Source: a virus (taxonomy: Duplodnaviria > Caudoviricetes). Taken from it: a DNA stretch of 64,000 nt. Positions 1 to 64,000 of the stretch are shown piece after piece. The DNA is taken from the IMG/VR virus record IMGVR_UViG_3300024249_000006, positions 2,880 through 66,879 of that record. One strand, written 5' to 3'. How positions within the stretch are numbered: the first letter of the stretch is position 1; each line of letters starts with the position of its first letter. A program made the translations under genes and the position numbers. Below the pieces are notes generated by a model. That model was not told the DNA's origin and searched no databases. It was given only the letters and a program-made list of their open reading frames with translations.

Positions 1-1149
1 CTATCCAGCTTCGTTCCGCTGTCATCGGACGATCGAACATTAGACGGTCTCAACCCGCATTGCGTCGTGGTCGACGAGCTGCACCGTCACAAAAGCCGCG
101 CCGTGCTCGACGTGCTCGACACCGCGCAGGGTTCGCGTCGCCAGCCGCTGCTGTGGATCATAACGACCGCCGGGGACGACAATCCGGAGAGCGTCTACGC
201 GGCGGAGCATGACTACGCGATCAAGGTGCTCGAGGCCCTGGTCCTCGACGACAGCTACTTCGCCTACATCGCGACGCTCGATCGAGACGATGCCTGGGAC
301 GATCCGAAGAACTGGATCAAGGCCAATCCCAACCTGCACGTCAGCGTCAAAATGGACGACCTGAGGCGCCAGGCGCTGAAGGCAAGCCGATCGCCGCCCG
401 CGTTGGTCGCATTCAAGCGGCTGCGTTTGAACATGCGCACGTCGGACAGCTCGCGCGCGATCGACATGGAGGTGTGGCGCAAGAACAGCCAGGGACCGTT
501 CGACCCTGCAGAGCTGATGGCACGGGTGTTCTTCGGCGCACTCGATCTGTCGTCCCGCATCGATCTGAGCGCCTGGGTGAAGCTGTATCCGCCGATCGAG
601 GAGGAGACACGTTGGAAGATCGTGCCGCGGTTCTGGATGCCGAGCGACACCATCGAGGCAAAGAGCGACCGTGATCAGGTGCAGTATCAGCGCTGGATCG
701 AGAACGGGCTGATCGAGGTCACCCCAGGCAATGTCATCGACCACAATGAGATCCAGGCTGCCGTGCTGGAAGACTGCCGTCTCAATGAGCCACGCAGCAT
801 CGCCTACGATCCATGGAATGCCACGCAGCTCGCCGTCGCGCTCGAGGGCGAAGGCCTGCCCATGTACGAGTTCATCCAGGGTATTCGCAGCTACACAGCA
901 CCAACGAAGATGCTGGAAGCAATGCTGCTGTCCGAGCAACTAGATCACGGCGACAATGAAGTATTGGCCTGGATGGCCTCTAATCTTCATGTGCAAAGCG
1001 ATAAAAATGAGAACAAGATGCCGACCAAGAAGCACAGCACTGGTCGCATCGATGGCATGTCCGCCCTGATCATGTGCATCGGCCGTTCGATGGCCGAGGA
1101 CGACACCGCCGGTTGGGACGGTTTCCTCGGCCGTCCGATCACCGCCTGA
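1..1149 (+). CDS. terL: Terminase large subunit, 5'-truncated by the window edge
   Basis: Frame open from base 1; Walker B VVVDELH, IITTAG motif, C-terminal nuclease with LDLSSRIDL, AYDPWNA and RIDGMSALIMC (Terminase_1-like). Confidence 0.95.
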   Translation, partial: LSSFVPLSSDDRTLDGLNPHCVVVDELHRHKSRAVLDVLDTAQGSRRQPLLWIITTAGDDNPESVYAAEHDYAIKVLEALVLDDSYFAYIATLDRDDAWDDPKNWIKANPNLHVSVKMDDLRRQALKASRSPPALVAFKRLRLNMRTSDSSRAIDMEVWRKNSQGPFDPAELMARVFFGALDLSSRIDLSAWVKLYPPIEEETRWKIVPRFWMPSDTIEAKSDRDQVQYQRWIENGLIEVTPGNVIDHNEIQAAVLEDCRLNEPRSIAYDPWNATQLAVALEGEGLPMYEFIQGIRSYTAPTKMLEAMLLSEQLDHGDNEVLAWMASNLHVQSDKNENKMPTKKHSTGRIDGMSALIMCIGRSMAEDDTAGWDGFLGRPITA

Positions 1150-1155
1150 GAAGGG

Positions 1156-1407
1156 ATGGATATCATGGCGTATAGCCATCCGAATTGCACCCGAGACCCT
1201 GCCGAGTGTCGGATCACCGTGCTCAGTTCGACCGTGACCGCCATCGACTGGGCGCCGGTTTACGATGGCCATGGCGTGATGAGGAACAGCGATCCGAACA
1301 CGTCGACCACCGTGAAGAGCTGCAGCACCTGCAGCGCTGAATGGTCCGAGGTGCAGAGCGCGGGCGAGCTGATCTATGCGACCACGAAAGACCCGGTGCA
1401 GCCATGA
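1156..1407 (+). CDS. Small Cys-containing hypothetical protein
   Basis: Fills the gap after terL; stop overlaps next start (ATGA); CSTC motif. Confidence 0.6.
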   Translation: MDIMAYSHPNCTRDPAECRITVLSSTVTAIDWAPVYDGHGVMRNSDPNTSTTVKSCSTCSAEWSEVQSAGELIYATTKDPVQP

Positions 1408-1796
1408 CGCCGGGCTCGATGCCGATCTCGATCTACCGCGGCGATTCTTATCGCTGGCAGTTCACGCTCTGGCAGGATCCCGGCAAGACGACGCCGGCGG
1501 ATCTGACCGGGGTCACGGCCAAGGCTGAGATCCGTAGCGCACCGGGCGGTACGCTCATCACCTCGATGGATCTGACGGTCGTGATGCCCAACATCATCCA
1601 GGCGGTGCTGCCGGCCACCAAGACGTCGACGCTGGCGACCTCTGGCGGGGTGTGGGATCTGCAGCTCACCTACACCAACGGCGATGTGCAGACCGTCCTG
1701 CTGGGCGGCGTGACCGTCACCATGGACGTGACCGGCTCGGCCGCCCTGGCCGCCGCGGCCGCCGAGGCGAAGCGCCTGCCAGGGCGTCCTGTATGA
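1404..1796 (+). CDS. BppU-like/tail-associated beta-sandwich protein
   Basis: IYRGDSYRWQFTL, DLTGVTAKAEIR and VWDLQLT..GDVQTVLLGGVTV pattern of BppU N-terminal-like domains; ATG at 1404 overlaps upstream stop. Confidence 0.65.
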   Translation: MTPGSMPISIYRGDSYRWQFTLWQDPGKTTPADLTGVTAKAEIRSAPGGTLITSMDLTVVMPNIIQAVLPATKTSTLATSGGVWDLQLTYTNGDVQTVLLGGVTVTMDVTGSAALAAAAAEAKRLPGRPV

Positions 1797-2287
1797 GCGG
1801 CAGCACGGTCGTCATCGTCGATGTCGCTCCGCAGCAGCCGCCGCTCTCGGTCGTCGAGGTTGAGATCGATGACGCCGCGATCGACGTAACACTGCCGCCG
1901 CCGCCACTCGTTTCGGTCGAGTTACCGCCGCCGCAGCCGCCGCTCAGTGTCGATGTGGTGGCGCCGGTTCCGCCCGTCGTCACGGTCGATGCGTCACTGC
2001 CGCCGCCGCCGAATGTCGATGTGACGCTGCCGGATCCGGTGACCGTCGATGTCGATGCGACGCCGCAGCCGCCCGTGCAGGTCGATGTCCTGGCCGCATG
2101 GCAAGGCGGCATCCCGGATGCGCCGATCGACGGCACGCTCTACGGGCGACTGAATCAACACTGGGTCGGTGTACCTGGTGGCGAGGATCTGGTGACCAGC
2201 GTCGCGCGCAAGATTGGTGACGTATTGCTCTACACCGACGACCTCGAGGACTGGGACAGCAAGGTGCTGGATGGGGGCAACTTTTAG
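1793..2287 (+). CDS. Pro/Val-rich low-complexity tail-fibre-associated protein
   Basis: Repeated V-x-V-x-x-PPPP units, then IPDAPIDGTLYGR fibre motif and LDGGNF C-terminus; coupled to both neighbours. Confidence 0.65.
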   Translation: MSGSTVVIVDVAPQQPPLSVVEVEIDDAAIDVTLPPPPLVSVELPPPQPPLSVDVVAPVPPVVTVDASLPPPPNVDVTLPDPVTVDVDATPQPPVQVDVLAAWQGGIPDAPIDGTLYGRLNQHWVGVPGGEDLVTSVARKIGDVLLYTDDLEDWDSKVLDGGNF

Positions 2288-4039
2288 ATGACCGACATCC
2301 TCCGCATCAAGCGCCGCACCTCCGGAGCTACTGGCGCCCCTGGCTCGCTGGCGAATGCCGAGCTGGCCTACAACGAAGTCGACGACGTTCTCTACTACGG
2401 CAAGGGCACCGGCGGCGCTGGTGGCACCGCAACCGTCGTTATCCCGATCGGCGGCCCCGGCATGGGGTCGAACGCCAACCCGGTTATGAACGGTGTCGCT
2501 GCGCCTGGCGCCTTGGCCAGCTGGGCGCGCGGCGATCACGTCCATCCCAGCGATACGTCTCGTGCACCACTCGCCTCGCCGACCTTCACTGGCATACCGG
2601 CCGCACCAACAGCAGCGCCCGGCACCAACACCACACAGCTCGCGACCACAGCTTACGTGCAGGCCGCTACAGCAGCCGCCGGTGTGCAGAGCTTCAACAC
2701 CCGCACCGGCACCGTCACGCTGCTGCTGACGGACGTGACCGGTGTCGGTGGAGCGCCCCTCGCCAATCCGGTGTTCACCGGCGATCCACAAGCGCCGACG
2801 CCTGCCACGGCCGACAACGACACCAGCGTTGCCACCACAGCCTTCGTGAAGGCGCAGGGCTACGCCACCGTGGCGAGCGTGCCGGTGGCGTCCTCGACCA
2901 ACCCGCTGATGAACGGTGTGGTGGCGATCGGCGTCGGCACCACCTGGGCGCGCGCAGATCATGTGCATCCGGTCGACACGAGCCGTGCACCGCTGGCCTC
3001 GCCAGTCTTCACCGGCAATCCGACCGGGCCGACGCCGGCGACCGGCGATAACAGCGTCTCGCTGGCCACCACAGCCTTCGTCAAAGTGCAGGGCTATGCG
3101 CCGCTCGCCTCGCCGGTCTTCACCGGCAATCCGACTGGGCCGTCGCCTGCCAACACCGACAACAGCGTCTCGCTGGCCACCACGGCGTATGTGCGCGGGC
3201 TGCGCCAGGATCAGTTCCTGGCGCCGACGTCGGATGTTGCCTGGGGCAGCCGCAAGATCACCGCGCTCCTGGATCCCACGAACCCGCAAGACGCGGCCAC
3301 GAAGAACTATGTCGACGGCGCCATCCAAGGCATCGCGCCGAAGGACAGTGTGCGCGTTGCGACGACTGCCAACCTCGCGGCGCTCTCGGGTGCGCTGACG
3401 ATCGACGGCGTGCTGACGGTGGTCGGCGACCGTGTGCTGGTGAAGGACCAGACGGCGCAGGCGAACAACGGTATCTATGTGGTGGCGGCCGGCGCGTGGG
3501 CTCGCTCTGCTGACACCAACACATGGGCCGAGCTGGTCAGCGCCTTCACCTTCGTCTCCGAGGGCGCGACCAACTCGAACAACGGCTACACCTGCACGGT
3601 CAATGCTGGCGGCACGCTCGGCACCACGGCCGTGACCTGGGTGCAGTTCTCCGGTGCCGGTCAGATCAACGCCGGCAACGGCATGACGAAGACCGGCAAC
3701 ACGCTCGATGTCGGCGGCACCACCGCTCGCATCACCGTGCTGGCCGATAGCATCGACATCGATGCAGCCTATGTCGGTCAGACGTCGATCACCACGCTCG
3801 GCGTCATCGCGATCGGCACATGGAATGGCACGACGATCGCGGTCAATCGCGGTGGCACTGGCGCGACCACGCTGACCGGCTACCTCAAAGGCGCTGGCAC
3901 GTCAGCGTTCACCGGCGTGGCGACCATACCGAACACCGACATCACCGGCCTGGGCACGATGTCGACGCAAGCGGCGACCGCGGTTGCCATCACCGGCGGG
4001 AGTATCGACGGCATCACGTTCGATATGGGCAGTTTCTGA
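2288..4039 (+). CDS. Tail fibre protein 1
   Basis: LRIKRR..GAPGSLANAELAYN N-terminus; repeated ARGDHVHP/ARADHVHP, ATTAFVK and DAATKNYVD fibre motifs. Confidence 0.85.
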   Translation: MTDILRIKRRTSGATGAPGSLANAELAYNEVDDVLYYGKGTGGAGGTATVVIPIGGPGMGSNANPVMNGVAAPGALASWARGDHVHPSDTSRAPLASPTFTGIPAAPTAAPGTNTTQLATTAYVQAATAAAGVQSFNTRTGTVTLLLTDVTGVGGAPLANPVFTGDPQAPTPATADNDTSVATTAFVKAQGYATVASVPVASSTNPLMNGVVAIGVGTTWARADHVHPVDTSRAPLASPVFTGNPTGPTPATGDNSVSLATTAFVKVQGYAPLASPVFTGNPTGPSPANTDNSVSLATTAYVRGLRQDQFLAPTSDVAWGSRKITALLDPTNPQDAATKNYVDGAIQGIAPKDSVRVATTANLAALSGALTIDGVLTVVGDRVLVKDQTAQANNGIYVVAAGAWARSADTNTWAELVSAFTFVSEGATNSNNGYTCTVNAGGTLGTTAVTWVQFSGAGQINAGNGMTKTGNTLDVGGTTARITVLADSIDIDAAYVGQTSITTLGVIAIGTWNGTTIAVNRGGTGATTLTGYLKGAGTSAFTGVATIPNTDITGLGTMSTQAATAVAITGGSIDGITFDMGSF

Positions 4040-4043
4040 CCTA

Positions 4044-7000
4044 ATGGCCGACGTTCTAAGGATCAAACGGCGCGCAGCTGCAGGAGCTGCGGGCCCACCA
4101 TCATCGCTTGCCGCTTCGGAGCTGGCCTACAACGAGCGGACCGACATCCTCTACTACGGCAGCGGAAACAGCGTCGGGCTCGCGACCACCATCATCCCGA
4201 TCGCCGGGCCCGGGGCCTTCCTGGGGCTTGGTGGCGGCTCGCTGATCGGCGGCATCGACTTCGGTTCCGCCCTTGCGAGTTCGGTCACCGACCTCTCGCG
4301 GCACATCGCGCTGTACGGCGCGGCCTACGGTTTCAACGTCACCTCGAGCCGGTTGAACGTCGTCTCAGGCGCGAGCATTTTTTTCGTTTCTGGTGGCGCC
4401 GACAAGGTCACCATCAACTCGCTCGGTCTCACCATGCAGAGTGGGACGGCGCTGACGCTGGCGCAGGATCCCACGGGAGCCATGCAGGCCGCCACCAAGC
4501 AGTACGTCGACAACAGCCCGCCAGGAGAGGCACCGAACAACGCCAACGCATACGGCCGCAAAGCGCTGGCCTGGACGCCGGTGACCGACTACACGCGCGT
4601 TGCCACCGACAGCGCGTTCGATCTCAACTCGATCAGCGGCACCGGGGCCGGGCCGTACACCGGCTACCAGGGCGTCTACAGCATCGTCAACCAGACCGCG
4701 GGGCTGAATTTCCCACCCGGCGTCACGACGGCCGCGGTGCTCAACCTGTGGAGCAGCAACCAGGGCTGGACCAATCAGCTCTCGTTTTCCCAGCAAGGCC
4801 TGTTCCACCGATCGATGTCGGGGCAGGGGACGTTCCGAGCCTGGGAAAAGGTCGTCACCGACACTGGCGGCAACTTTACGTTCACCGGGGTCATAAGCGG
4901 CCCAACGCCAGCCCCCGGCACCAACACGACGCAGTTCGCAACCTGCGCTTTCGTGGCGGCGGCTACAGCAGCGTCGGGCGTGCAGACTTTCAACACCAGA
5001 TCCGGCGCTGTCGTGCTCACCAATGCCGACGTGACGGGCGTCCTGCTGCCATCGTCGACCAATCCGCTGATGAACGGGACGGTCGCGATCGGCACATCGG
5101 GCACCTGGGCGCGCGCAGATCACGTCCATCCGGTCGACACCAGCCGTGCACCGCTGGCCTCGCCCACGTTCACTGGTGTACCGGCCGCGCCAACAGCAGC
5201 CCCTGGCACCAGCACAACACAGCTCGCAACCTGTGCCTTCGTCGCCGCTTCTGCTGCAGCTGGCGTCGTCTCGTTCAATGGCAGGACCGGCACAGTCACG
5301 CTGACATCCACCGACGTGTCCGGTGCGTCGGGCCTGCTGACCTCCGGTGGCATCGTGAGCGGCCCGCTCACCCTCGGCACTAACACCGTCTCGCAGCCAC
5401 TGACTCTGAACGGTCCCACAAACAGCGCGCTTCGCGACATCTACTGGCAGACAGCGGGTGTCGCGCGCTGGCGGCTGCACCCCAATTCGACCGCGGAAAG
5501 CGGCGCGAACGTCGGATGCGACCTCGATCTGCTCGCCTACGATGACAGCGGCGCGGCCATCGGGACTTTCGTAGCGCGGTTCAACCGCAGCACCGGCCTT
5601 GTCACGATAGGCAACGGTGGTCTCAGCTTCGGTTCCATCGTTGCGCCGGGCGGCACCACCGACCTCTCGCAACACATTGCGCTGTTCGGCACGACGTACG
5701 GCATCAGTGTCACGTCGTCGCGGCTGAACATCGTCTCAGGCGGCGGCATTTGGTTCAATTCGGTTGGTGTCGACAAGGTCGTCATCAACTCTACTGGCCT
5801 CACCATGCAGAGCGGGACCACGCTGACGCTGGCGCAGGATCCCACGGGAGCCATGCAGGCCGCCACCAAGCAGTACGTCGATGCCGGTGTCACTTCGTTC
5901 AACACCCGCACCGGCGCCGTCACGCTGACGGCCGCGGACATGACGGCAGCGACGGCCCTCGGTGCTCTGACGATCGGCAGCAACACGGCCTCGCAGTTCC
6001 TGTATCTGAACGGACCGGCTGCATCGTTCCGCAATATCCGCTGGCAGACGGCGGGCGTGGCGCGCTGGCAACTGTCCGCCAATGGCACCGCCGAAGCCGG
6101 CAGCAATGCCGGAACCGACCTCGATCTGATCAACTACGACGACAGCGGCACGATCCTGCTGAACCCGGTGGCGCGGTTCACGCGCAGCACCGGCATACTG
6201 ACGTTGAACGGCGGCCTCCTGCTCGGGGCAGCCGCTAATATCAGCTTCGGCAGCACGCTGGCGTCGAGCACCACCGATCTGTCGAAGCACATCGCCCTCT
6301 GGGGCACCACCATCGGGTTCAGCGTCACCAGCGGGCGCATGAACATCGTTGGCGGGACTGTGGTTTTCGTCTCCGGCGGGACTGACGTCGCCACCATCAC
6401 CACGACCGGCATCACCGCCAACACGCCGACAGCGACGGCCGGCACCGAGACCACCGCCCTCGCTAACACGCTGTTCGTCGCGCGGCTTGCGGCCGCTTTC
6501 GCGGGGACGGCCATCACCGATGCCGACCAGACATTGACCGCGGCCCAGGTGGGCAACGCCAGGATCGTTAACATCAGCGGGACGCTGACCGCCGATCGCA
6601 CTCTCACGATGCCACTGACAGGGACGCAGAGAAACTGGATCATCCGCAACGGCACGACCGGCGGTTTCAACATCATCGTCACGGCCGGCGGCGCCACGAC
6701 GTTCTCGATCCCGCCGGCCTATGAGATCGAATTCTGGACCAACGGCGTCAACCTGTTCCCGACGCATGTCCTGTTCGGGGGTTTGCCAACTCGCTTCGGT
6801 GACGCCACCCGCAACGCACTGCTCATCAACCCAGGCTTGGCGTCCGCCGCATGCACCCTCAACGTCAGCGGCACCGGGCCGCTGCAGTTCCTGGTCGGCC
6901 CGACCGCACCAACGGCAGCGCCTGGGACCAACACCACGCAGCTCGCAACCTGCGCTTTCGCAACCGCCGCCGACACCGCTTTGCTGGTCTCGCCGGCGCT

Positions 7001-7739
7001 CACCGGCACGCCGACAGCACCGACTGCTGCGACCGCGACCAACACGACGCAACTTGCCACGACCGCGTTCGTGAAAGCACAGGGCTACGCACCGCTCAAC
7101 GCGCCAGTCTTCACTGGGGCTGTTCAAGTCACCGGCGCAGGAAGCCAGCTATCGATCATCGGGAACACCAGCTCATCGCTCTTTATGTCGAAGTCTGCGA
7201 GCGGCCAGAGCAACGTCATCAGCGGCTATACCGGCGCCACCACCCAGCGATGGGCGATCAACCTGGGGGACAATACGACTGAAAGCGGCAGCAACGCCGG
7301 GTCGGACTTCTCCATCGCCCGCTACACCGACGCCGGCGTCTTGAACGGCGTGCCGTTCCTCATCAATCGCGCCACTGGCAACACCACGGTCACCGGCAAC
7401 TTCCTCGCGACGGGCACGGTCAGCGGCAACGGCGCCTACATCAACACCTCCGATCGGCGTCTCAAAGTGGACATCGCCGACACCGACCGCGGGCTGCTCG
7501 AGATCATGCAGCTGCGGCCCGTTAGTTTCAGACGTAAGCGCATGACAGACGGTCCCCTCGAGCTCGGTTTCATCGCGCAGGAATTGCGAGACGTGATCCC
7601 TGAGGCTGTGGGGCCCACTGACGACCTCGAGGATCCAACCCTCGGCATCATGCTCGATCCGATTGTCGCGGCCCTGGTGAACGGCATGAAAGCGCTGGCC
7701 GCGCGCGTGCAACACCTTGAAGGAAGGACACTCCACTGA
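4044..7739 (+). CDS. Tail fibre protein 2 with C-terminal Peptidase S74-type intramolecular chaperone
   Basis: N-terminus paralogous to 2288 (MADVLRIKRR); internal repeats; C-terminal TSDRRLKVDI..LRPVSF..LGFIAQEL..PEAV. Confidence 0.88.
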   Translation: MADVLRIKRRAAAGAAGPPSSLAASELAYNERTDILYYGSGNSVGLATTIIPIAGPGAFLGLGGGSLIGGIDFGSALASSVTDLSRHIALYGAAYGFNVTSSRLNVVSGASIFFVSGGADKVTINSLGLTMQSGTALTLAQDPTGAMQAATKQYVDNSPPGEAPNNANAYGRKALAWTPVTDYTRVATDSAFDLNSISGTGAGPYTGYQGVYSIVNQTAGLNFPPGVTTAAVLNLWSSNQGWTNQLSFSQQGLFHRSMSGQGTFRAWEKVVTDTGGNFTFTGVISGPTPAPGTNTTQFATCAFVAAATAASGVQTFNTRSGAVVLTNADVTGVLLPSSTNPLMNGTVAIGTSGTWARADHVHPVDTSRAPLASPTFTGVPAAPTAAPGTSTTQLATCAFVAASAAAGVVSFNGRTGTVTLTSTDVSGASGLLTSGGIVSGPLTLGTNTVSQPLTLNGPTNSALRDIYWQTAGVARWRLHPNSTAESGANVGCDLDLLAYDDSGAAIGTFVARFNRSTGLVTIGNGGLSFGSIVAPGGTTDLSQHIALFGTTYGISVTSSRLNIVSGGGIWFNSVGVDKVVINSTGLTMQSGTTLTLAQDPTGAMQAATKQYVDAGVTSFNTRTGAVTLTAADMTAATALGALTIGSNTASQFLYLNGPAASFRNIRWQTAGVARWQLSANGTAEAGSNAGTDLDLINYDDSGTILLNPVARFTRSTGILTLNGGLLLGAAANISFGSTLASSTTDLSKHIALWGTTIGFSVTSGRMNIVGGTVVFVSGGTDVATITTTGITANTPTATAGTETTALANTLFVARLAAAFAGTAITDADQTLTAAQVGNARIVNISGTLTADRTLTMPLTGTQRNWIIRNGTTGGFNIIVTAGGATTFSIPPAYEIEFWTNGVNLFPTHVLFGGLPTRFGDATRNALLINPGLASAACTLNVSGTGPLQFLVGPTAPTAAPGTNTTQLATCAFATAADTALLVSPALTGTPTAPTAATATNTTQLATTAFVKAQGYAPLNAPVFTGAVQVTGAGSQLSIIGNTSSSLFMSKSASGQSNVISGYTGATTQRWAINLGDNTTESGSNAGSDFSIARYTDAGVLNGVPFLINRATGNTTVTGNFLATGTVSGNGAYINTSDRRLKVDIADTDRGLLEIMQLRPVSFRRKRMTDGPLELGFIAQELRDVIPEAVGPTDDLEDPTLGIMLDPIVAALVNGMKALAARVQHLEGRTLH

Positions 7740-7948
7740 TGACGCAGCAAACACAGCAGCCGCAGGACACCCAGATGCTGCCGGCGATGGTGACACTGAC
7801 GGTTGCTGACTGGGGTCGGGCGATCCAGCTCATCGGCGTCAACCCATGGAACGACGTCAACACGCTCATCGTGAACATCCACCGTCAGGTCAACGATGCC
7901 GTGGGAGCGCAGACCAGTCGCGAACCGGAGCGTGCCACGTCCGACTGA
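7739..7948 (+). CDS. Small fibre-associated (chaperone-like) protein
   Basis: Coupled to the fibre gene stop; 69 aa. Confidence 0.55.
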   Translation: MTQQTQQPQDTQMLPAMVTLTVADWGRAIQLIGVNPWNDVNTLIVNIHRQVNDAVGAQTSREPERATSD

Positions 7949-8017
7949 TCGTCTGAGGTCTTAACGGCGGCCTGACCCGGCGCGGGCCAACACACGCAGG
8001 GTCGGGAGGCGCTCACA

Positions 8018-9301
8018 GTGGGCATGATCCGCAACGCGGTCTCGACCATAGCGCGCTCGCTTGGTCTGACCGACACACGATTGATCTCATGGCTGGGCGG
8101 CGGACCGACGTGGTCAGGCGAGATTGTGTCGCCCCGCACCGCGCTGGCGATCGGCACAGTCTATGCCTGCGCACGGCTGATTTCGCAGACCATCGCGACG
8201 CTGCCGTGCCAGCTCTACAAGAACGATGACGCCGGCCGCGGCACCCTCGCACGCGACCATCCGCTCTATCTGCTGCTGCACGACCAGCCCAACGCGGACA
8301 TGACCGCGGTGACGTTCTGGGAGTGCGTCGTTGTCCACATCCTGCTGTGGGGCAACGCCTACATTCAGATCGAACGCCTCGGCACTCGCGTCGTTGCGCT
8401 GGCGCCGATGGTGCCAGACCGGTTGACCGCACGTCGCAACTCTGACGGATCGGTCACCTACTTCTACTCGTGGTACGGGAAGGTCACTGAGCTCGACGAA
8501 ACCCAGGTGCTGCACATCAAGGGTTTCACCCTCGATGGCATGACGGGATTGTCAATCGTCGGCCAAGCGCGGGAGACGCTGGGCATCTCGATGGCAGCGG
8601 ACAAGTCGGCCGCATCGTTCTTCAGAAATGGCATGAAGCCATCGATGGTTTTCACGGTCGACAAGTTCCTGCCAGAGCCGCAACGCAAGCGGTTTGAAGA
8701 AGAAACGAGGGATAAACTGGTCGGCGCAATCAACGCCGGCGGCTGGGCGCTGCTCGAGGGCGGCATGAAGGCCGAAGCGATCTCGATGAAGCCCGAGGAC
8801 GCGCAGCTGCTGGCGAGCAGAGCGTTCAGTGTCGAGGAAGTCTGCCGCTGGTTTGGTGTCCAGCCCGTAATGATCGGGCACATGGAAAAATCTACCGCCT
8901 GGGGCACCGGGCTCGAGCAGATGAACCTCTGGTTTCTAACTTACACTCTGCGTCCGCTGCTGAAGGCGATCGAGCAGGCAATTAGAATGTCGCTGCTGAA
9001 CGCCGGTGAGAAGAGCACCTATTACGCCGAGTTCAATGTCGATGCATTGCTGCGCGCCGACAGCGCGGGCCGTGCAGCACTGATGAAGACCATGGCCGAG
9101 AACGGCCTGCGCACGCGTAACGAGCTGCGCGCACTCGACAACGTCGCACCCATGGATGGCGGCGACGACCTCACCGTCCAATCGAACCTCTTGCCGATCC
9201 AGCTGCTCGGCAAGGAAGCGCAGTTCCGCATCCTCAAGCCGCTCGATCCGAACTTCAAACCGAGCGATGCGCAGCCCGGGCAAGAGCCGCCTGCCAGCTA
9301 G
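8018..9301 (+). CDS. HK97-family portal protein
   Basis: ALAIGTVYACARLISQTIATLP, LLWGNAY, EVCRWFGVQP; 427 aa. Confidence 0.95.
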   Translation: MGMIRNAVSTIARSLGLTDTRLISWLGGGPTWSGEIVSPRTALAIGTVYACARLISQTIATLPCQLYKNDDAGRGTLARDHPLYLLLHDQPNADMTAVTFWECVVVHILLWGNAYIQIERLGTRVVALAPMVPDRLTARRNSDGSVTYFYSWYGKVTELDETQVLHIKGFTLDGMTGLSIVGQARETLGISMAADKSAASFFRNGMKPSMVFTVDKFLPEPQRKRFEEETRDKLVGAINAGGWALLEGGMKAEAISMKPEDAQLLASRAFSVEEVCRWFGVQPVMIGHMEKSTAWGTGLEQMNLWFLTYTLRPLLKAIEQAIRMSLLNAGEKSTYYAEFNVDALLRADSAGRAALMKTMAENGLRTRNELRALDNVAPMDGGDDLTVQSNLLPIQLLGKEAQFRILKPLDPNFKPSDAQPGQEPPAS

Positions 9302-9311
9302 GAGATCGATC

Positions 9312-10211
9312 ATGTTGTACGACCGGTTCGCAGCGCCGATGGAGGTGCTGTTCGTTGGCGACGGCCAGCCGGGCGCCTTCGAAGGCTATGGCGCGGTGTT
9401 CAACAACACCGACTTTTACGAGAACGTCATCGCGCCTGGTGCCTTCACCGATACGCTCGCGACGCACGCAAGCGCCGGCACAATGCCAGCGATGTTTGTC
9501 GAGCACTCGGCGTTTGAGCTGTTCGGCGATCCGCTGCCGATCGGTGTCTGGCAGGCGATGTCGGAGGACAGCAAGGGCCTGCACGTTAAAGGCAAGATCA
9601 GCGCGCTCGACACCGACCACAGCAAACGCATCATCGGGCTGATGAAGGACAAGGCCATCACCGGCCTGTCCATCGCCTTCAAGGTGCCCGCGGGTGGCGA
9701 CGTTCGGTCCAACAAGGCGGGCGAACCGAAGCGCCTCATCAACAAGCTGAACCTATACGCGGTCGATCTGGTGCGTGATCCGGCGAATGCCCAGGCGCAG
9801 GTCACGCATCTCAACTCGATCATGCGCAATGTCGACGCGCAGACCGCAACCGACGCTGTCGCGGCCTGCATGAAGCTGCATCAGACGTCGCTCGCCGGTC
9901 AGAACAGTCCGACCAACGATCAGCGCTCTGCCATGTGGGGCCACCTGTCGGATGCGCATCGCGCGCTGACCGGCCAGGACGTGCCGTTGGGCATGACGTT
10001 GGCGAAGCCCACCACGATACGCGAGTTCGAAACGTGGCTCCGGGAGGAGTTTCACTTGTCGCATTCGCAAGCCCGAGCCATCGCCGAGCTTGGGTTCAAA
10101 GCGCCTCGGGATGAGGCCGACCAATTGGCGGCAAGCGAACTGCGGTCGGAGACGCTCAAGCAGCTGTCGACGCTCGCAGCTGATCTCTCCCTCATCTCCA
10201 GCAAAAGGTAG
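9312..10211 (+). CDS. HK97-type prohead protease (Peptidase S78)
   Basis: FEGYGAVFNNTD, FVEH, PIGVW, GLSIAF; ATG at 9312 after GGAG; sits between portal and capsid. Confidence 0.9.
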   Translation: MLYDRFAAPMEVLFVGDGQPGAFEGYGAVFNNTDFYENVIAPGAFTDTLATHASAGTMPAMFVEHSAFELFGDPLPIGVWQAMSEDSKGLHVKGKISALDTDHSKRIIGLMKDKAITGLSIAFKVPAGGDVRSNKAGEPKRLINKLNLYAVDLVRDPANAQAQVTHLNSIMRNVDAQTATDAVAACMKLHQTSLAGQNSPTNDQRSAMWGHLSDAHRALTGQDVPLGMTLAKPTTIREFETWLREEFHLSHSQARAIAELGFKAPRDEADQLAASELRSETLKQLSTLAADLSLISSKR

Positions 10212-10217
10212 GACACC

Positions 10218-11420
10218 ATGGCTGCTGACCCCAATCCCGAGGTCGAACTCAAGAACCTTGCCGTCGATCTGAAAAAGGCGACCGACGAAGTCAAAACCTT
10301 CGCCGAAAAGGCCGAGACCGAGATGAAGAACCTCGGCACCATCACGCAGGAGACCAAGGACAAGGCCGATAAGGCGCTGACCGAAATGAACACGATCAGC
10401 GAGCGCCTCACCGCGGTGGAGCAGAAGATGGTTCGCCGTGGCGGACCGGGCGACGAGGAGCTGAAGACGCTCGGCGACCTCGTGGTCGAGAATGCTGCCG
10501 TCAAGGGCCTGATGGAGACCAAGAACGGGCAAGCCCGCGTCGCCATCGAGCTGAAGGACATCACCTCGGGCAATCCCACCGTCGGTGCCGGCCGCTCGCC
10601 GTCAACCTCGTTGGTGCAGGCCGATCGCGTCGGCATGGTGACGCCACCGATGCGGCAGATGGTGGTGCGGAACCTGATCACGCCCGGGACCACGTCGTCG
10701 AACGCGATAGAGTACGCGGTGGAAACCGACGACCCGAACGTGACCGGCGCTGCGGTGGTGTCGGAAGGCCAGCTCAAGCCGCAGAGCAACATCACCTTCG
10801 ATCTGAAATCGACCCCGGTGCGCACGATCGCGCATTTCATGAAAGCCTCGCGGCAGATCATGGACGATGCGCCGCAGCTGCGGAGCATCATCGACGGTCG
10901 GTTGACCTATGGCTTGCAGTTCGTCGAGGAAGGCGAGCTGCTCTACGGCGACGGCACCGGCCAGCACATCCTCGGGATCGTCCCCCAGGCCTCGGCCTAT
11001 GCACCAGCCTTCGCGCCCACCAACCCGACGCCGATCGACCAGCTCCGACTGGCGTCACTGCAGGCGACGCTCGCACTGTATCCGGCAAGTGGCTACGTGC
11101 TGCACCCGACCGATTGGGGCCGCATCGAGCTGACCAAGGATCTGCAGGGCCGCTACATCGTCGGTGACCCGACTGGTCTGCTTGGCAAGCGTTTGTGGAA
11201 CCTTCCGGTGGTCGATACGCAGGCCATGCAGGTCGGCAAGTTCTTGACTGGCGCGTTCCAATTGGGTGCACAGATCTTCGATCGGATGTCGATCGAGATC
11301 CTCATCTCGACGGAAAACGCCGACGACTTCGTGCGCAACATGATCACCATCCGCGGTGAAGAACGCCTCACCCTGGCGGTCTACAGGCCTGCAGCATTCA
11401 TCTACGGCACGCTGCCCTGA
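10218..11420 (+). CDS. HK97-family major capsid protein
   Basis: Coiled-coil delta domain, VSEGQLKPQS, RTIAHFMKASRQIMDDA, GEELLYGDG, RGEERLTLAVYRPAAF. Confidence 0.95.
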   Translation: MAADPNPEVELKNLAVDLKKATDEVKTFAEKAETEMKNLGTITQETKDKADKALTEMNTISERLTAVEQKMVRRGGPGDEELKTLGDLVVENAAVKGLMETKNGQARVAIELKDITSGNPTVGAGRSPSTSLVQADRVGMVTPPMRQMVVRNLITPGTTSSNAIEYAVETDDPNVTGAAVVSEGQLKPQSNITFDLKSTPVRTIAHFMKASRQIMDDAPQLRSIIDGRLTYGLQFVEEGELLYGDGTGQHILGIVPQASAYAPAFAPTNPTPIDQLRLASLQATLALYPASGYVLHPTDWGRIELTKDLQGRYIVGDPTGLLGKRLWNLPVVDTQAMQVGKFLTGAFQLGAQIFDRMSIEILISTENADDFVRNMITIRGEERLTLAVYRPAAFIYGTLP

Positions 11421-11662
11421 TGCTGATGGAGGCCCTCAAGCCGTGGATCAACCGCGACCACGAGGGCGTGGTGCATCCAGGCCAGCGTTTTTACGCTCAT
11501 GGCATCCGCGCCACTGAGCTGGAACTCGCTGGTCTGGCTGTTCCTGTGCTGGACGAAGACGACACCATCAAGGTCGTTGCGGACACTCCGCCTGCGCCGG
11601 CCAAAAAGGCGAAGCCGGATGGCAAAAAGCCTGTTCATCGTCGGCCCTTGGGGGCTCGGTGA
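11420..11662 (+). CDS. Small capsid-adjacent protein
   Basis: Coupled to capsid stop; Lys/Pro tail. Confidence 0.6.
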   Translation: MLMEALKPWINRDHEGVVHPGQRFYAHGIRATELELAGLAVPVLDEDDTIKVVADTPPAPAKKAKPDGKKPVHRRPLGAR

Positions 11663-12545
11663 TAGCATCTATGTCAGGCCGTTCATCGCGGCCACGGCGC
11701 AGCGCCGGGATGTCTACTACGAAACACCGTGGCCCGAACTGTTTCACGATCTACCGCTGCGGCTCGTGCGCGGCCAGCGACGGTTGCGGACTCAGATGCG
11801 CAACCTCGCGCGTACGCGCCAGGAGCAATGGTTCAGGCCACCGGATGACGCCAGGACGATAAGGCTCGGCTACGGCGTGCTCGAGGTGGCGAACGGCAAC
11901 GTGGCCACCGCGATGGAGATCAAGCTACCGCCGCTCAACAAGCTGAACCCGGTGTGGGATCTACCAGAGCTCGGCAAATGCCCGTTCGACACCGGCGGTG
12001 CACCGCTGGCGATCATCAGACCGGTGATGCGCCGCATCGAGTGGGATAACGAGGCGCGCAACCCGTATCCGCAATACGTCGACGAGATCGCCGGCGACCT
12101 GAAGGCCCGCGGCTTCGCCACCGTCGTCATCGCCGATCTCAAGCACGGTTACGAATGGATCGAGGGCGGCCGACTGCCGCCGCACAACGTCGCGCTGACC
12201 AATGGCGAGCTGTCGGTGCGGCAACTGCTCGCCGCGGTGCGCGATGCCGCAGTCGTCGTCGGCCCGGTGGGCTGGATCGTGCCTGCCGCCATCGCCCTGC
12301 ACACCCGCGCTTTCATCATCCTCGGTGGCAACGGCGGGATGAACGCACCGGAGAAGATCATCGACCCGCGCATGGACGCCAAGCGCATCGGTTTCGCAAC
12401 GCCGGAAAGGTTCTGCTTATGCACGGACATGCGCCATCGCTGCGACAAGCGGATCCCAGATCTTGGCCAGCAGTGGCAGTCCTGGATGCGAAGCGTGCGC
12501 CTGCCGGTCCCACGCTCTTCCGCCAGCTCGCGGCGCAGCGACTGA
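11619..12545 (+). CDS. Glycosyltransferase (GT9/heptosyltransferase-like, GT-B fold)
   Basis: N-terminal GPWGLGDSI..RP and C-terminal LSVRQLLAAVRDAAVVVGPVG resemble GT9 motifs. Confidence 0.65.
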   Translation: MAKSLFIVGPWGLGDSIYVRPFIAATAQRRDVYYETPWPELFHDLPLRLVRGQRRLRTQMRNLARTRQEQWFRPPDDARTIRLGYGVLEVANGNVATAMEIKLPPLNKLNPVWDLPELGKCPFDTGGAPLAIIRPVMRRIEWDNEARNPYPQYVDEIAGDLKARGFATVVIADLKHGYEWIEGGRLPPHNVALTNGELSVRQLLAAVRDAAVVVGPVGWIVPAAIALHTRAFIILGGNGGMNAPEKIIDPRMDAKRIGFATPERFCLCTDMRHRCDKRIPDLGQQWQSWMRSVRLPVPRSSASSRRSD

Positions 12546-13129
12546 CCTGGCTGCCTGAACTCGGCGTCGGCTACTACGACATCGCGGATCCGCTCGAGCC
12601 CTACGACGTTCGCTACTTCGCCAAGTACGTCGGGTATCGCGACACCGACCTGGGGCGACGCCTGACCCAGTGCCGCGTCGATCTGGTGGACCGCCACTGG
12701 GACCGGCCCGTGGTCGATATCGGCATCGGCGCCGGCGCCTTCGTGCAGGCCAGGGCGAACACCCGCGGCTATGACGTCAATCCGGCGGGCGTGCAGTGGC
12801 TGCGCGAGCGCGATCTCTATTGCGACCCCTACAGCGAGGCTGTGGCGGCCATCACGCTGTGGGACGTGCTCGAGCACATTCCCGACTTCGACCGCCTCCT
12901 GGCACGCGTGACGTCCCGCGTGTTCGTGTCCATGCCGGTGTTCGGTGGGCCGAAGGAGGTGCTGACGTCCAAGCACTTCAGACCGGACGAGCATTGCTGG
13001 TACTTCACCAGCTTCGGCTTCCTGGCCGTGATGCGCATGCTCGGCTGGGAGCTGCTCGAGCACAACGAAGAGGAAAGCAGGCTCGGCCGCGACGGCATCG
13101 CCTCATTCGCGTTCCAGCGGTTCGCCTGA
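12473..13129 (+). CDS. Class I SAM-dependent methyltransferase
   Basis: VVDIGIGAGAF motif I, GYDVN, ITLWDVLEHI; start (GTG at 12473) inferred. Confidence 0.8.
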   Translation: MAVLDAKRAPAGPTLFRQLAAQRLTWLPELGVGYYDIADPLEPYDVRYFAKYVGYRDTDLGRRLTQCRVDLVDRHWDRPVVDIGIGAGAFVQARANTRGYDVNPAGVQWLRERDLYCDPYSEAVAAITLWDVLEHIPDFDRLLARVTSRVFVSMPVFGGPKEVLTSKHFRPDEHCWYFTSFGFLAVMRMLGWELLEHNEEESRLGRDGIASFAFQRFA

Positions 13130-13791
13130 TGTCGATGCGCTCGGTCACCACCGTCATCACGAAGGCGACCAATCGCGACCTGACGACGCTTGCGACCGCA
13201 AAGGAGGAGCTCGGCATCACCGGCTCCAAATATGACAGCCGGCTGAAGCGCTGGATCAAGGAAGAGAGCGCCGCGGTCGAACGCTATTGCGGGCGGCGGC
13301 TGATCAAAGAGACGCTGCAGCAGGTCTTCACCGGCTACATCCATCAGACCGATCTGGTGCTGGTGCTGTGGCCAGTCACCGAGGTGATCTCGGTCACCTG
13401 GGATAGCACGGTGCTGACGCCCGACCAGTGGCTGCTCGATGGCGAGGCCGGTCTGCTGCGCCGGTTCGACCCAGACCAGGGCTGCTGGATCCCGTGGTTC
13501 GATTACCCCTACTACATGCACGGCTACGGCTACCCGTATCCGCACATGGTCACCGTGCAATACACCGGTGGCTACACGCTCGGCGACGATCTGCCGCCCG
13601 ACATCGAGGCCGCAGTGCTGATGCAGCTGAACGTGCGGAAGTCGGCCGGCACGCGCGATCCAACGATCAGGACCGAGACCGTGCCGAACGTGCTGTCGAC
13701 GACGTATTTCGGTGGCACGCCCGGCGAGAACGCAGCGATTGTGCCCGCGGCCGCGTCGCGTCTCGAGGCCTATCGCGAGCAACGGCTGTGA
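13129..13791 (+). CDS. Head-tail connector (gp6-like)
   Basis: LTTLATAKEELG, AVERYCGRRL, VQYTGGY, LPPDIEAAV. Confidence 0.8.
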   Translation: MSMRSVTTVITKATNRDLTTLATAKEELGITGSKYDSRLKRWIKEESAAVERYCGRRLIKETLQQVFTGYIHQTDLVLVLWPVTEVISVTWDSTVLTPDQWLLDGEAGLLRRFDPDQGCWIPWFDYPYYMHGYGYPYPHMVTVQYTGGYTLGDDLPPDIEAAVLMQLNVRKSAGTRDPTIRTETVPNVLSTTYFGGTPGENAAIVPAAASRLEAYREQRL

Positions 13792-13967
13792 GGGCGTTCC
13801 GCCAGGACGAGCCTGTCGTCATCCACTGCGAGAACTGCGAGCCGGAAGCAGCGCGTGTGGTGTCGGTTGGGCCGCGCTGCCCCGAGTGCGGCAATCGCAC
13901 CTATCGCGTGCAGACCGAAGCGATGCTCGTCGAGTGCTGCTCATCAATCCTGCGCCCCGTGAACTGA
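13788..13967 (+). CDS. Small zinc-ribbon protein
   Basis: CENC...CPECG; GTG start overlaps upstream stop. Confidence 0.45.
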   Translation: MRAFRQDEPVVIHCENCEPEAARVVSVGPRCPECGNRTYRVQTEAMLVECCSSILRPVN

Positions 13968-13977
13968 GAGGCTTCTG

Positions 13978-14415
13978 ATGCTGCAATCGACAGAGGTCTA
14001 TGCCCTCCAGGGCACGGACACGCTCGACTTTCAGATCACGGCACCCGGCACAATGACCGGCGAGTGGACGGCCGGACTCGAGGGTATGCAATCCGTCGCC
14101 GTCGAGCTCCGCTTTCTGTGGGGGTCCGGTGGCACCACGGTGAAGGCCCTGGTGCAGTCAGCGATGGGCCCCGATGGCCCGGCCTATGACATCGCCCAGG
14201 TCACGTTCGATGTCGTCGCACGCACCGTGATGTTCGAGCTGTATGCAGGCACCACGGATCTCGTCGATCCTGGTGTCGGCGGCATCGATGCCAGCGGCAA
14301 TCCCGAGACCGATGGCCTGCTGTGCAATGTGCTCGGCGATCGACTGCGTCTGGTGGCGATCGTCACCGGCAGTTACCTCAACACGGTTCTGTCCGCGCGC
14401 GTGCTGCCGAAATGA
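13978..14415 (+). CDS. Hypothetical virion protein
   Basis: GAGG RBS; coupled within the head-tail operon. Confidence 0.6.
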   Translation: MLQSTEVYALQGTDTLDFQITAPGTMTGEWTAGLEGMQSVAVELRFLWGSGGTTVKALVQSAMGPDGPAYDIAQVTFDVVARTVMFELYAGTTDLVDPGVGGIDASGNPETDGLLCNVLGDRLRLVAIVTGSYLNTVLSARVLPK

Positions 14416-14747
14416 ACGCTGACGGCGTCATACGCGCGCTCACCACGCAAGGTGAGATCGTCACTGTCAAACGGCTGACCGGCACGCGCCAGGTCGCGTT
14501 CAGTGTCGACTGCCTCGCGTTCGTGGAGATCGGCGTCGAATCGGTCCTGGTGGGCTCGGTGCAGCAGACCGCTGACAAGATCACGCTGACCGATCGCGAG
14601 ATGAACGAAAAGCAGTGGCCGAAGCCACCGCGCCAGGGCGACCAGATCGTGTTCAGCGACGGCACCACACGCACGATGCAGGGTCGCGCGGACGTAAGAC
14701 GTGTCGCCGAGGATCTCGTCTACTTCATCAAGACGCTCGGCGGCTGA
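14412..14747 (+). CDS. Head-closure/stopper-like protein
   Basis: PRQGDQIVFSDG C-terminal motif, position after connector. Confidence 0.6.
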   Translation: MNADGVIRALTTQGEIVTVKRLTGTRQVAFSVDCLAFVEIGVESVLVGSVQQTADKITLTDREMNEKQWPKPPRQGDQIVFSDGTTRTMQGRADVRRVAEDLVYFIKTLGG

Positions 14748-14751
14748 TGCG

Positions 14752-15189
14752 ATGTCGCCCGAAGTGTTCGACGACTGCATGCCCCGCATCCAGGCGGTGG
14801 CCACGCAGTTGGGCATCACGCTGGAGATGCCGAACGAAATTGCCGGGCCGCGACCGTCGCCACCGAAGACATGGGTCGATGTCGAGGTTGCTGCGCAGTC
14901 CGCCGGTCCGATGCAGATCGGCTACGACGCGTGGAACGAAGAAGGCCAGATCTTCATTCACGTAATGGTGCCGATCGGCACCGGCATGCGCGACGCCCTG
15001 GTGCAGCGCAAAGCGTTCTCCACCGCATTTCGCGGCATCAACGTCACCACACCTGACGGGCTCTCCTACAGCGACGATCAGTCGATGGATCCGCTCGGCC
15101 CTGGCGGAGACGACGGCGTGTACCGGCGCCTGACGCTGATCGTTCGCTACCTCTGGCAGGACCGCCTGACCGCACCCCCGCCCTACTGA
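14752..15189 (+). CDS. Tail terminator-like protein
   Basis: QIGYDAWNEEGQIFIHVMVPIGTG; position before tail tube. Confidence 0.65.
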   Translation: MSPEVFDDCMPRIQAVATQLGITLEMPNEIAGPRPSPPKTWVDVEVAAQSAGPMQIGYDAWNEEGQIFIHVMVPIGTGMRDALVQRKAFSTAFRGINVTTPDGLSYSDDQSMDPLGPGGDDGVYRRLTLIVRYLWQDRLTAPPPY

Positions 15190-15206
15190 GCGAAAGGAAC
15201 GCAGCT

Positions 15207-15371
15207 GTGCCGCAATTCCACATCGTTGAAGAGATGCCGACCAACTCTGGGATCTTTGAAGAGACCACCCCAGCCGAGGTCATCGCCGACGACGTCGAGA
15301 AGGCCAAGCTGCGCTGCATCGATCTCAGCCAGGACGGCAATCGATACGGCGTCTGGGTCGAATCCCCCTGA
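15207..15371 (+). CDS. 54-aa protein absent from the ORF track, paralog of the N-terminus of 15389..15859
   Basis: GTG after AAGGA; MPQFHIVEE..LRCIDLSQDGNRYGVWVES aligns with MEEFHILVE..DRCVELAVDGKKYGFWVYES. Confidence 0.7.
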   Translation: MPQFHIVEEMPTNSGIFEETTPAEVIADDVEKAKLRCIDLSQDGNRYGVWVESP

Positions 15372-15388
15372 GAGCAAGGAAACCGTCC

Positions 15389-15859
15389 ATGGAAGAGTTT
15401 CATATCCTGGTTGAATCGGCCACGCCCGGTAGTTTCGTCGAGACCGGTGAGATCATCAGCAGCAACGCAACCGACGCCATGGATCGCTGCGTCGAACTCG
15501 CAGTGGACGGCAAGAAGTACGGCTTCTGGGTTTACGAGAGTGTCGTTGCCAAGAACCTGCTGCAGCCCGCAGGCGCGGACCCCAATGCACCGCCCCTGCC
15601 GACCGCCCCGCCGGTCAATGTCGATGTTCCATACGTCTCGCAAAACGGCGCGGTGCTGAGCTGCACGCTGGGCAACTGGGACGGCTCGCCCACGTCCTAT
15701 CTCTATCTGTGGCAGCTCGACGGGACACCCGTTGGCACCGCGGACACCTATCCCGTGCAGCCGGCCGACGTTGGCAAAAGCGCGACCTGCACTGTCAGCG
15801 CCACCAACGATGCGGGCACGACCTCAGCGCCGGTGTCGAACGCCATCGTCGTCACCTGA
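15389..15859 (+). CDS. Virion protein with C-terminal Ig-like domain
   Basis: PPVNVDVPYVS..LSCTLGNWDGSPTSYLYLWQLDG..ATCTVSATNDAG Ig/FN3-like pattern. Confidence 0.75.
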   Translation: MEEFHILVESATPGSFVETGEIISSNATDAMDRCVELAVDGKKYGFWVYESVVAKNLLQPAGADPNAPPLPTAPPVNVDVPYVSQNGAVLSCTLGNWDGSPTSYLYLWQLDGTPVGTADTYPVQPADVGKSATCTVSATNDAGTTSAPVSNAIVVT

Positions 15860-15910
15860 GAGCAGCGACCGCGCGTCGCGCGCACTGAAATCTAAACACA
15901 GGAGAGAGCC

Positions 15911-17113
15911 ATGCCCGCGACCGCCGGATATCAAGCTGGCGTCGAAGCCAACCAAACGCGAATCTCGTACGCCGTCGAAGCAACCTGGGGTGTCGCCCCG
16001 GCCGTCGCCTTCAAAGCGATCCGGTATATGAGCGACACGTTGGCGGAGACGAAAACCCGCCAGCGACCGAGTGAAATCAACATCACGAGGGAAGCCACGC
16101 AAGCGGTCACCACGCAGCAGACCGCAGGCGGCACGATCAACTATGCGCTGTCCTATCAGACCTTCGATGACTTCTTCTCGGTGGTGCTGCAGCGCGACTG
16201 GCAGGCGTTCCAGACCATCAACGGCATCGCCGGCGACATCACGCTCACCAACACGGGTGGCGTGGTCGTGCTGTCGTCGACGCTCGCCACCAAGTTCGCG
16301 ACCCTGGCGCAGGGAACGTGGATCAAACTCTATGGATTTACCAACACGCTCAACAACGGCTGGTGGTTCATCAAACTCCACACCGACGACTCGCATCTCA
16401 CGCTCGAGGGCACCAACCGGGCCGCGGTGATCACCGAAACACCAGCTGGTACCGCGGCGCATGTGCGCGGCTCGACGATCAGCAACGGCACCACGTTCAA
16501 GTCGCTGTTCATGCAGCAGATGCTGTCGTCGACAATGTTCCTCGTCTATCCGGGCACCTACATCTCGCGCATGACGATCTCCGGTGGGATCGGCAACTTC
16601 TTCACCGGCGCGATCGATATCATCGCCAAAGATGAGGATGGGATCACGGTCGACAGTTCGACCGGCGCCGTCATCGCCGCGCCTACCACCATCGTCCTGG
16701 ACCCGGTCAATGGGTTCGTCGGCGCATTCTGGAACGGTGCGCCAATGGTGGGCACGCTCGACCAGATGGCGATCACGCTGGAGAACACCGCAGCAGCGCC
16801 CGAATACGGTCTCGGCAATCAGCTCTCGGTCGGCATCCTCAGCGGAACATTCAGCGCGAACGGCACGTTCCGGATGTACTTCAACGACTTCACCAACTAT
16901 AACATGATGCAGGCCGAGCAGACTGGCACCCTCTCCTTCATTCTGAAGGGCTCTACTGGAAACTCCTACGCCTTCACCTTCGTCAATGCTTTCATGATGG
17001 TGAAGATGAATGCGGGCGGGCCAGGGCAAGCGGTCTATGCCGACATCACGGTCGAAGGGAACCCCGGCCCGAACGGCGGCACGTTCATCATCGACCGCTT
17101 GGCCAATACCTAA
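15911..17113 (+). CDS. Tail tube protein 1 (Phage_tube_2-like)
   Basis: RQRPSEIN, TAGGTINYALSY, GTFRMYFND; GGAG RBS. Confidence 0.85.
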   Translation: MPATAGYQAGVEANQTRISYAVEATWGVAPAVAFKAIRYMSDTLAETKTRQRPSEINITREATQAVTTQQTAGGTINYALSYQTFDDFFSVVLQRDWQAFQTINGIAGDITLTNTGGVVVLSSTLATKFATLAQGTWIKLYGFTNTLNNGWWFIKLHTDDSHLTLEGTNRAAVITETPAGTAAHVRGSTISNGTTFKSLFMQQMLSSTMFLVYPGTYISRMTISGGIGNFFTGAIDIIAKDEDGITVDSSTGAVIAAPTTIVLDPVNGFVGAFWNGAPMVGTLDQMAITLENTAAAPEYGLGNQLSVGILSGTFSANGTFRMYFNDFTNYNMMQAEQTGTLSFILKGSTGNSYAFTFVNAFMMVKMNAGGPGQAVYADITVEGNPGPNGGTFIIDRLANT

Positions 17114-17131
17114 AAGCGAGGAGACGCAGCA

Positions 17132-18346
17132 ATGCCCGCGACTGCAGGATATCAGGCTGGCGTTGAGGCCAACCAAACGCAACTCTCGTATGGCAATGAG
17201 GTTACCTGGGGTGCGCGGCCACTCGTGCAGTTCCAGGCGATCCGCTACACGGGCGACACGTTGGCGCTCACCAAGACGAGGCAGCGGCCGAGCGAGATCA
17301 ACATCAGCCGAGAGGTGTCGGGCGCCGTTACCACGCAGCAGACCGCAGGCGGCACGATCAACTATGCGCTGAGCTATGGCACCTACGACGACTTCTTCGC
17401 CTCGCTCTGCCAGGACGACTGGTCGCCGCCGCTGAACATCGCCAGCATCGGCACCGACATCACCATGACGTCGACCGGCAACACGATTCAATCGCTGTCG
17501 TCCACCTTGACGACCAAGTTCACCAACGTTTCGGTCGGTCAGTATATACGGGTGTCCGGTTTCACGACGATCACGCAATACAATACTTGGTGGCGGGTGC
17601 TGACGAAGACGGATAACTCGCACATCACCGTCACCGGCAATGCGGTCCTCGTCGCGACCGAAACCTCGGCTGGGGCCAACGTCCTGATCACCGGCTCGTC
17701 GCTCAACAACGCCACGACCTTCAAAAGCCTGTTCATCCAGCAGAAGTTTTCCTCGACCCGGTTCCTCCGCTATGGCGGCGCCTACGTGACACGCATCACG
17801 CTTGGCGGCGCCGTTGGAAACTTCTTCTCGGGTGCCATCGACGTCGTTGCGCAGACGGAAATCGCCGCCGCGGTCGAAGCCTCAACCGGTGCCACGCTGC
17901 CAGCGCCGTCAGGCACGGTGTTCGATCCCGTCGCCGGCTTCATCAGGATGAACTACAACGTCGGCACCGTCGCCGGGCTCATCGATCAGCTGTCGCTGAC
18001 GCTGGAGAACACTGGTGCCGCGCCCGAGTTCAGCATGGGCGGCAGCGCCGGCGCCGACGGCATGCTTGGCGGCACGTTCACCGGCTCGGGTGCGTTCCGC
18101 CTCTATTGCAAGGATTTCACGCTCTACAACCAGTTCCAGTCGGAGCTGTCCGCCGACCTGCAGATCTATCTGCAGGACGCGCAAAAGAACTCCTACGTCA
18201 TCTCGTTCCAGCAGGTGTCGCTGTTCTGCAAGATCAACGCCACCGGCCCCGGCACGGCCGTCATGGTCGACGTGACATTTGAGGCCAACCCGGATCCCAC
18301 GAACAACGGCACGTTCCAGATGGACCGCCACCCGCCACCGAACTGA
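17132..18346 (+). CDS. Tail tube protein 2 (paralog of tube 1)
   Basis: Same MPATAGYQAGVEANQT start and TTQQTAGGTINYALSY motif; GAGGAG RBS. Confidence 0.85.
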   Translation: MPATAGYQAGVEANQTQLSYGNEVTWGARPLVQFQAIRYTGDTLALTKTRQRPSEINISREVSGAVTTQQTAGGTINYALSYGTYDDFFASLCQDDWSPPLNIASIGTDITMTSTGNTIQSLSSTLTTKFTNVSVGQYIRVSGFTTITQYNTWWRVLTKTDNSHITVTGNAVLVATETSAGANVLITGSSLNNATTFKSLFIQQKFSSTRFLRYGGAYVTRITLGGAVGNFFSGAIDVVAQTEIAAAVEASTGATLPAPSGTVFDPVAGFIRMNYNVGTVAGLIDQLSLTLENTGAAPEFSMGGSAGADGMLGGTFTGSGAFRLYCKDFTLYNQFQSELSADLQIYLQDAQKNSYVISFQQVSLFCKINATGPGTAVMVDVTFEANPDPTNNGTFQMDRHPPPN

Positions 18347-18484
18347 GCAATTCAGAGATCGGCGTCTGATCGGACGCTGATGGCGCGCGCGAGGTTTCCT
18401 CCCCCGTGCGTCGGCGCGTGACCGTTGCCGTCCGGGCTGTGGTCACGCGCCACCCTTCCAACCGGACAGGAAGACACAGCAACA

Positions 18485-18919
18485 ATGGCAAACTTGAAAG
18501 AGTTCCAATCGGACATCCGTGCGATCAATGATGGCATATGGGTGCGCGTCAACGAAGCCTACGGCGATCTCGAGATCCAGGTGAGAGGCTTCACCGATCA
18601 GTTCCATGATGCACGCACCGCCCGCCAGATAGCTGCAGCGGAAGGCTATGGCGGCGACGAAAAGCGGATACCCAACGACGTCCAGCGACGCATCAACGCA
18701 TCGCTGATGCAAGACTTCCTCATCATCGGCGTGCGCAACCTCGACAATGGCGACGGTCAACCGGTGACGATCGAGCAGTTCCACGAGCTGCTGTTCCAAC
18801 CCGACTACGGTCGCCTGTCGCGCATGGTGTGGGACGCTGCAGGCCGCGTCTCCGCACGCTCGATGGCGCAGGTCGAGGCCGCAGCAAAAAACTCACCGAC
18901 GGACTCCGCCTCGAGTTGA
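18485..18919 (+). CDS. Tail assembly chaperone (gpG-like)
   Basis: Lies between tube and tape measure; GIWV..YGDLEIQVRG. Confidence 0.8.
   Translation: MANLKEFQSDIRAINDGIWVRVNEAYGDLEIQVRGFTDQFHDARTARQIAAAEGYGGDEKRIPNDVQRRINASLMQDFLIIGVRNLDNGDGQPVTIEQFHELLFQPDYGRLSRMVWDAAGRVSARSMAQVEAAAKNSPTDSASS
18886..18892 (+). other. -1 ribosomal frameshift slippery site A AAA AAC
   Basis: Canonical X XXY YYZ in the chaperone frame (GCA AAA AAC); the -1 frame continues KKLTDGLRLELNYG to 19290. Confidence 0.85.
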
Positions 18920-19290
18920 ACTACGGCAACCTCCGATCGCGTCTCATGGCGCGTCGGAAGCAGCAGATCGCTGCGGGCGAGCGCCCCGATATGTCCGAGA
19001 CGGACATGCCGCCGGCGCCGTGGATCGAACCCGAGTTCCTGTGGATCTGGCGCGCTTGGCATCGGCTGCACCCTGATCGTCCGCAGTATGGCGGCGGCAT
19101 GGGCCCGACGGTGCCGGGCGACATCCCATGGACTGTCGTGCGCCAGTGGGCGGAATTCCATGATCTGACACGCGGAGAATTCGACATGCTCGACCGCGTG
19201 CTTCAGCGCATGGATGGCGAATATCGGGAGTGGTGGATCTCACGCCACCCGCCTGAGTCGACGGCGCCGCGACGGCGGGAGATCCGCTGA
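18886..19290 (+). CDS. gpGT-like frameshift extension of the chaperone
   Basis: -1 frame ORF with WRAWHRL...GDIPWTVVRQWAE typical of gpT-like regions. Confidence 0.8.
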   Translation, partial: KKLTDGLRLELNYGNLRSRLMARRKQQIAAGERPDMSETDMPPAPWIEPEFLWIWRAWHRLHPDRPQYGGGMGPTVPGDIPWTVVRQWAEFHDLTRGEFDMLDRVLQRMDGEYREWWISRHPPESTAPRRREIR

Positions 19291-19967
19291 TGCGGTCGGT
19301 GATCGGCGCAGACCTCGGAGCGAATCTACGCACTGTCGTCCGCAAGATGCTCGACAAGCAGGTGCAGTCACCCGATGCGCGTGCGCGCGTTAAGAAGCAT
19401 CTGCAGCTGCGCATCGAGGAGATGGAGCAGAGCGGCGTCACGCCGGTGTTCCGGCAATTCGTCAACGGCGTCGAGACCAACGACCTCTCGAAAATCACCT
19501 TCCGCGGTAGCACCATCGAGCTGAAGTTCGATCGGCTCGATGGTGTCGCGCGGGCGATCCTGGCGTATGCCAAGGAGATCAGCCCGAACCCCGGTGGCCC
19601 GTACTCCCAGGCGTGGTTCTTGGCAGTGAACGGTGTGCCGGTCACCGACCTCTCCCAACACATCCCCCACGACGCGACGGTCATCCTGACCAACTTCGCG
19701 CCGTTCGCCCGTCGCCTCGAGGAACGAGGGCGCACCGGGCGCAGCGGCAGGCTGTCAGGATACGCGCGTCCGGAGCTCGTGGTGACCGAGCGCACCCGGC
19801 TTTGGGCCCGCAAGCAGTTCCCCAGCGTCAACATCGATCGGCTGTTCGTCGCCATCCCAGGCGGCGGCGGCACCGCGCGCGGCTGGCAGGTGCCGTACGT
19901 CCTGAAGACCGGGCCACACCGCGGTGAGCCGATCCTCTACCCCGCCATCCGGCTGACGGAACGCTGA
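19290..19967 (+). CDS. Tail completion/neck-like protein
   Basis: Coupled; SPNPGGPYSQAWF and YPAIRL termini. Confidence 0.6.
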   Translation: MRSVIGADLGANLRTVVRKMLDKQVQSPDARARVKKHLQLRIEEMEQSGVTPVFRQFVNGVETNDLSKITFRGSTIELKFDRLDGVARAILAYAKEISPNPGGPYSQAWFLAVNGVPVTDLSQHIPHDATVILTNFAPFARRLEERGRTGRSGRLSGYARPELVVTERTRLWARKQFPSVNIDRLFVAIPGGGGTARGWQVPYVLKTGPHRGEPILYPAIRLTER

Positions 19968-19968
19968 G

Positions 19969-22900
19969 ATGGCCAACGAAGAACAACTCCGCGACGACTA
20001 CACGCTCAACCTCCAGGCCGAGGACAACACGAGCGCGCCGGTCGATAAGGCGGCCGCGTCGCTCGATGGTTACGTCAAATCGGCTGAGAGCGCGGCTGCG
20101 GCGGTCACTGGGCTGGGTGGCACGGTCAAGACGGCCGCTGACCAGATCACTGCGGCCGGCGCCGCCTGGGACCGCGTAGCGCGGCGCAATGACGATGTCA
20201 CCGCCGCTGCCTACCGGCTGAAGAGCGCGCAGGAGGAGCTCACCCGCGTCCAGGCCCTGGCCGCCAGGGCGCTGGAGGCAGGCGGCGCCGACCAGGACGT
20301 CGTCAACCGTGTACTGGCGCAGCAGACCGAGAAGGTGCGGCAGCTGACTGCTGCGCTGATCGAGGTGCGCGCTGCGACCGAAGGTGCCGCCGAGGCGGCG
20401 GCGCTGTGGGAGACCAGGATCGAGCAGGGCGACGAGCTCCTCACCGGGCTGTCGGCGTCCGCAGCTGCTACCGCGGCCGCTTTCACCAAGGGATCCGCCG
20501 AGGCCGCCGTCTATGGCCAGTCGCTCGCCTCGCTGCGCGCGCAATTCGACAGCGTGTTCAAGGTCTCCCAGGCCTACGAAGCGGAGCTGGCGACGCTCAA
20601 CAAGGCGTTCGCCACCGGCGCGATCGAGGGGCCGGTGGCGCAGGCCAGGGCGTTGGATGATCTGAACGCGAAGTACGCCAGGATCACCGGCACTGCCGAC
20701 GCGCTGCTGGCGAAAAAACAGGCTGAGACCGATGCATCGGCCAAGCTGGTTGCGCAATACGCCGCTGAGCGCGCCTCGTTCGACAGCATCTATGCGGCAT
20801 CGAAGCAATACGAGGAGCAGTTCAACAAACTGACCGCGGCGCTGGAGGCGGGCCGCATCAACCAGGCGCAGTTCGACGTCTATCTCGACAAAGCCAACGC
20901 GACGATGGCAACCGCCTCGCGCACGGCACAGGCCTACAGCCAGTCGCACGGGCAGGCCGCATTCGCGACAAGGCAGCTCGGCGTGCAGACCGTGCAATTT
21001 TTCTCCTCGCTCGAGTCCGGCATCCCGTTCATGACGGCCCTCGTCGAGCAGGGTCACCAGCTCGTCGACGTGGCCCTGGCGACCGGCACCGGCTTCGAAG
21101 TGATCACGAACGCGATGAAGACGGCGTTCGGCGCAATCGCCTCGCCGCTCGGCGCAGCGATCACCAGCGTCACCATTCTCACAGCCGGCCTCGTGGCCAT
21201 GGCGTTCGCCACCGAGGGCGGCCAGAAGAATTTGCTGAGCCTGCAGCAGACGCTGCGCGCGACCAGGGACGATTACGCCAGCTTGGCGGGCGAAGTGAAC
21301 GCCGCTGCGAAGAACGTCGCGGCCAGCAGCACAATCTCCAGGCCGGATGCGCGTGCGGCAGGGGCAACGATCGCCGGGACATTCAACTTCGAAGGCACAC
21401 AGAAGGACATCGAGAGCCTCATCAAACTGTCGGGCGATCTGGCGGTTGTCTGGGGCACAACGGTTCCGGATGCCGCGAAGTTCCTGTCGAAGGCGATGGA
21501 AGATCCGGCCAAGGCCGCGCAGGAGCTCGCCGAAAAACACTTCCCCGGAATGAACGCCGCACTCGTGCGCAACATCGAGCGCATGCAGGACTCCGGCCAC
21601 GCCGCCGACGCCTACGCGCAAGTGCTCCGCGTGCTCGAGGGCGTGAACGGCGCTGCGGTTGATTCGATGACGCCGCTGCAAGCGGCATTGCATCGACTGG
21701 GCGAAGAGTTCTCCAGCACGAAGAATGCTGCCGACAGCGCCGTTGCGCCGGTGCAGGGCGGTCTTTCGCGGATCGCCACCAACACGCTGAACGCGGTGAG
21801 CAACGCGATCGACGCGCTGAAGGGGCCCGACCGCCCGGTCAATTCCATGCCGATGACGCCGTTTCAGATGTACGGCGGTACCCAGGCACAGGTGCAAGGT
21901 CCGGACTTCGGGCCCGACAGCTTCGGCGCGGGAGGCGGTGGCGCCGACCCAGGCAACCGCAACCTGCTGGCACAACAAGCTGCAGAGGCAGCGAAGGCCG
22001 TCGACGACTTCAATCGGGTGATGCAGAGGGCGAATGCCACGGTCAAAGACTCGCCGTTTGGCAAGCTCCAGGATGCCACCGACACCGCCAAGGCGCTCAG
22101 CGATGCGCTGGCGACGCTTGGTGATCGCACCGACGACAATGCCGCCAAGTTCGACACCCTGACGACGGCGCTCCAGATCACCCAGAAGTCCCTCGAGGAG
22201 GCGGAGAAGGCCGTCGCCCTGTATGGCGAAACGGCGACCGACAAGGCGGTCAAAGCAACCGAGGCGCAGGCGCAGGGGCAGCGGGACATCGCCGCCGCTT
22301 ATGCTGACGGCACTGATGCCGTCATCCAGGCCACGGCGTATGCGAAGGCCTACGAGGCCGCGCTGTCCGAAGGCCTGATCCCCGGCACTGACAAGTTCAC
22401 CGACGCCGTCATCCGGCTGACGGTGGCGAACGTCGACAATGCGCGCGCGGTCGGCGCGGTCAAGGCGGCTGAGGACTCGCGCAACATCGATGACCAGATC
22501 GAGCTCATCAAAGCCGAGACCGAGGCGATCCTCAACAACACCGCTGCGAACCGGGCGAACGTCCAGAGCATCAAAGACAAGCAGGCGGTCGATAAGCTGG
22601 GTGAAGCGGGTGCGTCACCCGACCTGCAAGCTCATGCACTGGCACAGAGGATCTCGCTCGATGCGGCCACTGCTGACAAGCAGTTGGCCACCTCGGCGGC
22701 GTCATTGGCCGATAAATACAAGCCCGCGGAGGTTGCGCAGCTCAACGAGAAGATCGGCGAATTCGCTGCCAAGCTGCGCGAGCTGGGGCCGCGCACTGAG
22801 GAAAACGCTGCGACCGTCGACAAGTATTCGAATGCGATCAAAGGCGCCGAGGCCGAGATCACCCGGCTGAACAAGACGCACGAGGTGCATCGCGCCGAGC

Positions 22901-25900
22901 TCGACAAGCAGCAGGACAAGGTGCTCGCGCAGATCGATGCGACGGACAAGCTGACCAAGGCCTACGGCGAGGGCGGCGAGGCCGTGACGTTGGTCACCGC
23001 GCAGCTGCAGGCGCAGGAGAAGGCGATCTCCGACAACCTCAAGCCGGGCACTGATAAATACAGAGCGGCAGTCGCGCTCCTGACAGATGAGTTCCTGCGC
23101 CTGGGCCAGTCGCAGGCAAATTTGAAGGCTGTGCAGGAAAGTAACGACATCAACCAGCAGATCAAGCTGGTGCAGGCTGAGACCGGCGCGCTGCTCGAAA
23201 ACGGCGATGCGCGCACGCTGATGCTGCAGCACATGAAGGACGAGTACGACGTCCGCAAGAACAACCTCGGGCTATCGAAGCCGGCACAGGACGCACTGAT
23301 CGCACAGAAGGATGCACTGGCTCAGCTCACGCTGGAGATGAACAACCAGAAGCAGACGGTCAGCTACCTGTCGCAGCAGTTCAGCAGCGCGTTCGATGCC
23401 ATCGGCACTGCCATTACACAAACGTTCGTGCAAGGCGGAGGCGCCGCCGTCAAATGGGGCAACGTGATGCAGGGCGTGTTGACGCAAGTCCTGCAGGCCT
23501 TCGGCCACCTTGCGATCCTCAACCCACTGATGAATGCACTGACGGGCGGCACCGCACCGACACTCAGCTCGGTGTTCTCTCTGCTCAGCGGCGGCGGCAC
23601 CAGCAGCGGTGCTGGCGGCGCGTTGTCGCTGGTGAGCGCAGGTGGCGGCCTGTTGCGTCTGGTCAGCAGCGGCGGCGGCGGTGAGGCCGCCTCTGGCGTC
23701 CCGGGCTTCGGCGGCGGTCTGAATCTCATCGGCACCCAGGCGACGGGCGTTGGAAGCATCCTGGCCGGCGGCGGCGCGTTTGGCGCGCTGGGGTCGCTCT
23801 ATGCATCCGGTGTGGGCCAGGGAAGGACGACCGGCAGCGCGGCTGGTGGCACCGACCTGCTCAGTATCGGCAGCGGCTTGCTCTCAATCGGCAAGGCGTT
23901 CTTCCCCGGCACGTTTGGCACCGGCACCGGCAGCCTGTTCGGCAATATCGGGCAGTCGCTCGGGTTGACCGGCCAGGGCGGTGCGCTGACCGGCATCACC
24001 AGCTTCCTCAACACGCCGATCTACTCCGCGGCGGGCGGCTTCTTCCCGACGTTCGCAAGCTCAGGCGTTTCGGCGGGCGAGGCGTCGTTCCTGAGCAGTG
24101 CTGGGATCTCGGCACCGACCGCTGGTGTAGCCGGTGCCAGTGCCGCGACGATTGGCAGTGTCATCGGCGGCGTCGGGGCTGGTTATGGCGTCGGCTCGAT
24201 CATCGGCAGCTACGAACAAAGAGCGCTCAACAAAACCGGCCCAGCGCCGCAGATCGGTGCTGCCCTCGGGGCGGGCATTGGCGTCGCCTCGGTGGCGCTG
24301 GCTCCTGAGACCTTCGGCGTCTCATTGCTCGTCGGTGGCTTGATCGGTGGCGCTCTTGGCGGCGCTGCCGGCGGGCTGATCGGGCCCAGGCCGCCGAGCG
24401 CATTCTCAAGCACGATGATCACCGTCGGGGACGACGGCCTGCTGAGGGTCGGCGGCACAGCATCCCAGCGGGTCGACGCATCCAGCGAGCGCGCCGGTGC
24501 CATCAGTGACGCGGCTGCGATCAACCAGATGCTGCAAGGGCGTGGTCTGAGGATCACCAGCCTCGAGGGCGCGAACACTGGCGCGCCGTATCTACAAATC
24601 GGCCAGAACACCCCGGGGGGATTTCAGGATCCAAGCAAGTATAGCTCGTTCGCCGCGGCCTTCCCGAGCCTGCGCTTCTCGTCACCCGACGCGCTCACCA
24701 ATCAGTTCATCCAGGGGCGCTTGTTCGCCTCGCCCGACGAGCTGCAGGGCGTCACCACATCGCTGGCGGATTTCGAGAACGCCCTCAAAGGCACCAAGGC
24801 CGAGTCCGATACCATGGGCATCGCGCTGCGTGCCCTGGCCGGTGTCACGAACACCGGCGTGCAGCCGGCGTTGCAAAAGGCGGCGACGTTCATCACGGCA
24901 ACCTTCCCCGCGCTGACGGCAGGCGCGCCTGGCTCGTTGGCGACCGCGCAGAGCCAAGTCCATTTCCAATATCAGGATGCACTGAACACCGCGCAGCAGC
25001 TCGGCTTCGGCTACGACGAGCTCGCGGCGGCACAGCAGAAGGCCTTCGACAAAAACAACAAGGCGGCGCAGGACGCGCTCGATGCATCGGCAGCGAGTGT
25101 GCAGAGCCGTTTCCTCACCGCGCAAGGCACGGTTTCCGGCAGCCCACAGGATGCGATGAACGCCCAGCTGTTCGCGTTCGACGCCAATGCCAAGCAAGCA
25201 CGGCAGCAGCTGTCCGACACGCTCACCGGCATCTTCGGCGATGCATATACGACGTCGGCGGACTACGCGCAGCGGATGGCGGACAACGACAAAGCCACCG
25301 CCGAGGAAAGGCTGGCGATCCAGGTCCAGTTCAACAAGCAGCAGCTGCAGATCCAACAGGCGAGCGATCAACAGCTCGCGGCACTGCAGGTCCGCTTTGC
25401 GACCAGTGTCGCTGCATTGAGCGGCGATCCACGGCAGATCCAAGCCGCCCAGGTGAACGCGTTGGGCGTCACGCAGGCGCAGGAGCGAGCCCAGTACATT
25501 CAAAGCGAGCAGCAAACCTACGGCGATCTGTTCGGCACCGCGGATCCGAACAACCTCGACAAGTGGATCGCGCTGCTCTCCTCGCAGAACAACGAGATGC
25601 AGCTGCTGCAGCAGCAAATCGCCAGGACGAACCTGCAGAATCAGATCGCCAGCGATCAGCAGAACCAGGGCTTCAGCGTGCGCTCCGCCAATGCCCAGGC
25701 AGCGCTCAACCCCGCCGTCGCCCCGCAGGCGGCGCGGTATGCGTTCGACGTGCAGGCGCAGCAGGAACAGCAGGCCCTGTACCTCAGCCTCACCGCGACC
25801 TATGGCAACGCCTATGCACAGACGCAGGAATACGCGGACAAGCTGCTGGCCCTGCAGAAGGTGCAAGGCGAGGAACGGTTGGTGCTCGAGCAGACGTTGC

Positions 25901-26919
25901 ACGACCGCCAGATGCAGCAGGACATCGCCAATCAGCAGCAGGATGCGAACCTGCGAACGCGCGTGCAAAATGCGCGGGCGCAACTCAGCGGCGCCCCAAC
26001 GACGATGGCGACTGCTGAGATAGACGCTTTGCGTGCGCAACAGCTCACCGAACGGCAGAGCTTCCAGGTCGGCCTGCTCTCGACCTTTGGCGATGCCTAT
26101 GCGTCCACGAAGGAATACTACGACAAGCTCGCGGCATTGAACGATGCGCAGGTTGCGGAGATGCAGCTGCTGCAGGCGCAGATCGATCGCGCCAGCCTCG
26201 AGCGCAACATCGCCAGCCAGCAGCAGGACCAGAGCTTCGCAACCCGCTACACCAATGCGGCCGCCCAGGTCAGCGGCAGCGTGTCCGATCAGAATGCGGC
26301 GGTGCTTGCGGCGTTCGATGCGCAGGCCCGGGCCGAGATTCAAAACCTGTACCTCAGCCTCACCGCGACCTATGGCGTGGCATACGCGCTGACGCAGGAC
26401 TACGCGAACAAGCTGACGGCACTGCAAAAGGCCCAAGGCGAGGAGCGTCTCGCACTGCAGAAGCAGCAGGACGATGCCCTGAAAAGCCAAGCCGTGGGCA
26501 CGATCTCTTCGCTCAATCAGTACGCCATCAGCCTGCAGACGGGCGACAAGTCGCCGCTGTCGCCCAAGGCGCAACTCGACTTGGCGCAACGCCAGTTCGA
26601 GACCCAGGCGCAGCTGGCATCACATGGGAATTACGCGGCCGTGCAAACCCTGCAGCAATACAGCGAGGCCTATCTCGCTGCAGCGCACACCGTGTTCGGA
26701 TCCGGCATGGATTATGTGCAGGCCTTCAGCAAGGTGATCAGCACCCTGGCGACAGTCGCGTCGCAATCGCCTGACGCGCTGACCGCATCGATCCTGCAGA
26801 CCGAGACGCGCACGCAAACCGCGATCCTGGTCGAGCAGCTGCAGGAGCTGCAGGACGAGGTGAAGCAGCTGCGCCTGCAGCTGGTGCAGGGCCAGACCGC
26901 GCCGGCGCGTGTCGGATGA
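19969..26919 (+). CDS. Tape measure protein (2316 aa)
   Basis: Ala/Gln-rich helical protein, GIPFMTALVEQGHQL TMP motif, Gly-rich hydrophobic centre, C-terminal repeats. Confidence 0.93.
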   Translation: MANEEQLRDDYTLNLQAEDNTSAPVDKAAASLDGYVKSAESAAAAVTGLGGTVKTAADQITAAGAAWDRVARRNDDVTAAAYRLKSAQEELTRVQALAARALEAGGADQDVVNRVLAQQTEKVRQLTAALIEVRAATEGAAEAAALWETRIEQGDELLTGLSASAAATAAAFTKGSAEAAVYGQSLASLRAQFDSVFKVSQAYEAELATLNKAFATGAIEGPVAQARALDDLNAKYARITGTADALLAKKQAETDASAKLVAQYAAERASFDSIYAASKQYEEQFNKLTAALEAGRINQAQFDVYLDKANATMATASRTAQAYSQSHGQAAFATRQLGVQTVQFFSSLESGIPFMTALVEQGHQLVDVALATGTGFEVITNAMKTAFGAIASPLGAAITSVTILTAGLVAMAFATEGGQKNLLSLQQTLRATRDDYASLAGEVNAAAKNVAASSTISRPDARAAGATIAGTFNFEGTQKDIESLIKLSGDLAVVWGTTVPDAAKFLSKAMEDPAKAAQELAEKHFPGMNAALVRNIERMQDSGHAADAYAQVLRVLEGVNGAAVDSMTPLQAALHRLGEEFSSTKNAADSAVAPVQGGLSRIATNTLNAVSNAIDALKGPDRPVNSMPMTPFQMYGGTQAQVQGPDFGPDSFGAGGGGADPGNRNLLAQQAAEAAKAVDDFNRVMQRANATVKDSPFGKLQDATDTAKALSDALATLGDRTDDNAAKFDTLTTALQITQKSLEEAEKAVALYGETATDKAVKATEAQAQGQRDIAAAYADGTDAVIQATAYAKAYEAALSEGLIPGTDKFTDAVIRLTVANVDNARAVGAVKAAEDSRNIDDQIELIKAETEAILNNTAANRANVQSIKDKQAVDKLGEAGASPDLQAHALAQRISLDAATADKQLATSAASLADKYKPAEVAQLNEKIGEFAAKLRELGPRTEENAATVDKYSNAIKGAEAEITRLNKTHEVHRAELDKQQDKVLAQIDATDKLTKAYGEGGEAVTLVTAQLQAQEKAISDNLKPGTDKYRAAVALLTDEFLRLGQSQANLKAVQESNDINQQIKLVQAETGALLENGDARTLMLQHMKDEYDVRKNNLGLSKPAQDALIAQKDALAQLTLEMNNQKQTVSYLSQQFSSAFDAIGTAITQTFVQGGGAAVKWGNVMQGVLTQVLQAFGHLAILNPLMNALTGGTAPTLSSVFSLLSGGGTSSGAGGALSLVSAGGGLLRLVSSGGGGEAASGVPGFGGGLNLIGTQATGVGSILAGGGAFGALGSLYASGVGQGRTTGSAAGGTDLLSIGSGLLSIGKAFFPGTFGTGTGSLFGNIGQSLGLTGQGGALTGITSFLNTPIYSAAGGFFPTFASSGVSAGEASFLSSAGISAPTAGVAGASAATIGSVIGGVGAGYGVGSIIGSYEQRALNKTGPAPQIGAALGAGIGVASVALAPETFGVSLLVGGLIGGALGGAAGGLIGPRPPSAFSSTMITVGDDGLLRVGGTASQRVDASSERAGAISDAAAINQMLQGRGLRITSLEGANTGAPYLQIGQNTPGGFQDPSKYSSFAAAFPSLRFSSPDALTNQFIQGRLFASPDELQGVTTSLADFENALKGTKAESDTMGIALRALAGVTNTGVQPALQKAATFITATFPALTAGAPGSLATAQSQVHFQYQDALNTAQQLGFGYDELAAAQQKAFDKNNKAAQDALDASAASVQSRFLTAQGTVSGSPQDAMNAQLFAFDANAKQARQQLSDTLTGIFGDAYTTSADYAQRMADNDKATAEERLAIQVQFNKQQLQIQQASDQQLAALQVRFATSVAALSGDPRQIQAAQVNALGVTQAQERAQYIQSEQQTYGDLFGTADPNNLDKWIALLSSQNNEMQLLQQQIARTNLQNQIASDQQNQGFSVRSANAQAALNPAVAPQAARYAFDVQAQQEQQALYLSLTATYGNAYAQTQEYADKLLALQKVQGEERLVLEQTLHDRQMQQDIANQQQDANLRTRVQNARAQLSGAPTTMATAEIDALRAQQLTERQSFQVGLLSTFGDAYASTKEYYDKLAALNDAQVAEMQLLQAQIDRASLERNIASQQQDQSFATRYTNAAAQVSGSVSDQNAAVLAAFDAQARAEIQNLYLSLTATYGVAYALTQDYANKLTALQKAQGEERLALQKQQDDALKSQAVGTISSLNQYAISLQTGDKSPLSPKAQLDLAQRQFETQAQLASHGNYAAVQTLQQYSEAYLAAAHTVFGSGMDYVQAFSKVISTLATVASQSPDALTASILQTETRTQTAILVEQLQELQDEVKQLRLQLVQGQTAPARVG

Positions 26920-29900
26920 CGGCCTACTTCTTCGCCATCGAGCAGGCGATCCGCCAGCCGAGTCCTGGCGGCATCAAGTTCGATCTCGGCCATGCCACGC
27001 GGCCGCACGGCGCGCTGTCGATGCTGGAGACTGTCTACACCGACAGCCAGATCCTGGCGTCCGACTCAGGCTACTGCACGCAGCCCTCCGATCCGGCGGG
27101 CCCAACGCCCTATCCGCCGCGCGTGCAGGAAGCCTTCGCGATCGATGCGATGGTGAACCTCGATCCCACAGCGAGCGCGGTCGGCGCGTCGTGGGGTGCG
27201 ATCAGGCTCGCCAACAACGACGGCAAATACGATCCGATCATCACCGGCGGCTGGATCGCCGATGGCCAGTCAACGCACATCCTCTACGGCACGAAGGAGC
27301 TGGAGAATTTCGACGGGTTCAGGACCGCGCGCAGCGCTGCGGCCACACGGCTCGATCGGACCAACACGCTGGCGCTGGCAGCACCCGGCGCGTTGCGCCA
27401 GGACTTTACCGGGGCACTGACGCTCGATCAGAACGCGACGAATTCGCTACGCAATTCGAGCGCAAACGGTGCAGTTCCGGGTACGATCGGTGCGGGTGGC
27501 GTCATGCCCGCGGGGTGGCAGACGACCGCTGTCGGCCTGACCATCGAGCTGTCCACCTATCGGACCGCGCTCGCCGGCGGCACCGCGACGGTGCTGCGCC
27601 TGCGCTATCACGGCACAACCAGCGCCACCTCGGGCACCCTGATCTACAGCAACGCCGGCGGGCTCTCCGGTCTCCCGGTCAATCAGCCTGTCGCGCAATC
27701 GGTCTCCATCGCGCGCGCCGCGGGGAGCTTCACTGGGGTCACACAGATAACGCACTATCTGGTGGCCGCCGATGCAACAGGTACGGCCATCGCAACGGCG
27801 CAGCCCAATTTCCTGCCGTCGATCACCACCAACCTGACGCGGGTGTCGCGCACCCTCAACCTGCCTGCGACCGGTGTCGTGCCGTTCTACACCGCAGCCG
27901 CAGGCATGGCGTTCTACTGGGCGAGCGGTGCCGCGATCGATTTCACCATCGACGTTGTTGCACCCCAGGTCGAGCTGGGCGCGGTGGCGACGCCGTTCAT
28001 CGCGTCCTCGGCCGGCGAAGTGACGCATGGCGATGCCACGGTGAACTACATCCCCCATGGCGATATGTCTGGCGCGGTAACAGGCACACCGGGCACGCTG
28101 CCGACCGGATGGAGTGTGAACCTCGGTACCGGCATTTCGCAGCAAGTGGTGGCGATTGGCACCGATGCGGGGACCGGTCTGAAGTACATCGATCTGCGAT
28201 TCTTCGGCACCACGGGCAGCACGCTCACCAACCTGCATTTCACCGGCGCGAACGCGATCGATGCCAACACCGGGCAGAAGTGGTGCATGAGCGTCTATGC
28301 CCTGCTCGCCGCAGGATCCCAGGCCGGGCTCACCTTCGCGGTCGGCGTGCAGGAAATGGATACGGGCGGCGCATTCCTGGTGTGGGATGCCGAAACGCAG
28401 AAACAGCTTGCGGTCGCCGCCATCGGCATCGGCCGCACCAGGCGCGTCGCGCCGATCACCACGGCCAATGCAGGCTGCCGTTATGTGCAGCCGTCGATGT
28501 GGTTCACCTACGCCAGCGGTGTCGCGATCGACTTCACCGTGCGGCTGATGGCGCCGCAGCTCGAGGGCGGCACGGTGGCAACCGCGGTCGTCCCCACGAC
28601 CACCGCAGCTGCAGGTCGGGCAGCAACCTACAGCGTCACCGGCACGCCGGTGCTGATGAACGAAGCTGCCGCGACCAACTATGTCCGCTCGACGCAGACA
28701 CCAGGGGTCGCCAACGTGACGGTGGCGGCATCGACCGATGTGCCTGCGATCTACTCGGGCGTGCCGGTGTGGAAACATACGCGCACAGCAACAGGCACCG
28801 ACACCAACACCGGTTCGTTTGGAGTGACCGCGCTGCCGTCAACCGGCGTGCATATTCGTGCCTCGATGTGGGCCTGGGTGCCGTCATCGCTGAACACGAA
28901 AAGCAACATCAGCATCAACATCGAGGGCAATGTCACCGCAGCGGTGAGCGGCCGCGCCGACACGACGCGTGTCGATCAGTGGCAGCGCATCACCGCGACC
29001 GCGACGCTCAACTCAGGCAGCACCACGACGAACATCGTCTTTCGCACCACCACGCAGCAGGCCGGGGACGTGCTCTACACGGCCGCGTGGCAGATGGAGC
29101 TCGATAGCGGCGCCCCCACGTCGTTCATCCCGCCAGCGACCGCCGCAGCCGTCCGCGACGCCGATCTGCTCTATACCGCGCGCAACATCCTGCTGGATCC
29201 GCCCTACGCATCGCTCATTCCGGCCTTCAACGGCGTCGCCGGCTCGATCACCTCCGACGACCAGGAAATGACCATCCCGCTGCGCGATGCCTCGTACTGG
29301 CTCGAGCGCCCGCTGCTGCGATCGACCTATGGTGGCAATGGCCAGTACGACGGCAGCGCCGCCCTGGCCGGAACGCTGAAGCCCCTCGTCATCGGCGCTG
29401 GCACGAAGACCGGGACGCCGGCCTTCCCCTTCTGGGACGGTCCGGTGAGCAACGTCACGCCGGTGCTGATCGATCCGGCGGCGTTGATCTACCAAGTGAA
29501 CGACGGCCCGATCGGCCGGATCGCAGGGTTCTATGAAGGCGGGCACGCAGGCGGCTGGCCGAACGCTGGCGATGTCGCTGACTTCTATGACGGCAGCTCG
29601 ACTCCTTCCGGGCAGTATCGGACCTGCCTCGCGCGTGGCTGCATCCAGCTGGGATCGCAGCCGACGTATGCCATCACGCTCGATGTCAACGGCCCGCCGA
29701 TCCAGGCGCCGGCGACCAGCCTCGCCGTCGCTTACTACGCCCTGACGCAGCTGTGTGGCGTGCCGACGAACCTCGTGGGGTTAACCGCCGGTGAGCTGAC
29801 CGCCATCGGTGCCACCGCACCGCTGCGCAATGGCTGCGGCCTGTTCCTCGGACCGCAGGACAATCCAAGCGGCGTCGATCTTTTGACGCGGATCCTCGCG

Positions 29901-30497
29901 CCGTTTGCGATGAAGCTGGTGTCCTGCCGCGATGGGATGCTGCGCGCGCTGGTGCTGGCCGCGCTGCCGGCGTCGCCAACCATCAAAGCGGTGCTCGATG
30001 ATCGCACGATCATCTCAATCACACCGATCGATCTGCCAGCCACCGTATCCCCAACGCCCTACAGGATGAGGGTCGGTTACAACGACAACTACACCATTCA
30101 GACGAGTGGCCTGTCGCCCCTCGCGCCGCCGGCCTGGGTGCAATACGTCGCCACCCCAAGCAGCGTGGCACAGGCGAATTCGCCCGTCCTCGCAAGTGCC
30201 ATCGCGCGGCCGAATGATCCGCCCGTCATCACCGGCAGCATCATCACCCATATCGACGGGTTCGGTGCGCTCGACGCGGCGACCCAGAGCGCGGCCCAGT
30301 ACATCGGATTGTGGGGTGTGCGACGACGGCTCTATGGCATCGCTGTGCCATTCACCGTCGGCGTCGCGCTCGAGTATGGCGACGTGGTGTCGATCACCAC
30401 TGAGATCGGTGACCTGTCAGGCACCGTGCTCGGTCAAGTCGTCGGCTACAGCTACCGCAGCGAAGACGCTTCGATCGTGCTGAGGATCCTCACATGA
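26916..30497 (+). CDS. Tail tip/hub protein with inserted carbohydrate-binding-like modules
   Basis: N- and C-terminal tip regions (IRLANNDGKYD; LKPLVIG; LEYGDVVSI) interrupted by three modules ending PQVELG, PQLEGG, WQMELDSG. Confidence 0.75.
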   Translation: MTAYFFAIEQAIRQPSPGGIKFDLGHATRPHGALSMLETVYTDSQILASDSGYCTQPSDPAGPTPYPPRVQEAFAIDAMVNLDPTASAVGASWGAIRLANNDGKYDPIITGGWIADGQSTHILYGTKELENFDGFRTARSAAATRLDRTNTLALAAPGALRQDFTGALTLDQNATNSLRNSSANGAVPGTIGAGGVMPAGWQTTAVGLTIELSTYRTALAGGTATVLRLRYHGTTSATSGTLIYSNAGGLSGLPVNQPVAQSVSIARAAGSFTGVTQITHYLVAADATGTAIATAQPNFLPSITTNLTRVSRTLNLPATGVVPFYTAAAGMAFYWASGAAIDFTIDVVAPQVELGAVATPFIASSAGEVTHGDATVNYIPHGDMSGAVTGTPGTLPTGWSVNLGTGISQQVVAIGTDAGTGLKYIDLRFFGTTGSTLTNLHFTGANAIDANTGQKWCMSVYALLAAGSQAGLTFAVGVQEMDTGGAFLVWDAETQKQLAVAAIGIGRTRRVAPITTANAGCRYVQPSMWFTYASGVAIDFTVRLMAPQLEGGTVATAVVPTTTAAAGRAATYSVTGTPVLMNEAAATNYVRSTQTPGVANVTVAASTDVPAIYSGVPVWKHTRTATGTDTNTGSFGVTALPSTGVHIRASMWAWVPSSLNTKSNISINIEGNVTAAVSGRADTTRVDQWQRITATATLNSGSTTTNIVFRTTTQQAGDVLYTAAWQMELDSGAPTSFIPPATAAAVRDADLLYTARNILLDPPYASLIPAFNGVAGSITSDDQEMTIPLRDASYWLERPLLRSTYGGNGQYDGSAALAGTLKPLVIGAGTKTGTPAFPFWDGPVSNVTPVLIDPAALIYQVNDGPIGRIAGFYEGGHAGGWPNAGDVADFYDGSSTPSGQYRTCLARGCIQLGSQPTYAITLDVNGPPIQAPATSLAVAYYALTQLCGVPTNLVGLTAGELTAIGATAPLRNGCGLFLGPQDNPSGVDLLTRILAPFAMKLVSCRDGMLRALVLAALPASPTIKAVLDDRTIISITPIDLPATVSPTPYRMRVGYNDNYTIQTSGLSPLAPPAWVQYVATPSSVAQANSPVLASAIARPNDPPVITGSIITHIDGFGALDAATQSAAQYIGLWGVRRRLYGIAVPFTVGVALEYGDVVSITTEIGDLSGTVLGQVVGYSYRSEDASIVLRILT

Positions 30498-31270
30498 GCG
30501 GCCCATTGCTCGGCTACATCAACTTCGTAAAGAGCGGCACGGTGACGGCGAACAATGCCGCGGCCAATTTTCCGGTGACCAACCTGCAGAACGATTCCGG
30601 CCACGCGGCCGATGGCTGGCAGACCACGATCAAGACCGGCATTCTATTGACCATCACGTCAGCGCTGGGGCTGCAGCCTTACCGCCTGATCGGCCTGTTC
30701 CGCTCCAACATGACCTCGGCCGCCGTGCTGGTGTTCACTGTCTACACGAACCCATCGACAGTGGTCTGGACTGCCACGGTCGGCGGCCCAGTGAATGGCA
30801 GCGGTCAGGTCGTGGTCGACACCGGCGGCGTCATCGGTGACTACGCCACCGTCCTCATCAACGACGCGGGCAACCCCCAGCCGTACGTCAACGTGGCATT
30901 GGCCTACGCTGGGCCCGCCTGGAGCCCGCTCTCCAATTTCTCGCTGGCCACCAGCTACGGCCGTGACGTCACCACCGATGAAATGATCTCGCACGGCGGC
31001 CAGGAATACCCGGTCTATCGGTACCAGCGGCGTCGCTGGGATCTCGACATGCAGGGCGTCCGCACCTCGAGCGAGCTGTGGCCGATCCTCGATGCGATGA
31101 TGCGCATCGCCGCACCCGGCGCGAACATTCTCGTGGTGCCCGACTTTGGCTCGGCCGACATGACGACCGAGGCATCATTCGGTCGCATCAAACAGACGGC
31201 GGATGTCAAATACCCGTTGGGCACTGCCGATCGCCGTTCCTGGTCAGGCCAGCACACCGAACGGGTCTGA
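30494..31270 (+). CDS. Distal tail/tip protein
   Basis: Coupled to upstream gene; FPVTNLQND start and RRWDLDM motif. Confidence 0.65.
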   Translation: MSGPLLGYINFVKSGTVTANNAAANFPVTNLQNDSGHAADGWQTTIKTGILLTITSALGLQPYRLIGLFRSNMTSAAVLVFTVYTNPSTVVWTATVGGPVNGSGQVVVDTGGVIGDYATVLINDAGNPQPYVNVALAYAGPAWSPLSNFSLATSYGRDVTTDEMISHGGQEYPVYRYQRRRWDLDMQGVRTSSELWPILDAMMRIAAPGANILVVPDFGSADMTTEASFGRIKQTADVKYPLGTADRRSWSGQHTERV

Positions 31271-31280
31271 GCGAGGTATC

Positions 31281-32345
31281 ATGGCAGAGAAAACCGGCAA
31301 CCTGATCCTGGAGCTGGTGCCTGCGCCTGGCACCGGCAGCTTCACGTTGGGAACGCCCGCGCCGAACCGGCTGCCGTGGTCGTTCGGCGAGGGGATTTAT
31401 TGGACCTCGGGGGCGCAGCTCTACTACTTCGCCGACGACACCGCGCAGCAGGAATGGGGCTACGGCACCTACACCAGCGGCAGGCTGACGCGCGATCAGG
31501 TGCTGTGGAATTCCAACAGCAGCAACGCGCGGCTCAACTTCGGGACCAAGCCAGTCTACCTCTATCCGGAGATCCCGGCGGAACGGCAAGTGTATCGCGA
31601 TCCGGCCTCCGGGCGGCTGATCGCGGCCTACGACATCACCAGCCCGACGCAGAACCTGGGTCCGCTTGCGGGCCATCGCAACCGCCTCATCAACGCCGGG
31701 TTCCAGATCAACCAGCGGAACTATGCCGGTGCCGCCACCGCCGCAGGCCTCTACATGCACGACCGCTGGAAGGCGGGTGCGGGCGGCTGCACCTACAGCA
31801 CCAACCCGCTGTTCCCGGGCTCCACGATCACCATCACCGCGGGGACGCTGCAGCAGGTGATCAATGCCGTGCAGATGGACGGTGGGACTTACACGCTGTC
31901 CTGGACCGGCACGGCCACGGCGCGGGTCGATGCCAGTGCCTACAGCGCGAGCCCGCTGACGGTGACCGGCCTCGCCGCCGGCGTGACCCACACCGTCGAG
32001 TTCAATACCGGCACTGTCCGCTACCCGCAGTTCGAGCCCGGCGACGTCGCCACGAAATGGGAGATCCGGCACGACGAGCAGGCGCTGTGCGACCTCTACT
32101 ACAGCTGGGGAAATTTCAACTACCAGGGCTGGAACGGCGGAAGCAATCCGATGGTGTTCACTATCAGCCTGCCACAGAAGATGCGCGCCAACCCGACGCT
32201 GACGCTCAACGTGAGCACCATCACCAATCTCACCGGCCCCACACTGACGGCGTTGAACAGCCGCGATCTGGCGCTCTCCGTCTTCGGGGTGGCGGCCAAT
32301 CCCTTCACGTTGTTCGGCAGCTACACCGCGTCGAACGAGCTTTAG
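31281..32345 (+). CDS. Tail fibre/receptor-binding-like protein
   Basis: GTGSFTLG..EWGYGTY N-terminal anchor; HRNRLINAGFQINQR; EQALCDLYY C-terminal domain. Confidence 0.75.
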   Translation: MAEKTGNLILELVPAPGTGSFTLGTPAPNRLPWSFGEGIYWTSGAQLYYFADDTAQQEWGYGTYTSGRLTRDQVLWNSNSSNARLNFGTKPVYLYPEIPAERQVYRDPASGRLIAAYDITSPTQNLGPLAGHRNRLINAGFQINQRNYAGAATAAGLYMHDRWKAGAGGCTYSTNPLFPGSTITITAGTLQQVINAVQMDGGTYTLSWTGTATARVDASAYSASPLTVTGLAAGVTHTVEFNTGTVRYPQFEPGDVATKWEIRHDEQALCDLYYSWGNFNYQGWNGGSNPMVFTISLPQKMRANPTLTLNVSTITNLTGPTLTALNSRDLALSVFGVAANPFTLFGSYTASNEL

Positions 32346-32530
32346 TTCGCGAGGTGCACGAGGTCGTCAGCCCACAGGTCGAGTTTCATACTCTCGCCGA
32401 CGGTGCGGGTGAGGAGCACCAGGATGCGGCCTTCCTCGGCGCGTATCACGCTTTTGACGTTCCACAGCCGGCCATCCTCCAGACGCACGTTGTCGGAGGA
32501 GCTGAGGTTGGCGGCGCGGCGCAGGATCAT
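32342..32530 (-). CDS. Small hypothetical protein
   Basis: Convergent with tail gene, stops overlap. Confidence 0.4.
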   Translation of the reverse strand: MILRRAANLSSSDNVRLEDGRLWNVKSVIRAEEGRILVLLTRTVGESMKLDLWADDLVHLAN

Positions 32531-32675
32531 CGGTCAATTTCCCGATCGGCGTTGGTGTCATAGTTGACACGACAATGACCATCACTGTGAATGCCAGCAT
32601 CAAAACGACGATCAAGGCTTTCCCTCCTGGGGAGGCGTTGCTTATTCGCAACACAGTAGGCCATGAACGTGCGAG

Positions 32676-32975
32676 ATGCAAACTGAACCTTCACTCGGTC
32701 CGTGCTGTGGATGCGAGCGCGACGACGGCACCACGCACACCATCGTTATGCTCGGTTTTCGCAACAAGGTGCCTGGGCACGGCTGGGGCTGCGTCGTCTG
32801 CCACCTGCCCTTCGACGGGACGAGCGCGGTCCTCTGCGATGAATGCACCGCCCGGATGGAACGCGGCGAGGATGTGATCCGCTTCGCATGTCGCGGCTAT
32901 CCGGACACCGAGGGCCGTGCACCGATAGGCAAATTCACTGAGCCATTTGAGCATGATCTCACCATCGAGCATTGA
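32676..32975 (+). CDS. Cys-rich hypothetical (Zn-binding) protein
   Basis: CCGC, CVVC and CDEC motifs. Confidence 0.55.
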   Translation: MQTEPSLGPCCGCERDDGTTHTIVMLGFRNKVPGHGWGCVVCHLPFDGTSAVLCDECTARMERGEDVIRFACRGYPDTEGRAPIGKFTEPFEHDLTIEH

Positions 32976-33255
32976 GACATCGAGGTCGTGCCAGCACTCG
33001 TCGTGGCGCAGGATGTATTGACACGCGCCAGGACAACGCCGACGCGGATGCCGATGGCACTGCGGCAATGGTTGAGGGCGCGGAGGTGAACCTTTGACCG
33101 AGGAGCCGCTCTGGCGCTGCGTCCGCTGCGACCTGGAACTGCTATTCGTGGTCGACCGCGCGTGTCCGCGTTGTGGCTGTTGGTGGTTGTCGCTCGATGG
33201 CACAACCAAACACGTCGGTGGTCCGAACTGGCCCAAGCCATGATGCGGAGGAGTT

Positions 33256-33624
33256 ATGTTCGTCACCAGTGAATCTCGTCGCTACATCGGCATGGTGATC
33301 GGCACCGGCCAATGCATGGCCCTGGTGCAGCTCACCAATCCGGGGATGCCGGTGTCGTCGAAGCTGCGTGCCGGTGCGCCGGTGCGCGATTTCGCTCTGC
33401 CGCGTGGCACGGTGATCGGCACGTTCAACGCCGAGGGCCGGTATGCCAACGCCACCGACGGCTCCTCGCATGTCGCGATCTTCCTGGAGCAGGTCGAGGG
33501 AGGCCTCGCTGTGGTCGACCAGTGGACTGGCCAGCCGGTGCACGAGCGGGTCATCCGCTTCAAAGCCGGCGCCGGGCCCGCCTGCGATGACGGTGACCGC
33601 TTCTGCGTCGTCGAGGCCGTGTGA
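33256..33624 (+). CDS. BPSL0067/Tae-type NlpC/P60-like peptidoglycan amidase, candidate endolysin
   Basis: GTGQCMALVQ (catalytic Cys), GRY.N..DGSSHVAIF (His), VVDQW; GGAGG RBS. Confidence 0.8.
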   Translation: MFVTSESRRYIGMVIGTGQCMALVQLTNPGMPVSSKLRAGAPVRDFALPRGTVIGTFNAEGRYANATDGSSHVAIFLEQVEGGLAVVDQWTGQPVHERVIRFKAGAGPACDDGDRFCVVEAV

Positions 33625-33839
33625 GGCGCGCTGAGCGCAAGGCCGCGGCCGAGGCGCTGCGGGTGCAGCAGCTGGCCGAGTTCCACGCCCGTCATCGCTG
33701 CAGCGTGTGCGGTGAGGCGGCCGACGTGTTCGTCATCACCCCGGTGCCCCGCGGTTCGGTCACCCGGAAGTACTGCATTCCTCACGCTCCCAGGACTGCA
33801 TCAGACGCGCCAGCTGCAGCAGCTCCGCCGCCAGCTTGA
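33621..33839 (+). CDS. Small Zn-finger hypothetical protein
   Basis: CSVC...YC..H; GTGA overlap with the amidase stop. Confidence 0.5.
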   Translation: MRRAERKAAAEALRVQQLAEFHARHRCSVCGEAADVFVITPVPRGSVTRKYCIPHAPRTASDAPAAAAPPPA

Positions 33840-33941
33840 TCGCCGCGACGAAGGCCACCAGCTGCTGGGCCGCCCAGGCGTCGTTGGCGATCTCAATCGC
33901 CTCGTCCGTTTTCTCCAGCAGCCAGGGGATGGTGATGGTGG

Positions 33942-34106
33942 TCACCAGATCCGGCCGCCGCCGAACAGGATGATGAAGATGATGATGATCAGCACGAGGA
34001 CGAGCCCGCTGTAGTGCGTCGTCCCCCAGCCAAGGCGCGGGCCCAAATAGACGCCGCCGCCGCCGAACAGCAGCAGCAGCAGGATGATCAGGAGGATGAG
34101 GTTCAT
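33942..34106 (-). CDS. 54-aa two-TM membrane protein (DUF3309-like), absent from ORF track
   Basis: MNLILLIILLLLLFGGGGVYLGPRLGWG...LVLVLIIIIFIILFGGGRIW. Confidence 0.7.
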   Translation of the reverse strand: MNLILLIILLLLLFGGGGVYLGPRLGWGTTHYSGLVLVLIIIIFIILFGGGRIW

Positions 34107-34285
34107 GCCAGCAGCCAATGCTGGCGCGACAGCCCGAACAGGATGATCGCGAGGCAGATCAGCACGATCACCAGCTTGAGGATCGGGTCGATCAGCACCG
34201 GGCCGCGGGCGACGATGATGATAAGATCAACCAGCCAGCAAGCGAGCCACGCGACGACGCCATAGACGAGTGCTTTCTCTTGCAT
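34103..34285 (-). CDS. 60-aa two-TM membrane protein
   Basis: GGAGG RBS; hydrophobic; coupled to the 54-aa gene. Confidence 0.65.
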   Translation of the reverse strand: MQEKALVYGVVAWLACWLVDLIIIVARGPVLIDPILKLVIVLICLAIILFGLSRQHWLLA

Positions 34286-34295
34286 CGGTACCTCC

Positions 34296-34637
34296 CTAGG
34301 CCGAATCGGGAACACGAGATTCGCGCGACTCGCGTCGCATTCTCTCGCTCCATTGCTTGAGCGCGTTGGCCAGCTCGCCGAAGGCCTGCGCCCGGGCGTC
34401 GTGGCGCTTGTAGAACTCGCCCTGCCCTGGCGCCCGGTTCCGATCGCGCTGTGCGGCCTCGCGGATGCTGTGGGCGGTCCCCAGGCCGATGCCGACCAGG
34501 ATGCCCATCTGCATGCCGGCTTCGAACACCTCGGTGACGTCGCCGCTCCCCACAGCCGCCGAGGCCTGCTTGGTGCCGGTCTCGAGTAGCGCGGCCAGCT
34601 CCGCGATTTCATCCACAGGCGGCTTCTGGTCGGCCAT
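34296..34637 (-). CDS. Hypothetical protein
   Basis: MADQKPPVDEIAELA..; GGGGAG RBS. Confidence 0.5.
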   Translation of the reverse strand: MADQKPPVDEIAELAALLETGTKQASAAVGSGDVTEVFEAGMQMGILVGIGLGTAHSIREAAQRDRNRAPGQGEFYKRHDARAQAFGELANALKQWSERMRRESRESRVPDSA

Positions 34638-34970
34638 GGCGCCCTCCCCTGTGCATATTGCACCGTATTGGTCGCACCTCGTCCACCGGGTTGTCCACAG
34701 AGCGGCCAGAGACCGTGCATATTTTTGCTTCCCGTGAAGCACGGGTCAGGAGCGCTGTCATTTCCCCGTCGGTAGAGTCCGAACTATCGGCTCGGCTGGT
34801 GGCGGCCGCGATAGCCCATGCCGCGGCGTTGCAGGATCTCGCACTCCGGACAGAACGCGACGCGCTGCTCGGGGGGACCGGCATACCAGTACTCGCACTC
34901 GATGCACCGGCGCTTCACCATGCCTGGGAGCGGATCCCACGGCTGCTCGTTGATCTCGCGGGCAAGCGTC

Positions 34971-35210
34971 TCAGGGTCGGAAGGGTGGGTCATCCGGGTC
35001 GTCCCGATGCTGGATCGCACGCTCGTTCCAACCCATCGCCCAGGACAGCCGCTTGACCGACAGCCAGTGCGCCCTGTGAGGGTTCTCGTGAAAGCCCAGG
35101 CCTGCGCGATGCGCCAGGACGCCATCGGCGAACGCATCGATGTCCAGGTCGCGCAAAGTGGCGTGCTTGTTGGCCAGCAGCGCCTCGAAAGCAGTCTCAT
35201 CGTCGCTCAT
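34971..35210 (-). CDS. Hypothetical protein
   Basis: Coupled with 35207..35425. Confidence 0.55.
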   Translation of the reverse strand: MSDDETAFEALLANKHATLRDLDIDAFADGVLAHRAGLGFHENPHRAHWLSVKRLSWAMGWNERAIQHRDDPDDPPFRP

Positions 35211-35425
35211 TGAACGCGCTCCAGCTGGACAATCTCGCGGCTGACGATCGAACGAAAGCTGCCATCCTCGCCCTGCAGCACCGGCATCATCCCGACATGC
35301 CCTCGCAGGATCTTATCGAAGGTCAGCATCAGCGACCGGCCGTTGGCAGACGCCAGCAGCACCACGCCGGTGACCTCGTCGAGCCCCATGGTGATGATGA
35401 CCACATCGCCCTTGTGGAACGCCAT
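35207..35425 (-). CDS. Hypothetical small beta-barrel-like protein
   Basis: MAFHKGDVVIITM.. start at 35425. Confidence 0.55.
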   Translation of the reverse strand: MAFHKGDVVIITMGLDEVTGVVLLASANGRSLMLTFDKILRGHVGMMPVLQGEDGSFRSIVSREIVQLERVQ

Positions 35426-35615
35426 CCGTGCACATTGCAATGCCGTTGCTGGTTCGTCTACTGTTCGAGGGCTGGCGGGGGGTTCGCCATGGTGGCCCCT
35501 TCGAACAACCGAACCCGGGAACTTCAGATCGGCCCCCGTCAGCCTGGGCCGGGGGTGAGCCAATACCGGCGACCCTGGAACCGGCCGGGTTTCAGGTCTC
35601 CCCCGGCCCAGCCCC

Positions 35616-36055
35616 CTACCTCCGTTTTTTCTTGATCGACGGCTTGGTGCGGGCGAGCGTCGACTCGATCGACAGCTTGCCGCCCGCCGTGTGCCCGGGC
35701 ATGCCGCGCCGCAACGCCGCGCGACCTTTGTCGGTCATCACGAGATCATTGCCCTGGCGCGCGATCCAGCCGGCGGCGAGCAGCTGCTCGATCTTGTCGG
35801 GCGGGAAATCGGTCACCAGTTCTTGCTTCCCCAGCCAGGCACCTTGTGGCGCTCTGGCTCGTCGGCGTCAGGCTCTTCGAGGACGGGTGGCGCCGGGCGG
35901 CTGAACAGATCGCAGGTCGCCACCGCCAGCACGCTGCCCGCTACGCGCGGGCAGGTCAGCATGTAGGGGTCGAAGGCCTCGCATTCGCGGCAGGGCAGCC
36001 GCCCGGCGGGGCAGGCGTCGAGGTAGCCCGCCTCGGTCTTAGGTATCCGCGTCAC
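35616..36055 (-). CDS. Two coupled small hypothetical proteins (35616..35816; 35813..36055, Cys-rich)
   Basis: ATGA overlap; CREC..C..C motif in the upstream one. Confidence 0.5.
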
Positions 36056-36065
36056 ACGGATACCT

Positions 36066-36182
36066 TCAGCCCCACCACAGCCACCAGCCCAGCAGCCCCA
36101 GCAGCGTCCACATGACAGCTCCGATCGCCAGCCCGATGATCATACCCTTGGCGGCCAGCAGGTCTGGATTGTTCGTGAACAT
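36066..36182 (-). CDS. 38-aa single-TM membrane peptide
   Basis: GAGGAG RBS; MFTNNPDLLAAKGMIIGLAIGAVMWTLLGLLGWWLWWG. Confidence 0.5.
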   Translation of the reverse strand: MFTNNPDLLAAKGMIIGLAIGAVMWTLLGLLGWWLWWG

Positions 36183-36202
36183 ACGGACGTTCTCCTCGGG
36201 CA

Positions 36203-36245
36203 AAAAAAAGGCGGTGCACCCATTGGCCACGGGCGCACCGCCAAG
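36203..36245 (-). terminator. Rho-independent terminator after the PEP-CTERM genes
   Basis: Minus strand: GGCGGTGCGCCC..GGGTGCACCGCC stem followed by TTTTTTT. Confidence 0.85.
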
Positions 36246-36263
36246 TTCAGACCTCAGATAGCC

Positions 36264-36956
36264 TCAGCGGCGCTTGCGCGACGCTGCGGCGGCGGTGCCC
36301 AGCAGGCCGAGGCCAAGCAGGGCTAGGGATGCAGGCTCCGGGATCGGCGCACAGCTTGTCGTGCTGGTCAGCTCGCACAGCCCGCTCACGCGCGGCTGCT
36401 TGAAGCTGTTGAAGCCGAAGGCCGTGCCAGGGATGTCGTTCTCCACCTTGATGTCGGTGATGAACTCGCCGTTCACCGCCACCATGGTCAGGAAGTTCTG
36501 GCCATTACCGAGGGCGAAAACGAACGGCGCACCGAAATTGTCGGTGACGGTGATCTTCGCCGTGCCGGTGCCGAAGTCGAGGTTGATGATCGCGTCGGTC
36601 CAGGCGGTCTTCTTGCCGTTGGCATCGAGACCGGCGGTCATTTCGATCGAGTTAAGCTGGGCCGACTGGTTGCCGCCGTTGTTGATGCAGTTCAGAGCGC
36701 AGAAGATGTCCGCCTGCCCCTTAGCCTGCTGGGTGAGCACCTGTCCGGTGAGGCTGCGGAAATCCACATCAGCGCCGGTATGATCGACCTCACCGTTGTC
36801 GAGCACGACACCAACCTGTGAGGCTTCGAACAGGATGTTGTCCTCATTGGCCTGCGGGTGGTTGCCAGTCGTGAAGATGATGTTGGCGGACGCTGGTACT
36901 TGGCCCCAAACCAAGGCACCGGCGATGAGTGCGGTCGTGGTCAGTAGTCGTTTCAT
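36264..36956 (-). CDS. PEP-CTERM sorting-signal protein 1
   Basis: Signal peptide MKRLLTTTALIAG..ASA; C-terminal PIPEPASLALLGLGLLG..SRKRR. Confidence 0.92.
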   Translation of the reverse strand: MKRLLTTTALIAGALVWGQVPASANIIFTTGNHPQANEDNILFEASQVGVVLDNGEVDHTGADVDFRSLTGQVLTQQAKGQADIFCALNCINNGGNQSAQLNSIEMTAGLDANGKKTAWTDAIINLDFGTGTAKITVTDNFGAPFVFALGNGQNFLTMVAVNGEFITDIKVENDIPGTAFGFNSFKQPRVSGLCELTSTTSCAPIPEPASLALLGLGLLGTAAAASRKRR

Positions 36957-37046
36957 GGTATCGATCCTATCCCAGTTGGGTGATGAAGGCGGGGGCGGCA
37001 TTCCCAGTGCCGCCCCGTCGTTCCCAGACGCGGAGTTGCTCCCCGC

Positions 37047-37718
37047 TTATGCGTCGCGACGCTTGCGGCTGACCATGCCGAGGCCGAGGAGGCCGACGCC
37101 CAGCAGGGCCATCGTGGTGGGCTCTGGCGCGGCCACGGAGGCATTCGCGACGCCACTGAAGGACGAGGTGAATGGCGCGATCGTGGTGCCAGCGATGGCG
37201 AGGCCGCTGAGGTTCGACATCGAAAGAGTCCAGCTCGACGGCGCAGCCAGATCGGCCGCCGGGATGATGCTGGAGCTCAGCAGCAGCGCGTCGGGCGGAT
37301 TGGCGACGTTGACCGACAACTGAGAGCCACCGGTGAGCCCGAACGCCGCGTCAGTGAAGCTACCCTGCAGGTCGATGGTGCCCGAGCAGTTTGCACCCGA
37401 GGCGACGCAGAAAGTGCCGCTGTAGTGCTGCAGGATCGCCGGGCCGATCGTCGTGGCCGCGTCAGTCGAGTGTGCGTTCAAGGTGAAGATCGCGGCAATC
37501 GCTGGCGGCGTGACGACACCGAACAGCTGGCTGATCAGGACGTTCGCGCCAAGCGGGTTGATCGTGGTGATCGTGGTCTGCGTGTTGCCCACGTTGGTCG
37601 TGGCGACGAGCGTGTTGAGAGGCGAGGTCTGGCCGAAGCTGATGATCTGCGTGGCATTGGCCAGTGGAGCGGCAGCGACGGCAGCGATTGCCGTGGCAGC
37701 CAGTAGCAGGTTTCGCAT
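37047..37718 (-). CDS. PEP-CTERM sorting-signal protein 2
   Basis: Signal peptide MRNLLLAATAIAA..ANA; C-terminal APEPTTMALLGVGLLGLGMVSRKRR. Confidence 0.92.
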   Translation of the reverse strand: MRNLLLAATAIAAVAAAPLANATQIISFGQTSPLNTLVATTNVGNTQTTITTINPLGANVLISQLFGVVTPPAIAAIFTLNAHSTDAATTIGPAILQHYSGTFCVASGANCSGTIDLQGSFTDAAFGLTGGSQLSVNVANPPDALLLSSSIIPAADLAAPSSWTLSMSNLSGLAIAGTTIAPFTSSFSGVANASVAAPEPTTMALLGVGLLGLGMVSRKRRDA

Positions 37719-37835
37719 GTGGTTGTTCCCTTGCAAGGATTGCCCCACCGGGATGGGGGCCATGGGATACAAGCACGGATTGTTCCGCTATGGTTGTAAA
37801 GAGTTCAAACAGTTTTATTGAAATATCCACAGGCC

Positions 37836-38442
37836 TCAAGGGCCCACGAACATGCCCATCAGGCAGACATTGCAGATCCGCTTAACCGTGCGCGGCGCGT
37901 ACGGCCGGAAGTAGACGCCGTGGCCACACCGCGTGCAGGCCGAGGTCTGGTTGTCGGGGAAATCCCCAGGATCGGGCAACCGCATGCAGACCATCAGATC
38001 GGCGGTCTCCGCGGTCGCATCATCAACCACCTGGATCGTGACCTTCTTCGTCATAGCAGCTTCGGCTGCGCTGGCGCCGGGGTGACGCCCGGCACCCGGG
38101 GCAGCGGCTGGTAGCGCGGCGCCTCGTAGCCCGCGTCGACCTGGGCGCGGTGTGCGAGGCACGCCCACACCACCGTGGGGTCAGGCCACAGGCCGAACCC
38201 GAACCGGCCCGGCCCGCCGCAGATCCGACAGGCTCCGCTCAATCAGGAGGCGAGGCCTCGGGCTGCTTCACCCAGGCCTTGTCCATGATCATCACGCCAG
38301 TTTTGCCAAGCAGGACGCGCGGCATCTCTGGCTCGAGCAGCGCCGCGACCGCGCCGCGGAGCTCCTCGATCTGCCGCGCCTGGGCTTGGTTCTCGGCCTT
38401 GAGGGTGGCGACCTCCTCCCGCAGCCTATCCTCCTCGGTCAT
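37836..38442 (-). CDS. Three coupled small hypothetical genes (37836..38054, 38051..38242, 38239..38442)
   Basis: ATGA overlaps; two carry CxxC pairs. Confidence 0.5.
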
Positions 38443-39653
38443 GACCACAGGTCTCCCGCGACGTGCGTGGTCGGGATGGTCGGGGTGGTCATCTCGAACA
38501 CGATCGCCGACAGCGCTGAGCTGCTCATCCACACCTCCGGGTGCGCAGTGGCGTAGAGCGAGAAGTCGGCGACGGCCATCTGGTGGTACTGGTCGAGCGT
38601 CAACGCCGGCGGCGGCGGAGGCGGAGGAGGCGGCGGTTCCGTCGTGCCTCCACCACCAGTGCCACCACCATCGCCACCCCCACCAGTGCCACCAGTGCCC
38701 CCAGTACCACCCCCGCCATTGGCACCCCCGCTGCTCGGGTTGATGAACGTCATCGAGCTGGTATCGAGGCTCGGCCGGGAGGCCAGCAGCACGGTGCCCG
38801 ACTGGGCCAGGGGCCCGGTGGACAGCTGACCCCCGGTCAGCCCGAACACGCTGTTGTTGGTGAAGCCGATCGTGGTGCCGTTGGCATCGAGGATGCCGCG
38901 GCCGCTGCCGGTGTCGTCGTTGACGACGGTGTTGCCGGTGAGCGCGACGCTGTTGCCGTAGCCGGCGGCGACGCCCTCCTCGGCGTAGGCGACGATGAAC
39001 GGGTTCTGGGTTGCGCCACCCTGCTCGATCACGTTGTTGGAGATCTGCGCATTGCCGCCGTTCGGCAGGTCGATGCTGTAGCTGGCGCTGCCGCCGTTAT
39101 CGAAGATCCGGTTGCCGGTGATGGTGTTGTTCGCCGCGCGCGACTTGACCTCGTGGCCGACCACCGCGTCGTGGATGTAGCTGTTGGTCAGGGTGAAGCT
39201 GGCGATCTGCCCGATGTAGAGGTTGTGCGTGCTGCCTGACCCATCGCCGTTGTGCGAGAACTCGCTGTGATCGATGGTGATGCTGCCGTTCGGATCCGCC
39301 GCGCCCAGGATGCCGTCCTGGTTGTCGTGGAAGTAATCGTTCGAGAGGGAGAGGTTGCCGCCCTCGTAGCGAATCGCCGCGCCGTTCCTGTCGGGCACCG
39401 TGACACCTGAGATCTCGAACCCGTTGATGACGACGTTGTCGCCATGCTCGGTGATCATCGCCTTGCCGTCGTCAGGCGAGCGGGTCTCGACCATCTGCAC
39501 CTCGCCGTCGACCGCCTGCAGCGTCAGGCTCTTGTCGATCGAGAGGAACTGGTCGGTGTAGACGCCGGCGGCGACGTCGATCGTGTCGCCAGGGTTAGCG
39601 GCGTTTATCGCAGCCTGGATGGACTGGCCTACGGCCACGTTCAGCACAGTCAT
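38439..39653 (-). CDS. Right-handed parallel beta-helix (pectate-lyase-like) protein with Gly/Pro linker
   Basis: SIQAAINAANPGDTIDVAAGVY, repeated FHDNQDGI/FSHNG/IFDN strands, GGTGG and PPPPPPPPPP linker; CAGGAG RBS. Confidence 0.85.
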   Translation of the reverse strand: MTVLNVAVGQSIQAAINAANPGDTIDVAAGVYTDQFLSIDKSLTLQAVDGEVQMVETRSPDDGKAMITEHGDNVVINGFEISGVTVPDRNGAAIRYEGGNLSLSNDYFHDNQDGILGAADPNGSITIDHSEFSHNGDGSGSTHNLYIGQIASFTLTNSYIHDAVVGHEVKSRAANNTITGNRIFDNGGSASYSIDLPNGGNAQISNNVIEQGGATQNPFIVAYAEEGVAAGYGNSVALTGNTVVNDDTGSGRGILDANGTTIGFTNNSVFGLTGGQLSTGPLAQSGTVLLASRPSLDTSSMTFINPSSGGANGGGGTGGTGGTGGGGDGGGTGGGGTTEPPPPPPPPPPALTLDQYHQMAVADFSLYATAHPEVWMSSSALSAIVFEMTTPTIPTTHVAGDLWS

Positions 39654-39861
39654 GTTCGCTCCTGTGGTTGGTTGCGGATCAGCTCGACTAAATGGCGGAG
39701 CCATTGAGCTGCGTCGGTTGGGGTCAGCGCGCCCCGCTCGAGAAGGGTGGCAATGTCGCTGAGCGCATTGGCCATCGATCTCGGGACCATAGCAGGCTGC
39801 GCCTTCGGTGTGTGGCTGGCTCCTGCCACCCCGACCGGACGATCCTCCTCATCGGTTGATT

Positions 39862-40323
39862 TCATTCAGCTGCCATAGTCGGTTCGCGTGGATCTGCGGG
39901 CATTGGGTTCGCGTCTCCCTCGTCGGTTATCTCGCTATGCTTAGCCGAGGTTAGCTCGGGCTCGGGGGCAGCAATCGCCTTCACCTTCGCCGGCCGAGGC
40001 TTTCGCTCGGGCAGCCCGCGGGCCTCCCTGACGCGCTCACCGACCAGGGCCTTCAGCCCTGGCACCCCCTTGCCGCCGGTGGCCGACAGGACCGCTGCAG
40101 AGGCGTGCAGCAGGGCGTTGAGATCCCCCTCCGCAGGATCCTTGCGCTGTTTAGCGCGGCCCGGCTTAACGTCGATAACCTCGCCGCCGATGCCGTAGGT
40201 GTTGAAGTAGTTGACCAGCCAGACCGGGACCGTGACGTGGGCCTCGTAGGCGGCGGCGTTGATCTTCTCGCGGAGCTCGACTGGGAAGTCCTTCACCAGC
40301 CAGGATTTCACGTTGGGGGCCAT
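39862..40323 (-). CDS. Ribbon-helix-helix (CopG-like) DNA-binding protein
   Basis: KSWLVKDFPVELREKINAAAYEAHVTVPVWLVNYF strand-helix-helix pattern. Confidence 0.55.
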   Translation of the reverse strand: MAPNVKSWLVKDFPVELREKINAAAYEAHVTVPVWLVNYFNTYGIGGEVIDVKPGRAKQRKDPAEGDLNALLHASAAVLSATGGKGVPGLKALVGERVREARGLPERKPRPAKVKAIAAPEPELTSAKHSEITDEGDANPMPADPREPTMAAE

Positions 40324-40620
40324 TTGGTAATGTTTACCTCGCTAAGCGCATAGCCGAGGTTAGCCGCGAATTCTTCTTGTTTGCAAGCTGCACGTTTTCC
40401 TTGCAAGCTATTGGAATTGCCCCGAGTCGCGGGGCGGCGGAGTGATCCGAATGGCCTAGAAAAGCGAAGGCCGACCCCGAAGGACCGGCCTCCCTCCCTG
40501 GCAGGGGAAAACTGACGAACTGACAGTTGTCAGTCTTCCCCAACTCCGTGCCGATTGCAAGCCTCGAAAGAGGGGGGGGAAGCTGCGTCCTGGTTGGTCG
40601 GTCTCGCGGGGAGACCGAGA

Positions 40621-41259
40621 GTGGACCAACATGAGAAGAACGCCGTGCTGTTCGCGGCGGATGACAGCCTGAACCCGAAGCTCCGAGGCCTGCTGCAGCT
40701 GCTGCTGTTCATCCTGGCACCGCGCAACAGTGACGAGGCGACCGCCACCGTGGCGGCGATTGCAGCGAGCTGTGGCGGCAAGGTCCGCACCATCCGGCGC
40801 TACCTGCACCAGCTGGCGGAGCTGGATTACCTCGACGTCCTCGACAACGGCGCGACGCGGCAGGGCGACCGATTCGTCCAGCGGCCGAACACCTACCGCA
40901 TTCTCACCGTGGCCGAGCGCCACGCCCGGCGAACGGCGCGGGCAGCCGAGGTTGAGATCATCACGGTCACACTAGACGGCCAAAATGGCAGCCAGAGTCT
41001 TCCCGAAGAAAGTAAACCTTCTTCCTGTGCCGGTACCGCGCGTGAGGCGGCCCGGGCGTTCTGGCTGCCCTTGCTGCCAGACCCAGACGCTTCGCCCGAA
41101 AGGCAAGGCGCTCACGAGCAAGGAGGCCTGGGCTTTAGCGGGCAGGTGTGGAGTCTACGCGCGGGCCCGCTACGCTCAGCAGCAGCAGCCGCGACACCGT
41201 GCCGAGGGCGTAGCCGACCGCCGCGGCCGCCGTCACCGTCAGCACCAGGACGAACATGA
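40621..41259 (+). CDS. Winged-HTH replication-initiator-like protein
   Basis: TVAAIAASCGGKVRTIRRYLHQLAELDYL..QRPNTYRIL (HTH_36-like); divergent from the RHH gene. Confidence 0.6.
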   Translation: MDQHEKNAVLFAADDSLNPKLRGLLQLLLFILAPRNSDEATATVAAIAASCGGKVRTIRRYLHQLAELDYLDVLDNGATRQGDRFVQRPNTYRILTVAERHARRTARAAEVEIITVTLDGQNGSQSLPEESKPSSCAGTAREAARAFWLPLLPDPDASPERQGAHEQGGLGFSGQVWSLRAGPLRSAAAAATPCRGRSRPPRPPSPSAPGRT

Positions 41260-41470
41260 AGTAGGTGAACTGGTCCCACCAGCCCATGTCACCAGCCGTC
41301 GCAGCGAGGGCACCGCCGCGGCACCGCGTCCCCGAACGCGTCTACGGCATTGCGGATAGCGATCCGCTGGTCGAGCCCGAGCCGGCCGATCGCCCGCTCG
41401 ATCGCGTCCAGACAGCGGTCCAGCTCCACCGCGCGCGGATCCGGCGGCTTCACGCGGACGATGTCGGCGC

Positions 41471-42839
41471 TCATCTGAGGTAATCGAGCCAACGCATCAG
41501 CACGATCCCGGTCGCAAGACCGCACACATACCAGAGGACGCAGAGCCGCACCCAGCGGCGGGTCAGGTTGGCGAGGTTGGGCGCGGACGCGGACCAGGGG
41601 TATCGCGGCTCTGGCTCTCCCTTTCCTGGCATGGTCACGACAACCGCAGCCGGCGCTCTGGCGCTTTGCGCTTCCTGGCCAGCGCCCGCTTGGCCGCCTC
41701 CATCTCCATGCGCTTGAACTCGCCGGCGACGTACACCGCGTCGCCATCGCCCATCCGATCGAGCATGATGCGCCGCCGGTTGGTGTCGACGAACGCCGTG
41801 CCTGGCAGCACGAACCGGCGGAACATCCCGATGTAGGCCCTCGCATCGGCCGGGCCGTCGGCGTAGGGCACCGTCGCCGGATCCGCCCGCCGATAGATCC
41901 CCGATTCGGTCCTGGTCGCGCACCAGCCGCAATACTCGATGCGGGGCTGCGCCATCCTGACCGGTGAGTTGGGTTCTGAATCGGTCCAACAGTTGTCGCA
42001 CACTGCGTGGGTCCATCGTGTCAATCTCAGTCCTCCTTATTAACGAACCTTGCGATAGCCTCGCGGTCCTCCGGATCCAACGTCCGCAACCACTGGCACA
42101 TGAAACACAATGGGGGATCTGGCGTGGGGTCTTCTGCGATGGCCTGGAACACATGGCAGCCGCAGTCGGTGCAGATGAACTCGCTCATCGACTGGCCCAC
42201 CCGATTGCACCCGCAAGGTAGAACGATCGGTCGATGTCAGCGCAAGTCTCGGCCCAGCCCAGCCAGAGCGTGGCGATCTCCTGGGTGGTCCTGGATCCGT
42301 ACCACATAGGCACGCGTCCCGCGTCGGTGGCGACCTCGCGCTCGATCTCCTCGCCACGCAGGATGCGGTCGATGCGCTCCAGGATCTCGGCGGGAGCGAG
42401 CTGCTCACTCACGCCTCCATGCCCCACCACGTCCTGCAGCACGCCTCGCAGAATTGCGCAGCCCAGCTGTCTTTGTTCCAGATGATCAGCGGGACGAAGT
42501 CGTCGTCGAGCTCCGCATCGCAGTAGGAACAGGTTGTCGCCATCGGTTCGTCAGGGCCGCCCCACGACACCGCCGTCCAGTTGAAGCCCTGGCGCGGACG
42601 CAGGCTGTGCGACATCAGTCGATCCCAGCGAAATCGAGGATCCGCTCGGCATAGCGCGACAGCACCGTCCGTACGTCTCGGTCATCCAGCTGGGCGGCCG
42701 TGAGGGTGGCCATCATCGCTGCGGCGAAGGCCTCGATCACCAAGCCAGTCGGCTGGTCCTGCACGATCGGCGCAATCGCGTTCATCAGCTGCTCGGTCAT
42801 CGCAGTGCCGGCGTCGAACTGGTCGTCGTCGTCGCTCAT
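41471..42839 (-). CDS. Cluster of small leftward hypothetical genes (e.g. 41471..41632, 41635..42024, 42409..42615, 42615..42839)
   Basis: Coupled ORFs with plausible composition, several with CxxC. Confidence 0.5.
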
Positions 42840-43426
42840 CCGAATACCATCTGCGGCTGTTGGGCGATTCGATCCAGCCATCGCAACATTCTCCGCTCGT
42901 TGATATCCGGCGCTGTCGCGAGGAAATTGCCGTCGGCCGAGGCGCAGCCCCACATCGCTGCAGTGCGCAGGCGGACCTCGCTGTTCACCCGGCCCATGTG
43001 CACGCCCTTGCCACGCGCCAGAGCGCCGGCGACCAGCTCACGCGCCTGGTGGGACAATTTGAACCGGGTGGTGCCGCCGATGAACAGGACGTCGAACGCA
43101 TCCCATGGCGGATCGCGCAGGCCGTCCTGGGCGACCAGGGCAGCCCTGAAGCCCGCGTCCCTGATCTTGGCCAGCACTGGCTCCGACAGGCGCCATGTCG
43201 CCACAGGGTCGCCCACGACGTCGGGCGCGGGCGCGAACAGGCACGTTGAGGCGGCGTAGTGGCGGCGGCGCAGGAACTCGAGGTAGAGCCCCTCGTCATA
43301 CGTGCCGGTATAGCAGCCGGTATCCGCAGCCCAGGTTCCGGCGAGAAGATCGAAGACTTGGCGCCGCCTGGGCGTGGTCAGGAAACCAAGATCGGGCCGC
43401 TTCCCCACGAGCGACATTCGGATCAC
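42836..43426 (-). CDS. Compact TGT/DpdA-like (deazaguanine transglycosylase-like) protein
   Basis: WAADTGC, PDVVGD, LVAQDG, LFIGGTT..K, VHMGRVNS and SADG motifs; adjacent to a QueF-like gene. Confidence 0.65.
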   Translation of the reverse strand: MIRMSLVGKRPDLGFLTTPRRRQVFDLLAGTWAADTGCYTGTYDEGLYLEFLRRRHYAASTCLFAPAPDVVGDPVATWRLSEPVLAKIRDAGFRAALVAQDGLRDPPWDAFDVLFIGGTTRFKLSHQARELVAGALARGKGVHMGRVNSEVRLRTAAMWGCASADGNFLATAPDINERRMLRWLDRIAQQPQMVFG

Positions 43427-43440
43427 TCCGCTCAGATAGA

Positions 43441-43692
43441 TCAGGCGACGACCGTGGTGATGACGCCGCCATGGTTGCCGTATGTCGTCACCCTGGCCGC
43501 GAACGTGCGCGCCAGGAGGCAGGTGATCTCCTCCTGCGCCATGTGCTTTTCTGACGCACCGATGCGCTTCGCCTCGGCGAGCAGCTCTTCGCAGAGGATG
43601 GTGCGCGAGCTCTCCACCAGGACGTCGTAGACATCCGGCTCCTTATCGACCGGGCATCGGGCAAACAGCTGGAAGCGATATCTCGCGATCAT
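43441..43692 (-). CDS. Minimal QueF-like tunnel-fold protein
   Basis: ARCPVDKEPDVYDVLVES resembles QueF CPxTxQPD; QEEIT..LA; GNHGGV C-terminal strand. Confidence 0.6.
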   Translation of the reverse strand: MIARYRFQLFARCPVDKEPDVYDVLVESSRTILCEELLAEAKRIGASEKHMAQEEITCLLARTFAARVTTYGNHGGVITTVVA

Positions 43693-43779
43693 TCCCCCCA
43701 CGTCCTTTCAATGATCAGACAGGCGATCCATGCGATCACCACGAGCGTCGGCCATGCGATCCAGATCAGCTCCATCGCC

Positions 43780-44306
43780 TCATTCCGGCGGCACGTAATC
43801 GGGCGGCGGATAGACGGACAGGCCGCCGACGTCGATGCCTTGCTCGCGCAGGTGCTTCGCGATGTCATCGCCGAACGCCTCGTGCAGCTGCAGCAGCATC
43901 TTGGCGTGCTCGACCGGGAACATGGCGATCACCCGGCTCACATCGCGCGGCAGATGCTGCAGCACGGCGCGACGCAATGCCTTGACGCCATCAGCAGTTT
44001 TGATGGCTGCTTCGATCGCCTCATCGGTGAGGCGCCGATCCTCGGTCCGGATCTCTAGCAAGAGGCAGAACGTGTGTTTCTCGGCCATCAGTGCATCGAG
44101 CCTTTCTGCTGCAGCGACGCATGCACGGAGAGCACCTTGGAGTTGTGATCCATCAGGAACCTGTTGACCACGTAGGGGTCCATATCCCGCACCATCAGGC
44201 CCATAGCGAGCGCCAGGATGTGCAGCATGTCGCCGCAGGAAACCTGCTCCTGCTTGGCGCGATCAACGATCACGGTGACCGCGTCGACTATCTCTTGTTC
44301 GTCCAT
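43780..44306 (-). CDS. Two small hypothetical proteins (43780..44088; 44088..44306)
   Basis: Coupled; 44306 start follows an AGGTAGG RBS just downstream of the array. Confidence 0.55.
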
Positions 44307-44330
44307 CCAGGCACCTACCTTCCCCAAAAG

Positions 44331-44926
44331 ACAGCAACCCGGCTGGGCAAGCGTGACCTGCCCAACCGAGCCCTGCCCGGCGCGACCTCGACGGGCGCGC
44401 CACGCCGGTCCTTAACCGCCGCGACGACACCAGAACGAACCCGGCCTAGCCGGGCCCGGCCCCGCGCCGTCTAGCCGCGCCAAGACCGCCACACCGTTTC
44501 CGGCCAAGCCCCGACATGACGAACCAAACCCCGGTTCCCCTTGCCGCGACCGCCATACCAGACCGGACCCGGCCAAGCCCCGGAGCGCCCCGCCACGGCA
44601 TGCGTTGCCAAGCCAGGGATTGCCCAGACCGCCACACCGCGTCTAGCCGCCGCCATGCCCGGCCACACCCAGCCAGCCTCGCCTAGACCGCCATGCATGG
44701 CCTTGCCAAACCGGGACGGGACTTACCGTGCCGCGGCCAGACCACGACCGCCGATCCGAGCCTCGCCCTGCCGAAACGAGCCTAGCCTTGTCCGCACCAG
44801 GACCGCCGCGCCTGCGTCTCGCCGTACCCTGAACGGGCCTCGCCGAGCCGCGCCGTTCCATGCCGCAACGCACCTTGTCTCGCCGCGTCACGCCCAGCCA
44901 AGACCGCCGTGACATCCAGCGCCGCA
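44331..44926 (-). ncRNA. Non-coding (GGY-NN)n pentamer array with GGCGGTC delimiters; candidate guide-RNA array
   Basis: Plus-strand GACCGCC at 44484, 44548, 44627, 44686, 44746, 44801, 44902 (AACCGCC at 44414); 5-nt periodic NN-RCC between them; lies just after the RAMP operon. Confidence 0.8.
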
Positions 44927-45391
44927 TCAAGCCGTAACCTGTTGCGCGCGCCCCGAGAGCTGCTCCACCTGGAAGTGCAGCTGCTCGACCTCCCTGCCCA
45001 TGCCGATCGCGTGCGCCACTTCCTTGGCCCGCCGTAGCGCGGCCAGCGCCCGATCGAACTCCGCCAGCAACACCTCGCGGGCCAACTGCTCGTCCGTGCG
45101 CAACCGAGCCGTCGAGATGTAGCCCTGCAGGGGCGCCATCGTCGGATCCCGCACGAACATCGGCGCCTTGACGACGAACGGGCTGACCGTCAGCACATAC
45201 TCGTAGCTGGCGATCAAGGTCCGCGCTTCGTCGAGCCGCCACGAGGCCGCAGCCTTGCGATCGTCCCAGGTGAAATGACGATGCAGTGGCGATCGGGGCG
45301 ACTTGGCCGCAGCGACGACCTCGTTCGGCGTCAGTCGCCCCTTATTGCGAGCAGCGATTGCATCCAGAGCTCTACGTGCTCTGTCGTTCAT
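44927..45391 (-). CDS. 154-aa helical accessory protein coupled to the RAMP gene
   Basis: ATGA overlap with the RAMP stop; LTPNEVVAAAKSPRSPLHRHFTWDD..A..WRLDEARTLI. Confidence 0.8.
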   Translation of the reverse strand: MNDRARRALDAIAARNKGRLTPNEVVAAAKSPRSPLHRHFTWDDRKAAASWRLDEARTLIASYEYVLTVSPFVVKAPMFVRDPTMAPLQGYISTARLRTDEQLAREVLLAEFDRALAALRRAKEVAHAIGMGREVEQLHFQVEQLSGRAQQVTA

Positions 45392-46224
45392 GCCGCTTCG
45401 TCCAGCTCTGGCTCATCCTCGTGGCCTGGGATCTGCGCCCCCTTGGCCTCGCGGCCGAGGCGGATGAGCTCCGCGCTGTATTCGGCCAGCTGTTCCTGCG
45501 ATTCATCATCGTAGCAATCGAATTTTTCGAGTGCGCGATCCTGTGCTGCGCAACCACCCTCGCGGATGATCCGCTTGTAGTCTGCGTCAGTGGCACGGCA
45601 GAGCCGGAATTGCCCAAAGCTGCCGCTGCCCTTCTCCTGGCGCCAATCACCGATGCCGCAGAGGATGCCGCCGGCGTGCAACAGCGTGGCAATCTGCTTG
45701 GCTGTCATCAGCGGTTGCGCGAAGCGAATCGTCACCTCACAGCACCATTCAGGAATGATCGCGCGCGTACGGATGTCCGGTGTCTGCTTGATGTCGGCTG
45801 ACCGCACGACCGACATCAACAGCTGCGGCACGCCGTAGATGTCGACGAATTGGCCCGGCACCCAGATGCGTCGGCCAACGCTGGTTTTGGTCGCGCCCGG
45901 CATGTCGAGCGCGGCCGTCTTGATCGAGCCCTTCAGTGCTGAGGCCGGAAAGCGCAGTCGTGTCGGCGGGTTCGGTCCCGAGTTGCGATAGACCGATGAA
46001 CGATATTCTGCTGGCGGATTGTGCTTGACGTTGGCAGCGCGTTCCGCGGCATTTTTCGGTGCTGAGCCCATCAGCAGGCTGCGCTTCGCCTTCTCTGACA
46101 TTCGATTGAAGATCAACGGCGATGTGCCGATGATCCAGAACTGCACTGAGCCTTCTGATAGTTCGAGGATCTTGGCCTCGGTGACGACCTTGCCTGCGCT
46201 TTTCTGTGCTGGTGCTCTTGCCAT
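45388..46224 (-). CDS. Stand-alone RAMP-superfamily (Cas7/Csm3-like) protein
   Basis: IIGTSPLIFN (beta1), FPASALKGSIK (cf. IPGSSLKGALR), C-terminal Gly-rich loop GIGDWRQEKGSGSFGQF; CAGGAG RBS. Confidence 0.8.
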   Translation of the reverse strand: MARAPAQKSAGKVVTEAKILELSEGSVQFWIIGTSPLIFNRMSEKAKRSLLMGSAPKNAAERAANVKHNPPAEYRSSVYRNSGPNPPTRLRFPASALKGSIKTAALDMPGATKTSVGRRIWVPGQFVDIYGVPQLLMSVVRSADIKQTPDIRTRAIIPEWCCEVTIRFAQPLMTAKQIATLLHAGGILCGIGDWRQEKGSGSFGQFRLCRATDADYKRIIREGGCAAQDRALEKFDCYDDESQEQLAEYSAELIRLGREAKGAQIPGHEDEPELDEAA

Positions 46225-46567
46225 TTGTGCTTCTCCTGTCCGGTAGGATTGGCGTTCAAGTCATGCAGTCTCCCGCAATAGATCAGTCTCTTCCTGGGCT
46301 CCCCCAGGCGGTTTTGGCGGCATGAACGGCGGCAGCATGTCGACACGATCGTTGACATACTGCAGCACGCGACGCCGCTGCGGCACCGGCATGGCTTGCA
46401 GGATCGCCATGATGCGCCGGATATCGTAGAGCTCGTGGTCCCTCGCGCGGCCCATCAGCGCAGCACCAGCAGCGCAGTGCTGGCCGCTACAGCCAGGGCG
46501 AACAGCGCGAGCGCGCCATCGGTCCGCCAATCACGCAATGCTCGTCGCAGTCGTCGCTGTTTGTTTG

Positions 46568-47884
46568 TCATGCGCTGACACTCCTGAGTTCTGCCGCCTT
46601 CGCCTTCTCGGCATTGTTGATCCGCTGCGCGAGTTCCGGTCGCTCCATCAGCAGCCGCTTGGCCAGGGTCTGCAAAGCGGTGCCACCGGTCGCCATCTTC
46701 AGTTGCACCTCGGTCTTGGCTGCTGCGATGTCGGCGAGGATCTGCTCGGTCCGCTCCAGATCTTTGTCGGGAGCCCGCTGCTGTCCCTCGTCGACCGGCG
46801 TGTCACTTTTTGCCGTCTCATTTGAGGGCGGATCGGGGTTGCAACGTTTCCAGCTGGCGTTCAGCGCCGCGTTGATCTCCTTCGCCATCTCGGGCCGCTT
46901 CTCGACGAACCAGCGCAGCGCGTCCTGCACCTCGTCCAGTGCGATGAGGGCGTCATGATCCGCCGGCGTCGTGGTGGCGTTGAACCGCGCGATCAGCTCA
47001 TCGGCCTTGGCGCGGTTCTTCGCCTCGCCGCGCAGCTGCGTGGACTCAGACTGAGTCCTGGGTGTGGACTTTGGTGGCGGCGGGGCAGGGGCCTCGCCGC
47101 GTGCCTTGGCGGCGATCGCCGCGCCCACCGCCTCATCGAGCGGCCGGTTCAGCGGGATCAGGTGCGCGTCCTGCGCATCGAGCTTGATCGGTACCGGGAA
47201 GCCTCGCGGATCGATGTCCGGGTGCTTCACCGGATCCAGTGGATACAACATGAACGACATGGTCATATCGAACATGAAGTCGCTGCCACACACCGGTTGC
47301 AGGCCGCCGTCGACCCACTCGGTTTTCTTCGGATCGTCCTTCTTCGGTCGGATGATCAACTTCGGCTCGGCGCGCAGGCAGCAGATCACATGCATATTCA
47401 GCTGTATGAACCGCTGCAGCATCGACTTGTGCGCGCGCTTCGGCTTGATCCAGGCGGTGCCCTTCACCCGTTCGCGCCGGTCCCAGTAGCCCCTGGCATC
47501 GGGGTCGCCGGCGAGCCGGTTGAGCTCATCCTCCATGCGCTCGAGCACTCCGCCGGGCCCGACGTGCTCATGGCTGACGCTGTCGAGGATCAATACTGCG
47601 GCGCCCATCTTCTGCGCCTGCTCGGCAGCGGCTGTGTATTTCTCGCTGATGAACGGCGGGTAGATGCTGCAGTGCTGGAATTCGAATTGCCCGGCATAGC
47701 GTCGGCCGCGATTGTTCTCGGTGTCAGCGAAGAAGATCTTGCCCTCTGGTCCAGCGAGCCCGCGCGCCAGGCGCAGTGCTGACATGGTTTTCCCAGCGCC
47801 TGTCGGGCCGCAGATTGCGATGAGATAGGTCTCGGCGCCCTGTACCGCTGGCGCATAGATCAGCTCTTGCGGCGCGTCAGGCAT
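46568..47884 (-). CDS. Sak4-like AAA ATPase/recombinase
   Basis: GPTGAGKT Walker A, ADTE, LILDSVSHEH..GGVL, VICCLRA. Confidence 0.85.
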   Translation of the reverse strand: MPDAPQELIYAPAVQGAETYLIAICGPTGAGKTMSALRLARGLAGPEGKIFFADTENNRGRRYAGQFEFQHCSIYPPFISEKYTAAAEQAQKMGAAVLILDSVSHEHVGPGGVLERMEDELNRLAGDPDARGYWDRRERVKGTAWIKPKRAHKSMLQRFIQLNMHVICCLRAEPKLIIRPKKDDPKKTEWVDGGLQPVCGSDFMFDMTMSFMLYPLDPVKHPDIDPRGFPVPIKLDAQDAHLIPLNRPLDEAVGAAIAAKARGEAPAPPPPKSTPRTQSESTQLRGEAKNRAKADELIARFNATTTPADHDALIALDEVQDALRWFVEKRPEMAKEINAALNASWKRCNPDPPSNETAKSDTPVDEGQQRAPDKDLERTEQILADIAAAKTEVQLKMATGGTALQTLAKRLLMERPELAQRINNAEKAKAAELRSVSA

Positions 47885-48419
47885 CAGGGCTCCAACATCG
47901 CCGCGACGGCGCGCTTGAGATCGCCGACCGTGAACATCGCTTCGCGGCACGGCCGCTCGAGCAGTCCCCAGTCCTCGGCGCAGAGCAGCCGCAGATTGTC
48001 GTGGGCGGGATTGGTGCCGAGCCACTTGCGGCCTTCGTCGGCAAACGGTCGCAGCGCCTCGGTGAGCACCTCCAGTCTGCGGCGCAGCTGCCGATCCTCT
48101 TTCTGCTTGCGCACCCGATAGGCGCGGTTGCGTTCCTTGCCGGTGAGCTGCGGTTGAATGTGGATCACGACTTCAGCTTCGGATCGATCACGACGCGCGT
48201 GCTGGGGCCGATGCCATCAGCCTTGGTGATGATGTCCGCCAGCGCGGCCTCGTTGTTGCCAGAGAAGATCATGATGTCGACGTCGATACCGAGTGGCCTG
48301 CCGTCGACCTTGATGAAACCATCGCCCGGCGTCCGACGCAGATAGTCGAGGTTGGCAAATGTGAGGCCGAGCACCAGCAGATGTCGGCCGTCTTTGCCCT
48401 GCACACTTGCTTTCAGCAT
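47884..48419 (-). CDS. Two small hypothetical proteins (47884..48168; 48165..48419)
   Basis: Coupled within the recombination operon. Confidence 0.5.
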
Positions 48420-48422
48420 TGC

Positions 48423-49385
48423 TCACCCCGCCCAGTTGTATTGATCGACGATCTTTCCTGCGATTGCCTCGTCGCGTGCGCGCTGCAGTCCCGACTGGTT
48501 GGTGGGATCCAGCCCGCGTGCCGATGCGGTGAACGCGCTCCAGTCATCGCGCGCGCCATACGCTGCATCGAGGAACACCTCCTCGTCGCTGTAGTTCGGC
48601 CAGCGATCGGTGGCCTGACACTCGCGCCACAGCTCGGCAGCCCGCTCAAACTTCGCCTGCGCGATCTCCAGGGCCTCGCCCGAGTAGCGGAACACCCGGA
48701 TGCCGTGCGGCTCCTCCTCCTCGATAACGAGGAAGCGCATGCCGTCCGGTGACCGCGGGCGCACCGCCGTCACGCCGCGGGGATACATGACGGCCTGGAT
48801 GTCGGCCGCGACCTCGGCAGCGCGATACTTCCAGGTCGCGGCCGACGCGATGCCCGAGGTCACCTTGAGATCCCACAGCGGTGCGGTCGGATCATCCGGC
48901 AGCCAGTCGGGCTTGCAGCGGCACCAGATCTCGCCTTCCTGCCAGATCACCGTCTGCTCGGCCTTGCCGCGGGTGAACGCGCCAGTGCGCTGCCGGAAGC
49001 GGTAGAGCTGCTCCAGGACGGCGCGCACGGTCGCAGCCTTGTCTTGGAGCAGGGGGATCTTGCCGGCCGCCCTGGCCGCGCTGCGCCGCGCCTTGGCCAC
49101 GTCCGACCGCCAGCTGGAGAACGGGAACTCCGCGATCAGGTCGTCGCCCAGCAGGAACGCGGCGTGCACCGCGCTGCCGACGTCCATGGTGTCGTTGTCG
49201 TCGGTGGCCTCGGCGGCAGCGCCGTAGCGCGGGTGCGCCACCCAGGCGTGCGCCGGGGAGCGGTCAACCAGACGCTGGGCGATGCCACGATTGAGCGAGG
49301 GCCGGATGCACGGATCGGCGAGATACTCGGCCGCCGTCAGGTCGTAGATGCCGGGCTTTCGAATGCGGCGTGGCCGTTGTGCCAT
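48423..49385 (-). CDS. PD-(D/E)XK exonuclease (ExoVIII/DUF3799-like)
   Basis: GSAVHAAFL, AEQTVIW..WCRCKPDW...DLKVT, IQAVMY. Confidence 0.88.
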   Translation of the reverse strand: MAQRPRRIRKPGIYDLTAAEYLADPCIRPSLNRGIAQRLVDRSPAHAWVAHPRYGAAAEATDDNDTMDVGSAVHAAFLLGDDLIAEFPFSSWRSDVAKARRSAARAAGKIPLLQDKAATVRAVLEQLYRFRQRTGAFTRGKAEQTVIWQEGEIWCRCKPDWLPDDPTAPLWDLKVTSGIASAATWKYRAAEVAADIQAVMYPRGVTAVRPRSPDGMRFLVIEEEEPHGIRVFRYSGEALEIAQAKFERAAELWRECQATDRWPNYSDEEVFLDAAYGARDDWSAFTASARGLDPTNQSGLQRARDEAIAGKIVDQYNWAG

Positions 49386-49415
49386 ACCGCAGTCTGTGCA
49401 GTTTGCACGGTGAGG

Positions 49416-50321
49416 TCAATCGGCCGCGACATAGTTGTTGCGGAGCAGGCCGCGATGGATCTGCAGCACCGGCGCGGCGCTTTGCAACCGCACATGAAAC
49501 AACGGCGGCGCGTGCGGTCCGATGATGCTGTAGTAGTCCTCACCTTCGGATCGAATGATACCGAGCTTCACATCGCCTGATGCCGTTGTGACGATGCATT
49601 CACGCTCGTTTACACTAAGCGGCAAGATCGGCCCCTGGTCTCGCGCGACAATGACCACATCGCCACGGAAATACGTCGGATAGAGTGAATCACAGGTCAC
49701 CTCGAACGCGACCAGTGTTGGCCTCGGAGCCCCGTTTACTTGGCGCGCTGACATCCCTGTTGGGATTGCCACCCGGCGCACATCCTCCCCTGTTTGCATG
49801 GTTCGTATGTTCCCACCGGCTTCTATCTGGCCGACTATATCTACCAAAGTCTCGCCCGGTAAATCATCGCCAAACAAAATGAAACCTGCAGGCACATTGA
49901 AGAAGCGTGCATAGAGTTCAGCTGCTTGACGCGTGATCTCGCGCAACCCTTTCTCATGGTGTGTCATTGTCACCGGGTTGACACCGATCATTCTGGCAGT
50001 AGGAGCCAGCTTCACAAACCCGCGATCCTCACGCAGCTGCCGCAACCGATCACCGCGCGTCGCTGCAGGCCCCACAACAGTGCTTCGCTTGCGCGATGTT
50101 GTCTTCATGCTCGGTCCATCGAGCAGAAAGTCGAGCGTCACGCCGTAGAATTTCGCGTAGCGTAAGACCGCCTCCTCACCGACATGGCGCCGGTCGTTTT
50201 CGTGCCTGCTGATCACCGCGGCATTGATGCCGAGCGCGTTCGCAACATCCTGCTGCTCGAGCCCGAGACCGATGCGCACGGTGCGCAGTCGATTGCCGAT
50301 CGTGGTTCGCTCTTCGACCAT
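49416..50321 (-). CDS. CI-like repressor with two tandem XRE-HTH domains and C-terminal S24-like domain
   Basis: IGNRLRTVR..QQDVANALGINAAVISRHE and GDRLRQLRE..TARMIGVNPVTMTHHE; FEVTCDSLYPTYFRGDVVIV; divergent from cro. Confidence 0.85.
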   Translation of the reverse strand: MVEERTTIGNRLRTVRIGLGLEQQDVANALGINAAVISRHENDRRHVGEEAVLRYAKFYGVTLDFLLDGPSMKTTSRKRSTVVGPAATRGDRLRQLREDRGFVKLAPTARMIGVNPVTMTHHEKGLREITRQAAELYARFFNVPAGFILFGDDLPGETLVDIVGQIEAGGNIRTMQTGEDVRRVAIPTGMSARQVNGAPRPTLVAFEVTCDSLYPTYFRGDVVIVARDQGPILPLSVNERECIVTTASGDVKLGIIRSEGEDYYSIIGPHAPPLFHVRLQSAAPVLQIHRGLLRNNYVAAD

Positions 50322-50361
50322 GGTGCTTGACCCTACCCCCTTCGCGGCGCAATCGTGCGCC

Positions 50362-50676
50362 ATGCAATCATTTGCCGAGCTGCTATCGCTCTGGCCATCA
50401 CTCGCGCGGATCGCCGCCGAGCTCGAAGTTCCGTACGACACGGTGATCGCGTGGAAGCGCCGCAACAGCGTGCCCTACGAGTACTGGACTGCACTCACGG
50501 CCTCCGCCCTGCAGAACAACCTCAAGGGCGTCACCATGGAGATCATGGCTGAGGCCGCCGAGGTGCTGCGGCGCGAACGACGCCAGCAGCGGCGCGTCAA
50601 GCGGCAAGGCAAGCCCAACCGTCATCGTCGGAACACCGGTGATGCCATCAGGATCGACGACTCCGTCGCACACTAA
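50362..50676 (+). CDS. Cro-like HTH protein
   Basis: SLARIAAELEVPYDTVIAWKRRNSVP; 40 bp from the repressor start. Confidence 0.8.
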   Translation: MQSFAELLSLWPSLARIAAELEVPYDTVIAWKRRNSVPYEYWTALTASALQNNLKGVTMEIMAEAAEVLRRERRQQRRVKRQGKPNRHRRNTGDAIRIDDSVAH

Positions 50677-50716
50677 CGACCGTGCATTCTGCACAGATTA
50701 CAGGGAACGGGAGGGG

Positions 50717-51368
50717 ACCGACAATGGCGCAGAGGTTGAAACGCGGTAATGGATCCGAGAGCACCGTCGGGATCGTGCCACCTGAGGTGGTGCTTGATGC
50801 ACGTCGCGAGATCACCTCATCCAAGACCGCGCTCGAGACGGCACAGACCAACCACCGCAACACCTGCAAGCGGTGGCAGAACCAGGGCGTGAACACCAAG
50901 GCGCTCATTGAGGTCATCCAGCTTCGCCGGAAAGAGCCCGAGGTCGTCGTCTCACACTTCAAGGATGTGTTCAGGTACGGGCGCATCGAGAAGGCCGAGT
51001 TCGCGATGCAGCCGGATCTGTTCGTGGTGCGCGACACCGAGGTGACCGGCAAGGCGCGCGCGCAGCACGAGGAGTTCGAGGCCGAGGAGGCGGGCTACAT
51101 CGCGGGCCGTCGCGGCTTCGGCCAGGACAGCGCACCTGGGGTGCAGGGCGAGAAGCAGAATGCGCTGTGGCTGAAGGGCTGGAAGCGCGGCCAGTCGCAC
51201 ATCGCCAAGCAGATGGGCAAGAACGCCCAGGTCGCCACGCGCGCCCCGCGCAAGGGCGGCAAGCCGGCGACCGGTACCACAACCGCCAACCCTGGCCGCC
51301 GGCGAGGTCGCCCTGCAGCTGCTCCGCCGCCCGCGGAAAGCGCGGAACCCAACCTGCCGCTGCATTGA
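50717..51368 (+). CDS. GapR/DUF2312-like protein with Rmf/CrpP-like C-terminal motif
   Basis: GVNTKALIEVIQLRRKEP (GapR-like); AGYIAGRRG..W.KGWKRG (Rmf-like); start approximate. Confidence 0.55.
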
Positions 51369-51377
51369 CCGCGCGCC

Positions 51378-51875
51378 GTGGTGGCGCGTGGGGGCGTGTT
51401 GTCGCTTGATCTCAGCAGCAACTGTGGCTGGGCATACGGCACACCGGATCTGAAGCTGCCAGCGGCCTGGGGCCTCTGGCTGCTCCCGCAGCGCTATCTC
51501 GGCGATCGACTGAACGCGTTCCGCAGCATCTTCGTCGATGCGGTGCTGCTCTATCAGCCCTCCATGGTGTTCAAGGAAGCACCGCTCGCGCACTTCACCG
51601 ACGATCCGCTGCCGGTCATCCGCCAGCAGTATGGCCTCGATGCCTACGTCGAGGGCGAGTGCGCCGAGCTCGGGATCCGCTGCTGCGAGAATGAGCCGTC
51701 GACCATCCGCCAGGAGGTGCTCGGCTGCGGGCAGTTCCCCAAGGGCACTGTGAAACGCGTGGTGATCCGATGGGCGCAGCAGCGCGGCATCGACACCCAG
51801 AACGACAACATTGCTGACGCCTGCTGCGGCTGGGAATTCGCCGTGCGCCACGTCGTGCGCCGAGAGCTGGTGTGA
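51378..51875 (+). CDS. RuvC-like Holliday junction resolvase
   Basis: LSLDLSSNCGWA, VFKEAP, NDNIADA. Confidence 0.8.
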   Translation: MVARGGVLSLDLSSNCGWAYGTPDLKLPAAWGLWLLPQRYLGDRLNAFRSIFVDAVLLYQPSMVFKEAPLAHFTDDPLPVIRQQYGLDAYVEGECAELGIRCCENEPSTIRQEVLGCGQFPKGTVKRVVIRWAQQRGIDTQNDNIADACCGWEFAVRHVVRRELV

Positions 51876-51914
51876 GTGAGCCGTGCCTACCCACCCAAAC
51901 AGGAGAACATCGTA

Positions 51915-52598
51915 ATGACAGTCGTTAAAGTGACCGGAGGCTATCTCCGGGTCGAGGGGGTCACGCCAGGGCATCCCGATCAGGGGCTGCCCGGCATCGA
52001 TGGCCCGGTCGATCCCGGCTATGGCGTCGGCATCGAGCATCCCGACCAGGGACTGCCGGGATACCCCGGCCGCCCGTCGCATCCGATCGCGCCTGGGGGA
52101 AGGCCCATCGATCCAGGCTGGGGCGTCGAGGGGCCGGTCGACCCGGGCTATGGCTGGCCGCTGCCGCCCGTGATTTCCCACCCGATCGTGCCGCCGTCGC
52201 CTGGAGAGCCGACGCACCCAATCGCGCCTGGTCGCCCAGTTCGTCCGTCGCACCCGATCGCGCGGCCGCCGACCTATCCGGTGGATCCTGACTACGGTCT
52301 GCCCTCGCCGCCGAGCGTGTGGCCACAGCCGCCGCGCCCAGTCGATCCTGGCTTCGGCGTTCCGCTGCCGATCGGCCCGGAGCATCCGATCTACCTGCCG
52401 CCTCCGGGCGTCGACAACACGTTGCCACTACCTCCAGGAGCCGTCTGGCCGCCGCTGCCTCCCAGCGTCACCGGTCAGGTGATGGCGCTCGTGTGGATCG
52501 TGGGCGTTGGCTACAGGTGGACGACGATCGACACCTCGCTGAAGCCGACGCATCCGATCACCCCGCCGTCGACGGTGCCGGAACCTACGCCGAAGTGA
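51915..52598 (+). CDS. Proline-rich repeat protein
   Basis: AGGAG RBS; HPDQGLPG, PVDPGYG, PSHPIA repeats; C-terminal VWIVGVGYRW. Confidence 0.8.
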   Translation: MTVVKVTGGYLRVEGVTPGHPDQGLPGIDGPVDPGYGVGIEHPDQGLPGYPGRPSHPIAPGGRPIDPGWGVEGPVDPGYGWPLPPVISHPIVPPSPGEPTHPIAPGRPVRPSHPIARPPTYPVDPDYGLPSPPSVWPQPPRPVDPGFGVPLPIGPEHPIYLPPPGVDNTLPLPPGAVWPPLPPSVTGQVMALVWIVGVGYRWTTIDTSLKPTHPITPPSTVPEPTPK

Positions 52599-52604
52599 CG
52601 CGGC

Positions 52605-53246
52605 TTGCAGCAGCGAGGGGGCAACCCCTCGCTGGTCTGCGGGGGAGGTTGTGCGATGGCGGTGCCGCATCTCATGCCGGTTGGCCTAACGGGCATTCCG
52701 CGCGCCGATGCGGAGATACACCGCACGATCGCGACCTTGCGCGTCGTTCAGTTCGATCAAGACCCGTTGTGGGACGCTGCGGACTCATTCCGAAAGTCGC
52801 TGATGAACTCAGCGGAAAAGCGAGAGGGCACGATCATCGAAGCCGCGATCAGGGATGCCATAGAGCAGACCTCGCACCTGCGCTTGGTGACAGTCGATCG
52901 ACGGTTGCCCCGTGTGCCCGACGTCCAGTTCGAGATCCGCGACAGCGGTTGGATCGTCGCGCTCGAGATCAAGCGCGGCTCGCACCATGACTCGACCAAG
53001 CTTCGGCAGTTCCGAGATGACCTCAAACAAATACCGCCGCTGCTGCGCACGGCGTTGCCGTTGTTCCCGGCCGAATGTGTGCATTTCCACATCGTGTTCA
53101 TCAGCGGCCAGCCGCCGTTGTCCGAGGGTCTGACGCTCGACGACCTCGGCAAGCTCTACGACCTGCATGCCCGGTCGCACATCCTGACGGCAAGGCAACG
53201 ATATTCCGGCGCCCTCAAAGCGATCATGCGGGAGCGCGGACTATGA
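52605..53246 (+). CDS. PD-(D/E)XK restriction-endonuclease-like protein
   Basis: PDVQF...ALEIKRG..HDSTK motif; start uncertain. Confidence 0.55.
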   Translation: MQQRGGNPSLVCGGGCAMAVPHLMPVGLTGIPRADAEIHRTIATLRVVQFDQDPLWDAADSFRKSLMNSAEKREGTIIEAAIRDAIEQTSHLRLVTVDRRLPRVPDVQFEIRDSGWIVALEIKRGSHHDSTKLRQFRDDLKQIPPLLRTALPLFPAECVHFHIVFISGQPPLSEGLTLDDLGKLYDLHARSHILTARQRYSGALKAIMRERGL

Positions 53247-53258
53247 CAGGAGGTTCCG

Positions 53259-54416
53259 ATGCCTGACGGCAGCCAAGGCCGCATCGTCATCGACAAGCCG
53301 CACCCGCTGTCAGGCCTGTTCCCACTGATGCAGGGCGCTGCCTACAAGGCCCTGGTCAACGACATTCGCATCAACGGGCAGCGCGAGGCGATCGTGCTGC
53401 ACGAGGGCATGGTCCTCGATGGCCGCAACCGGCAACGTGTCTGTCGAGAGCTTGGCCTGGAGCCGAAGACCAAGGCCTTCAAAGGCAAAGACCCGCTCGC
53501 TTATGTCATCAGTGCCAATCTGCACCGCCGACATCTGGATGAGAGCCAACGCTGCATGGTCGCGGCGCAAGTGGCGACGCTGGCGGGGAAGGGTCGGCCA
53601 GCGAAAAATGCGCCAATTGGCGCAATTACCCAGGACGATGCTGCGTCCATGCTCAATGTCAGTCGGCGCGGTGTGCAACGCGCCAAGATTGTCCGCGACA
53701 AGGGCTCACCCGAACTCATCGAGGCGGTGGAGCAGGGTGATATCGCCGTTTCCCTGGCCGCCAAGATCACAGAGCTGCCTCCCGCCAAGCAGCGCGACGT
53801 GGTGGCCGAACCGAAGACTGCGGTCGGTGCGGTCAAGAAACACCGGCGACAGCGCCGTGTCGAGGAGCTTGCGGAAAAGACCGAGCAAGCCTCGCAAAGT
53901 CTGGCCGGTGAACTCTACAGCGTGCTGTACGCCGATCCGCCTTGGCGCTTCGAGCCCTATTCACGCGACACCGGCATGGATCGCGCGGCCGACAACCATT
54001 ACCCGACGATGGGCGGGCAAGACATCAGGGAGCTACCGATCCCTGCGGCCGACGACGCGGTGTTGTTCCTGTGGGCGACGGTGCCGATGCTGCCAGATGC
54101 CGTCGCCGTCATGCAGGCGTGGGGCTTCGCCTACAAAAGTCACTTCGTCTGGATAAAGGACAAGGCCGGGACCGGCTACTGGAACCGTAACCAGCACGAG
54201 CTGCTGTTGATTGGCACGCGCGGCAAGATCCCCGCACCCGCCCCAGGCGAGCAATTCCCCTCGGTCATACCGGCGAAGGTCGGCAAGCACAGCGCTAAGC
54301 CAGAGCACTTCGCCGAGATGATCGAGGAGATGTTTCCCCAACTGCAGGCTGTCGAGTTGTTCGCACGCAAGCCGCGTCTAGGCTGGAAAGTGTGGGGCAA
54401 CGAGGCGCCCACATGA
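53259..54416 (+). CDS. ParB-like N-terminus fused to MT-A70 N6-adenine methyltransferase
   Basis: VLDGRNRQR..SANLHRRHL (ParB/Spo0J-like); YADPPW, LFLWAT, WGFAYK, HELLLIG, HSAKP, ELFAR. Confidence 0.9.
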   Translation: MPDGSQGRIVIDKPHPLSGLFPLMQGAAYKALVNDIRINGQREAIVLHEGMVLDGRNRQRVCRELGLEPKTKAFKGKDPLAYVISANLHRRHLDESQRCMVAAQVATLAGKGRPAKNAPIGAITQDDAASMLNVSRRGVQRAKIVRDKGSPELIEAVEQGDIAVSLAAKITELPPAKQRDVVAEPKTAVGAVKKHRRQRRVEELAEKTEQASQSLAGELYSVLYADPPWRFEPYSRDTGMDRAADNHYPTMGGQDIRELPIPAADDAVLFLWATVPMLPDAVAVMQAWGFAYKSHFVWIKDKAGTGYWNRNQHELLLIGTRGKIPAPAPGEQFPSVIPAKVGKHSAKPEHFAEMIEEMFPQLQAVELFARKPRLGWKVWGNEAPT

Positions 54417-54685
54417 AGCGCGGCACGTTCATCGCCGCCCTGGCAGGCCCGGCTCGTGTGTCGGGCCTCGTCCTCGCCCAGCCGCTCCGCATGAAGACGC
54501 TGATCTTGCGCGAGCGGCCGGGCGAGCTCGCCAGGATCCTGGCGCGCGAGACGACGCGCCCGCTGCAGCTGTTATGGCCTGACCGGACGCCGGCCGTGAC
54601 GGTGTTTGCTGATGTTGTTCGGGAAATGGGCGCCGCATCTGCCCTGAAACGAAACCGCCCCGCGTTAGCGCGCGGGGCGGGGTAG
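54413..54685 (+). CDS. Hypothetical protein
   Basis: ATGA overlap with the MT-A70 gene. Confidence 0.4.
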   Translation: MKRGTFIAALAGPARVSGLVLAQPLRMKTLILRERPGELARILARETTRPLQLLWPDRTPAVTVFADVVREMGAASALKRNRPALARGAG

Positions 54686-54839
54686 TGCTTTGCGGATCAC
54701 CCCACCTCACGACGTTCACGGATTGTCGCGAAATGTCCACAAGCCGAACAAGTGTGCATTTAGCAATCCGACCGGGTGATCCGCAAGGCCCTGACTGAGA
54801 GTCAAGCTCGATGTCACAGCAATTTTTCGGATCGCGGCT

Positions 54840-55595
54840 ATGAGCAACGCAGCGATCAACTGGGCCCGGCCCCTCACGCTCGCCCCGGTACGCAAGGCGG
54901 TGCTGCTCAACCTCGCAGAACGTGCCAATGCCCAGACCGGTCGGTGCTGGCCCTGCATGCGGACGATCGCGCGCGAGACGGGGTATTGCGTACGCGCCGT
55001 CCGCCTCGCCCTCCGCTACCTCGAGACGGCCGGGCTGATACGGACCCTGAGGCAGGTCGGCAGGAGGTCGATCTACTGGGTCACTTTCGGCGTCATGGTG
55101 CAGCCAGGCGCGCCCCTCCAGCTGGACCTCGATCTGCCGCAGACTGCGGCAGCTGATGCCGCACCACCCCGGAATCCAGTGCCGGGGATTCAACCCTCAA
55201 AGGATCAACCATCAGAGGAACCAGAGGAGAGCGCGCATGCGCGCGCGCCCGCGGATCCCCCCCCTTCTTCTCGATCAATTTTGCCCGAAGATTGGCGACC
55301 GAGCCCCCTCGACATCGCCTTCGCCTTGTCGTGCGGCCTCAACCCGGCAGCCATGGCCGACACCTTCGCCGACCACTACCGCGCCACCGGAGCATCACGC
55401 GCCGACTGGTCGGCCGTCTGGCGCAACTGGTGCCGGCGCGAACCATTGTTCAGCCGGAAGCGATCGAGCGGCGACAGGTTCGCCAGAAACGAGGCTGGCA
55501 GAAGCAGCGCTGCGGCCGATCTGCTGGCCCAGCTGGACGCTTACGAGGCCAATCCGGTTGACATGCCATTGCGCCTTGCACAGCTTGCGGCATGA
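54840..55595 (+). CDS. Phage replication initiator (HTH_36 plus DnaT-like C-terminus)
   Basis: KAVLLNLAERAN..CWPCMRTIARETG..VRLALRYLE..GLI; LPEDWRP; DWSAVWRNW. Confidence 0.85.
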   Translation: MSNAAINWARPLTLAPVRKAVLLNLAERANAQTGRCWPCMRTIARETGYCVRAVRLALRYLETAGLIRTLRQVGRRSIYWVTFGVMVQPGAPLQLDLDLPQTAAADAAPPRNPVPGIQPSKDQPSEEPEESAHARAPADPPPSSRSILPEDWRPSPLDIAFALSCGLNPAAMADTFADHYRATGASRADWSAVWRNWCRREPLFSRKRSSGDRFARNEAGRSSAAADLLAQLDAYEANPVDMPLRLAQLAA

Positions 55596-55596
55596 A

Positions 55597-56241
55597 ATGA
55601 GCATCCACGACGCCAACAAGGTCCGTGTCATCGTCCACTGGCTCGATGAGCTGGCGGTCACCGTGGCACAGCCGCGCGACACCGACTGGAAGGTCGTGCT
55701 GAAGACCTATTCCGACTTCCTCTACGTCGATTTCAACAGTGGCGCGTTCAACCGCGACAGCCTTCGTGTGGTTGCCAGCCAGAACGAATTCTTCCCGACC
55801 TATCGCACGCTGCACGAACAGCTGCATGCCTGGGTCAAGGAACACCTGCCGCCACTGCAGCCGATTGCGTTGCCTGCTCCACCGCCTCCGCCGCCTGAAG
55901 ATCCGTACACCTTCGACGACGTCCTGCGCATGCTCGAGCAGCTGCGCGACCACCCGAAGCGGACGCTGATGCTCGAGCTCTACCGCGCCCAGCTCGGCCG
56001 CAACTATCCAGCCGGCCTGCCGATGCTCGATGCCTTCGAAGCGGAGCTGCCGAAGATCTCGCTGGCAACGCCCGAGCAGCTGAGCGAGGAGGCACCGCCA
56101 CCGATCCCGGCCGCCACGCCGCGCTATCTGTCGACCGAGCAGCTGCTCGCCGCCTACGAAGCCCAAGGCCGCGGCGGTACCGTGCGCGCAGCGATGCTGC
56201 GGGAGCAGCTGCGCAAGCCCCGCCTCGTCAATGCCGACTGA
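55597..56241 (+). CDS. Replication-associated hypothetical (helicase-loader position)
   Basis: Directly follows the initiator; EFFPTY motif. Confidence 0.55.
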   Translation: MSIHDANKVRVIVHWLDELAVTVAQPRDTDWKVVLKTYSDFLYVDFNSGAFNRDSLRVVASQNEFFPTYRTLHEQLHAWVKEHLPPLQPIALPAPPPPPPEDPYTFDDVLRMLEQLRDHPKRTLMLELYRAQLGRNYPAGLPMLDAFEAELPKISLATPEQLSEEAPPPIPAATPRYLSTEQLLAAYEAQGRGGTVRAAMLREQLRKPRLVNAD

Positions 56242-57118
56242 GCGCATCGTCACGCTCCGGGCACGGCCATCAGGCCTCGCCGTCGGCATGGTGTTGGGCT
56301 CGCCCAAAGGCCGCGTGCTCTATCGCATCATCGAGGTCACCAAGCTGCGCCGCTATGGCGAGGTGCAATCACCGCGCATGCGCCTCGTGTGCCGCCGCCT
56401 GGGGCCAGGAGAGGCGCCTGACGGCGTCGAGGTGCTGCCCTGGCCGTCAGACCCCAAGAACCCGCGCAAGCCACGCCAGGGCCCCGTGGAACGGCTGCGC
56501 CGCTCTCCGCCCGAGATGGCGCTCCTGATAGCCGCAAGCAGGCGTGCTGACCGCCTGCAGCTCGAGGCCCGCCGCAAGGCCCGCAAGCGCCATCACCACG
56601 GTGGCGTCGATGTCGGCCCCTCGGTGCGTCTCGAGGCAATTATCGACTTCGACGGCAAGGTGATCCGCGAGGCTGACGTCAGCGTCGACACCGTACGGGA
56701 TCCCGCCCAGCCGCAGCGCATCATCCGCCGGGCGGTACGCGCGGATCCACTGCTCGCGTTGGAGCGTGCCGGTTCGATCACCGGCCGTGGGGCCGACGCT
56801 GCAGAGACGCTGCGGAGCTACCTGGAGGCGATGACGCCGGCACTGGGACAGAGCGGCGGCATGTCGGTGCACACGCCGCCCTTCCTGCGCGCACCGATCA
56901 GCAGCGTCAGCATAGACGCCTGCCGCACCACCCGGCGCGCCGCTGCAGCGCTCGGACCGCTGCACTGGGAAGCGGTGCTGTGGGTCTGCCTGGGCGGCAC
57001 CGTCAGCGGGTATGCGGGCTATCGCTGCATGCGCCTCGCGCTCGCCGGCGAGCTGGTGCGCGACGGCATAGCCAAGCTCGCCGATCACTTTGAAGGAGCA
57101 AGCGTATGCGCGCGTTGA
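56231..57118 (+). CDS. DUF6456-like late-gene regulator
   Basis: DPLLALERAGSIT..AAETLR..; C-terminal sigma-region-4-like HTH; position after replication genes. Confidence 0.6.
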   Translation: MPTERIVTLRARPSGLAVGMVLGSPKGRVLYRIIEVTKLRRYGEVQSPRMRLVCRRLGPGEAPDGVEVLPWPSDPKNPRKPRQGPVERLRRSPPEMALLIAASRRADRLQLEARRKARKRHHHGGVDVGPSVRLEAIIDFDGKVIREADVSVDTVRDPAQPQRIIRRAVRADPLLALERAGSITGRGADAAETLRSYLEAMTPALGQSGGMSVHTPPFLRAPISSVSIDACRTTRRAAAALGPLHWEAVLWVCLGGTVSGYAGYRCMRLALAGELVRDGIAKLADHFEGASVCAR

Positions 57119-57683
57119 TCATGTTGGTGAGCGACGATCTGCTGGGCCGCATCGAGCGCTGCGTAGCGCCCGAGCATCGCGTCCGCGCGCAACGCTCACT
57201 CACCGACACCCGGCTGGTCGAACTCATCGTCGAAGGGCCGATGCTGCCCGAGGTGGTCGAAGGACTGATCAAGCGCGGCGACATCGAGCTCACGATGCAC
57301 ACCGACGAAGACGACAGCGTGATCTGGCTGGAGGCCTGCTGGCGTATCTTTGAGCCCGGCGAGACCGTCAGGTCGGCGACCTGGGAGGTCGGCCGCTGGC
57401 AGTCGCTGCCCGAGATGATGGAATTCATGCGGTGACGCCGCCCACGTTCGCGAAGCTTGGTGTGACTGACGCACGCATCGCGGTGAACCTGCGGATCTTC
57501 CTCAACAGCGTGCCGCAGCATGGCGTGCTCGAGTACGACACCAAGGCTGGCTACCTCGTGCGCTACGCGATGGAGGTGCTGCCGGGGCGCACATATCCGC
57601 AGATCAAGATGCACGGCGATGAGGTGGTGACCGAGCGCGTCGAGGGCATCGTCGAAGTGCTGTGGCGGGACGAGCCCGTTTGA
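57106..57683 (+). CDS. Two hypothetical proteins (57106..57435; 57432..57683)
   Basis: Coupled overlaps. Confidence 0.5.
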
Positions 57684-58570
57684 ACCGTGGCGCCTACTAC
57701 AACGAAAGCAATCGATACTGCGCCGCGTGGCTCCGCAACCTCATCCGCGCAAGGCTCATTGCTCCTGGCGTTGTCGACGTTCGAGACGTGCGGGACGTGC
57801 GGCCAGCCGATCTCGATGGGTACCGACAGGTGCATCTGTTCGCCGGTATCGGGCTCTGGTCGTGCGCTCTCCGGATGGCTGGCTGGAGCGACGATCGCGC
57901 CGTCTGGACGGCCTCCTGCCCATGCCAACCTTTCAGCCAGGCGGGCGGTGGCGCTGGGGTATTTGACGATCGCCACCTCTGGCCAGCGGCTTTCTGGCTC
58001 ATCTCCCAGCACACGCCTCGCACAGTGTTTGGGGAGCAGGTTGCAAGCCCTGACGGCGTCGAGTGGCTCGACATTGTATCGGATGACCTGGGTGCATGCG
58101 GCTACGCCTGCGGGCCGGTGGATCTCCCGGTTGCGGGTGTCGGTGGTCCCAACATCCGACAACGGCTCTTCTGGGTGGCCGACGCCGACGGAGGGCGATG
58201 GGGACAGCAGCGGATCAAGGAGCTTGCCGGGCAGCAAAGCGCGCCCAGGTCTGAGCCTGACGGATGCAGCACTCCTGGCGGGCTGGGCGACACCGAGCGC
58301 GCGCGATTACCGGACACCGAACCACAAGACCTATGCGGAGCGGGACGGCGGTGCGAAAGGCGAGCAGTTGCAGAACCAAGTGGCACACTTGGTCCCTGGC
58401 GCGAGCTTGAATGGATCTATTGCCGCGACGGACGGCGGCGGCCTACTCAACCCGGAATTCAGCCGCTGGCTGCTCGGCGTCCCGGCGACGTGGCAAAGCT
58501 GCGCGCCTACGGGAACGCGGTCTCTCCGATCGCCGCGGCCGCGGTGATCAGGGCGTGGATGACGCTCTAA
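57680..58570 (+). CDS. C5-cytosine DNA methyltransferase, main polypeptide
   Basis: Motif I LFAGIG, IV PCQPFS, VI GEQV, VIII IRQRLFWV, X LRAYGNAV; no motif IX in this frame. Confidence 0.9.
   Translation: MNRGAYYNESNRYCAAWLRNLIRARLIAPGVVDVRDVRDVRPADLDGYRQVHLFAGIGLWSCALRMAGWSDDRAVWTASCPCQPFSQAGGGAGVFDDRHLWPAAFWLISQHTPRTVFGEQVASPDGVEWLDIVSDDLGACGYACGPVDLPVAGVGGPNIRQRLFWVADADGGRWGQQRIKELAGQQSAPRSEPDGCSTPGGLGDTERARLPDTEPQDLCGAGRRCERRAVAEPSGTLGPWRELEWIYCRDGRRRPTQPGIQPLAARRPGDVAKLRAYGNAVSPIAAAAVIRAWMTL
57687..58547 (+). CDS. Overlapping alternate-frame polypeptide carrying MTase motif IX
   Basis: Same strand, +1 frame; WPTP/WATP repeats and LNPEFSRWLLGVP..W; true start unknown. Confidence 0.65.
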   Translation: MAPTTTKAIDTAPRGSATSSAQGSLLLALSTFETCGTCGQPISMGTDRCICSPVSGSGRALSGWLAGATIAPSGRPPAHANLSARRAVALGYLTIATSGQRLSGSSPSTRLAQCLGSRLQALTASSGSTLYRMTWVHAATPAGRWISRLRVSVVPTSDNGSSGWPTPTEGDGDSSGSRSLPGSKARPGLSLTDAALLAGWATPSARDYRTPNHKTYAERDGGAKGEQLQNQVAHLVPGASLNGSIAATDGGGLLNPEFSRWLLGVPATWQSCAPTGTRSLRSPRPR

Positions 58571-60597
58571 TCGCTCCGCGGAATATCGCCGAATAGCCGT
58601 CTGAGGGTGGCCTGCTTGGCCTCGCTCTCGCGCAACGTAGGCGTCGCCTCCTCCATTGTGCGGAACCGCGTGCGACCGATTTCATAAACCCAGGTCTCGG
58701 CTTTCGCGTTGCACAGGCTGCACCACGGATTGATCGTTTGCTCCTGCAGCGCCGCTTGCACGGCCTGTCGCAATGGCGATGCGATGCTCACCATCGCCTC
58801 CTGGCCACTGTTGGCCTCGCCGGCGAGCGCCAGGATCGCATGCCGACCAGGGCACAGGCATTGCGCCACCCAGACGCGTTTCATAAGTCGCACTCACCAT
58901 GGATCGGGCAGGCCGCCTCAAGCATGCGTTGCGATGCCGCCTTATCCTCGGCGTCGCGTGCCAGCTCACCCTCGGTCAGCGGCCTCCGGTGCATGATCTC
59001 GGCTTTCCGATCGAGGCGCGCGATCTCCATCTCTAAATATCGCTCGTAGCAGATGCGGCGGCAGATCCGGCGCGTGTACTCCGACACGCTCATTGCTGCT
59101 GCACCCCGTTCACAGTCATCCGCTTGGCCATGCTGCGCGCGTCGTTGTCCTGGTCTTCATCACGTCGCACGCCCACGCCTCTGACCTCGTGCCACTGGCC
59201 TGCCTTGTCGAAGGGCGGAGGGAACACGACAAGCGCGTCGCTGCTGTTCCAGCGGACGATGGTGGCAAGCTGCCACTGCTCGGCCATCCGCAACATGAAC
59301 GCGCGCAACTCAGGTGCCCTCCAGGCGTCGCGGTATGCCGGATCGCACCACACGGTCACCACGTTGACGCGGCGCGTCTCACCGGTGCTCTCGTCGGCCA
59401 TCAGGTCGATGTGGTCGGGCACGATGTCGATGACGTAGTGGGCCCGATCGGGCCTCGGCATTCCTTCGGTCGCTGTCCGATCCGACACCCATCGGCACGA
59501 CCATGTGCGGCAGGCGTATGGACGGGTGGCGTAGATCGCGCATCCCTTGCTGTGACGCTGATGCTCGCATCGCTGATTGGCGGGCTTGTCGAGTACTGGT
59601 AGGGGCAAAAGTTTGCAGCACAACGAGCATGAGCCACACACGCGCCCGGTGCCCTTGTCGTCGAACGTGAGCGTCAACGTGCCGTCCGGTGCCTCGGCGT
59701 ATGTCATGTGGTCGCCGCCCAGCTGCAGGCGTCCCTCGGCCCACTCACGCTCGCGCTGGAAGGCTTTCCCAAACCGCATCATGTCGCTCATCACTCGATC
59801 CCTTCGATCCATCGGCGCACCGCGGGAACGCCGCCGGTAGCGGTGCGCGGTCATGATTGCCGCGCCGCGAGTCGGAGTAGGTCAGCCGTCACCTCGTCCT
59901 CTGTGCGATCGTAGATGTCAGCCACAAGGCAGGCGGTGACACTGGGAATGCCGCAGCCGTCTTCGTCCAGCCAGCCAGTGTCATCGTTGTCCACTATCCA
60001 CTCCAGCGCGCGGCTGTAGCTCATCGTGGAGCGGCGCTTGGTCATGGCGTTATGCGCGCGCCGGCGCTGACTTGCCGCAGGCGGCGAGGAATCCGGCTCA
60101 TAGCAGGTGTCTCGCGAGCAGACCGCCGATGATGGCGCCGATCACGCCGACAGCGAAAACCCATGGTGCCATGCGCCAGTCGCGCCACAGCTTGTGTTCC
60201 TCGGCGCGTAGTTTCTCCGCCTCGCGTTCCAGCTTGTGCCGTTCGGCGCCAAACTTGATCGTCTCAGCGAACAGCTTGTTGGTCTCGGCTCGATCGCGAT
60301 CGATGCGCGCCAGCTCGGCGCGGAGGTCCAACTCCGTCTGGTCGCTCATGATGATCGGGCCTCGCGTTGCTGGATGCGCTCGAGCTTGCGCTCAAGGCGG
60401 TTGATCTGAGGTTGGCGCTTGGCCAGCTCGCGGCTGTCGAGGTCGCCAAGGAAGGTCGCCTGCTTGATCTTGCACCGTAGCGACGGGCACACCATGCGCG
60501 CCCGCAACGAGGCCAGATCGCGCAGCCTTGCGATCTCGACGCGGATCTCGTCGGGCGTCATTGGATGCTGCCTTTCCATAGCGGGTTGATGCTCCAC
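58567..60597 (-). CDS. Leftward small-gene cluster including a YkgJ-like CxxCxxCC protein (59090..59854)
   Basis: CGSCSLCCK..C.H..C.IY..RP..C..W.C.W motif; other ORFs coupled by overlaps. Confidence 0.55.
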
Positions 60598-61053
60598 AGC
60601 GCCTTAAGATCGAGGCACGCATCACGCTCGCGTATCATCATCTCCCTCCGCACGCGGCCGACCTCCAGCAGAGGCAGATCCCCGCTGGCGTTTCCGAATT
60701 GGCGGTCAGCGAGACGGCGTGCCGCGCGCTGGAACTCGTCGGATGTTACGCAGCCAGAGCCGCGAGATAGGGCTAGCGATGGGTCAGGATCCGGGGTTAC
60801 GCCAGCAGAGCCCCACACAATGAGCGCCAGCACGCCACCAAAGATACAAGCCGCCCCGATCCCGATCTGGCCTCCTAACGAGGTCGTGGCAGAGGGCGCT
60901 CCTGAATGGCCCATTCTAACTGGCCCGGTGTCCACCAGCTTGGTTGGAGCACGCGGAGCATCGAGCCCCGAATGGCCCATTCTAACTGTCGTGTTGTTCA
61001 TAGTTTCAATCCTGATAGCCGCTTGTGGGGGTGATAGCCGCATGTCGGGGGAG

Positions 61054-61251
61054 CTAATCGATCGCTGGTGCTGGGTTCTTGCGGTGCGCGTCCGCCAGTA
61101 CCTGCAGCCACTGCGCGACCTCGTCGGGCACCGGATAGTCGCCGGCCGCCCATCGCCGTATGCGTGTCGGTGGAACGCCAAGCCGATCGGCGGCGCCTCG
61201 CAGCGTCCAGCCGATCAGATCGAGGCAGCGGGTGAACTGCCTGGGCGTCAC
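61054..61251 (-). CDS. Small HTH protein, paralog A
   Basis: MTPRQF..L..IGW...AADRLG....IRRWAAG.YPVP..VAQWL. Confidence 0.75.
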   Translation of the reverse strand: MTPRQFTRCLDLIGWTLRGAADRLGVPPTRIRRWAAGDYPVPDEVAQWLQVLADAHRKNPAPAID

Positions 61252-62030
61252 GCCACGCGCGCCCTGGCGCGCAGCTGTGGCCTCGGGTTCTGTTCCAGGT
61301 AGGCCGTCAGCCCCTCCAGCCAGTCGGAGACGTCCTGCGGGATGTCCAGCTTGCCAGATGCCCAGCGCCGCACCGTGCGGTCGTCAGCGTTGATCCAGCC
61401 CGCGATATCGCGGCTGTTCATCGCCAGGACGTCGAGCGCCTGCCGGAAGCGTTCGGCCGTCATCCTGATAGCCGCGCGTGGGAGTGGGCTGTCGATGTCG
61501 ATCGCCGCACGCGGCACCGTCAGCTGAACCTCGCTGCCGCGCTTCGGCGTTTCGAGGCGTGGCGCGAGCGCCAGGGCGTCTCCAAGTGTCAGGACGTCGT
61601 CGCACTGCACGAAGCCAGTGTCGACGTCGCTGTGGCGCCCGATGTACCAGTCAGGCTTCTCAACGTCGCCATCGAGCCCGTTATCGATCGTGCAGATCCA
61701 CAGCGTGCTGCCGTCGTTGGTCGCACGCATCCACGCCCAGCAGCCGCCTCCGGTTGGTTGCGCTGCGTAGCCGTGCGCCAGGATCACCTTGCGCGCCGAA
61801 TGCTCGCCGGGGTTCAGCTCGGCGAGCACTTTGATCGGCGTGTTGAGCGGGTGGAGATGCACCACATTGCGCGCTGAGCTGCGTGCAGGCACCTGTATAT
61901 GCGTGTCGTCCGACAACGGCAGAAAGGCGGTAGTGTTCCAACGGAACGTCTTGCCCGTGCTCAAGTCGGTCGTCGTGCGGTAGCCGCATGTTCCGGATAG
62001 CCGCGCGTGGTCCCCGATGCGTTCGATCAT
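61248..62030 (-). CDS. Hypothetical domain fused in frame to HTH paralog B (HTH part 61248..61463)
   Basis: MIERIGD.. at 62030 runs in frame into MTAERF..VRRWASG..IP..V.DWL. Confidence 0.6.
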   Translation of the reverse strand: MIERIGDHARLSGTCGYRTTTDLSTGKTFRWNTTAFLPLSDDTHIQVPARSSARNVVHLHPLNTPIKVLAELNPGEHSARKVILAHGYAAQPTGGGCWAWMRATNDGSTLWICTIDNGLDGDVEKPDWYIGRHSDVDTGFVQCDDVLTLGDALALAPRLETPKRGSEVQLTVPRAAIDIDSPLPRAAIRMTAERFRQALDVLAMNSRDIAGWINADDRTVRRWASGKLDIPQDVSDWLEGLTAYLEQNPRPQLRARARVA

Positions 62031-62353
62031 GTCGCCCCCTGAGAGTTGCTGATCGAAGGTGTGATCGAAATTAGGCCAGCCTGGAACACGACATCGACCG
62101 CGGCGCAGGTTGGGAATGCGTCGTGCACGTCCTGGCCGCTGATATCGATGATGGGCTTCCCGTCCGGTCTGCCCGACACCTTGCGTGCGGTGCCCTCGCC
62201 CTCGGTCAGCGTCAGTGTCATCAGGCCCAGCGTGGCCGGTGACCAGTAGCGCGCGCCCGGGATGAACCCCGCCCGCGTCAGACGCGGACCATCGATCCAG
62301 ATCCGCCGGCGCCCACGGTTGAGGCCGACCTTGAAGGTTGCGCGCTCGGTCAT
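62027..62353 (-). CDS. AbrB/SymE-like swapped-hairpin protein
   Basis: RIWIDGPRLTRAGFIPGARY..VSGRPDGKPIIDI; GGAG RBS. Confidence 0.55.
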   Translation of the reverse strand: MTERATFKVGLNRGRRRIWIDGPRLTRAGFIPGARYWSPATLGLMTLTLTEGEGTARKVSGRPDGKPIIDISGQDVHDAFPTCAAVDVVFQAGLISITPSISNSQGAT

Positions 62354-62820
62354 GACCGCGCTCCCTTGCAGCTGATGCGCGAGGGATCCGGCGCCAGCCT
62401 CGCGCCATACAGCGCCTCCTGATAGCCGCTTGTGGGGGTGGTCGCCGCGCGTGGGGCGTTGATCTCCGCATCCACGAGTGCCTGAATTTCGGCCGCCACC
62501 GAGAACGCGTAAGCGGTCGGTCGGTCGTGGGCCAGCGCCAGGGCGGCGCGCAACCCCCGCAGGTAATCGTTCTCAGGGAGCGGGAGCGGCGGCGAGGGCG
62601 CATCGTCCAGCTGCCAGTCCGCCGTCCGCCGTGTGCCCTCAGGGGTCACGTAGGCCAGCCAGACCTTGGGGTTGTTGGCCTCTTTGCACCAAGCGACTTC
62701 CATCGCCTCGCTATGCAGCTTGCAGTGCCTCTGGGCGGCCTTCAGGGCGCGTTCGGCGCTGCTGTAGTAGCGATGCGGCGCACCGTATCCGCCGGTCTTA
62801 ATCGTGCAGTAAAGCGACAT
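62350..62820 (-). CDS. Hypothetical protein
   Basis: AGAGGGA RBS before ATG at 62820. Confidence 0.5.
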   Translation of the reverse strand: MSLYCTIKTGGYGAPHRYYSSAERALKAAQRHCKLHSEAMEVAWCKEANNPKVWLAYVTPEGTRRTADWQLDDAPSPPLPLPENDYLRGLRAALALAHDRPTAYAFSVAAEIQALVDAEINAPRAATTPTSGYQEALYGARLAPDPSRISCKGARS

Positions 62821-62977
62821 GGTTGGGGTGGTCCCTCTGAAGTGGTGAGGCAAAGTGCCTGCACCGATGGATGTTATGGCGCGATATGCGCCACCCTGGC
62901 AAGTGTCCTGGCGCAGGGGAAAGCCAGCGCCGCAGCGCTGGCAGACCTCCTCGTCCGGATAGCCGCTTGTGGGTAGA

Positions 62978-63217
62978 TCAGGCCTCGGCCGCCTCAACGG
63001 TGAAGCTGTCGCCCGGGTAGATCAGGCCACACTCTTCGATCATCTCGACGAGGGTTTGCGCGACCGTCTTCGCCGCGGCCTCGTCCTGCGGGTCGACGAC
63101 GTCAACGACCCTGGTGTCGAGCTCTCCGCCAGGGTTGCTCATGCGGACTGTGACTTTCATAGCGTGGTCTCCGTTAGATGGTTGTGGGGGGTGGGTTGTC
63201 GTGGTGAACCGCGGCAA
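62978..63217 (-). CDS. Small acidic hypothetical protein
   Basis: MKVTVRMSNPGGELD.. after GGAG. Confidence 0.5.
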   Translation of the reverse strand: MPRFTTTTHPPQPSNGDHAMKVTVRMSNPGGELDTRVVDVVDPQDEAAAKTVAQTLVEMIEECGLIYPGDSFTVEAAEA

Positions 63218-63371
63218 GGCACTCCAGCCATTGCGCGACGGCCTCAGGCACCGGGTAGACCCCGGCTGCCCAGCGGCGGATGCGGATCTCTGTAACGCCC
63301 AGGCGATCTGCTACGCGCCGCATGCTCCAGCCGATGGCTGTGAGGCATTCTTGAAAGCGTTCGGGTGTCAT
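63174..63371 (-). CDS. Small HTH protein, paralog C
   Basis: MTPERF..L..IGW...VADRLG....IRRWAAG.YPVP..VAQWL. Confidence 0.75.
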   Translation of the reverse strand: MTPERFQECLTAIGWSMRRVADRLGVTEIRIRRWAAGVYPVPEAVAQWLECLAAVHHDNPPPTTI

Positions 63372-63381
63372 GGATGGCCCC

Positions 63382-63639
63382 TCAAACGAACGTGGCGCCG
63401 TGCCACGTCAGATCCGTCCAGATCCGGCCAAGCGCATCACGCGTGACCGTCGCCACGAGCTCATCCTGGCGACGCTTAGCGGTCTGGGTGGTCTGCGCGA
63501 TCTCCACGCGGATGCCGCGGCGAGCGGCGTGCCAGCGTGCGAAATGCTCGGCCTCGTCGAACGTGGCGCGCTCGCCGAGGTAGCAACGGCCGGTGACGGA
63601 AGTCATGTCGTGGATGTCGAAACGGATAGTGGTCTTCAT
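63382..63639 (-). CDS. Hypothetical protein
   Basis: AGAGGGA RBS before ATG at 63639. Confidence 0.55.
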   Translation of the reverse strand: MKTTIRFDIHDMTSVTGRCYLGERATFDEAEHFARWHAARRGIRVEIAQTTQTAKRRQDELVATVTRDALGRIWTDLTWHGATFV

Positions 63640-63842
63640 TGGGGGATGTCCCTCTAAATCGGGCGAGGCATGATCGCCTGCACCGCAGGAATTACATGGC
63701 GCATAATGCGCCGCAGTTCAAGTTCTAAATCGATCCGGATAGCCGCATGTCGGGGGGTGTTCCGGATAGCCGCGCGTGGGGGGTTCTTCGTGATAGCCGC
63801 TTGTAGGGGGGTGGGATCCTGATAGCCGCTTGTAGGGGGGGC

Positions 63843-63993
63843 GCCAGGGTCGGGCCCATGGCGTGCCTGTCGCCAGGGTCGGGCCCATGGCGTGCCTGTC
63901 GACCAGGGTCGGGCCCATGGCGTGCCTGTCGCCAGGGTCGGGCCCATGGCGTGCCTGTCGACCAGGGTCGGGCCCATGGCGTGCCTGTCGACC
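63843..63993. repeat. Tandem 29/30-bp repeat (G[A]CCAGGGTCGGGCCCATGGCGTGCCTGTC), 5 copies
   Basis: Identical units alternating GCC/GACC starts, running to the window end. Confidence 0.95.
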
Positions 63994-64000
63994 GGGGCGG

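Follow-up and report, generated by a model that had tools for sequence, protein, structure and literature searches.

On the minus strand of an uncultivated tailed phage, a gene for a single Cas7-like RAMP protein is coupled to a small second gene and followed by a G-rich tract with a five-nucleotide rhythm. The question raised by this locus is whether the three elements constitute an RNA-guided system outside CRISPR-Cas and, if so, which genes it may address. Such a system had been proposed in the original prediction for a 64-kb stretch of DNA (here called the window), which was taken from an IMG/VR virus record of 66,879 bp (CheckV completeness, 100%). We conclude, with a probability of about 0.9, that the locus is a VIPR (Viral Interference Programmable Repeat) system in a complete HK97-type tailed phage genome. 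It is not a new class of system; its kind was already published in April 2026 (bioRxiv 10.64898/2026.04.26.720920). What goes beyond the VIPR papers is an explicit GGCG/GTC junction between guide units (the slash marks the point of division) and predicted targets in head-morphogenesis genes, of which the proteases of gene transfer agents (GTAs) are the most notable.

VIPR consists of Vipr, an ancestral single-RRM RAMP, together with a vap accessory gene and vrRNAs of 9 to 16 YNNGG repeats, and it comes in seven types (bioRxiv 10.64898/2026.04.26.720920). In the published mechanism, one protomer occupies each repeat and the NN bases are directed to double-stranded DNA with every third base skipped; the exemplars of type II are Escherichia phage SUSP1 and a Pseudomonas fulva prophage (VIPR papers, bioRxiv 10.64898/2026.04.26.720920, 10.64898/2026.04.26.720927, and 10.64898/2026.10.15.759431). 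Rival phages, satellites, and other VIPR systems are reported to be silenced at the level of transcription, and the skipped bases of published targets fall on codon wobble positions (bioRxiv 10.64898/2026.04.26.720920). The original prediction had noted a resemblance to VIPR, and the VIPR papers describe the mechanism that it had sketched. Its model of a lone Cas7-like RAMP on a (GGY-NN)n RNA, with GGY held and NN exposed, corresponds to the published one, and the protein, the gene order, the array, and the behavior of the natural targets reported here all fit it.

A Vipr-type protein and its coupled partner

The locus is read leftward and comprises vipr (45388..46224, minus strand), encoding a 278-aa Cas7-like single-RRM RAMP; vap (44927..45391, minus strand), encoding a VIPR accessory protein of 154 aa and joined to vipr by an ATGA overlap; a pentamer array of about 500 nt; and a terminator hairpin. 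The three-part leftward unit of the original prediction, with its ATGA coupling and its GGY-NN array, was thereby recovered in full on the minus strand. The plus strand of the phage (G+C content, 65%) carries the genes for the large terminase, the portal, an HK97-type major head protein, minor tail proteins, and tail fibers. An early operon that includes an exonuclease gene and an ATPase-like gene occupies the minus strand, and the vipr-vap-array locus lies inside it, adjoined by phage recombination and replication genes. The absence of a CRISPR context held for the complete record: neither a Cas1 match nor a CRISPR-like repeat family was found in the whole 66.9-kb phage genome.

No Pfam family matched the 278-aa protein, which belongs with PHROG 4652, a family of unknown function (E value of 7.5e-14). 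Its nearest solved folds are Csm3/Cas7 of type III, of type VII, and of Cas7-11, in agreement with the fold that had been anticipated, and its fold is that of Cas7/Csm3. Among all PDB chains, the sole match at the sequence level was the SUSP1 Vipr protein (36pp_D), with an E value of 3e-4 when the single sequence was searched and of 9e-5 when a profile of 40 family sequences was used; the similarity covers only about 50 residues, and the SUSP1 protein has 202 aa in comparison to 278 aa here. In the alignment, C189-G-I-G-D193-W194-R195 falls on C173...D177-W178-R179 of SUSP1 Vipr and R154 falls on R138; the two proteins have a G-loop motif (CGxGDWR) and a thumb arginine in common. SUSP1 Vipr recognizes GGY through its RRM sheet, the G-loop (D177, W178, and R179), and the thumb (R138) (VIPR papers, bioRxiv 10.64898/2026.04.26.720920, 10.64898/2026.04.26.720927, and 10.64898/2026.10.15.759431). 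R154, G190, G192, D193, and R195 were invariant in the alignment of 40 family sequences. The phage protein is a single-RRM RAMP of the Vipr type, in which the GGY-gripping residues of SUSP1 Vipr are retained. The Cas7 structure 6ifn_E served the VIPR authors as the query by which VIPR was discovered (bioRxiv 10.64898/2026.04.26.720920); unlike the loci of Cas7/Csm3 backbone subunits such as 6ifn_E and 6xn3_F, the phage locus lacks a CRISPR array, the genes cas1, cas2, and cas10, and a second RAMP gene.

The 154-aa Vap matched PHROG 15946 (E value of 5.5e-12). Pfam gave only weak helix-turn-helix (HTH) hints for residues 3 to 39 (E values of 0.1 to 0.2). The structure model of the mostly helical protein (pLDDT of 86.6) combines a helical domain at the N terminus with a helical hairpin at the C terminus. 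A Foldseek search of the PDB returned no match at an E value of 0.001 or better, and the hairpin resembles generic hairpins only; a profile search of the PDB yielded coiled-coil noise, which leaves the N-terminal domain effectively outside these fold searches. No nuclease family was matched by Vap.

A protein search collected 742 members of the Vipr family; relatives are encoded on 401 viral contigs, and the family also occurs on 57 bacterial genome contigs, many of them alphaproteobacterial; the closest relatives were P0001 (81% identity), P0002, and P0003. Linkage was counted in 80 viral loci fetched from the 401 contigs. A vap homolog lies directly downstream of vipr in 73 of these loci. 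Pentamer runs, called wherever at least 9 of 12 consecutive pentamers showed GG in one phase, were present on the vipr strand in 70 of the 80 loci and on the opposite strand in none (0/80). Nearly all of the runs are situated directly downstream of vap, with a few between the genes or just upstream of vipr. The linkage of homologs to same-strand arrays, which had been named as a check of the proposal, is conserved across relatives, and no further conserved partner gene besides vap was seen among the 80 related loci.

Pentamer array and unit junctions

The G-rich tract begins directly at the vap stop codon. Nowhere else in the 64-kb window is the period-5 Fourier power as high, and the autocorrelation of G peaks at lags of 5, 10, 15, and 20. 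A dynamic-programming parse split the array into 89 in-register pentamers with G at position 1 in 93%, G at position 2 in 72%, and C or T at position 3 in 94% of the cases; positions 4 and 5 (NN) have an entropy of 1.96 to 1.98 bits and include all 16 dinucleotides. A perfect GGY was found in 57 of the 89 pentamers, compared to about 9% expected from composition, and the run is unique in the 66.9-kb genome when both strands are checked. The array was originally given as about 600 nt long. It is real and starts at the vap stop codon as described; the pentamers, however, end near position 44416, and the rest of the tract is a structured 3′ end. This 3′ end (44326..44416, minus strand) has an RNA fold energy of -65 kcal/mol (z-score of -4.3 versus shuffled sequences) and contains a terminator-like hairpin of 17 pairs (44372..44336), followed by a T run (GCTGTCTTTT). 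A hammerhead-interspersed array was rejected because an Rfam scan of positions 44000 to 46600 at E values up to 1 gave no match.

The motif GGCGGTC occurs seven times in the array (at positions 44908, 44807, 44752, 44692, 44633, 44554, and 44490), which account for 7 of the 27 copies that the minus strand of the window contains, and the variant GGCGGTT stands at 44420. Read in the pentamer frame, the junction is GGCG/GTCNN: the last pentamer upstream (GGCGG) and the first one downstream (GTCNN) share one G. A leader (44904..44926, minus strand) extends from the vap stop codon to the first junction, and the junctions delimit seven vrRNA units, all on the minus strand. Unit 1 (44803..44904) holds about 19 repeat units, two of them of 6 nt; units 2 (44748..44803) and 3 (44688..44748) are bounded by GGCGGTC on both sides; in unit 4 (44629..44688), the register is broken by one 4-nt unit and one 6-nt unit. 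Unit 5 (44550..44629) has 15 in-register pentamers, and units 6 (44486..44550) and 7 (44416..44486) have 12 each. The junctions are spaced by 101, 55, 60, 59, 79, 64, and 70 nt; spacings other than 5k+4 arise because single 6-nt or 4-nt units lie inside the vrRNAs. Related loci also contain multiple copies of GGCGGTC (14 in L029, 34 in L003, 11 in L039, and 7 in L035). In L003, 27 of the 33 spacings equal 5k+4, which is what an overlap of 1 nt per unit predicts.

An array of seven units with GGCGGTC joins and overlaps of 1 nt fits a staggered, tail-less architecture. "Staggered arrays," in which vrRNAs overlap by 1 nt, are sketched in the legend of fig. S18 of the VIPR discovery paper with the type unnamed, and this architecture is absent from the list confirmed there by small-RNA sequencing (bioRxiv 10.64898/2026.04.26.720920). 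The locus shares with the type II exemplars a two-gene vipr-vap operon in a phage with a GGY-NN array downstream, and a GDWR-containing G-loop and a thumb arginine for holding GGY. It differs from these exemplars in that the array has no room for a conserved 3′ tail or a pseudoknot between units, in that the units abut at GGCG/GTC with an overlap of 1 nt, and in that position 2 of the pentamer is relaxed (G in 72%).

By analogy to the VIPR papers, the array would be transcribed leftward together with vipr and vap up to the terminator, and the transcript would be cut at GGCG/GTC into about seven vrRNAs, neighbors of which share one G. One Vipr protomer would then occupy each pentamer, sequestering GGY and presenting NN, and the resulting filament would read double-stranded DNA as NN-x-NN-x and repress its transcription. 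Compared to Cas7/Csm3 of class 1 CRISPR-Cas systems, the step would be 5 nt rather than 6 nt, three of five guide bases would be sequestered, and the target would be double-stranded DNA read with a gap. Like TldR (PMC13418256), such a system would be a phage-borne, nuclease-free, RNA-guided DNA binder that represses chosen genes; TldR, in contrast, is a single TnpB-derived protein with contiguous pairing, whereas Vipr is a RAMP filament.

Predicted targets in head-morphogenesis genes

For the target search, in-register units were converted to NNx patterns, exact seeds of eight pentamers were searched in IMG/VR, and matches were extended locally. The searches of large collections used the 1-nt-skip rule only. 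Under this rule, the gapped-pattern search suggested in the original prediction placed two of the seven units, units 1 and 6, above shuffled controls, and we regard these two as having convincing targets.

Unit 1 matched a 4.4-kb contig of 66% G+C (L261) at 28 of 30 NN bases over its first 15 pentamers and at 32 of 34 (94%) once the comparison was carried past a 6-nt unit. In the same loci, the best shuffled-NN control scored 23 of 30. About 2e-6 matches of 32/34 would be expected by chance, an analytic estimate that assumes about 1e11 positions in the viral collection. The matched stretch belongs to a major capsid gene of the HK97 family (TIGR01554), in whose frame it encodes the peptide YWVAENTAITASDPQTD; all of the skipped bases are third (wobble) positions of codons. 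The seed from pentamers 1 to 8 of this unit retrieved only related capsid genes with 21 to 23 of 30 matches and did not extend beyond chance.

The 3′ seed of unit 6 was found in 87 contigs, compared to 10 to 45 for the other seeds. In 72 of 80 fetched contigs, the match extended to 21 to 23 of 24 NN bases (23/24, or 96%, in 12 contigs, 22/24 in 37, and 21/24 in 23), while shuffled-NN controls reached at most 19 of 24 in the same loci. All of these matches are in frame at the motif A[I/L]DGLSIGFRTV of an HK97-type prohead protease, with the skipped base at the wobble position. One target contig, L292, carries GTA_megatron (NF048004; 1,662 bits), the GTA baseplate hub TIGR02218, and TIGR02217. 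GTA-specific tail genes were present in 31 of 81 target loci; most of the others are short contigs, with capsid proteins 53 to 98% identical to that of L292. The proteases of GenBank phages are all less than 55% identical to the targeted one. As judged by their sequences, the target contigs of unit 6 are RcGTA-like gene transfer agent clusters. The seed from pentamers 1 to 8 of unit 6 did not extend beyond chance. The unit 6 pattern had no match with up to three mismatches in the five genomes holding L103, L104, L106, L112, and L115, and none with up to two mismatches in a sample of 401 genomes from the class to which G001 belongs, the genome with the Bradyrhizobium locus L115.

In the fetched loci, no match of units 2, 3, 4, or 7 exceeded the shuffled controls; for unit 7, the comparison covered these loci and the phage's own genome. 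In five contigs that are nearly identical to each other, the gene for a DnaB-like helicase matched the 11 pentamers at the 3′ end of unit 5 at 21 of 22 NN bases (24 of 32 overall). The seed from pentamers 8 to 15 gave only this partial match, a weak candidate that is not claimed as a target. The seeds from pentamers 1 to 8 and 9 to 16 of unit 5 did not extend beyond chance. No perfect target was found in the collections searched, and the exact full-length patterns of units 1 and 6 had no match in metagenome contigs. Self-targeting was not seen either: the best score in the phage's own genome was at the level of shuffled controls. The targeted capsid protein has no kinship with that of the phage itself, and no protease with the targeted SIGF motif is encoded in the phage genome.

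A screen of the guides from all fetched VIPR loci returned two further matches. A guide of L014 matched a second site of the same L261 capsid gene at 22 of 24 NN bases (TVAYSKGNVQVR), and a guide of L077 matched the conserved thumb motif RSADMNKTPDIR of other vipr genes at 23 of 24. Both matches are in frame with the skipped base at the wobble position. None of the controls for this screen reached 22 or more in a first run, and few did so in a second. All of the four independent guide-target pairs are thus in frame with the skipped base at the wobble position. This pattern agrees with the type II exemplars, in which targets also lie in coding sequence with the skip at the wobble position and self-targeting is absent; as in these, rival mobile elements are the predicted targets, to which relatives of the locus add other vipr genes. 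What differs from the exemplars is the kind of gene predicted to be addressed by this phage, namely genes of head morphogenesis, one of which belongs to gene transfer agent clusters. The predicted role of the locus would be to silence the genes by which competing HK97-type elements in its host build their heads. Unit 1 would be directed to the major capsid gene of a rival phage and unit 6 to a prohead protease that belongs either to an RcGTA-like gene transfer agent or to a phage whose head module is of that kind. DNA binding and silencing of rival phages had been put forward in the original prediction as the output; the VIPR papers describe such an output, and the pattern of natural targets found here fits it.

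Alternative readings and implications

Could the RAMP gene be left over from a class 1 CRISPR-Cas system in degenerate or orphan form, as a stray Cas7 whose crRNA is encoded elsewhere and which stands beside an unrelated pentamer tract? Its nearest solved folds, Csm3/Cas7 of type III, type VII, and Cas7-11, speak for this origin. We give it hardly any credence, however: a repeat-spacer array and further cas genes, as accompany Cas7 in class 1 systems (type III/IV-like), were not found near the gene, the genome lacks Cas1 and any CRISPR-like array, linkage of the pentamer tract to the gene, strand included, recurs in 70 of 80 relatives, and SUSP1 Vipr, rather than any Cas protein, is the one solved structure matched at the sequence level. 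We also consider it very improbable that the tract acts as DNA, as iterons or as protein-binding sites for replication, partition, or regulation, and that the target matches arose by chance. Such a role would be in line with the finding of targets for two units only and with the lack of a perfect target; the strict strand polarity of the runs (0/80 on the opposite strand) and the terminator directly after the array argue against it, as do the 32/34 match (about 2e-6 by chance, analytic, assuming about 1e11 positions), the four in-frame guide-target pairs with the skip at the wobble position, and the lower scores of shuffled-NN controls.

A third possibility accepts the locus as a true VIPR system and changes its output to target destruction or abortive infection, with Vap as a nuclease or a recruiter of one. 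Predicted nucleases are reported by the VIPR paper for some types (types III to V). Nevertheless, we consider this output unlikely: Vap is a mostly helical protein of 154 aa that matches no nuclease family and has weak HTH hints only, the relatives have no other conserved partner gene, and the viral context suits the silencing types. We therefore retain the reading of the locus as a silencing VIPR system. It unites sequence kinship to Vipr, a cas-free vipr with one vap, and a viral context with adjacent YNNGG/GGY-NN pentamers in at least four units (conserved GGY and variable NN) and, for units 1 and 6 under the 1-nt-skip (NNx) code only, with targets that match at least 80% of the NN bases in the absence of a self-target.

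Natural VIPR targets are known in detail from very few clades (SUSP1, P. fulva, and types III and V). The locus adds a clean example of a staggered array from an uncultivated high-G+C member, GGCG/GTC provides a concrete candidate processing signal, and the targets under the published code fall in head-morphogenesis genes of HK97-type elements. It is possible, and put forward here tentatively, that unit 6 silences the prohead-protease gene of the host's RcGTA-like gene transfer agent. Gene transfer agents are mentioned neither in the three VIPR papers nor elsewhere in the literature searched on vrRNA. The guide sits on a protein motif that is conserved across GTA clusters, and it reads codon positions 1 and 2 only, so that synonymous drift cannot escape it. 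If the proposal is true, VIPR would be aimed at a domesticated, chromosomally fixed phage relic, beyond rival phages and satellites, and the phage might in this way stop lysis driven by the GTA, avoid cross-interference between capsids, or block a GTA-linked defense during infection. Host-inference searches returned only distant portal and capsid relatives from mixed Proteobacteria; an alphaproteobacterial host is suggested by the GTA target and by the G+C content. The GTA-protease target, if real, would link RNA-guided phage warfare with GTA biology in Alphaproteobacteria and would itself be a pointer to the host of the phage.

Guide matches to vipr, capsid and helicase genes

In the relative IMGVR_UViG_3300020577_002625, the first vrRNA 3′ of the Cas7-like RAMP gene vipr (L077:1206-1265) was found to match the vipr genes of other loci at 23 of 24 NN bases (e.g., target L113:1854-1889). 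The target site in these genes is the conserved thumb motif RSADMNKTPDIR, on which the guide lies in frame, with the wobble position as the skipped base. Judged from sequence matching, the pairing of this guide with the vipr genes of other loci constitutes predicted VIPR-against-VIPR targeting. The window's own vipr (45388..46224, minus strand) would show only a 19/22 match to the guide (hand count), partly because its serine codon is TCA and not AGC.

A guide of a second, independent VIPR array, accompanied by a Vipr of 51% identity, matched an HK97-type major capsid gene (L014:5326-5385; 22/24, minus strand of L261, peptide TVAYSKGNVQVR). Unit 1 of the window matches the same capsid gene at a different site; therefore, the arrays of this clade converge on one capsid family.

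For unit 5 (window 44550-44629), the candidate target is a DnaB-like helicase gene. The eleven 3′ pentamers of this unit matched the part encoding the N-terminal domain (KMLGAGFRPLI) at 21 of 22 bases in near-identical phage contigs of 57% G+C (L202, L206, L211, L213, and L214), and the four 5′ pentamers displayed no match at the helicase site in these five contigs. The helicase gene may represent a partial or drifting target, or the match may have arisen by chance.

Array architecture and flanking sequences

The staggered vrRNA array of another relative (IMGVR_UViG_3300005329_000048, L003:5431-7640) is very long: it covers 2.3 kb and has 34 GGCGGTC junctions, spaced mostly 49 to 69 nt apart.

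Directly 3′ of the window's array terminator lies a small ORF (44088-44327, minus strand) without a family match. Its start codon is likely the ATG near 44306, which is preceded by a putative ribosome-binding site (GGGGAAGG), rather than the listed TTG.

Close to the genome's right-hand end (window 63815-63991 and 61010-61052 / 63734-63840), repeats of 29-30 nt form a tandem array, and a 24-nt motif (TGATAGCCGC-TGT-GGGGGG) occurs in six scattered copies. Neither is CRISPR-like.

Vipr relatives in cultured actinophages

Distant relatives of the window's Vipr (28-34% identity), annotated as hypothetical proteins, are encoded by 32 cultured actinophage genomes in GenBank, including Gordonia phage Pipp (MN234179.1:32486-33088) and Mycobacterium phage BobaPhett (NC_051636.1:38216-38824). 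For laboratory work on this Vipr branch, these phages could be tractable models.

What the first reader, a model, noticed from the sequence alone, without database searches (positions are those of the whole stretch)
44331..44926. 5-nt-periodic array with constant GGY and variable NN, segmented by GGCGGTC
Delimiters on the plus strand (GACCGCC) fall at 44414 (AACCGCC), 44484, 44548, 44627, 44686, 44746, 44801 and 44902, giving spacings of 70, 64, 79, 59, 60, 55 and 101 nt. Unit 44555..44626 is exactly 14 pentamers plus 2 nt, and 10 of its 14 triplets are RCC. On the transcribed strand it reads GGCGGTC TG GGC AA TCC CT GGC TT GGC AA CGC AT GCC GT GGC GG GGC GC TCC GG GGC TT GGC CG GGT CC GGT CT GGT AT. 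Unit 44491..44547 is exactly 11 pentamers plus 2 nt (NN string GC AA GA GG TT TC AT GG TT CG AC GT). A period of 5 is incompatible with codon structure. The NN strings differ between units, so this looks like stored information rather than satellite expansion. The delimiter is a candidate processing site.
Basis: seen in the sequence. Interest (0 to 1): 0.92.

Follow-up and report, generated by a model that had tools for sequence, protein, structure and literature searches.

The report
Phage VIPR guide-RNA array
The five-letter repeat is the guide-RNA array of a VIPR system, a CRISPR-like RNA-guided gene silencer of phages first described in 2026. Two of its guides read as aimed at the capsid-protease and small-terminase genes of rival phage-like elements, so it is a clear new example of a known kind.

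Summary
Window 44327-44926 is the only 5-nt-periodic region in the 64 kb (lag-5 autocorrelation z = 8.6). On the minus strand it reads (GGY-NN)n, with low entropy at three positions and about 2 bits at the other two.

It is a VIPR vrRNA array (bioRxiv 10.64898/2026.04.26.720920). The gene two upstream (45391-46224, minus) is a Vipr/Cas7-like RAMP. Its profile hits only the SUSP1 Vipr in the PDB (E 2.4e-8), the GGY-binding residues are kept, and the predicted fold matches Cas7/Csm3. A conserved 154-aa partner gene lies between it and the array. A hairpin terminator closes the array.

Delimiters are 1-nt-overlap junctions (GGCG|GTC), the published "staggered" layout. Vipr relatives from GC 32-67% phages mostly carry such arrays where enough flanking DNA is held.

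Under the published 1-nt-skip rule, guide vr6 spells a conserved motif of S78 prohead proteases. It gave at least 80 exact seed hits, many in RcGTA-like clusters. Guide vr5 spells codons 1-15 of a P27-type small terminase. The phage's own alleles mismatch both guides. The other guides have no identified target.

This scan has already found VIPR arrays on other DNA. Expression and processing are untested.

The parts
45391..46224 (-). vipr: 278-aa Cas7-like RAMP (stop codon at 45388-45390)
   Evidence: phmmer hits PDB 36pp_D 'SUSP1 Vipr protein' at E 3e-4. A profile of 9 homologs hits it at E 2.4e-8, and it is the only significant PDB match. The AF2 model (pLDDT 74) gives only Csm3/Cmr4/Cmr6/Cas7-11 as top Foldseek hits. 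R154, C189, D193, W194 and R195 align with SUSP1 R138, C173, D177, W178 and R179.
44927..45391 (-). vap candidate: 154-aa conserved partner gene. Its ATG overlaps the vipr stop.
   Evidence: A homolog lies directly beside vipr in 29 related loci. The AF2 model has pLDDT 91: an N-terminal alpha/beta domain with only weak winged-helix-like matches, plus a C-terminal helical hairpin. It matches phrog_15946, a family of unknown function.
44905..44926 (-). Conserved leader between the vap stop and the first junction (core motif TGGATGTCA ... GGCG|GTC)
   Evidence: The same motif follows the vap stop in L002, L013, L014, L015 and L016.
44803..44904 (-). vr1: about 20 pentamers, including two 6-nt steps
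   Evidence: Parse. No target found.
44748..44803 (-). vr2: 11 units, including one 6-nt step
   Evidence: No target found.
44688..44748 (-). vr3: 12 units, including one 6-nt step
   Evidence: No target found.
44629..44688 (-). vr4: an irregular unit with a 4-nt step and a GGCGGCGGC run
44550..44629 (-). vr5: 16 pentamers in perfect register. The guide spells codons 1-15 of a P27-type terS on the antisense strand.
   Evidence: The degenerate peptide scores 63 against the phage's own TerS N-terminus, versus a null of 37.4 +/- 2.6 with maximum 44. Of 10 exact seed hits, 3 sit on terS start codons. The own allele matches 22/30.
44486..44550 (-). vr6: 13 pentamers in perfect register. The guide spells A-[IL]-D-G-L-S-I-G-F-R-T-V of S78 prohead proteases on the sense strand.
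   Evidence: At least 80 exact 9-unit seed hits in IMG/VR, compared with 0-1 for the five other seed scans. 79 of 80 fall in a homologous protease, and the full guide matches 19-23 of 24 positions (76 of the 80 at 21 or more).
44416..44486 (-). vr7: 14 units, with a 6-nt step at the end
   Evidence: No target found.
44327..44416 (-). vr8 (a short unit with a GGCGGTT junction) running into an intrinsic terminator: hairpin 44372-44336 followed by a T-run
   Evidence: The terminator scan finds a 17-pair stem followed by a T-run. The RNA fold gives -60.1 kcal/mol, z -4.2.
9654..9688 (+). The phage's own, non-matching allele of the vr6 target, inside its S78 protease gene (9309-10208)
   Evidence: Pfam Peptidase_S78 at E 2.5e-21. 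The own motif AITGLSIAFKVP matches vr6 at only 13/24 positions.

Best explanation
The region is the guide-RNA (vrRNA) array of a phage VIPR system, organised as vipr, then vap, then the array, all on the minus strand.

Inferred from the published mechanism: the array is transcribed as a G-rich RNA. Vipr protomers bind one pentamer each, burying the GGY and exposing the NN dinucleotides. These pair with double-stranded DNA whose sequence reads NN-x-NN-x, and transcription there is blocked.

Shown here: the adjacent Vipr homolog with its GGY-contact residues, the GGY/NN statistics, conservation of the arrangement in distant phages, a terminator at the array end, and decodable targets for two guides.
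- vr6 matches the conserved G-L-S-I-G-F motif region of S78 prohead proteases in many phage-like and RcGTA-like elements.
- vr5 matches the first 15 codons of P27-type small-terminase genes.
- In both cases the skipped base falls on the codon wobble position, and the phage's own alleles are mismatched.

Inferred only: the -1 register break at each GGCG|GTC junction ends one Vipr filament and starts the next, which would define the individual guides.
For: Vipr identity: PDB 36pp_D, E 3e-4 for the single sequence and 2.4e-8 for the profile; Cas7/Csm3/Cmr fold; the G-loop GIGDWRQEKG and the thumb arginine are conserved.

Repeat statistics.

Conserved linkage: all 10 IMG/VR loci found through Vipr or its partner carry 5-nt-periodic arrays (9 by the segment caller, L004 only at its contig end), at GC 32-67%. 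17 of 33 metagenome loci carry one; many of the rest are short contigs that end at or soon after vipr or vap.

Published definition of vrRNAs (9-16 GGY/NN repeats, 1-nt-skip rule, staggered 1-nt-overlap arrays).

Targets:
- vr6 seed: at least 80 exact hits, 79 of 80 in a Peptidase_S78 gene, in the wobble phase.
- vr5.
- No self-match of 80% or more.
- A guide of relative L014 matches this phage's terS at 21/24 positions. Only 2 of 2000 shuffles reach that score.

Structure: terminator. The guide body has no fold beyond shuffles (z -0.6), as expected for a protein-bound guide.
Against: - No RNA data exist for this phage, so transcription, processing and Vipr binding are not shown.
- Six of the eight units have no identified target.
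- Several units contain 4-nt or 6-nt steps and non-GGY triplets (for example TCC, CGC, GCC), so part of the array may be degenerate.
- There is no roughly 40-nt 3' tail or pseudoknot like that of the characterised type II vrRNAs.
- The best natural matches are 23/24 for vr6 and 26/30 for vr5, not perfect.
- The L014-to-terS match is only suggestive once 106 tested guides are allowed for.
Confidence: 0.9

Rival explanations
1. It is a VIPR-derived array that is largely decayed. Only a minority of units (vr5, vr6, perhaps vr7) still work as guides, and the rest are relics kept by hitch-hiking.
For: There are 19 register breaks in 596 nt, of which only 8 are delimiter junctions. vr1-vr4 and vr8 contain 3-, 4- or 6-nt steps. 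No target was found for vr1, vr2, vr3 or vr7.
Against: The closest relatives L013-L015 show the same level of irregularity with intact vipr and vap. [quoted passage not shown] Contigs from three other soil samples are identical over the parts of the array that they cover. Missing targets may only reflect database gaps.
Confidence: 0.07
2. It is a binding track on RNA for a ring or filament protein that regulates the operon itself, like TRAP on its spaced triplets, and it carries no guide function.
For: The geometry of a triplet plus a 2-nt spacer, with 11-16 repeats per unit, resembles the TRAP site (my own knowledge). The array sits inside an operon.
Against: The neighbouring protein is a Cas7-like Vipr, not TRAP-like. 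A pure scaffold would not have NN strings that spell conserved codons of foreign genes in the wobble phase. NN content turns over completely between relatives.
Confidence: 0.015
3. It is a DNA-level element: a replication origin, an R-loop or G-quadruplex-forming tract, or expanded satellite DNA in the recombination module.
For: There is strong G-over-C skew on the transcribed strand (269 G against 161 C). The region neighbours a Sak4-like ATPase gene.
Against: AT-rich relatives keep the 5-nt period as GTT-NN with few G runs. Tandem Repeats Finder sees no satellite. The arrays sit between a stop codon or short leader upstream and a terminator or the next gene's ribosome site downstream, and they always share the strand of vipr.
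Confidence: 0.015

Closest known systems
Staggered vrRNA arrays of VIPR systems (bioRxiv 10.64898/2026.04.26.720920, fig. S18)
   Same: Contiguous GGY/NN pentamer arrays in which one vrRNA ends where the next starts, with a 1-nt overlap. Here GGCG|GTC shares one G, so junction spacing is 5k-1. They lie next to a vipr gene in a phage.
   Different: I could read only the figure legend, not the figure, so the exact junction sequence and the VIPR type of the published examples are unknown to me. By the paper's own wording, this layout was not among those confirmed by small-RNA sequencing.
Type II VIPR of Escherichia phage SUSP1 (Vipr + vap1 + four vrRNAs; PDB 36pp; bioRxiv 10.64898/2026.04.26.720920, .720927 and 10.64898/2026.10.15.759431)
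   Same: A Vipr RAMP with equivalents of R138, C173, D177, W178 and R179. Guides are GGY/NN with 9-16 repeats. Targeting follows the 1-nt-skip rule with the skip on codon wobble positions. Targets are competing mobile elements, there is no self-target, and a small accessory gene lies beside vipr.
   Different: This Vipr has 278 aa against 202, with about 70 extra C-terminal residues, and is alignable to SUSP1 over only about 50 residues. There is no 3' tail of about 40 nt with a pseudoknot. Eight guides sit in one array downstream of vap, closed by one terminator. The partner protein has no detectable similarity to any solved or named family, and I had no Vap sequence to compare it with.
Class 1 CRISPR backbone (Cas7/Csm3/Cmr4 filament on crRNA)
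   Same: The predicted fold of the 278-aa protein matches Csm3, Cmr4, Cmr6 and Cas7-11. A protein filament on a guide RNA breaks the pairing periodically.
   Different: There are no CRISPR repeats or spacers, no other cas genes, and no adaptation module. The period is 5 nt with 2 pairing bases, not 6 nt with 5. The guide is made entirely of repeats.
TRAP binding site in Bacillus trp leaders (11 spaced G/UAG triplets)
   Same: A fixed triplet plus a 2-3-nt spacer on RNA, with roughly 11 repeats per protein assembly (my own knowledge).
   Different: There is no TRAP-like protein here. The spacers carry information. The arrays hold about 110 pentamers.

Membership tests
VIPR system | A Vipr protein (minimal RAMP with RRM core, G-loop and thumb) encoded beside the array | tested here: met
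   SUSP1 Vipr in PDB 36pp, E 3e-4 and 2.4e-8; Cas7-family fold; conserved G-loop.
VIPR system | Residues that read GGY are conserved (SUSP1 R138, D177, W178, R179) | tested here: met
   R154, D193, W194 and R195 align with them. The residue roles are taken from 10.64898/2026.04.26.720927.
VIPR system | vrRNAs made of about 9-16 tandem pentamers, with conserved GGY and hypervariable NN | tested here: met
   Units hold 11-20 pentamers. Entropy is 0.47, 1.26 and 1.05 bits at the triplet against 1.93 and 1.97 bits at NN.
VIPR system | NN strings match natural DNA by the 1-nt-skip rule, mostly in coding sequence with the skip on wobble positions | tested here: met
   vr6. vr5. The other six units have no match.
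VIPR system | No self-targeting at 80% NN identity or more | tested here: met
   Best own-genome matches are 22/30 for vr5 and 13/24 for vr6 at the homologous site. Every guide is at null level except vr5 at its own terS.
VIPR system | A conserved accessory (vap) gene | tested here: inconclusive
   The 154-aa gene is conserved beside vipr in 29 loci. Its relation to the published vap1-6 cannot be tested, because I had no Vap sequences. Its fold gives only weak winged-helix-like matches.
VIPR system | vrRNAs are expressed, processed and co-purify with Vipr | not testable with these tools
   This needs RNA sequencing or biochemistry.
Type II VIPR (SUSP1 / P. fulva clade) | An invariant 3' tail of about 40 nt with a hairpin or pseudoknot after each repeat tract | tested here: not met
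   Units abut at a 7-nt junction. The guide body has no fold beyond shuffles. The only strong hairpin is the terminal terminator. No Rfam family matches.
Staggered-array VIPR layout | Adjacent vrRNAs overlap by 1 nt, so the end of one marks the start of the next | tested here: met
   At GGCG|GTC the upstream register ends on the G that starts the downstream register. Spacings are 5k-1 wherever no internal step occurs.
CRISPR-Cas | A repeat-spacer array plus cas genes for adaptation and processing | tested here: not met
   Repeat finders show no repeat of 25-40 nt. The neighbouring genes are an AAA/Sak4-like ATPase and unknowns.

The most novel reading that the evidence does not exclude
Guide vr6 is aimed at RcGTA-like gene transfer agents of the phage's (probably alphaproteobacterial) host, not only at rival phages. 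It would bind the most conserved protease motif in the GTA head operon, and the phage would thereby shut down the host's GTA production during infection. That would be the first case of a phage using an RNA-guided system against a domesticated host element. The same locus would also be a natural test bed for how tail-less staggered arrays are cut into guides.
Probability: 0.25. Interest if true: 0.6.

Novelty: new member of a known kind. Interest (0 to 1): 0.4.

Why it matters
VIPR was described only in 2026, and natural targets are known for few clades. This soil phage adds several things.
- It is a clean, complete example of the tail-less staggered layout: leader, eight guides, terminator.
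- Two guides have targets that can be read directly. Each targets a highly conserved motif of an essential packaging or head-maturation gene, with synonymous variation absorbed by the skipped base.
- The phage's own copies of both genes escape by non-synonymous differences.
- The large share of RcGTA-like clusters among the vr6 hits suggests a possible phage-versus-GTA conflict and hints at an alphaproteobacterial host.
- The G-loop Trp-to-Asn change in the clade that uses GTT-NN repeats is a testable specificity determinant.

Tried and rejected
- Rfam at permissive threshold: no family, so no hammerhead ribozyme between the units.
- ARAGORN: no tRNA gene.
- Tandem Repeats Finder: nothing.
- GenBank phages, megablast: no match.
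- My first ideas (a TRAP-like track, a primase or origin site, an R-loop or G4 tract) were dropped once the Vipr hit and the targets appeared.
The 81%-identical sister phage (P0001, a 67.7-kb contig) could therefore not be fetched, and no close-relative array could be compared.
- blastn-short of this array against all relatives' loci: no shared guide. No near-identical units among L013-L015 either.
- Seed scans for vr1 (two seeds), for vr7, and an 11-unit vr5 seed: 0 hits. The other guides do not match the 83 target-like loci above the null.
- Sigma-70 promoter scan of 43900-48300: none.
- Sequencing runs: no RNA holder listed. Contigs from three soil runs are identical to the parts of the array that they cover, and the fourth run gave only short, divergent pieces, so no population variation could be read.
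- vap fold searches: no match with Foldseek E of 0.001 or better, and VIA Z of about 8 only on the generic helical hairpin. The profile against the PDB found nothing meaningful.
- Complex prediction was not used, because the partner in question is RNA.

Full report
**Observation.** The stretch 44331-44926 is 72% G+C and strongly skewed, with 269 C against 161 G on the plus strand.
- Its autocorrelation peaks at lag 5 (z 8.6 against dinucleotide shuffles) and at multiples of 5. Lag 3 is depleted.
- A sliding scan shows that this is the only such region in the 64 kb.
- Read on the minus strand, it is a run of about 110 pentamers of the form GGY-NN. Position 1 is G in 93% of units, position 2 is G or T in 89%, and position 3 is C or T in 95%. 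Positions 4 and 5 carry 1.93 and 1.97 bits.
- Tandem Repeats Finder, Rfam and ARAGORN find nothing here.

**Context.** The window is most of a 66.9-kb IMG/VR virus record that CheckV rates complete. All flanking genes are on the minus strand. In order of transcription they are:
- an AAA/Sak4-like ATPase (46568-48025);
- a small ORF;
- a 278-aa gene (45391-46224, phrog_4652);
- a 154-aa gene whose start overlaps the previous stop (44927-45391, phrog_15946);
- the array;
- a 72-79-aa ORF.

The array ends in a 17-pair hairpin followed by a T-run (44372-44327). It is therefore a terminated transcription unit. No sigma-70-like promoter was found, so read-through from vipr-vap is the simplest assumption. 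That is an inference.

**Conservation.** I searched IMG/VR with the two upstream proteins. This gave ten loci with GC content from 32% to 67%. All carry strong 5-nt-periodic arrays on the same strand, directly after or between these genes.
- In GC-rich loci the unit is GGC-NN. In the AT-rich marine clade it is GTT-NN.
- A metagenome scan gave 33 more loci. 17 of them have arrays. Many of the rest are short contigs that end at or soon after vipr or vap.
- The family has more than 740 unnamed homologs.

**Identification.** A literature search and earlier notes of this scan both pointed to VIPR systems, so I tested that reading directly.
- The 278-aa protein hits one PDB sequence only, the SUSP1 Vipr protein (36pp), at E 3e-4. 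A 9-sequence profile raises this to E 2.4e-8.
- The aligned segment contains the thumb arginine and the G-loop C-G-x-G-D-W-R. The cryo-EM paper assigns these to recognition of G1, G2 and Y3.
- The AF2 model's top Foldseek hits are all Csm3, Cmr4, Cmr6 or Cas7-11.
- The published vrRNA definition fits: 9-16 GGY/NN repeats with conserved GGY and hypervariable NN.

**Architecture.** At each delimiter the upstream register ends GGC-GG. The last G of that unit is also the first base of a GTC-NN unit in the downstream register. Adjacent units therefore overlap by one base, and junction spacing is 5k-1.
- This is what the VIPR paper calls a staggered array. By its own wording, that layout was not among those confirmed by RNA sequencing.
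- There is no 40-nt tail or pseudoknot as in type II. The guide body folds no better than shuffles (z -0.6).
- A short leader containing TGGATGTCA precedes the first junction here and in L002 and L013-L016.
- Other clades use GGCA|GGC or GTCG|GTT junctions, which give the same -1 break.
- I infer, without a test, that the register break stops one Vipr filament and seeds the next.

**Targets.** I used the published rule, in which the NN dinucleotides are joined by one skipped base.
- *Self-targeting.* No guide matches the phage's own genome at 80% or more.
- *vr5, own genome.* Its best own hit (22/30) covers codons 1-15 of the phage's small terminase on the antisense strand, with every skipped base on a wobble position. 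The gene lies at genome 1835-2359, just outside the window, and matches Pfam Terminase_4. Translated, the guide reads M-[RS]-G-R-[KN]-P-A-P-T and onward. It scores 63 against the own TerS N-terminus, where shuffled guides give 37.4 +/- 2.6 with a maximum of 44.
- *vr5, databases.* A 9-unit seed gave one exact hit in IMG/VR and nine in species genomes. Three of those ten sit exactly on terS start codons, and their full-guide matches are 23-26 of 30. The other seven look random.
- *vr6.* A 9-unit seed gave at least 80 exact hits in IMG/VR, which is the listing cap. The five other seed scans of that collection gave 0 or 1. 79 of the 80 lie in homologs of one gene, a Peptidase_S78 prohead protease, at the motif A-[IL]-D-G-L-S-I-G-F-R-T-V. 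The full guide matches 19-23 of 24 positions (76 of the 80 at 21 or more), and the third codon positions vary freely.
- *vr6, kind of element.* Of the 37 hit loci that are 9 kb or longer, 29 carry RcGTA-type genes (DUF2460, BR0599, GTA_TIM). L063 is a complete 14.4-kb RcGTA-like cluster.
- *vr6, own allele.* The phage's own S78 protease (9309-10208) has AITGLSIAFKVP at that site and matches vr6 at only 13/24 positions.
- *Attack in the other direction.* A guide of relative L014 matches this phage's terS at 21/24 in the wobble phase. Only 2 of 2000 shuffles reach that score, which is suggestive once 106 tested guides are allowed for.
- *Other guides.* No targets were found for the remaining units.

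**Partner gene.** The 154-aa protein is conserved next to vipr in 29 loci. It folds confidently (pLDDT 91) into an N-terminal alpha/beta domain and a C-terminal helical hairpin. Structure matches are weak (MarR, PadR and forkhead-like, Foldseek E above 0.2) or generic. It is a vap by position. Its type and role are open.

**Population data.** The stretch occurs nearly unchanged in 24 soil, rhizosphere and root runs. Contigs from three of the four laid runs are identical over the parts of the array that they cover. Guide content differs completely from that of relatives with 62-64% Vipr identity.

**Verdict.** The element is a member of a kind that is already published, and this scan has met it on several other genomes. 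Three things here go beyond the papers I could read: the decoded protease/GTA-like and terS targets, the mismatched own alleles, and the leader-to-terminator anatomy of a staggered array. Expression, processing and binding remain untested.

Noticed in passing
L006-L008 and L041-L043 versus all other Vipr loci: The G-loop reads GIGD-N-RQEKG in the AT-rich clade, whose repeats are GTT-NN. It reads GIGD-W-RQEKG in the roughly 20 loci checked whose arrays are GGC-NN. The Trp corresponds to SUSP1 W178, which stacks on G2. This looks like a specificity switch, but the Asn clade is a single lineage, so it counts as one event.
   Followed up: partly
L016:10356-11300: This relative has vipr (G-loop GVGD-F-R), vap, the leader, regularly spaced GGCGGTC junctions and a terminator. 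Between the junctions there is almost no GGY periodicity. It may be a variant with a looser repeat code.
   Followed up: partly
L014:11560-11640 and L016:~10960-10990: The leader motif (TGGATGT.CA ... GGCG|GTC) recurs inside long arrays. This suggests array duplication, or an internal start or processing signal.
   Followed up: no
L003, L009-L011, L034: Some relatives have three arrays that bracket vipr and vap, running from a stop codon to the next ribosome site. They use a different junction (GGCAAGGCA|GGC). The L009-L011 Vipr is only 27% identical and has G-I-C-E-G-R in the G-loop.
   Followed up: partly
window 1156-7948: terL and the portal gene (8018-9298) are separated by a block that includes a 1251-aa protein with a Peptidase_S74 chaperone end. 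This is probably a fibre cassette.
   Followed up: no
genome 958-1422 (outside the window): An HNH endonuclease gene lies just upstream of terS, the usual HNH-terminase pairing.
   Followed up: no
window 44443-44481: Other contigs in the same soil samples share about 39 nt with this array and then continue as different C-rich pentamer arrays. Other VIPR arrays therefore coexist in these soils (tables 7 and 8).
   Followed up: no
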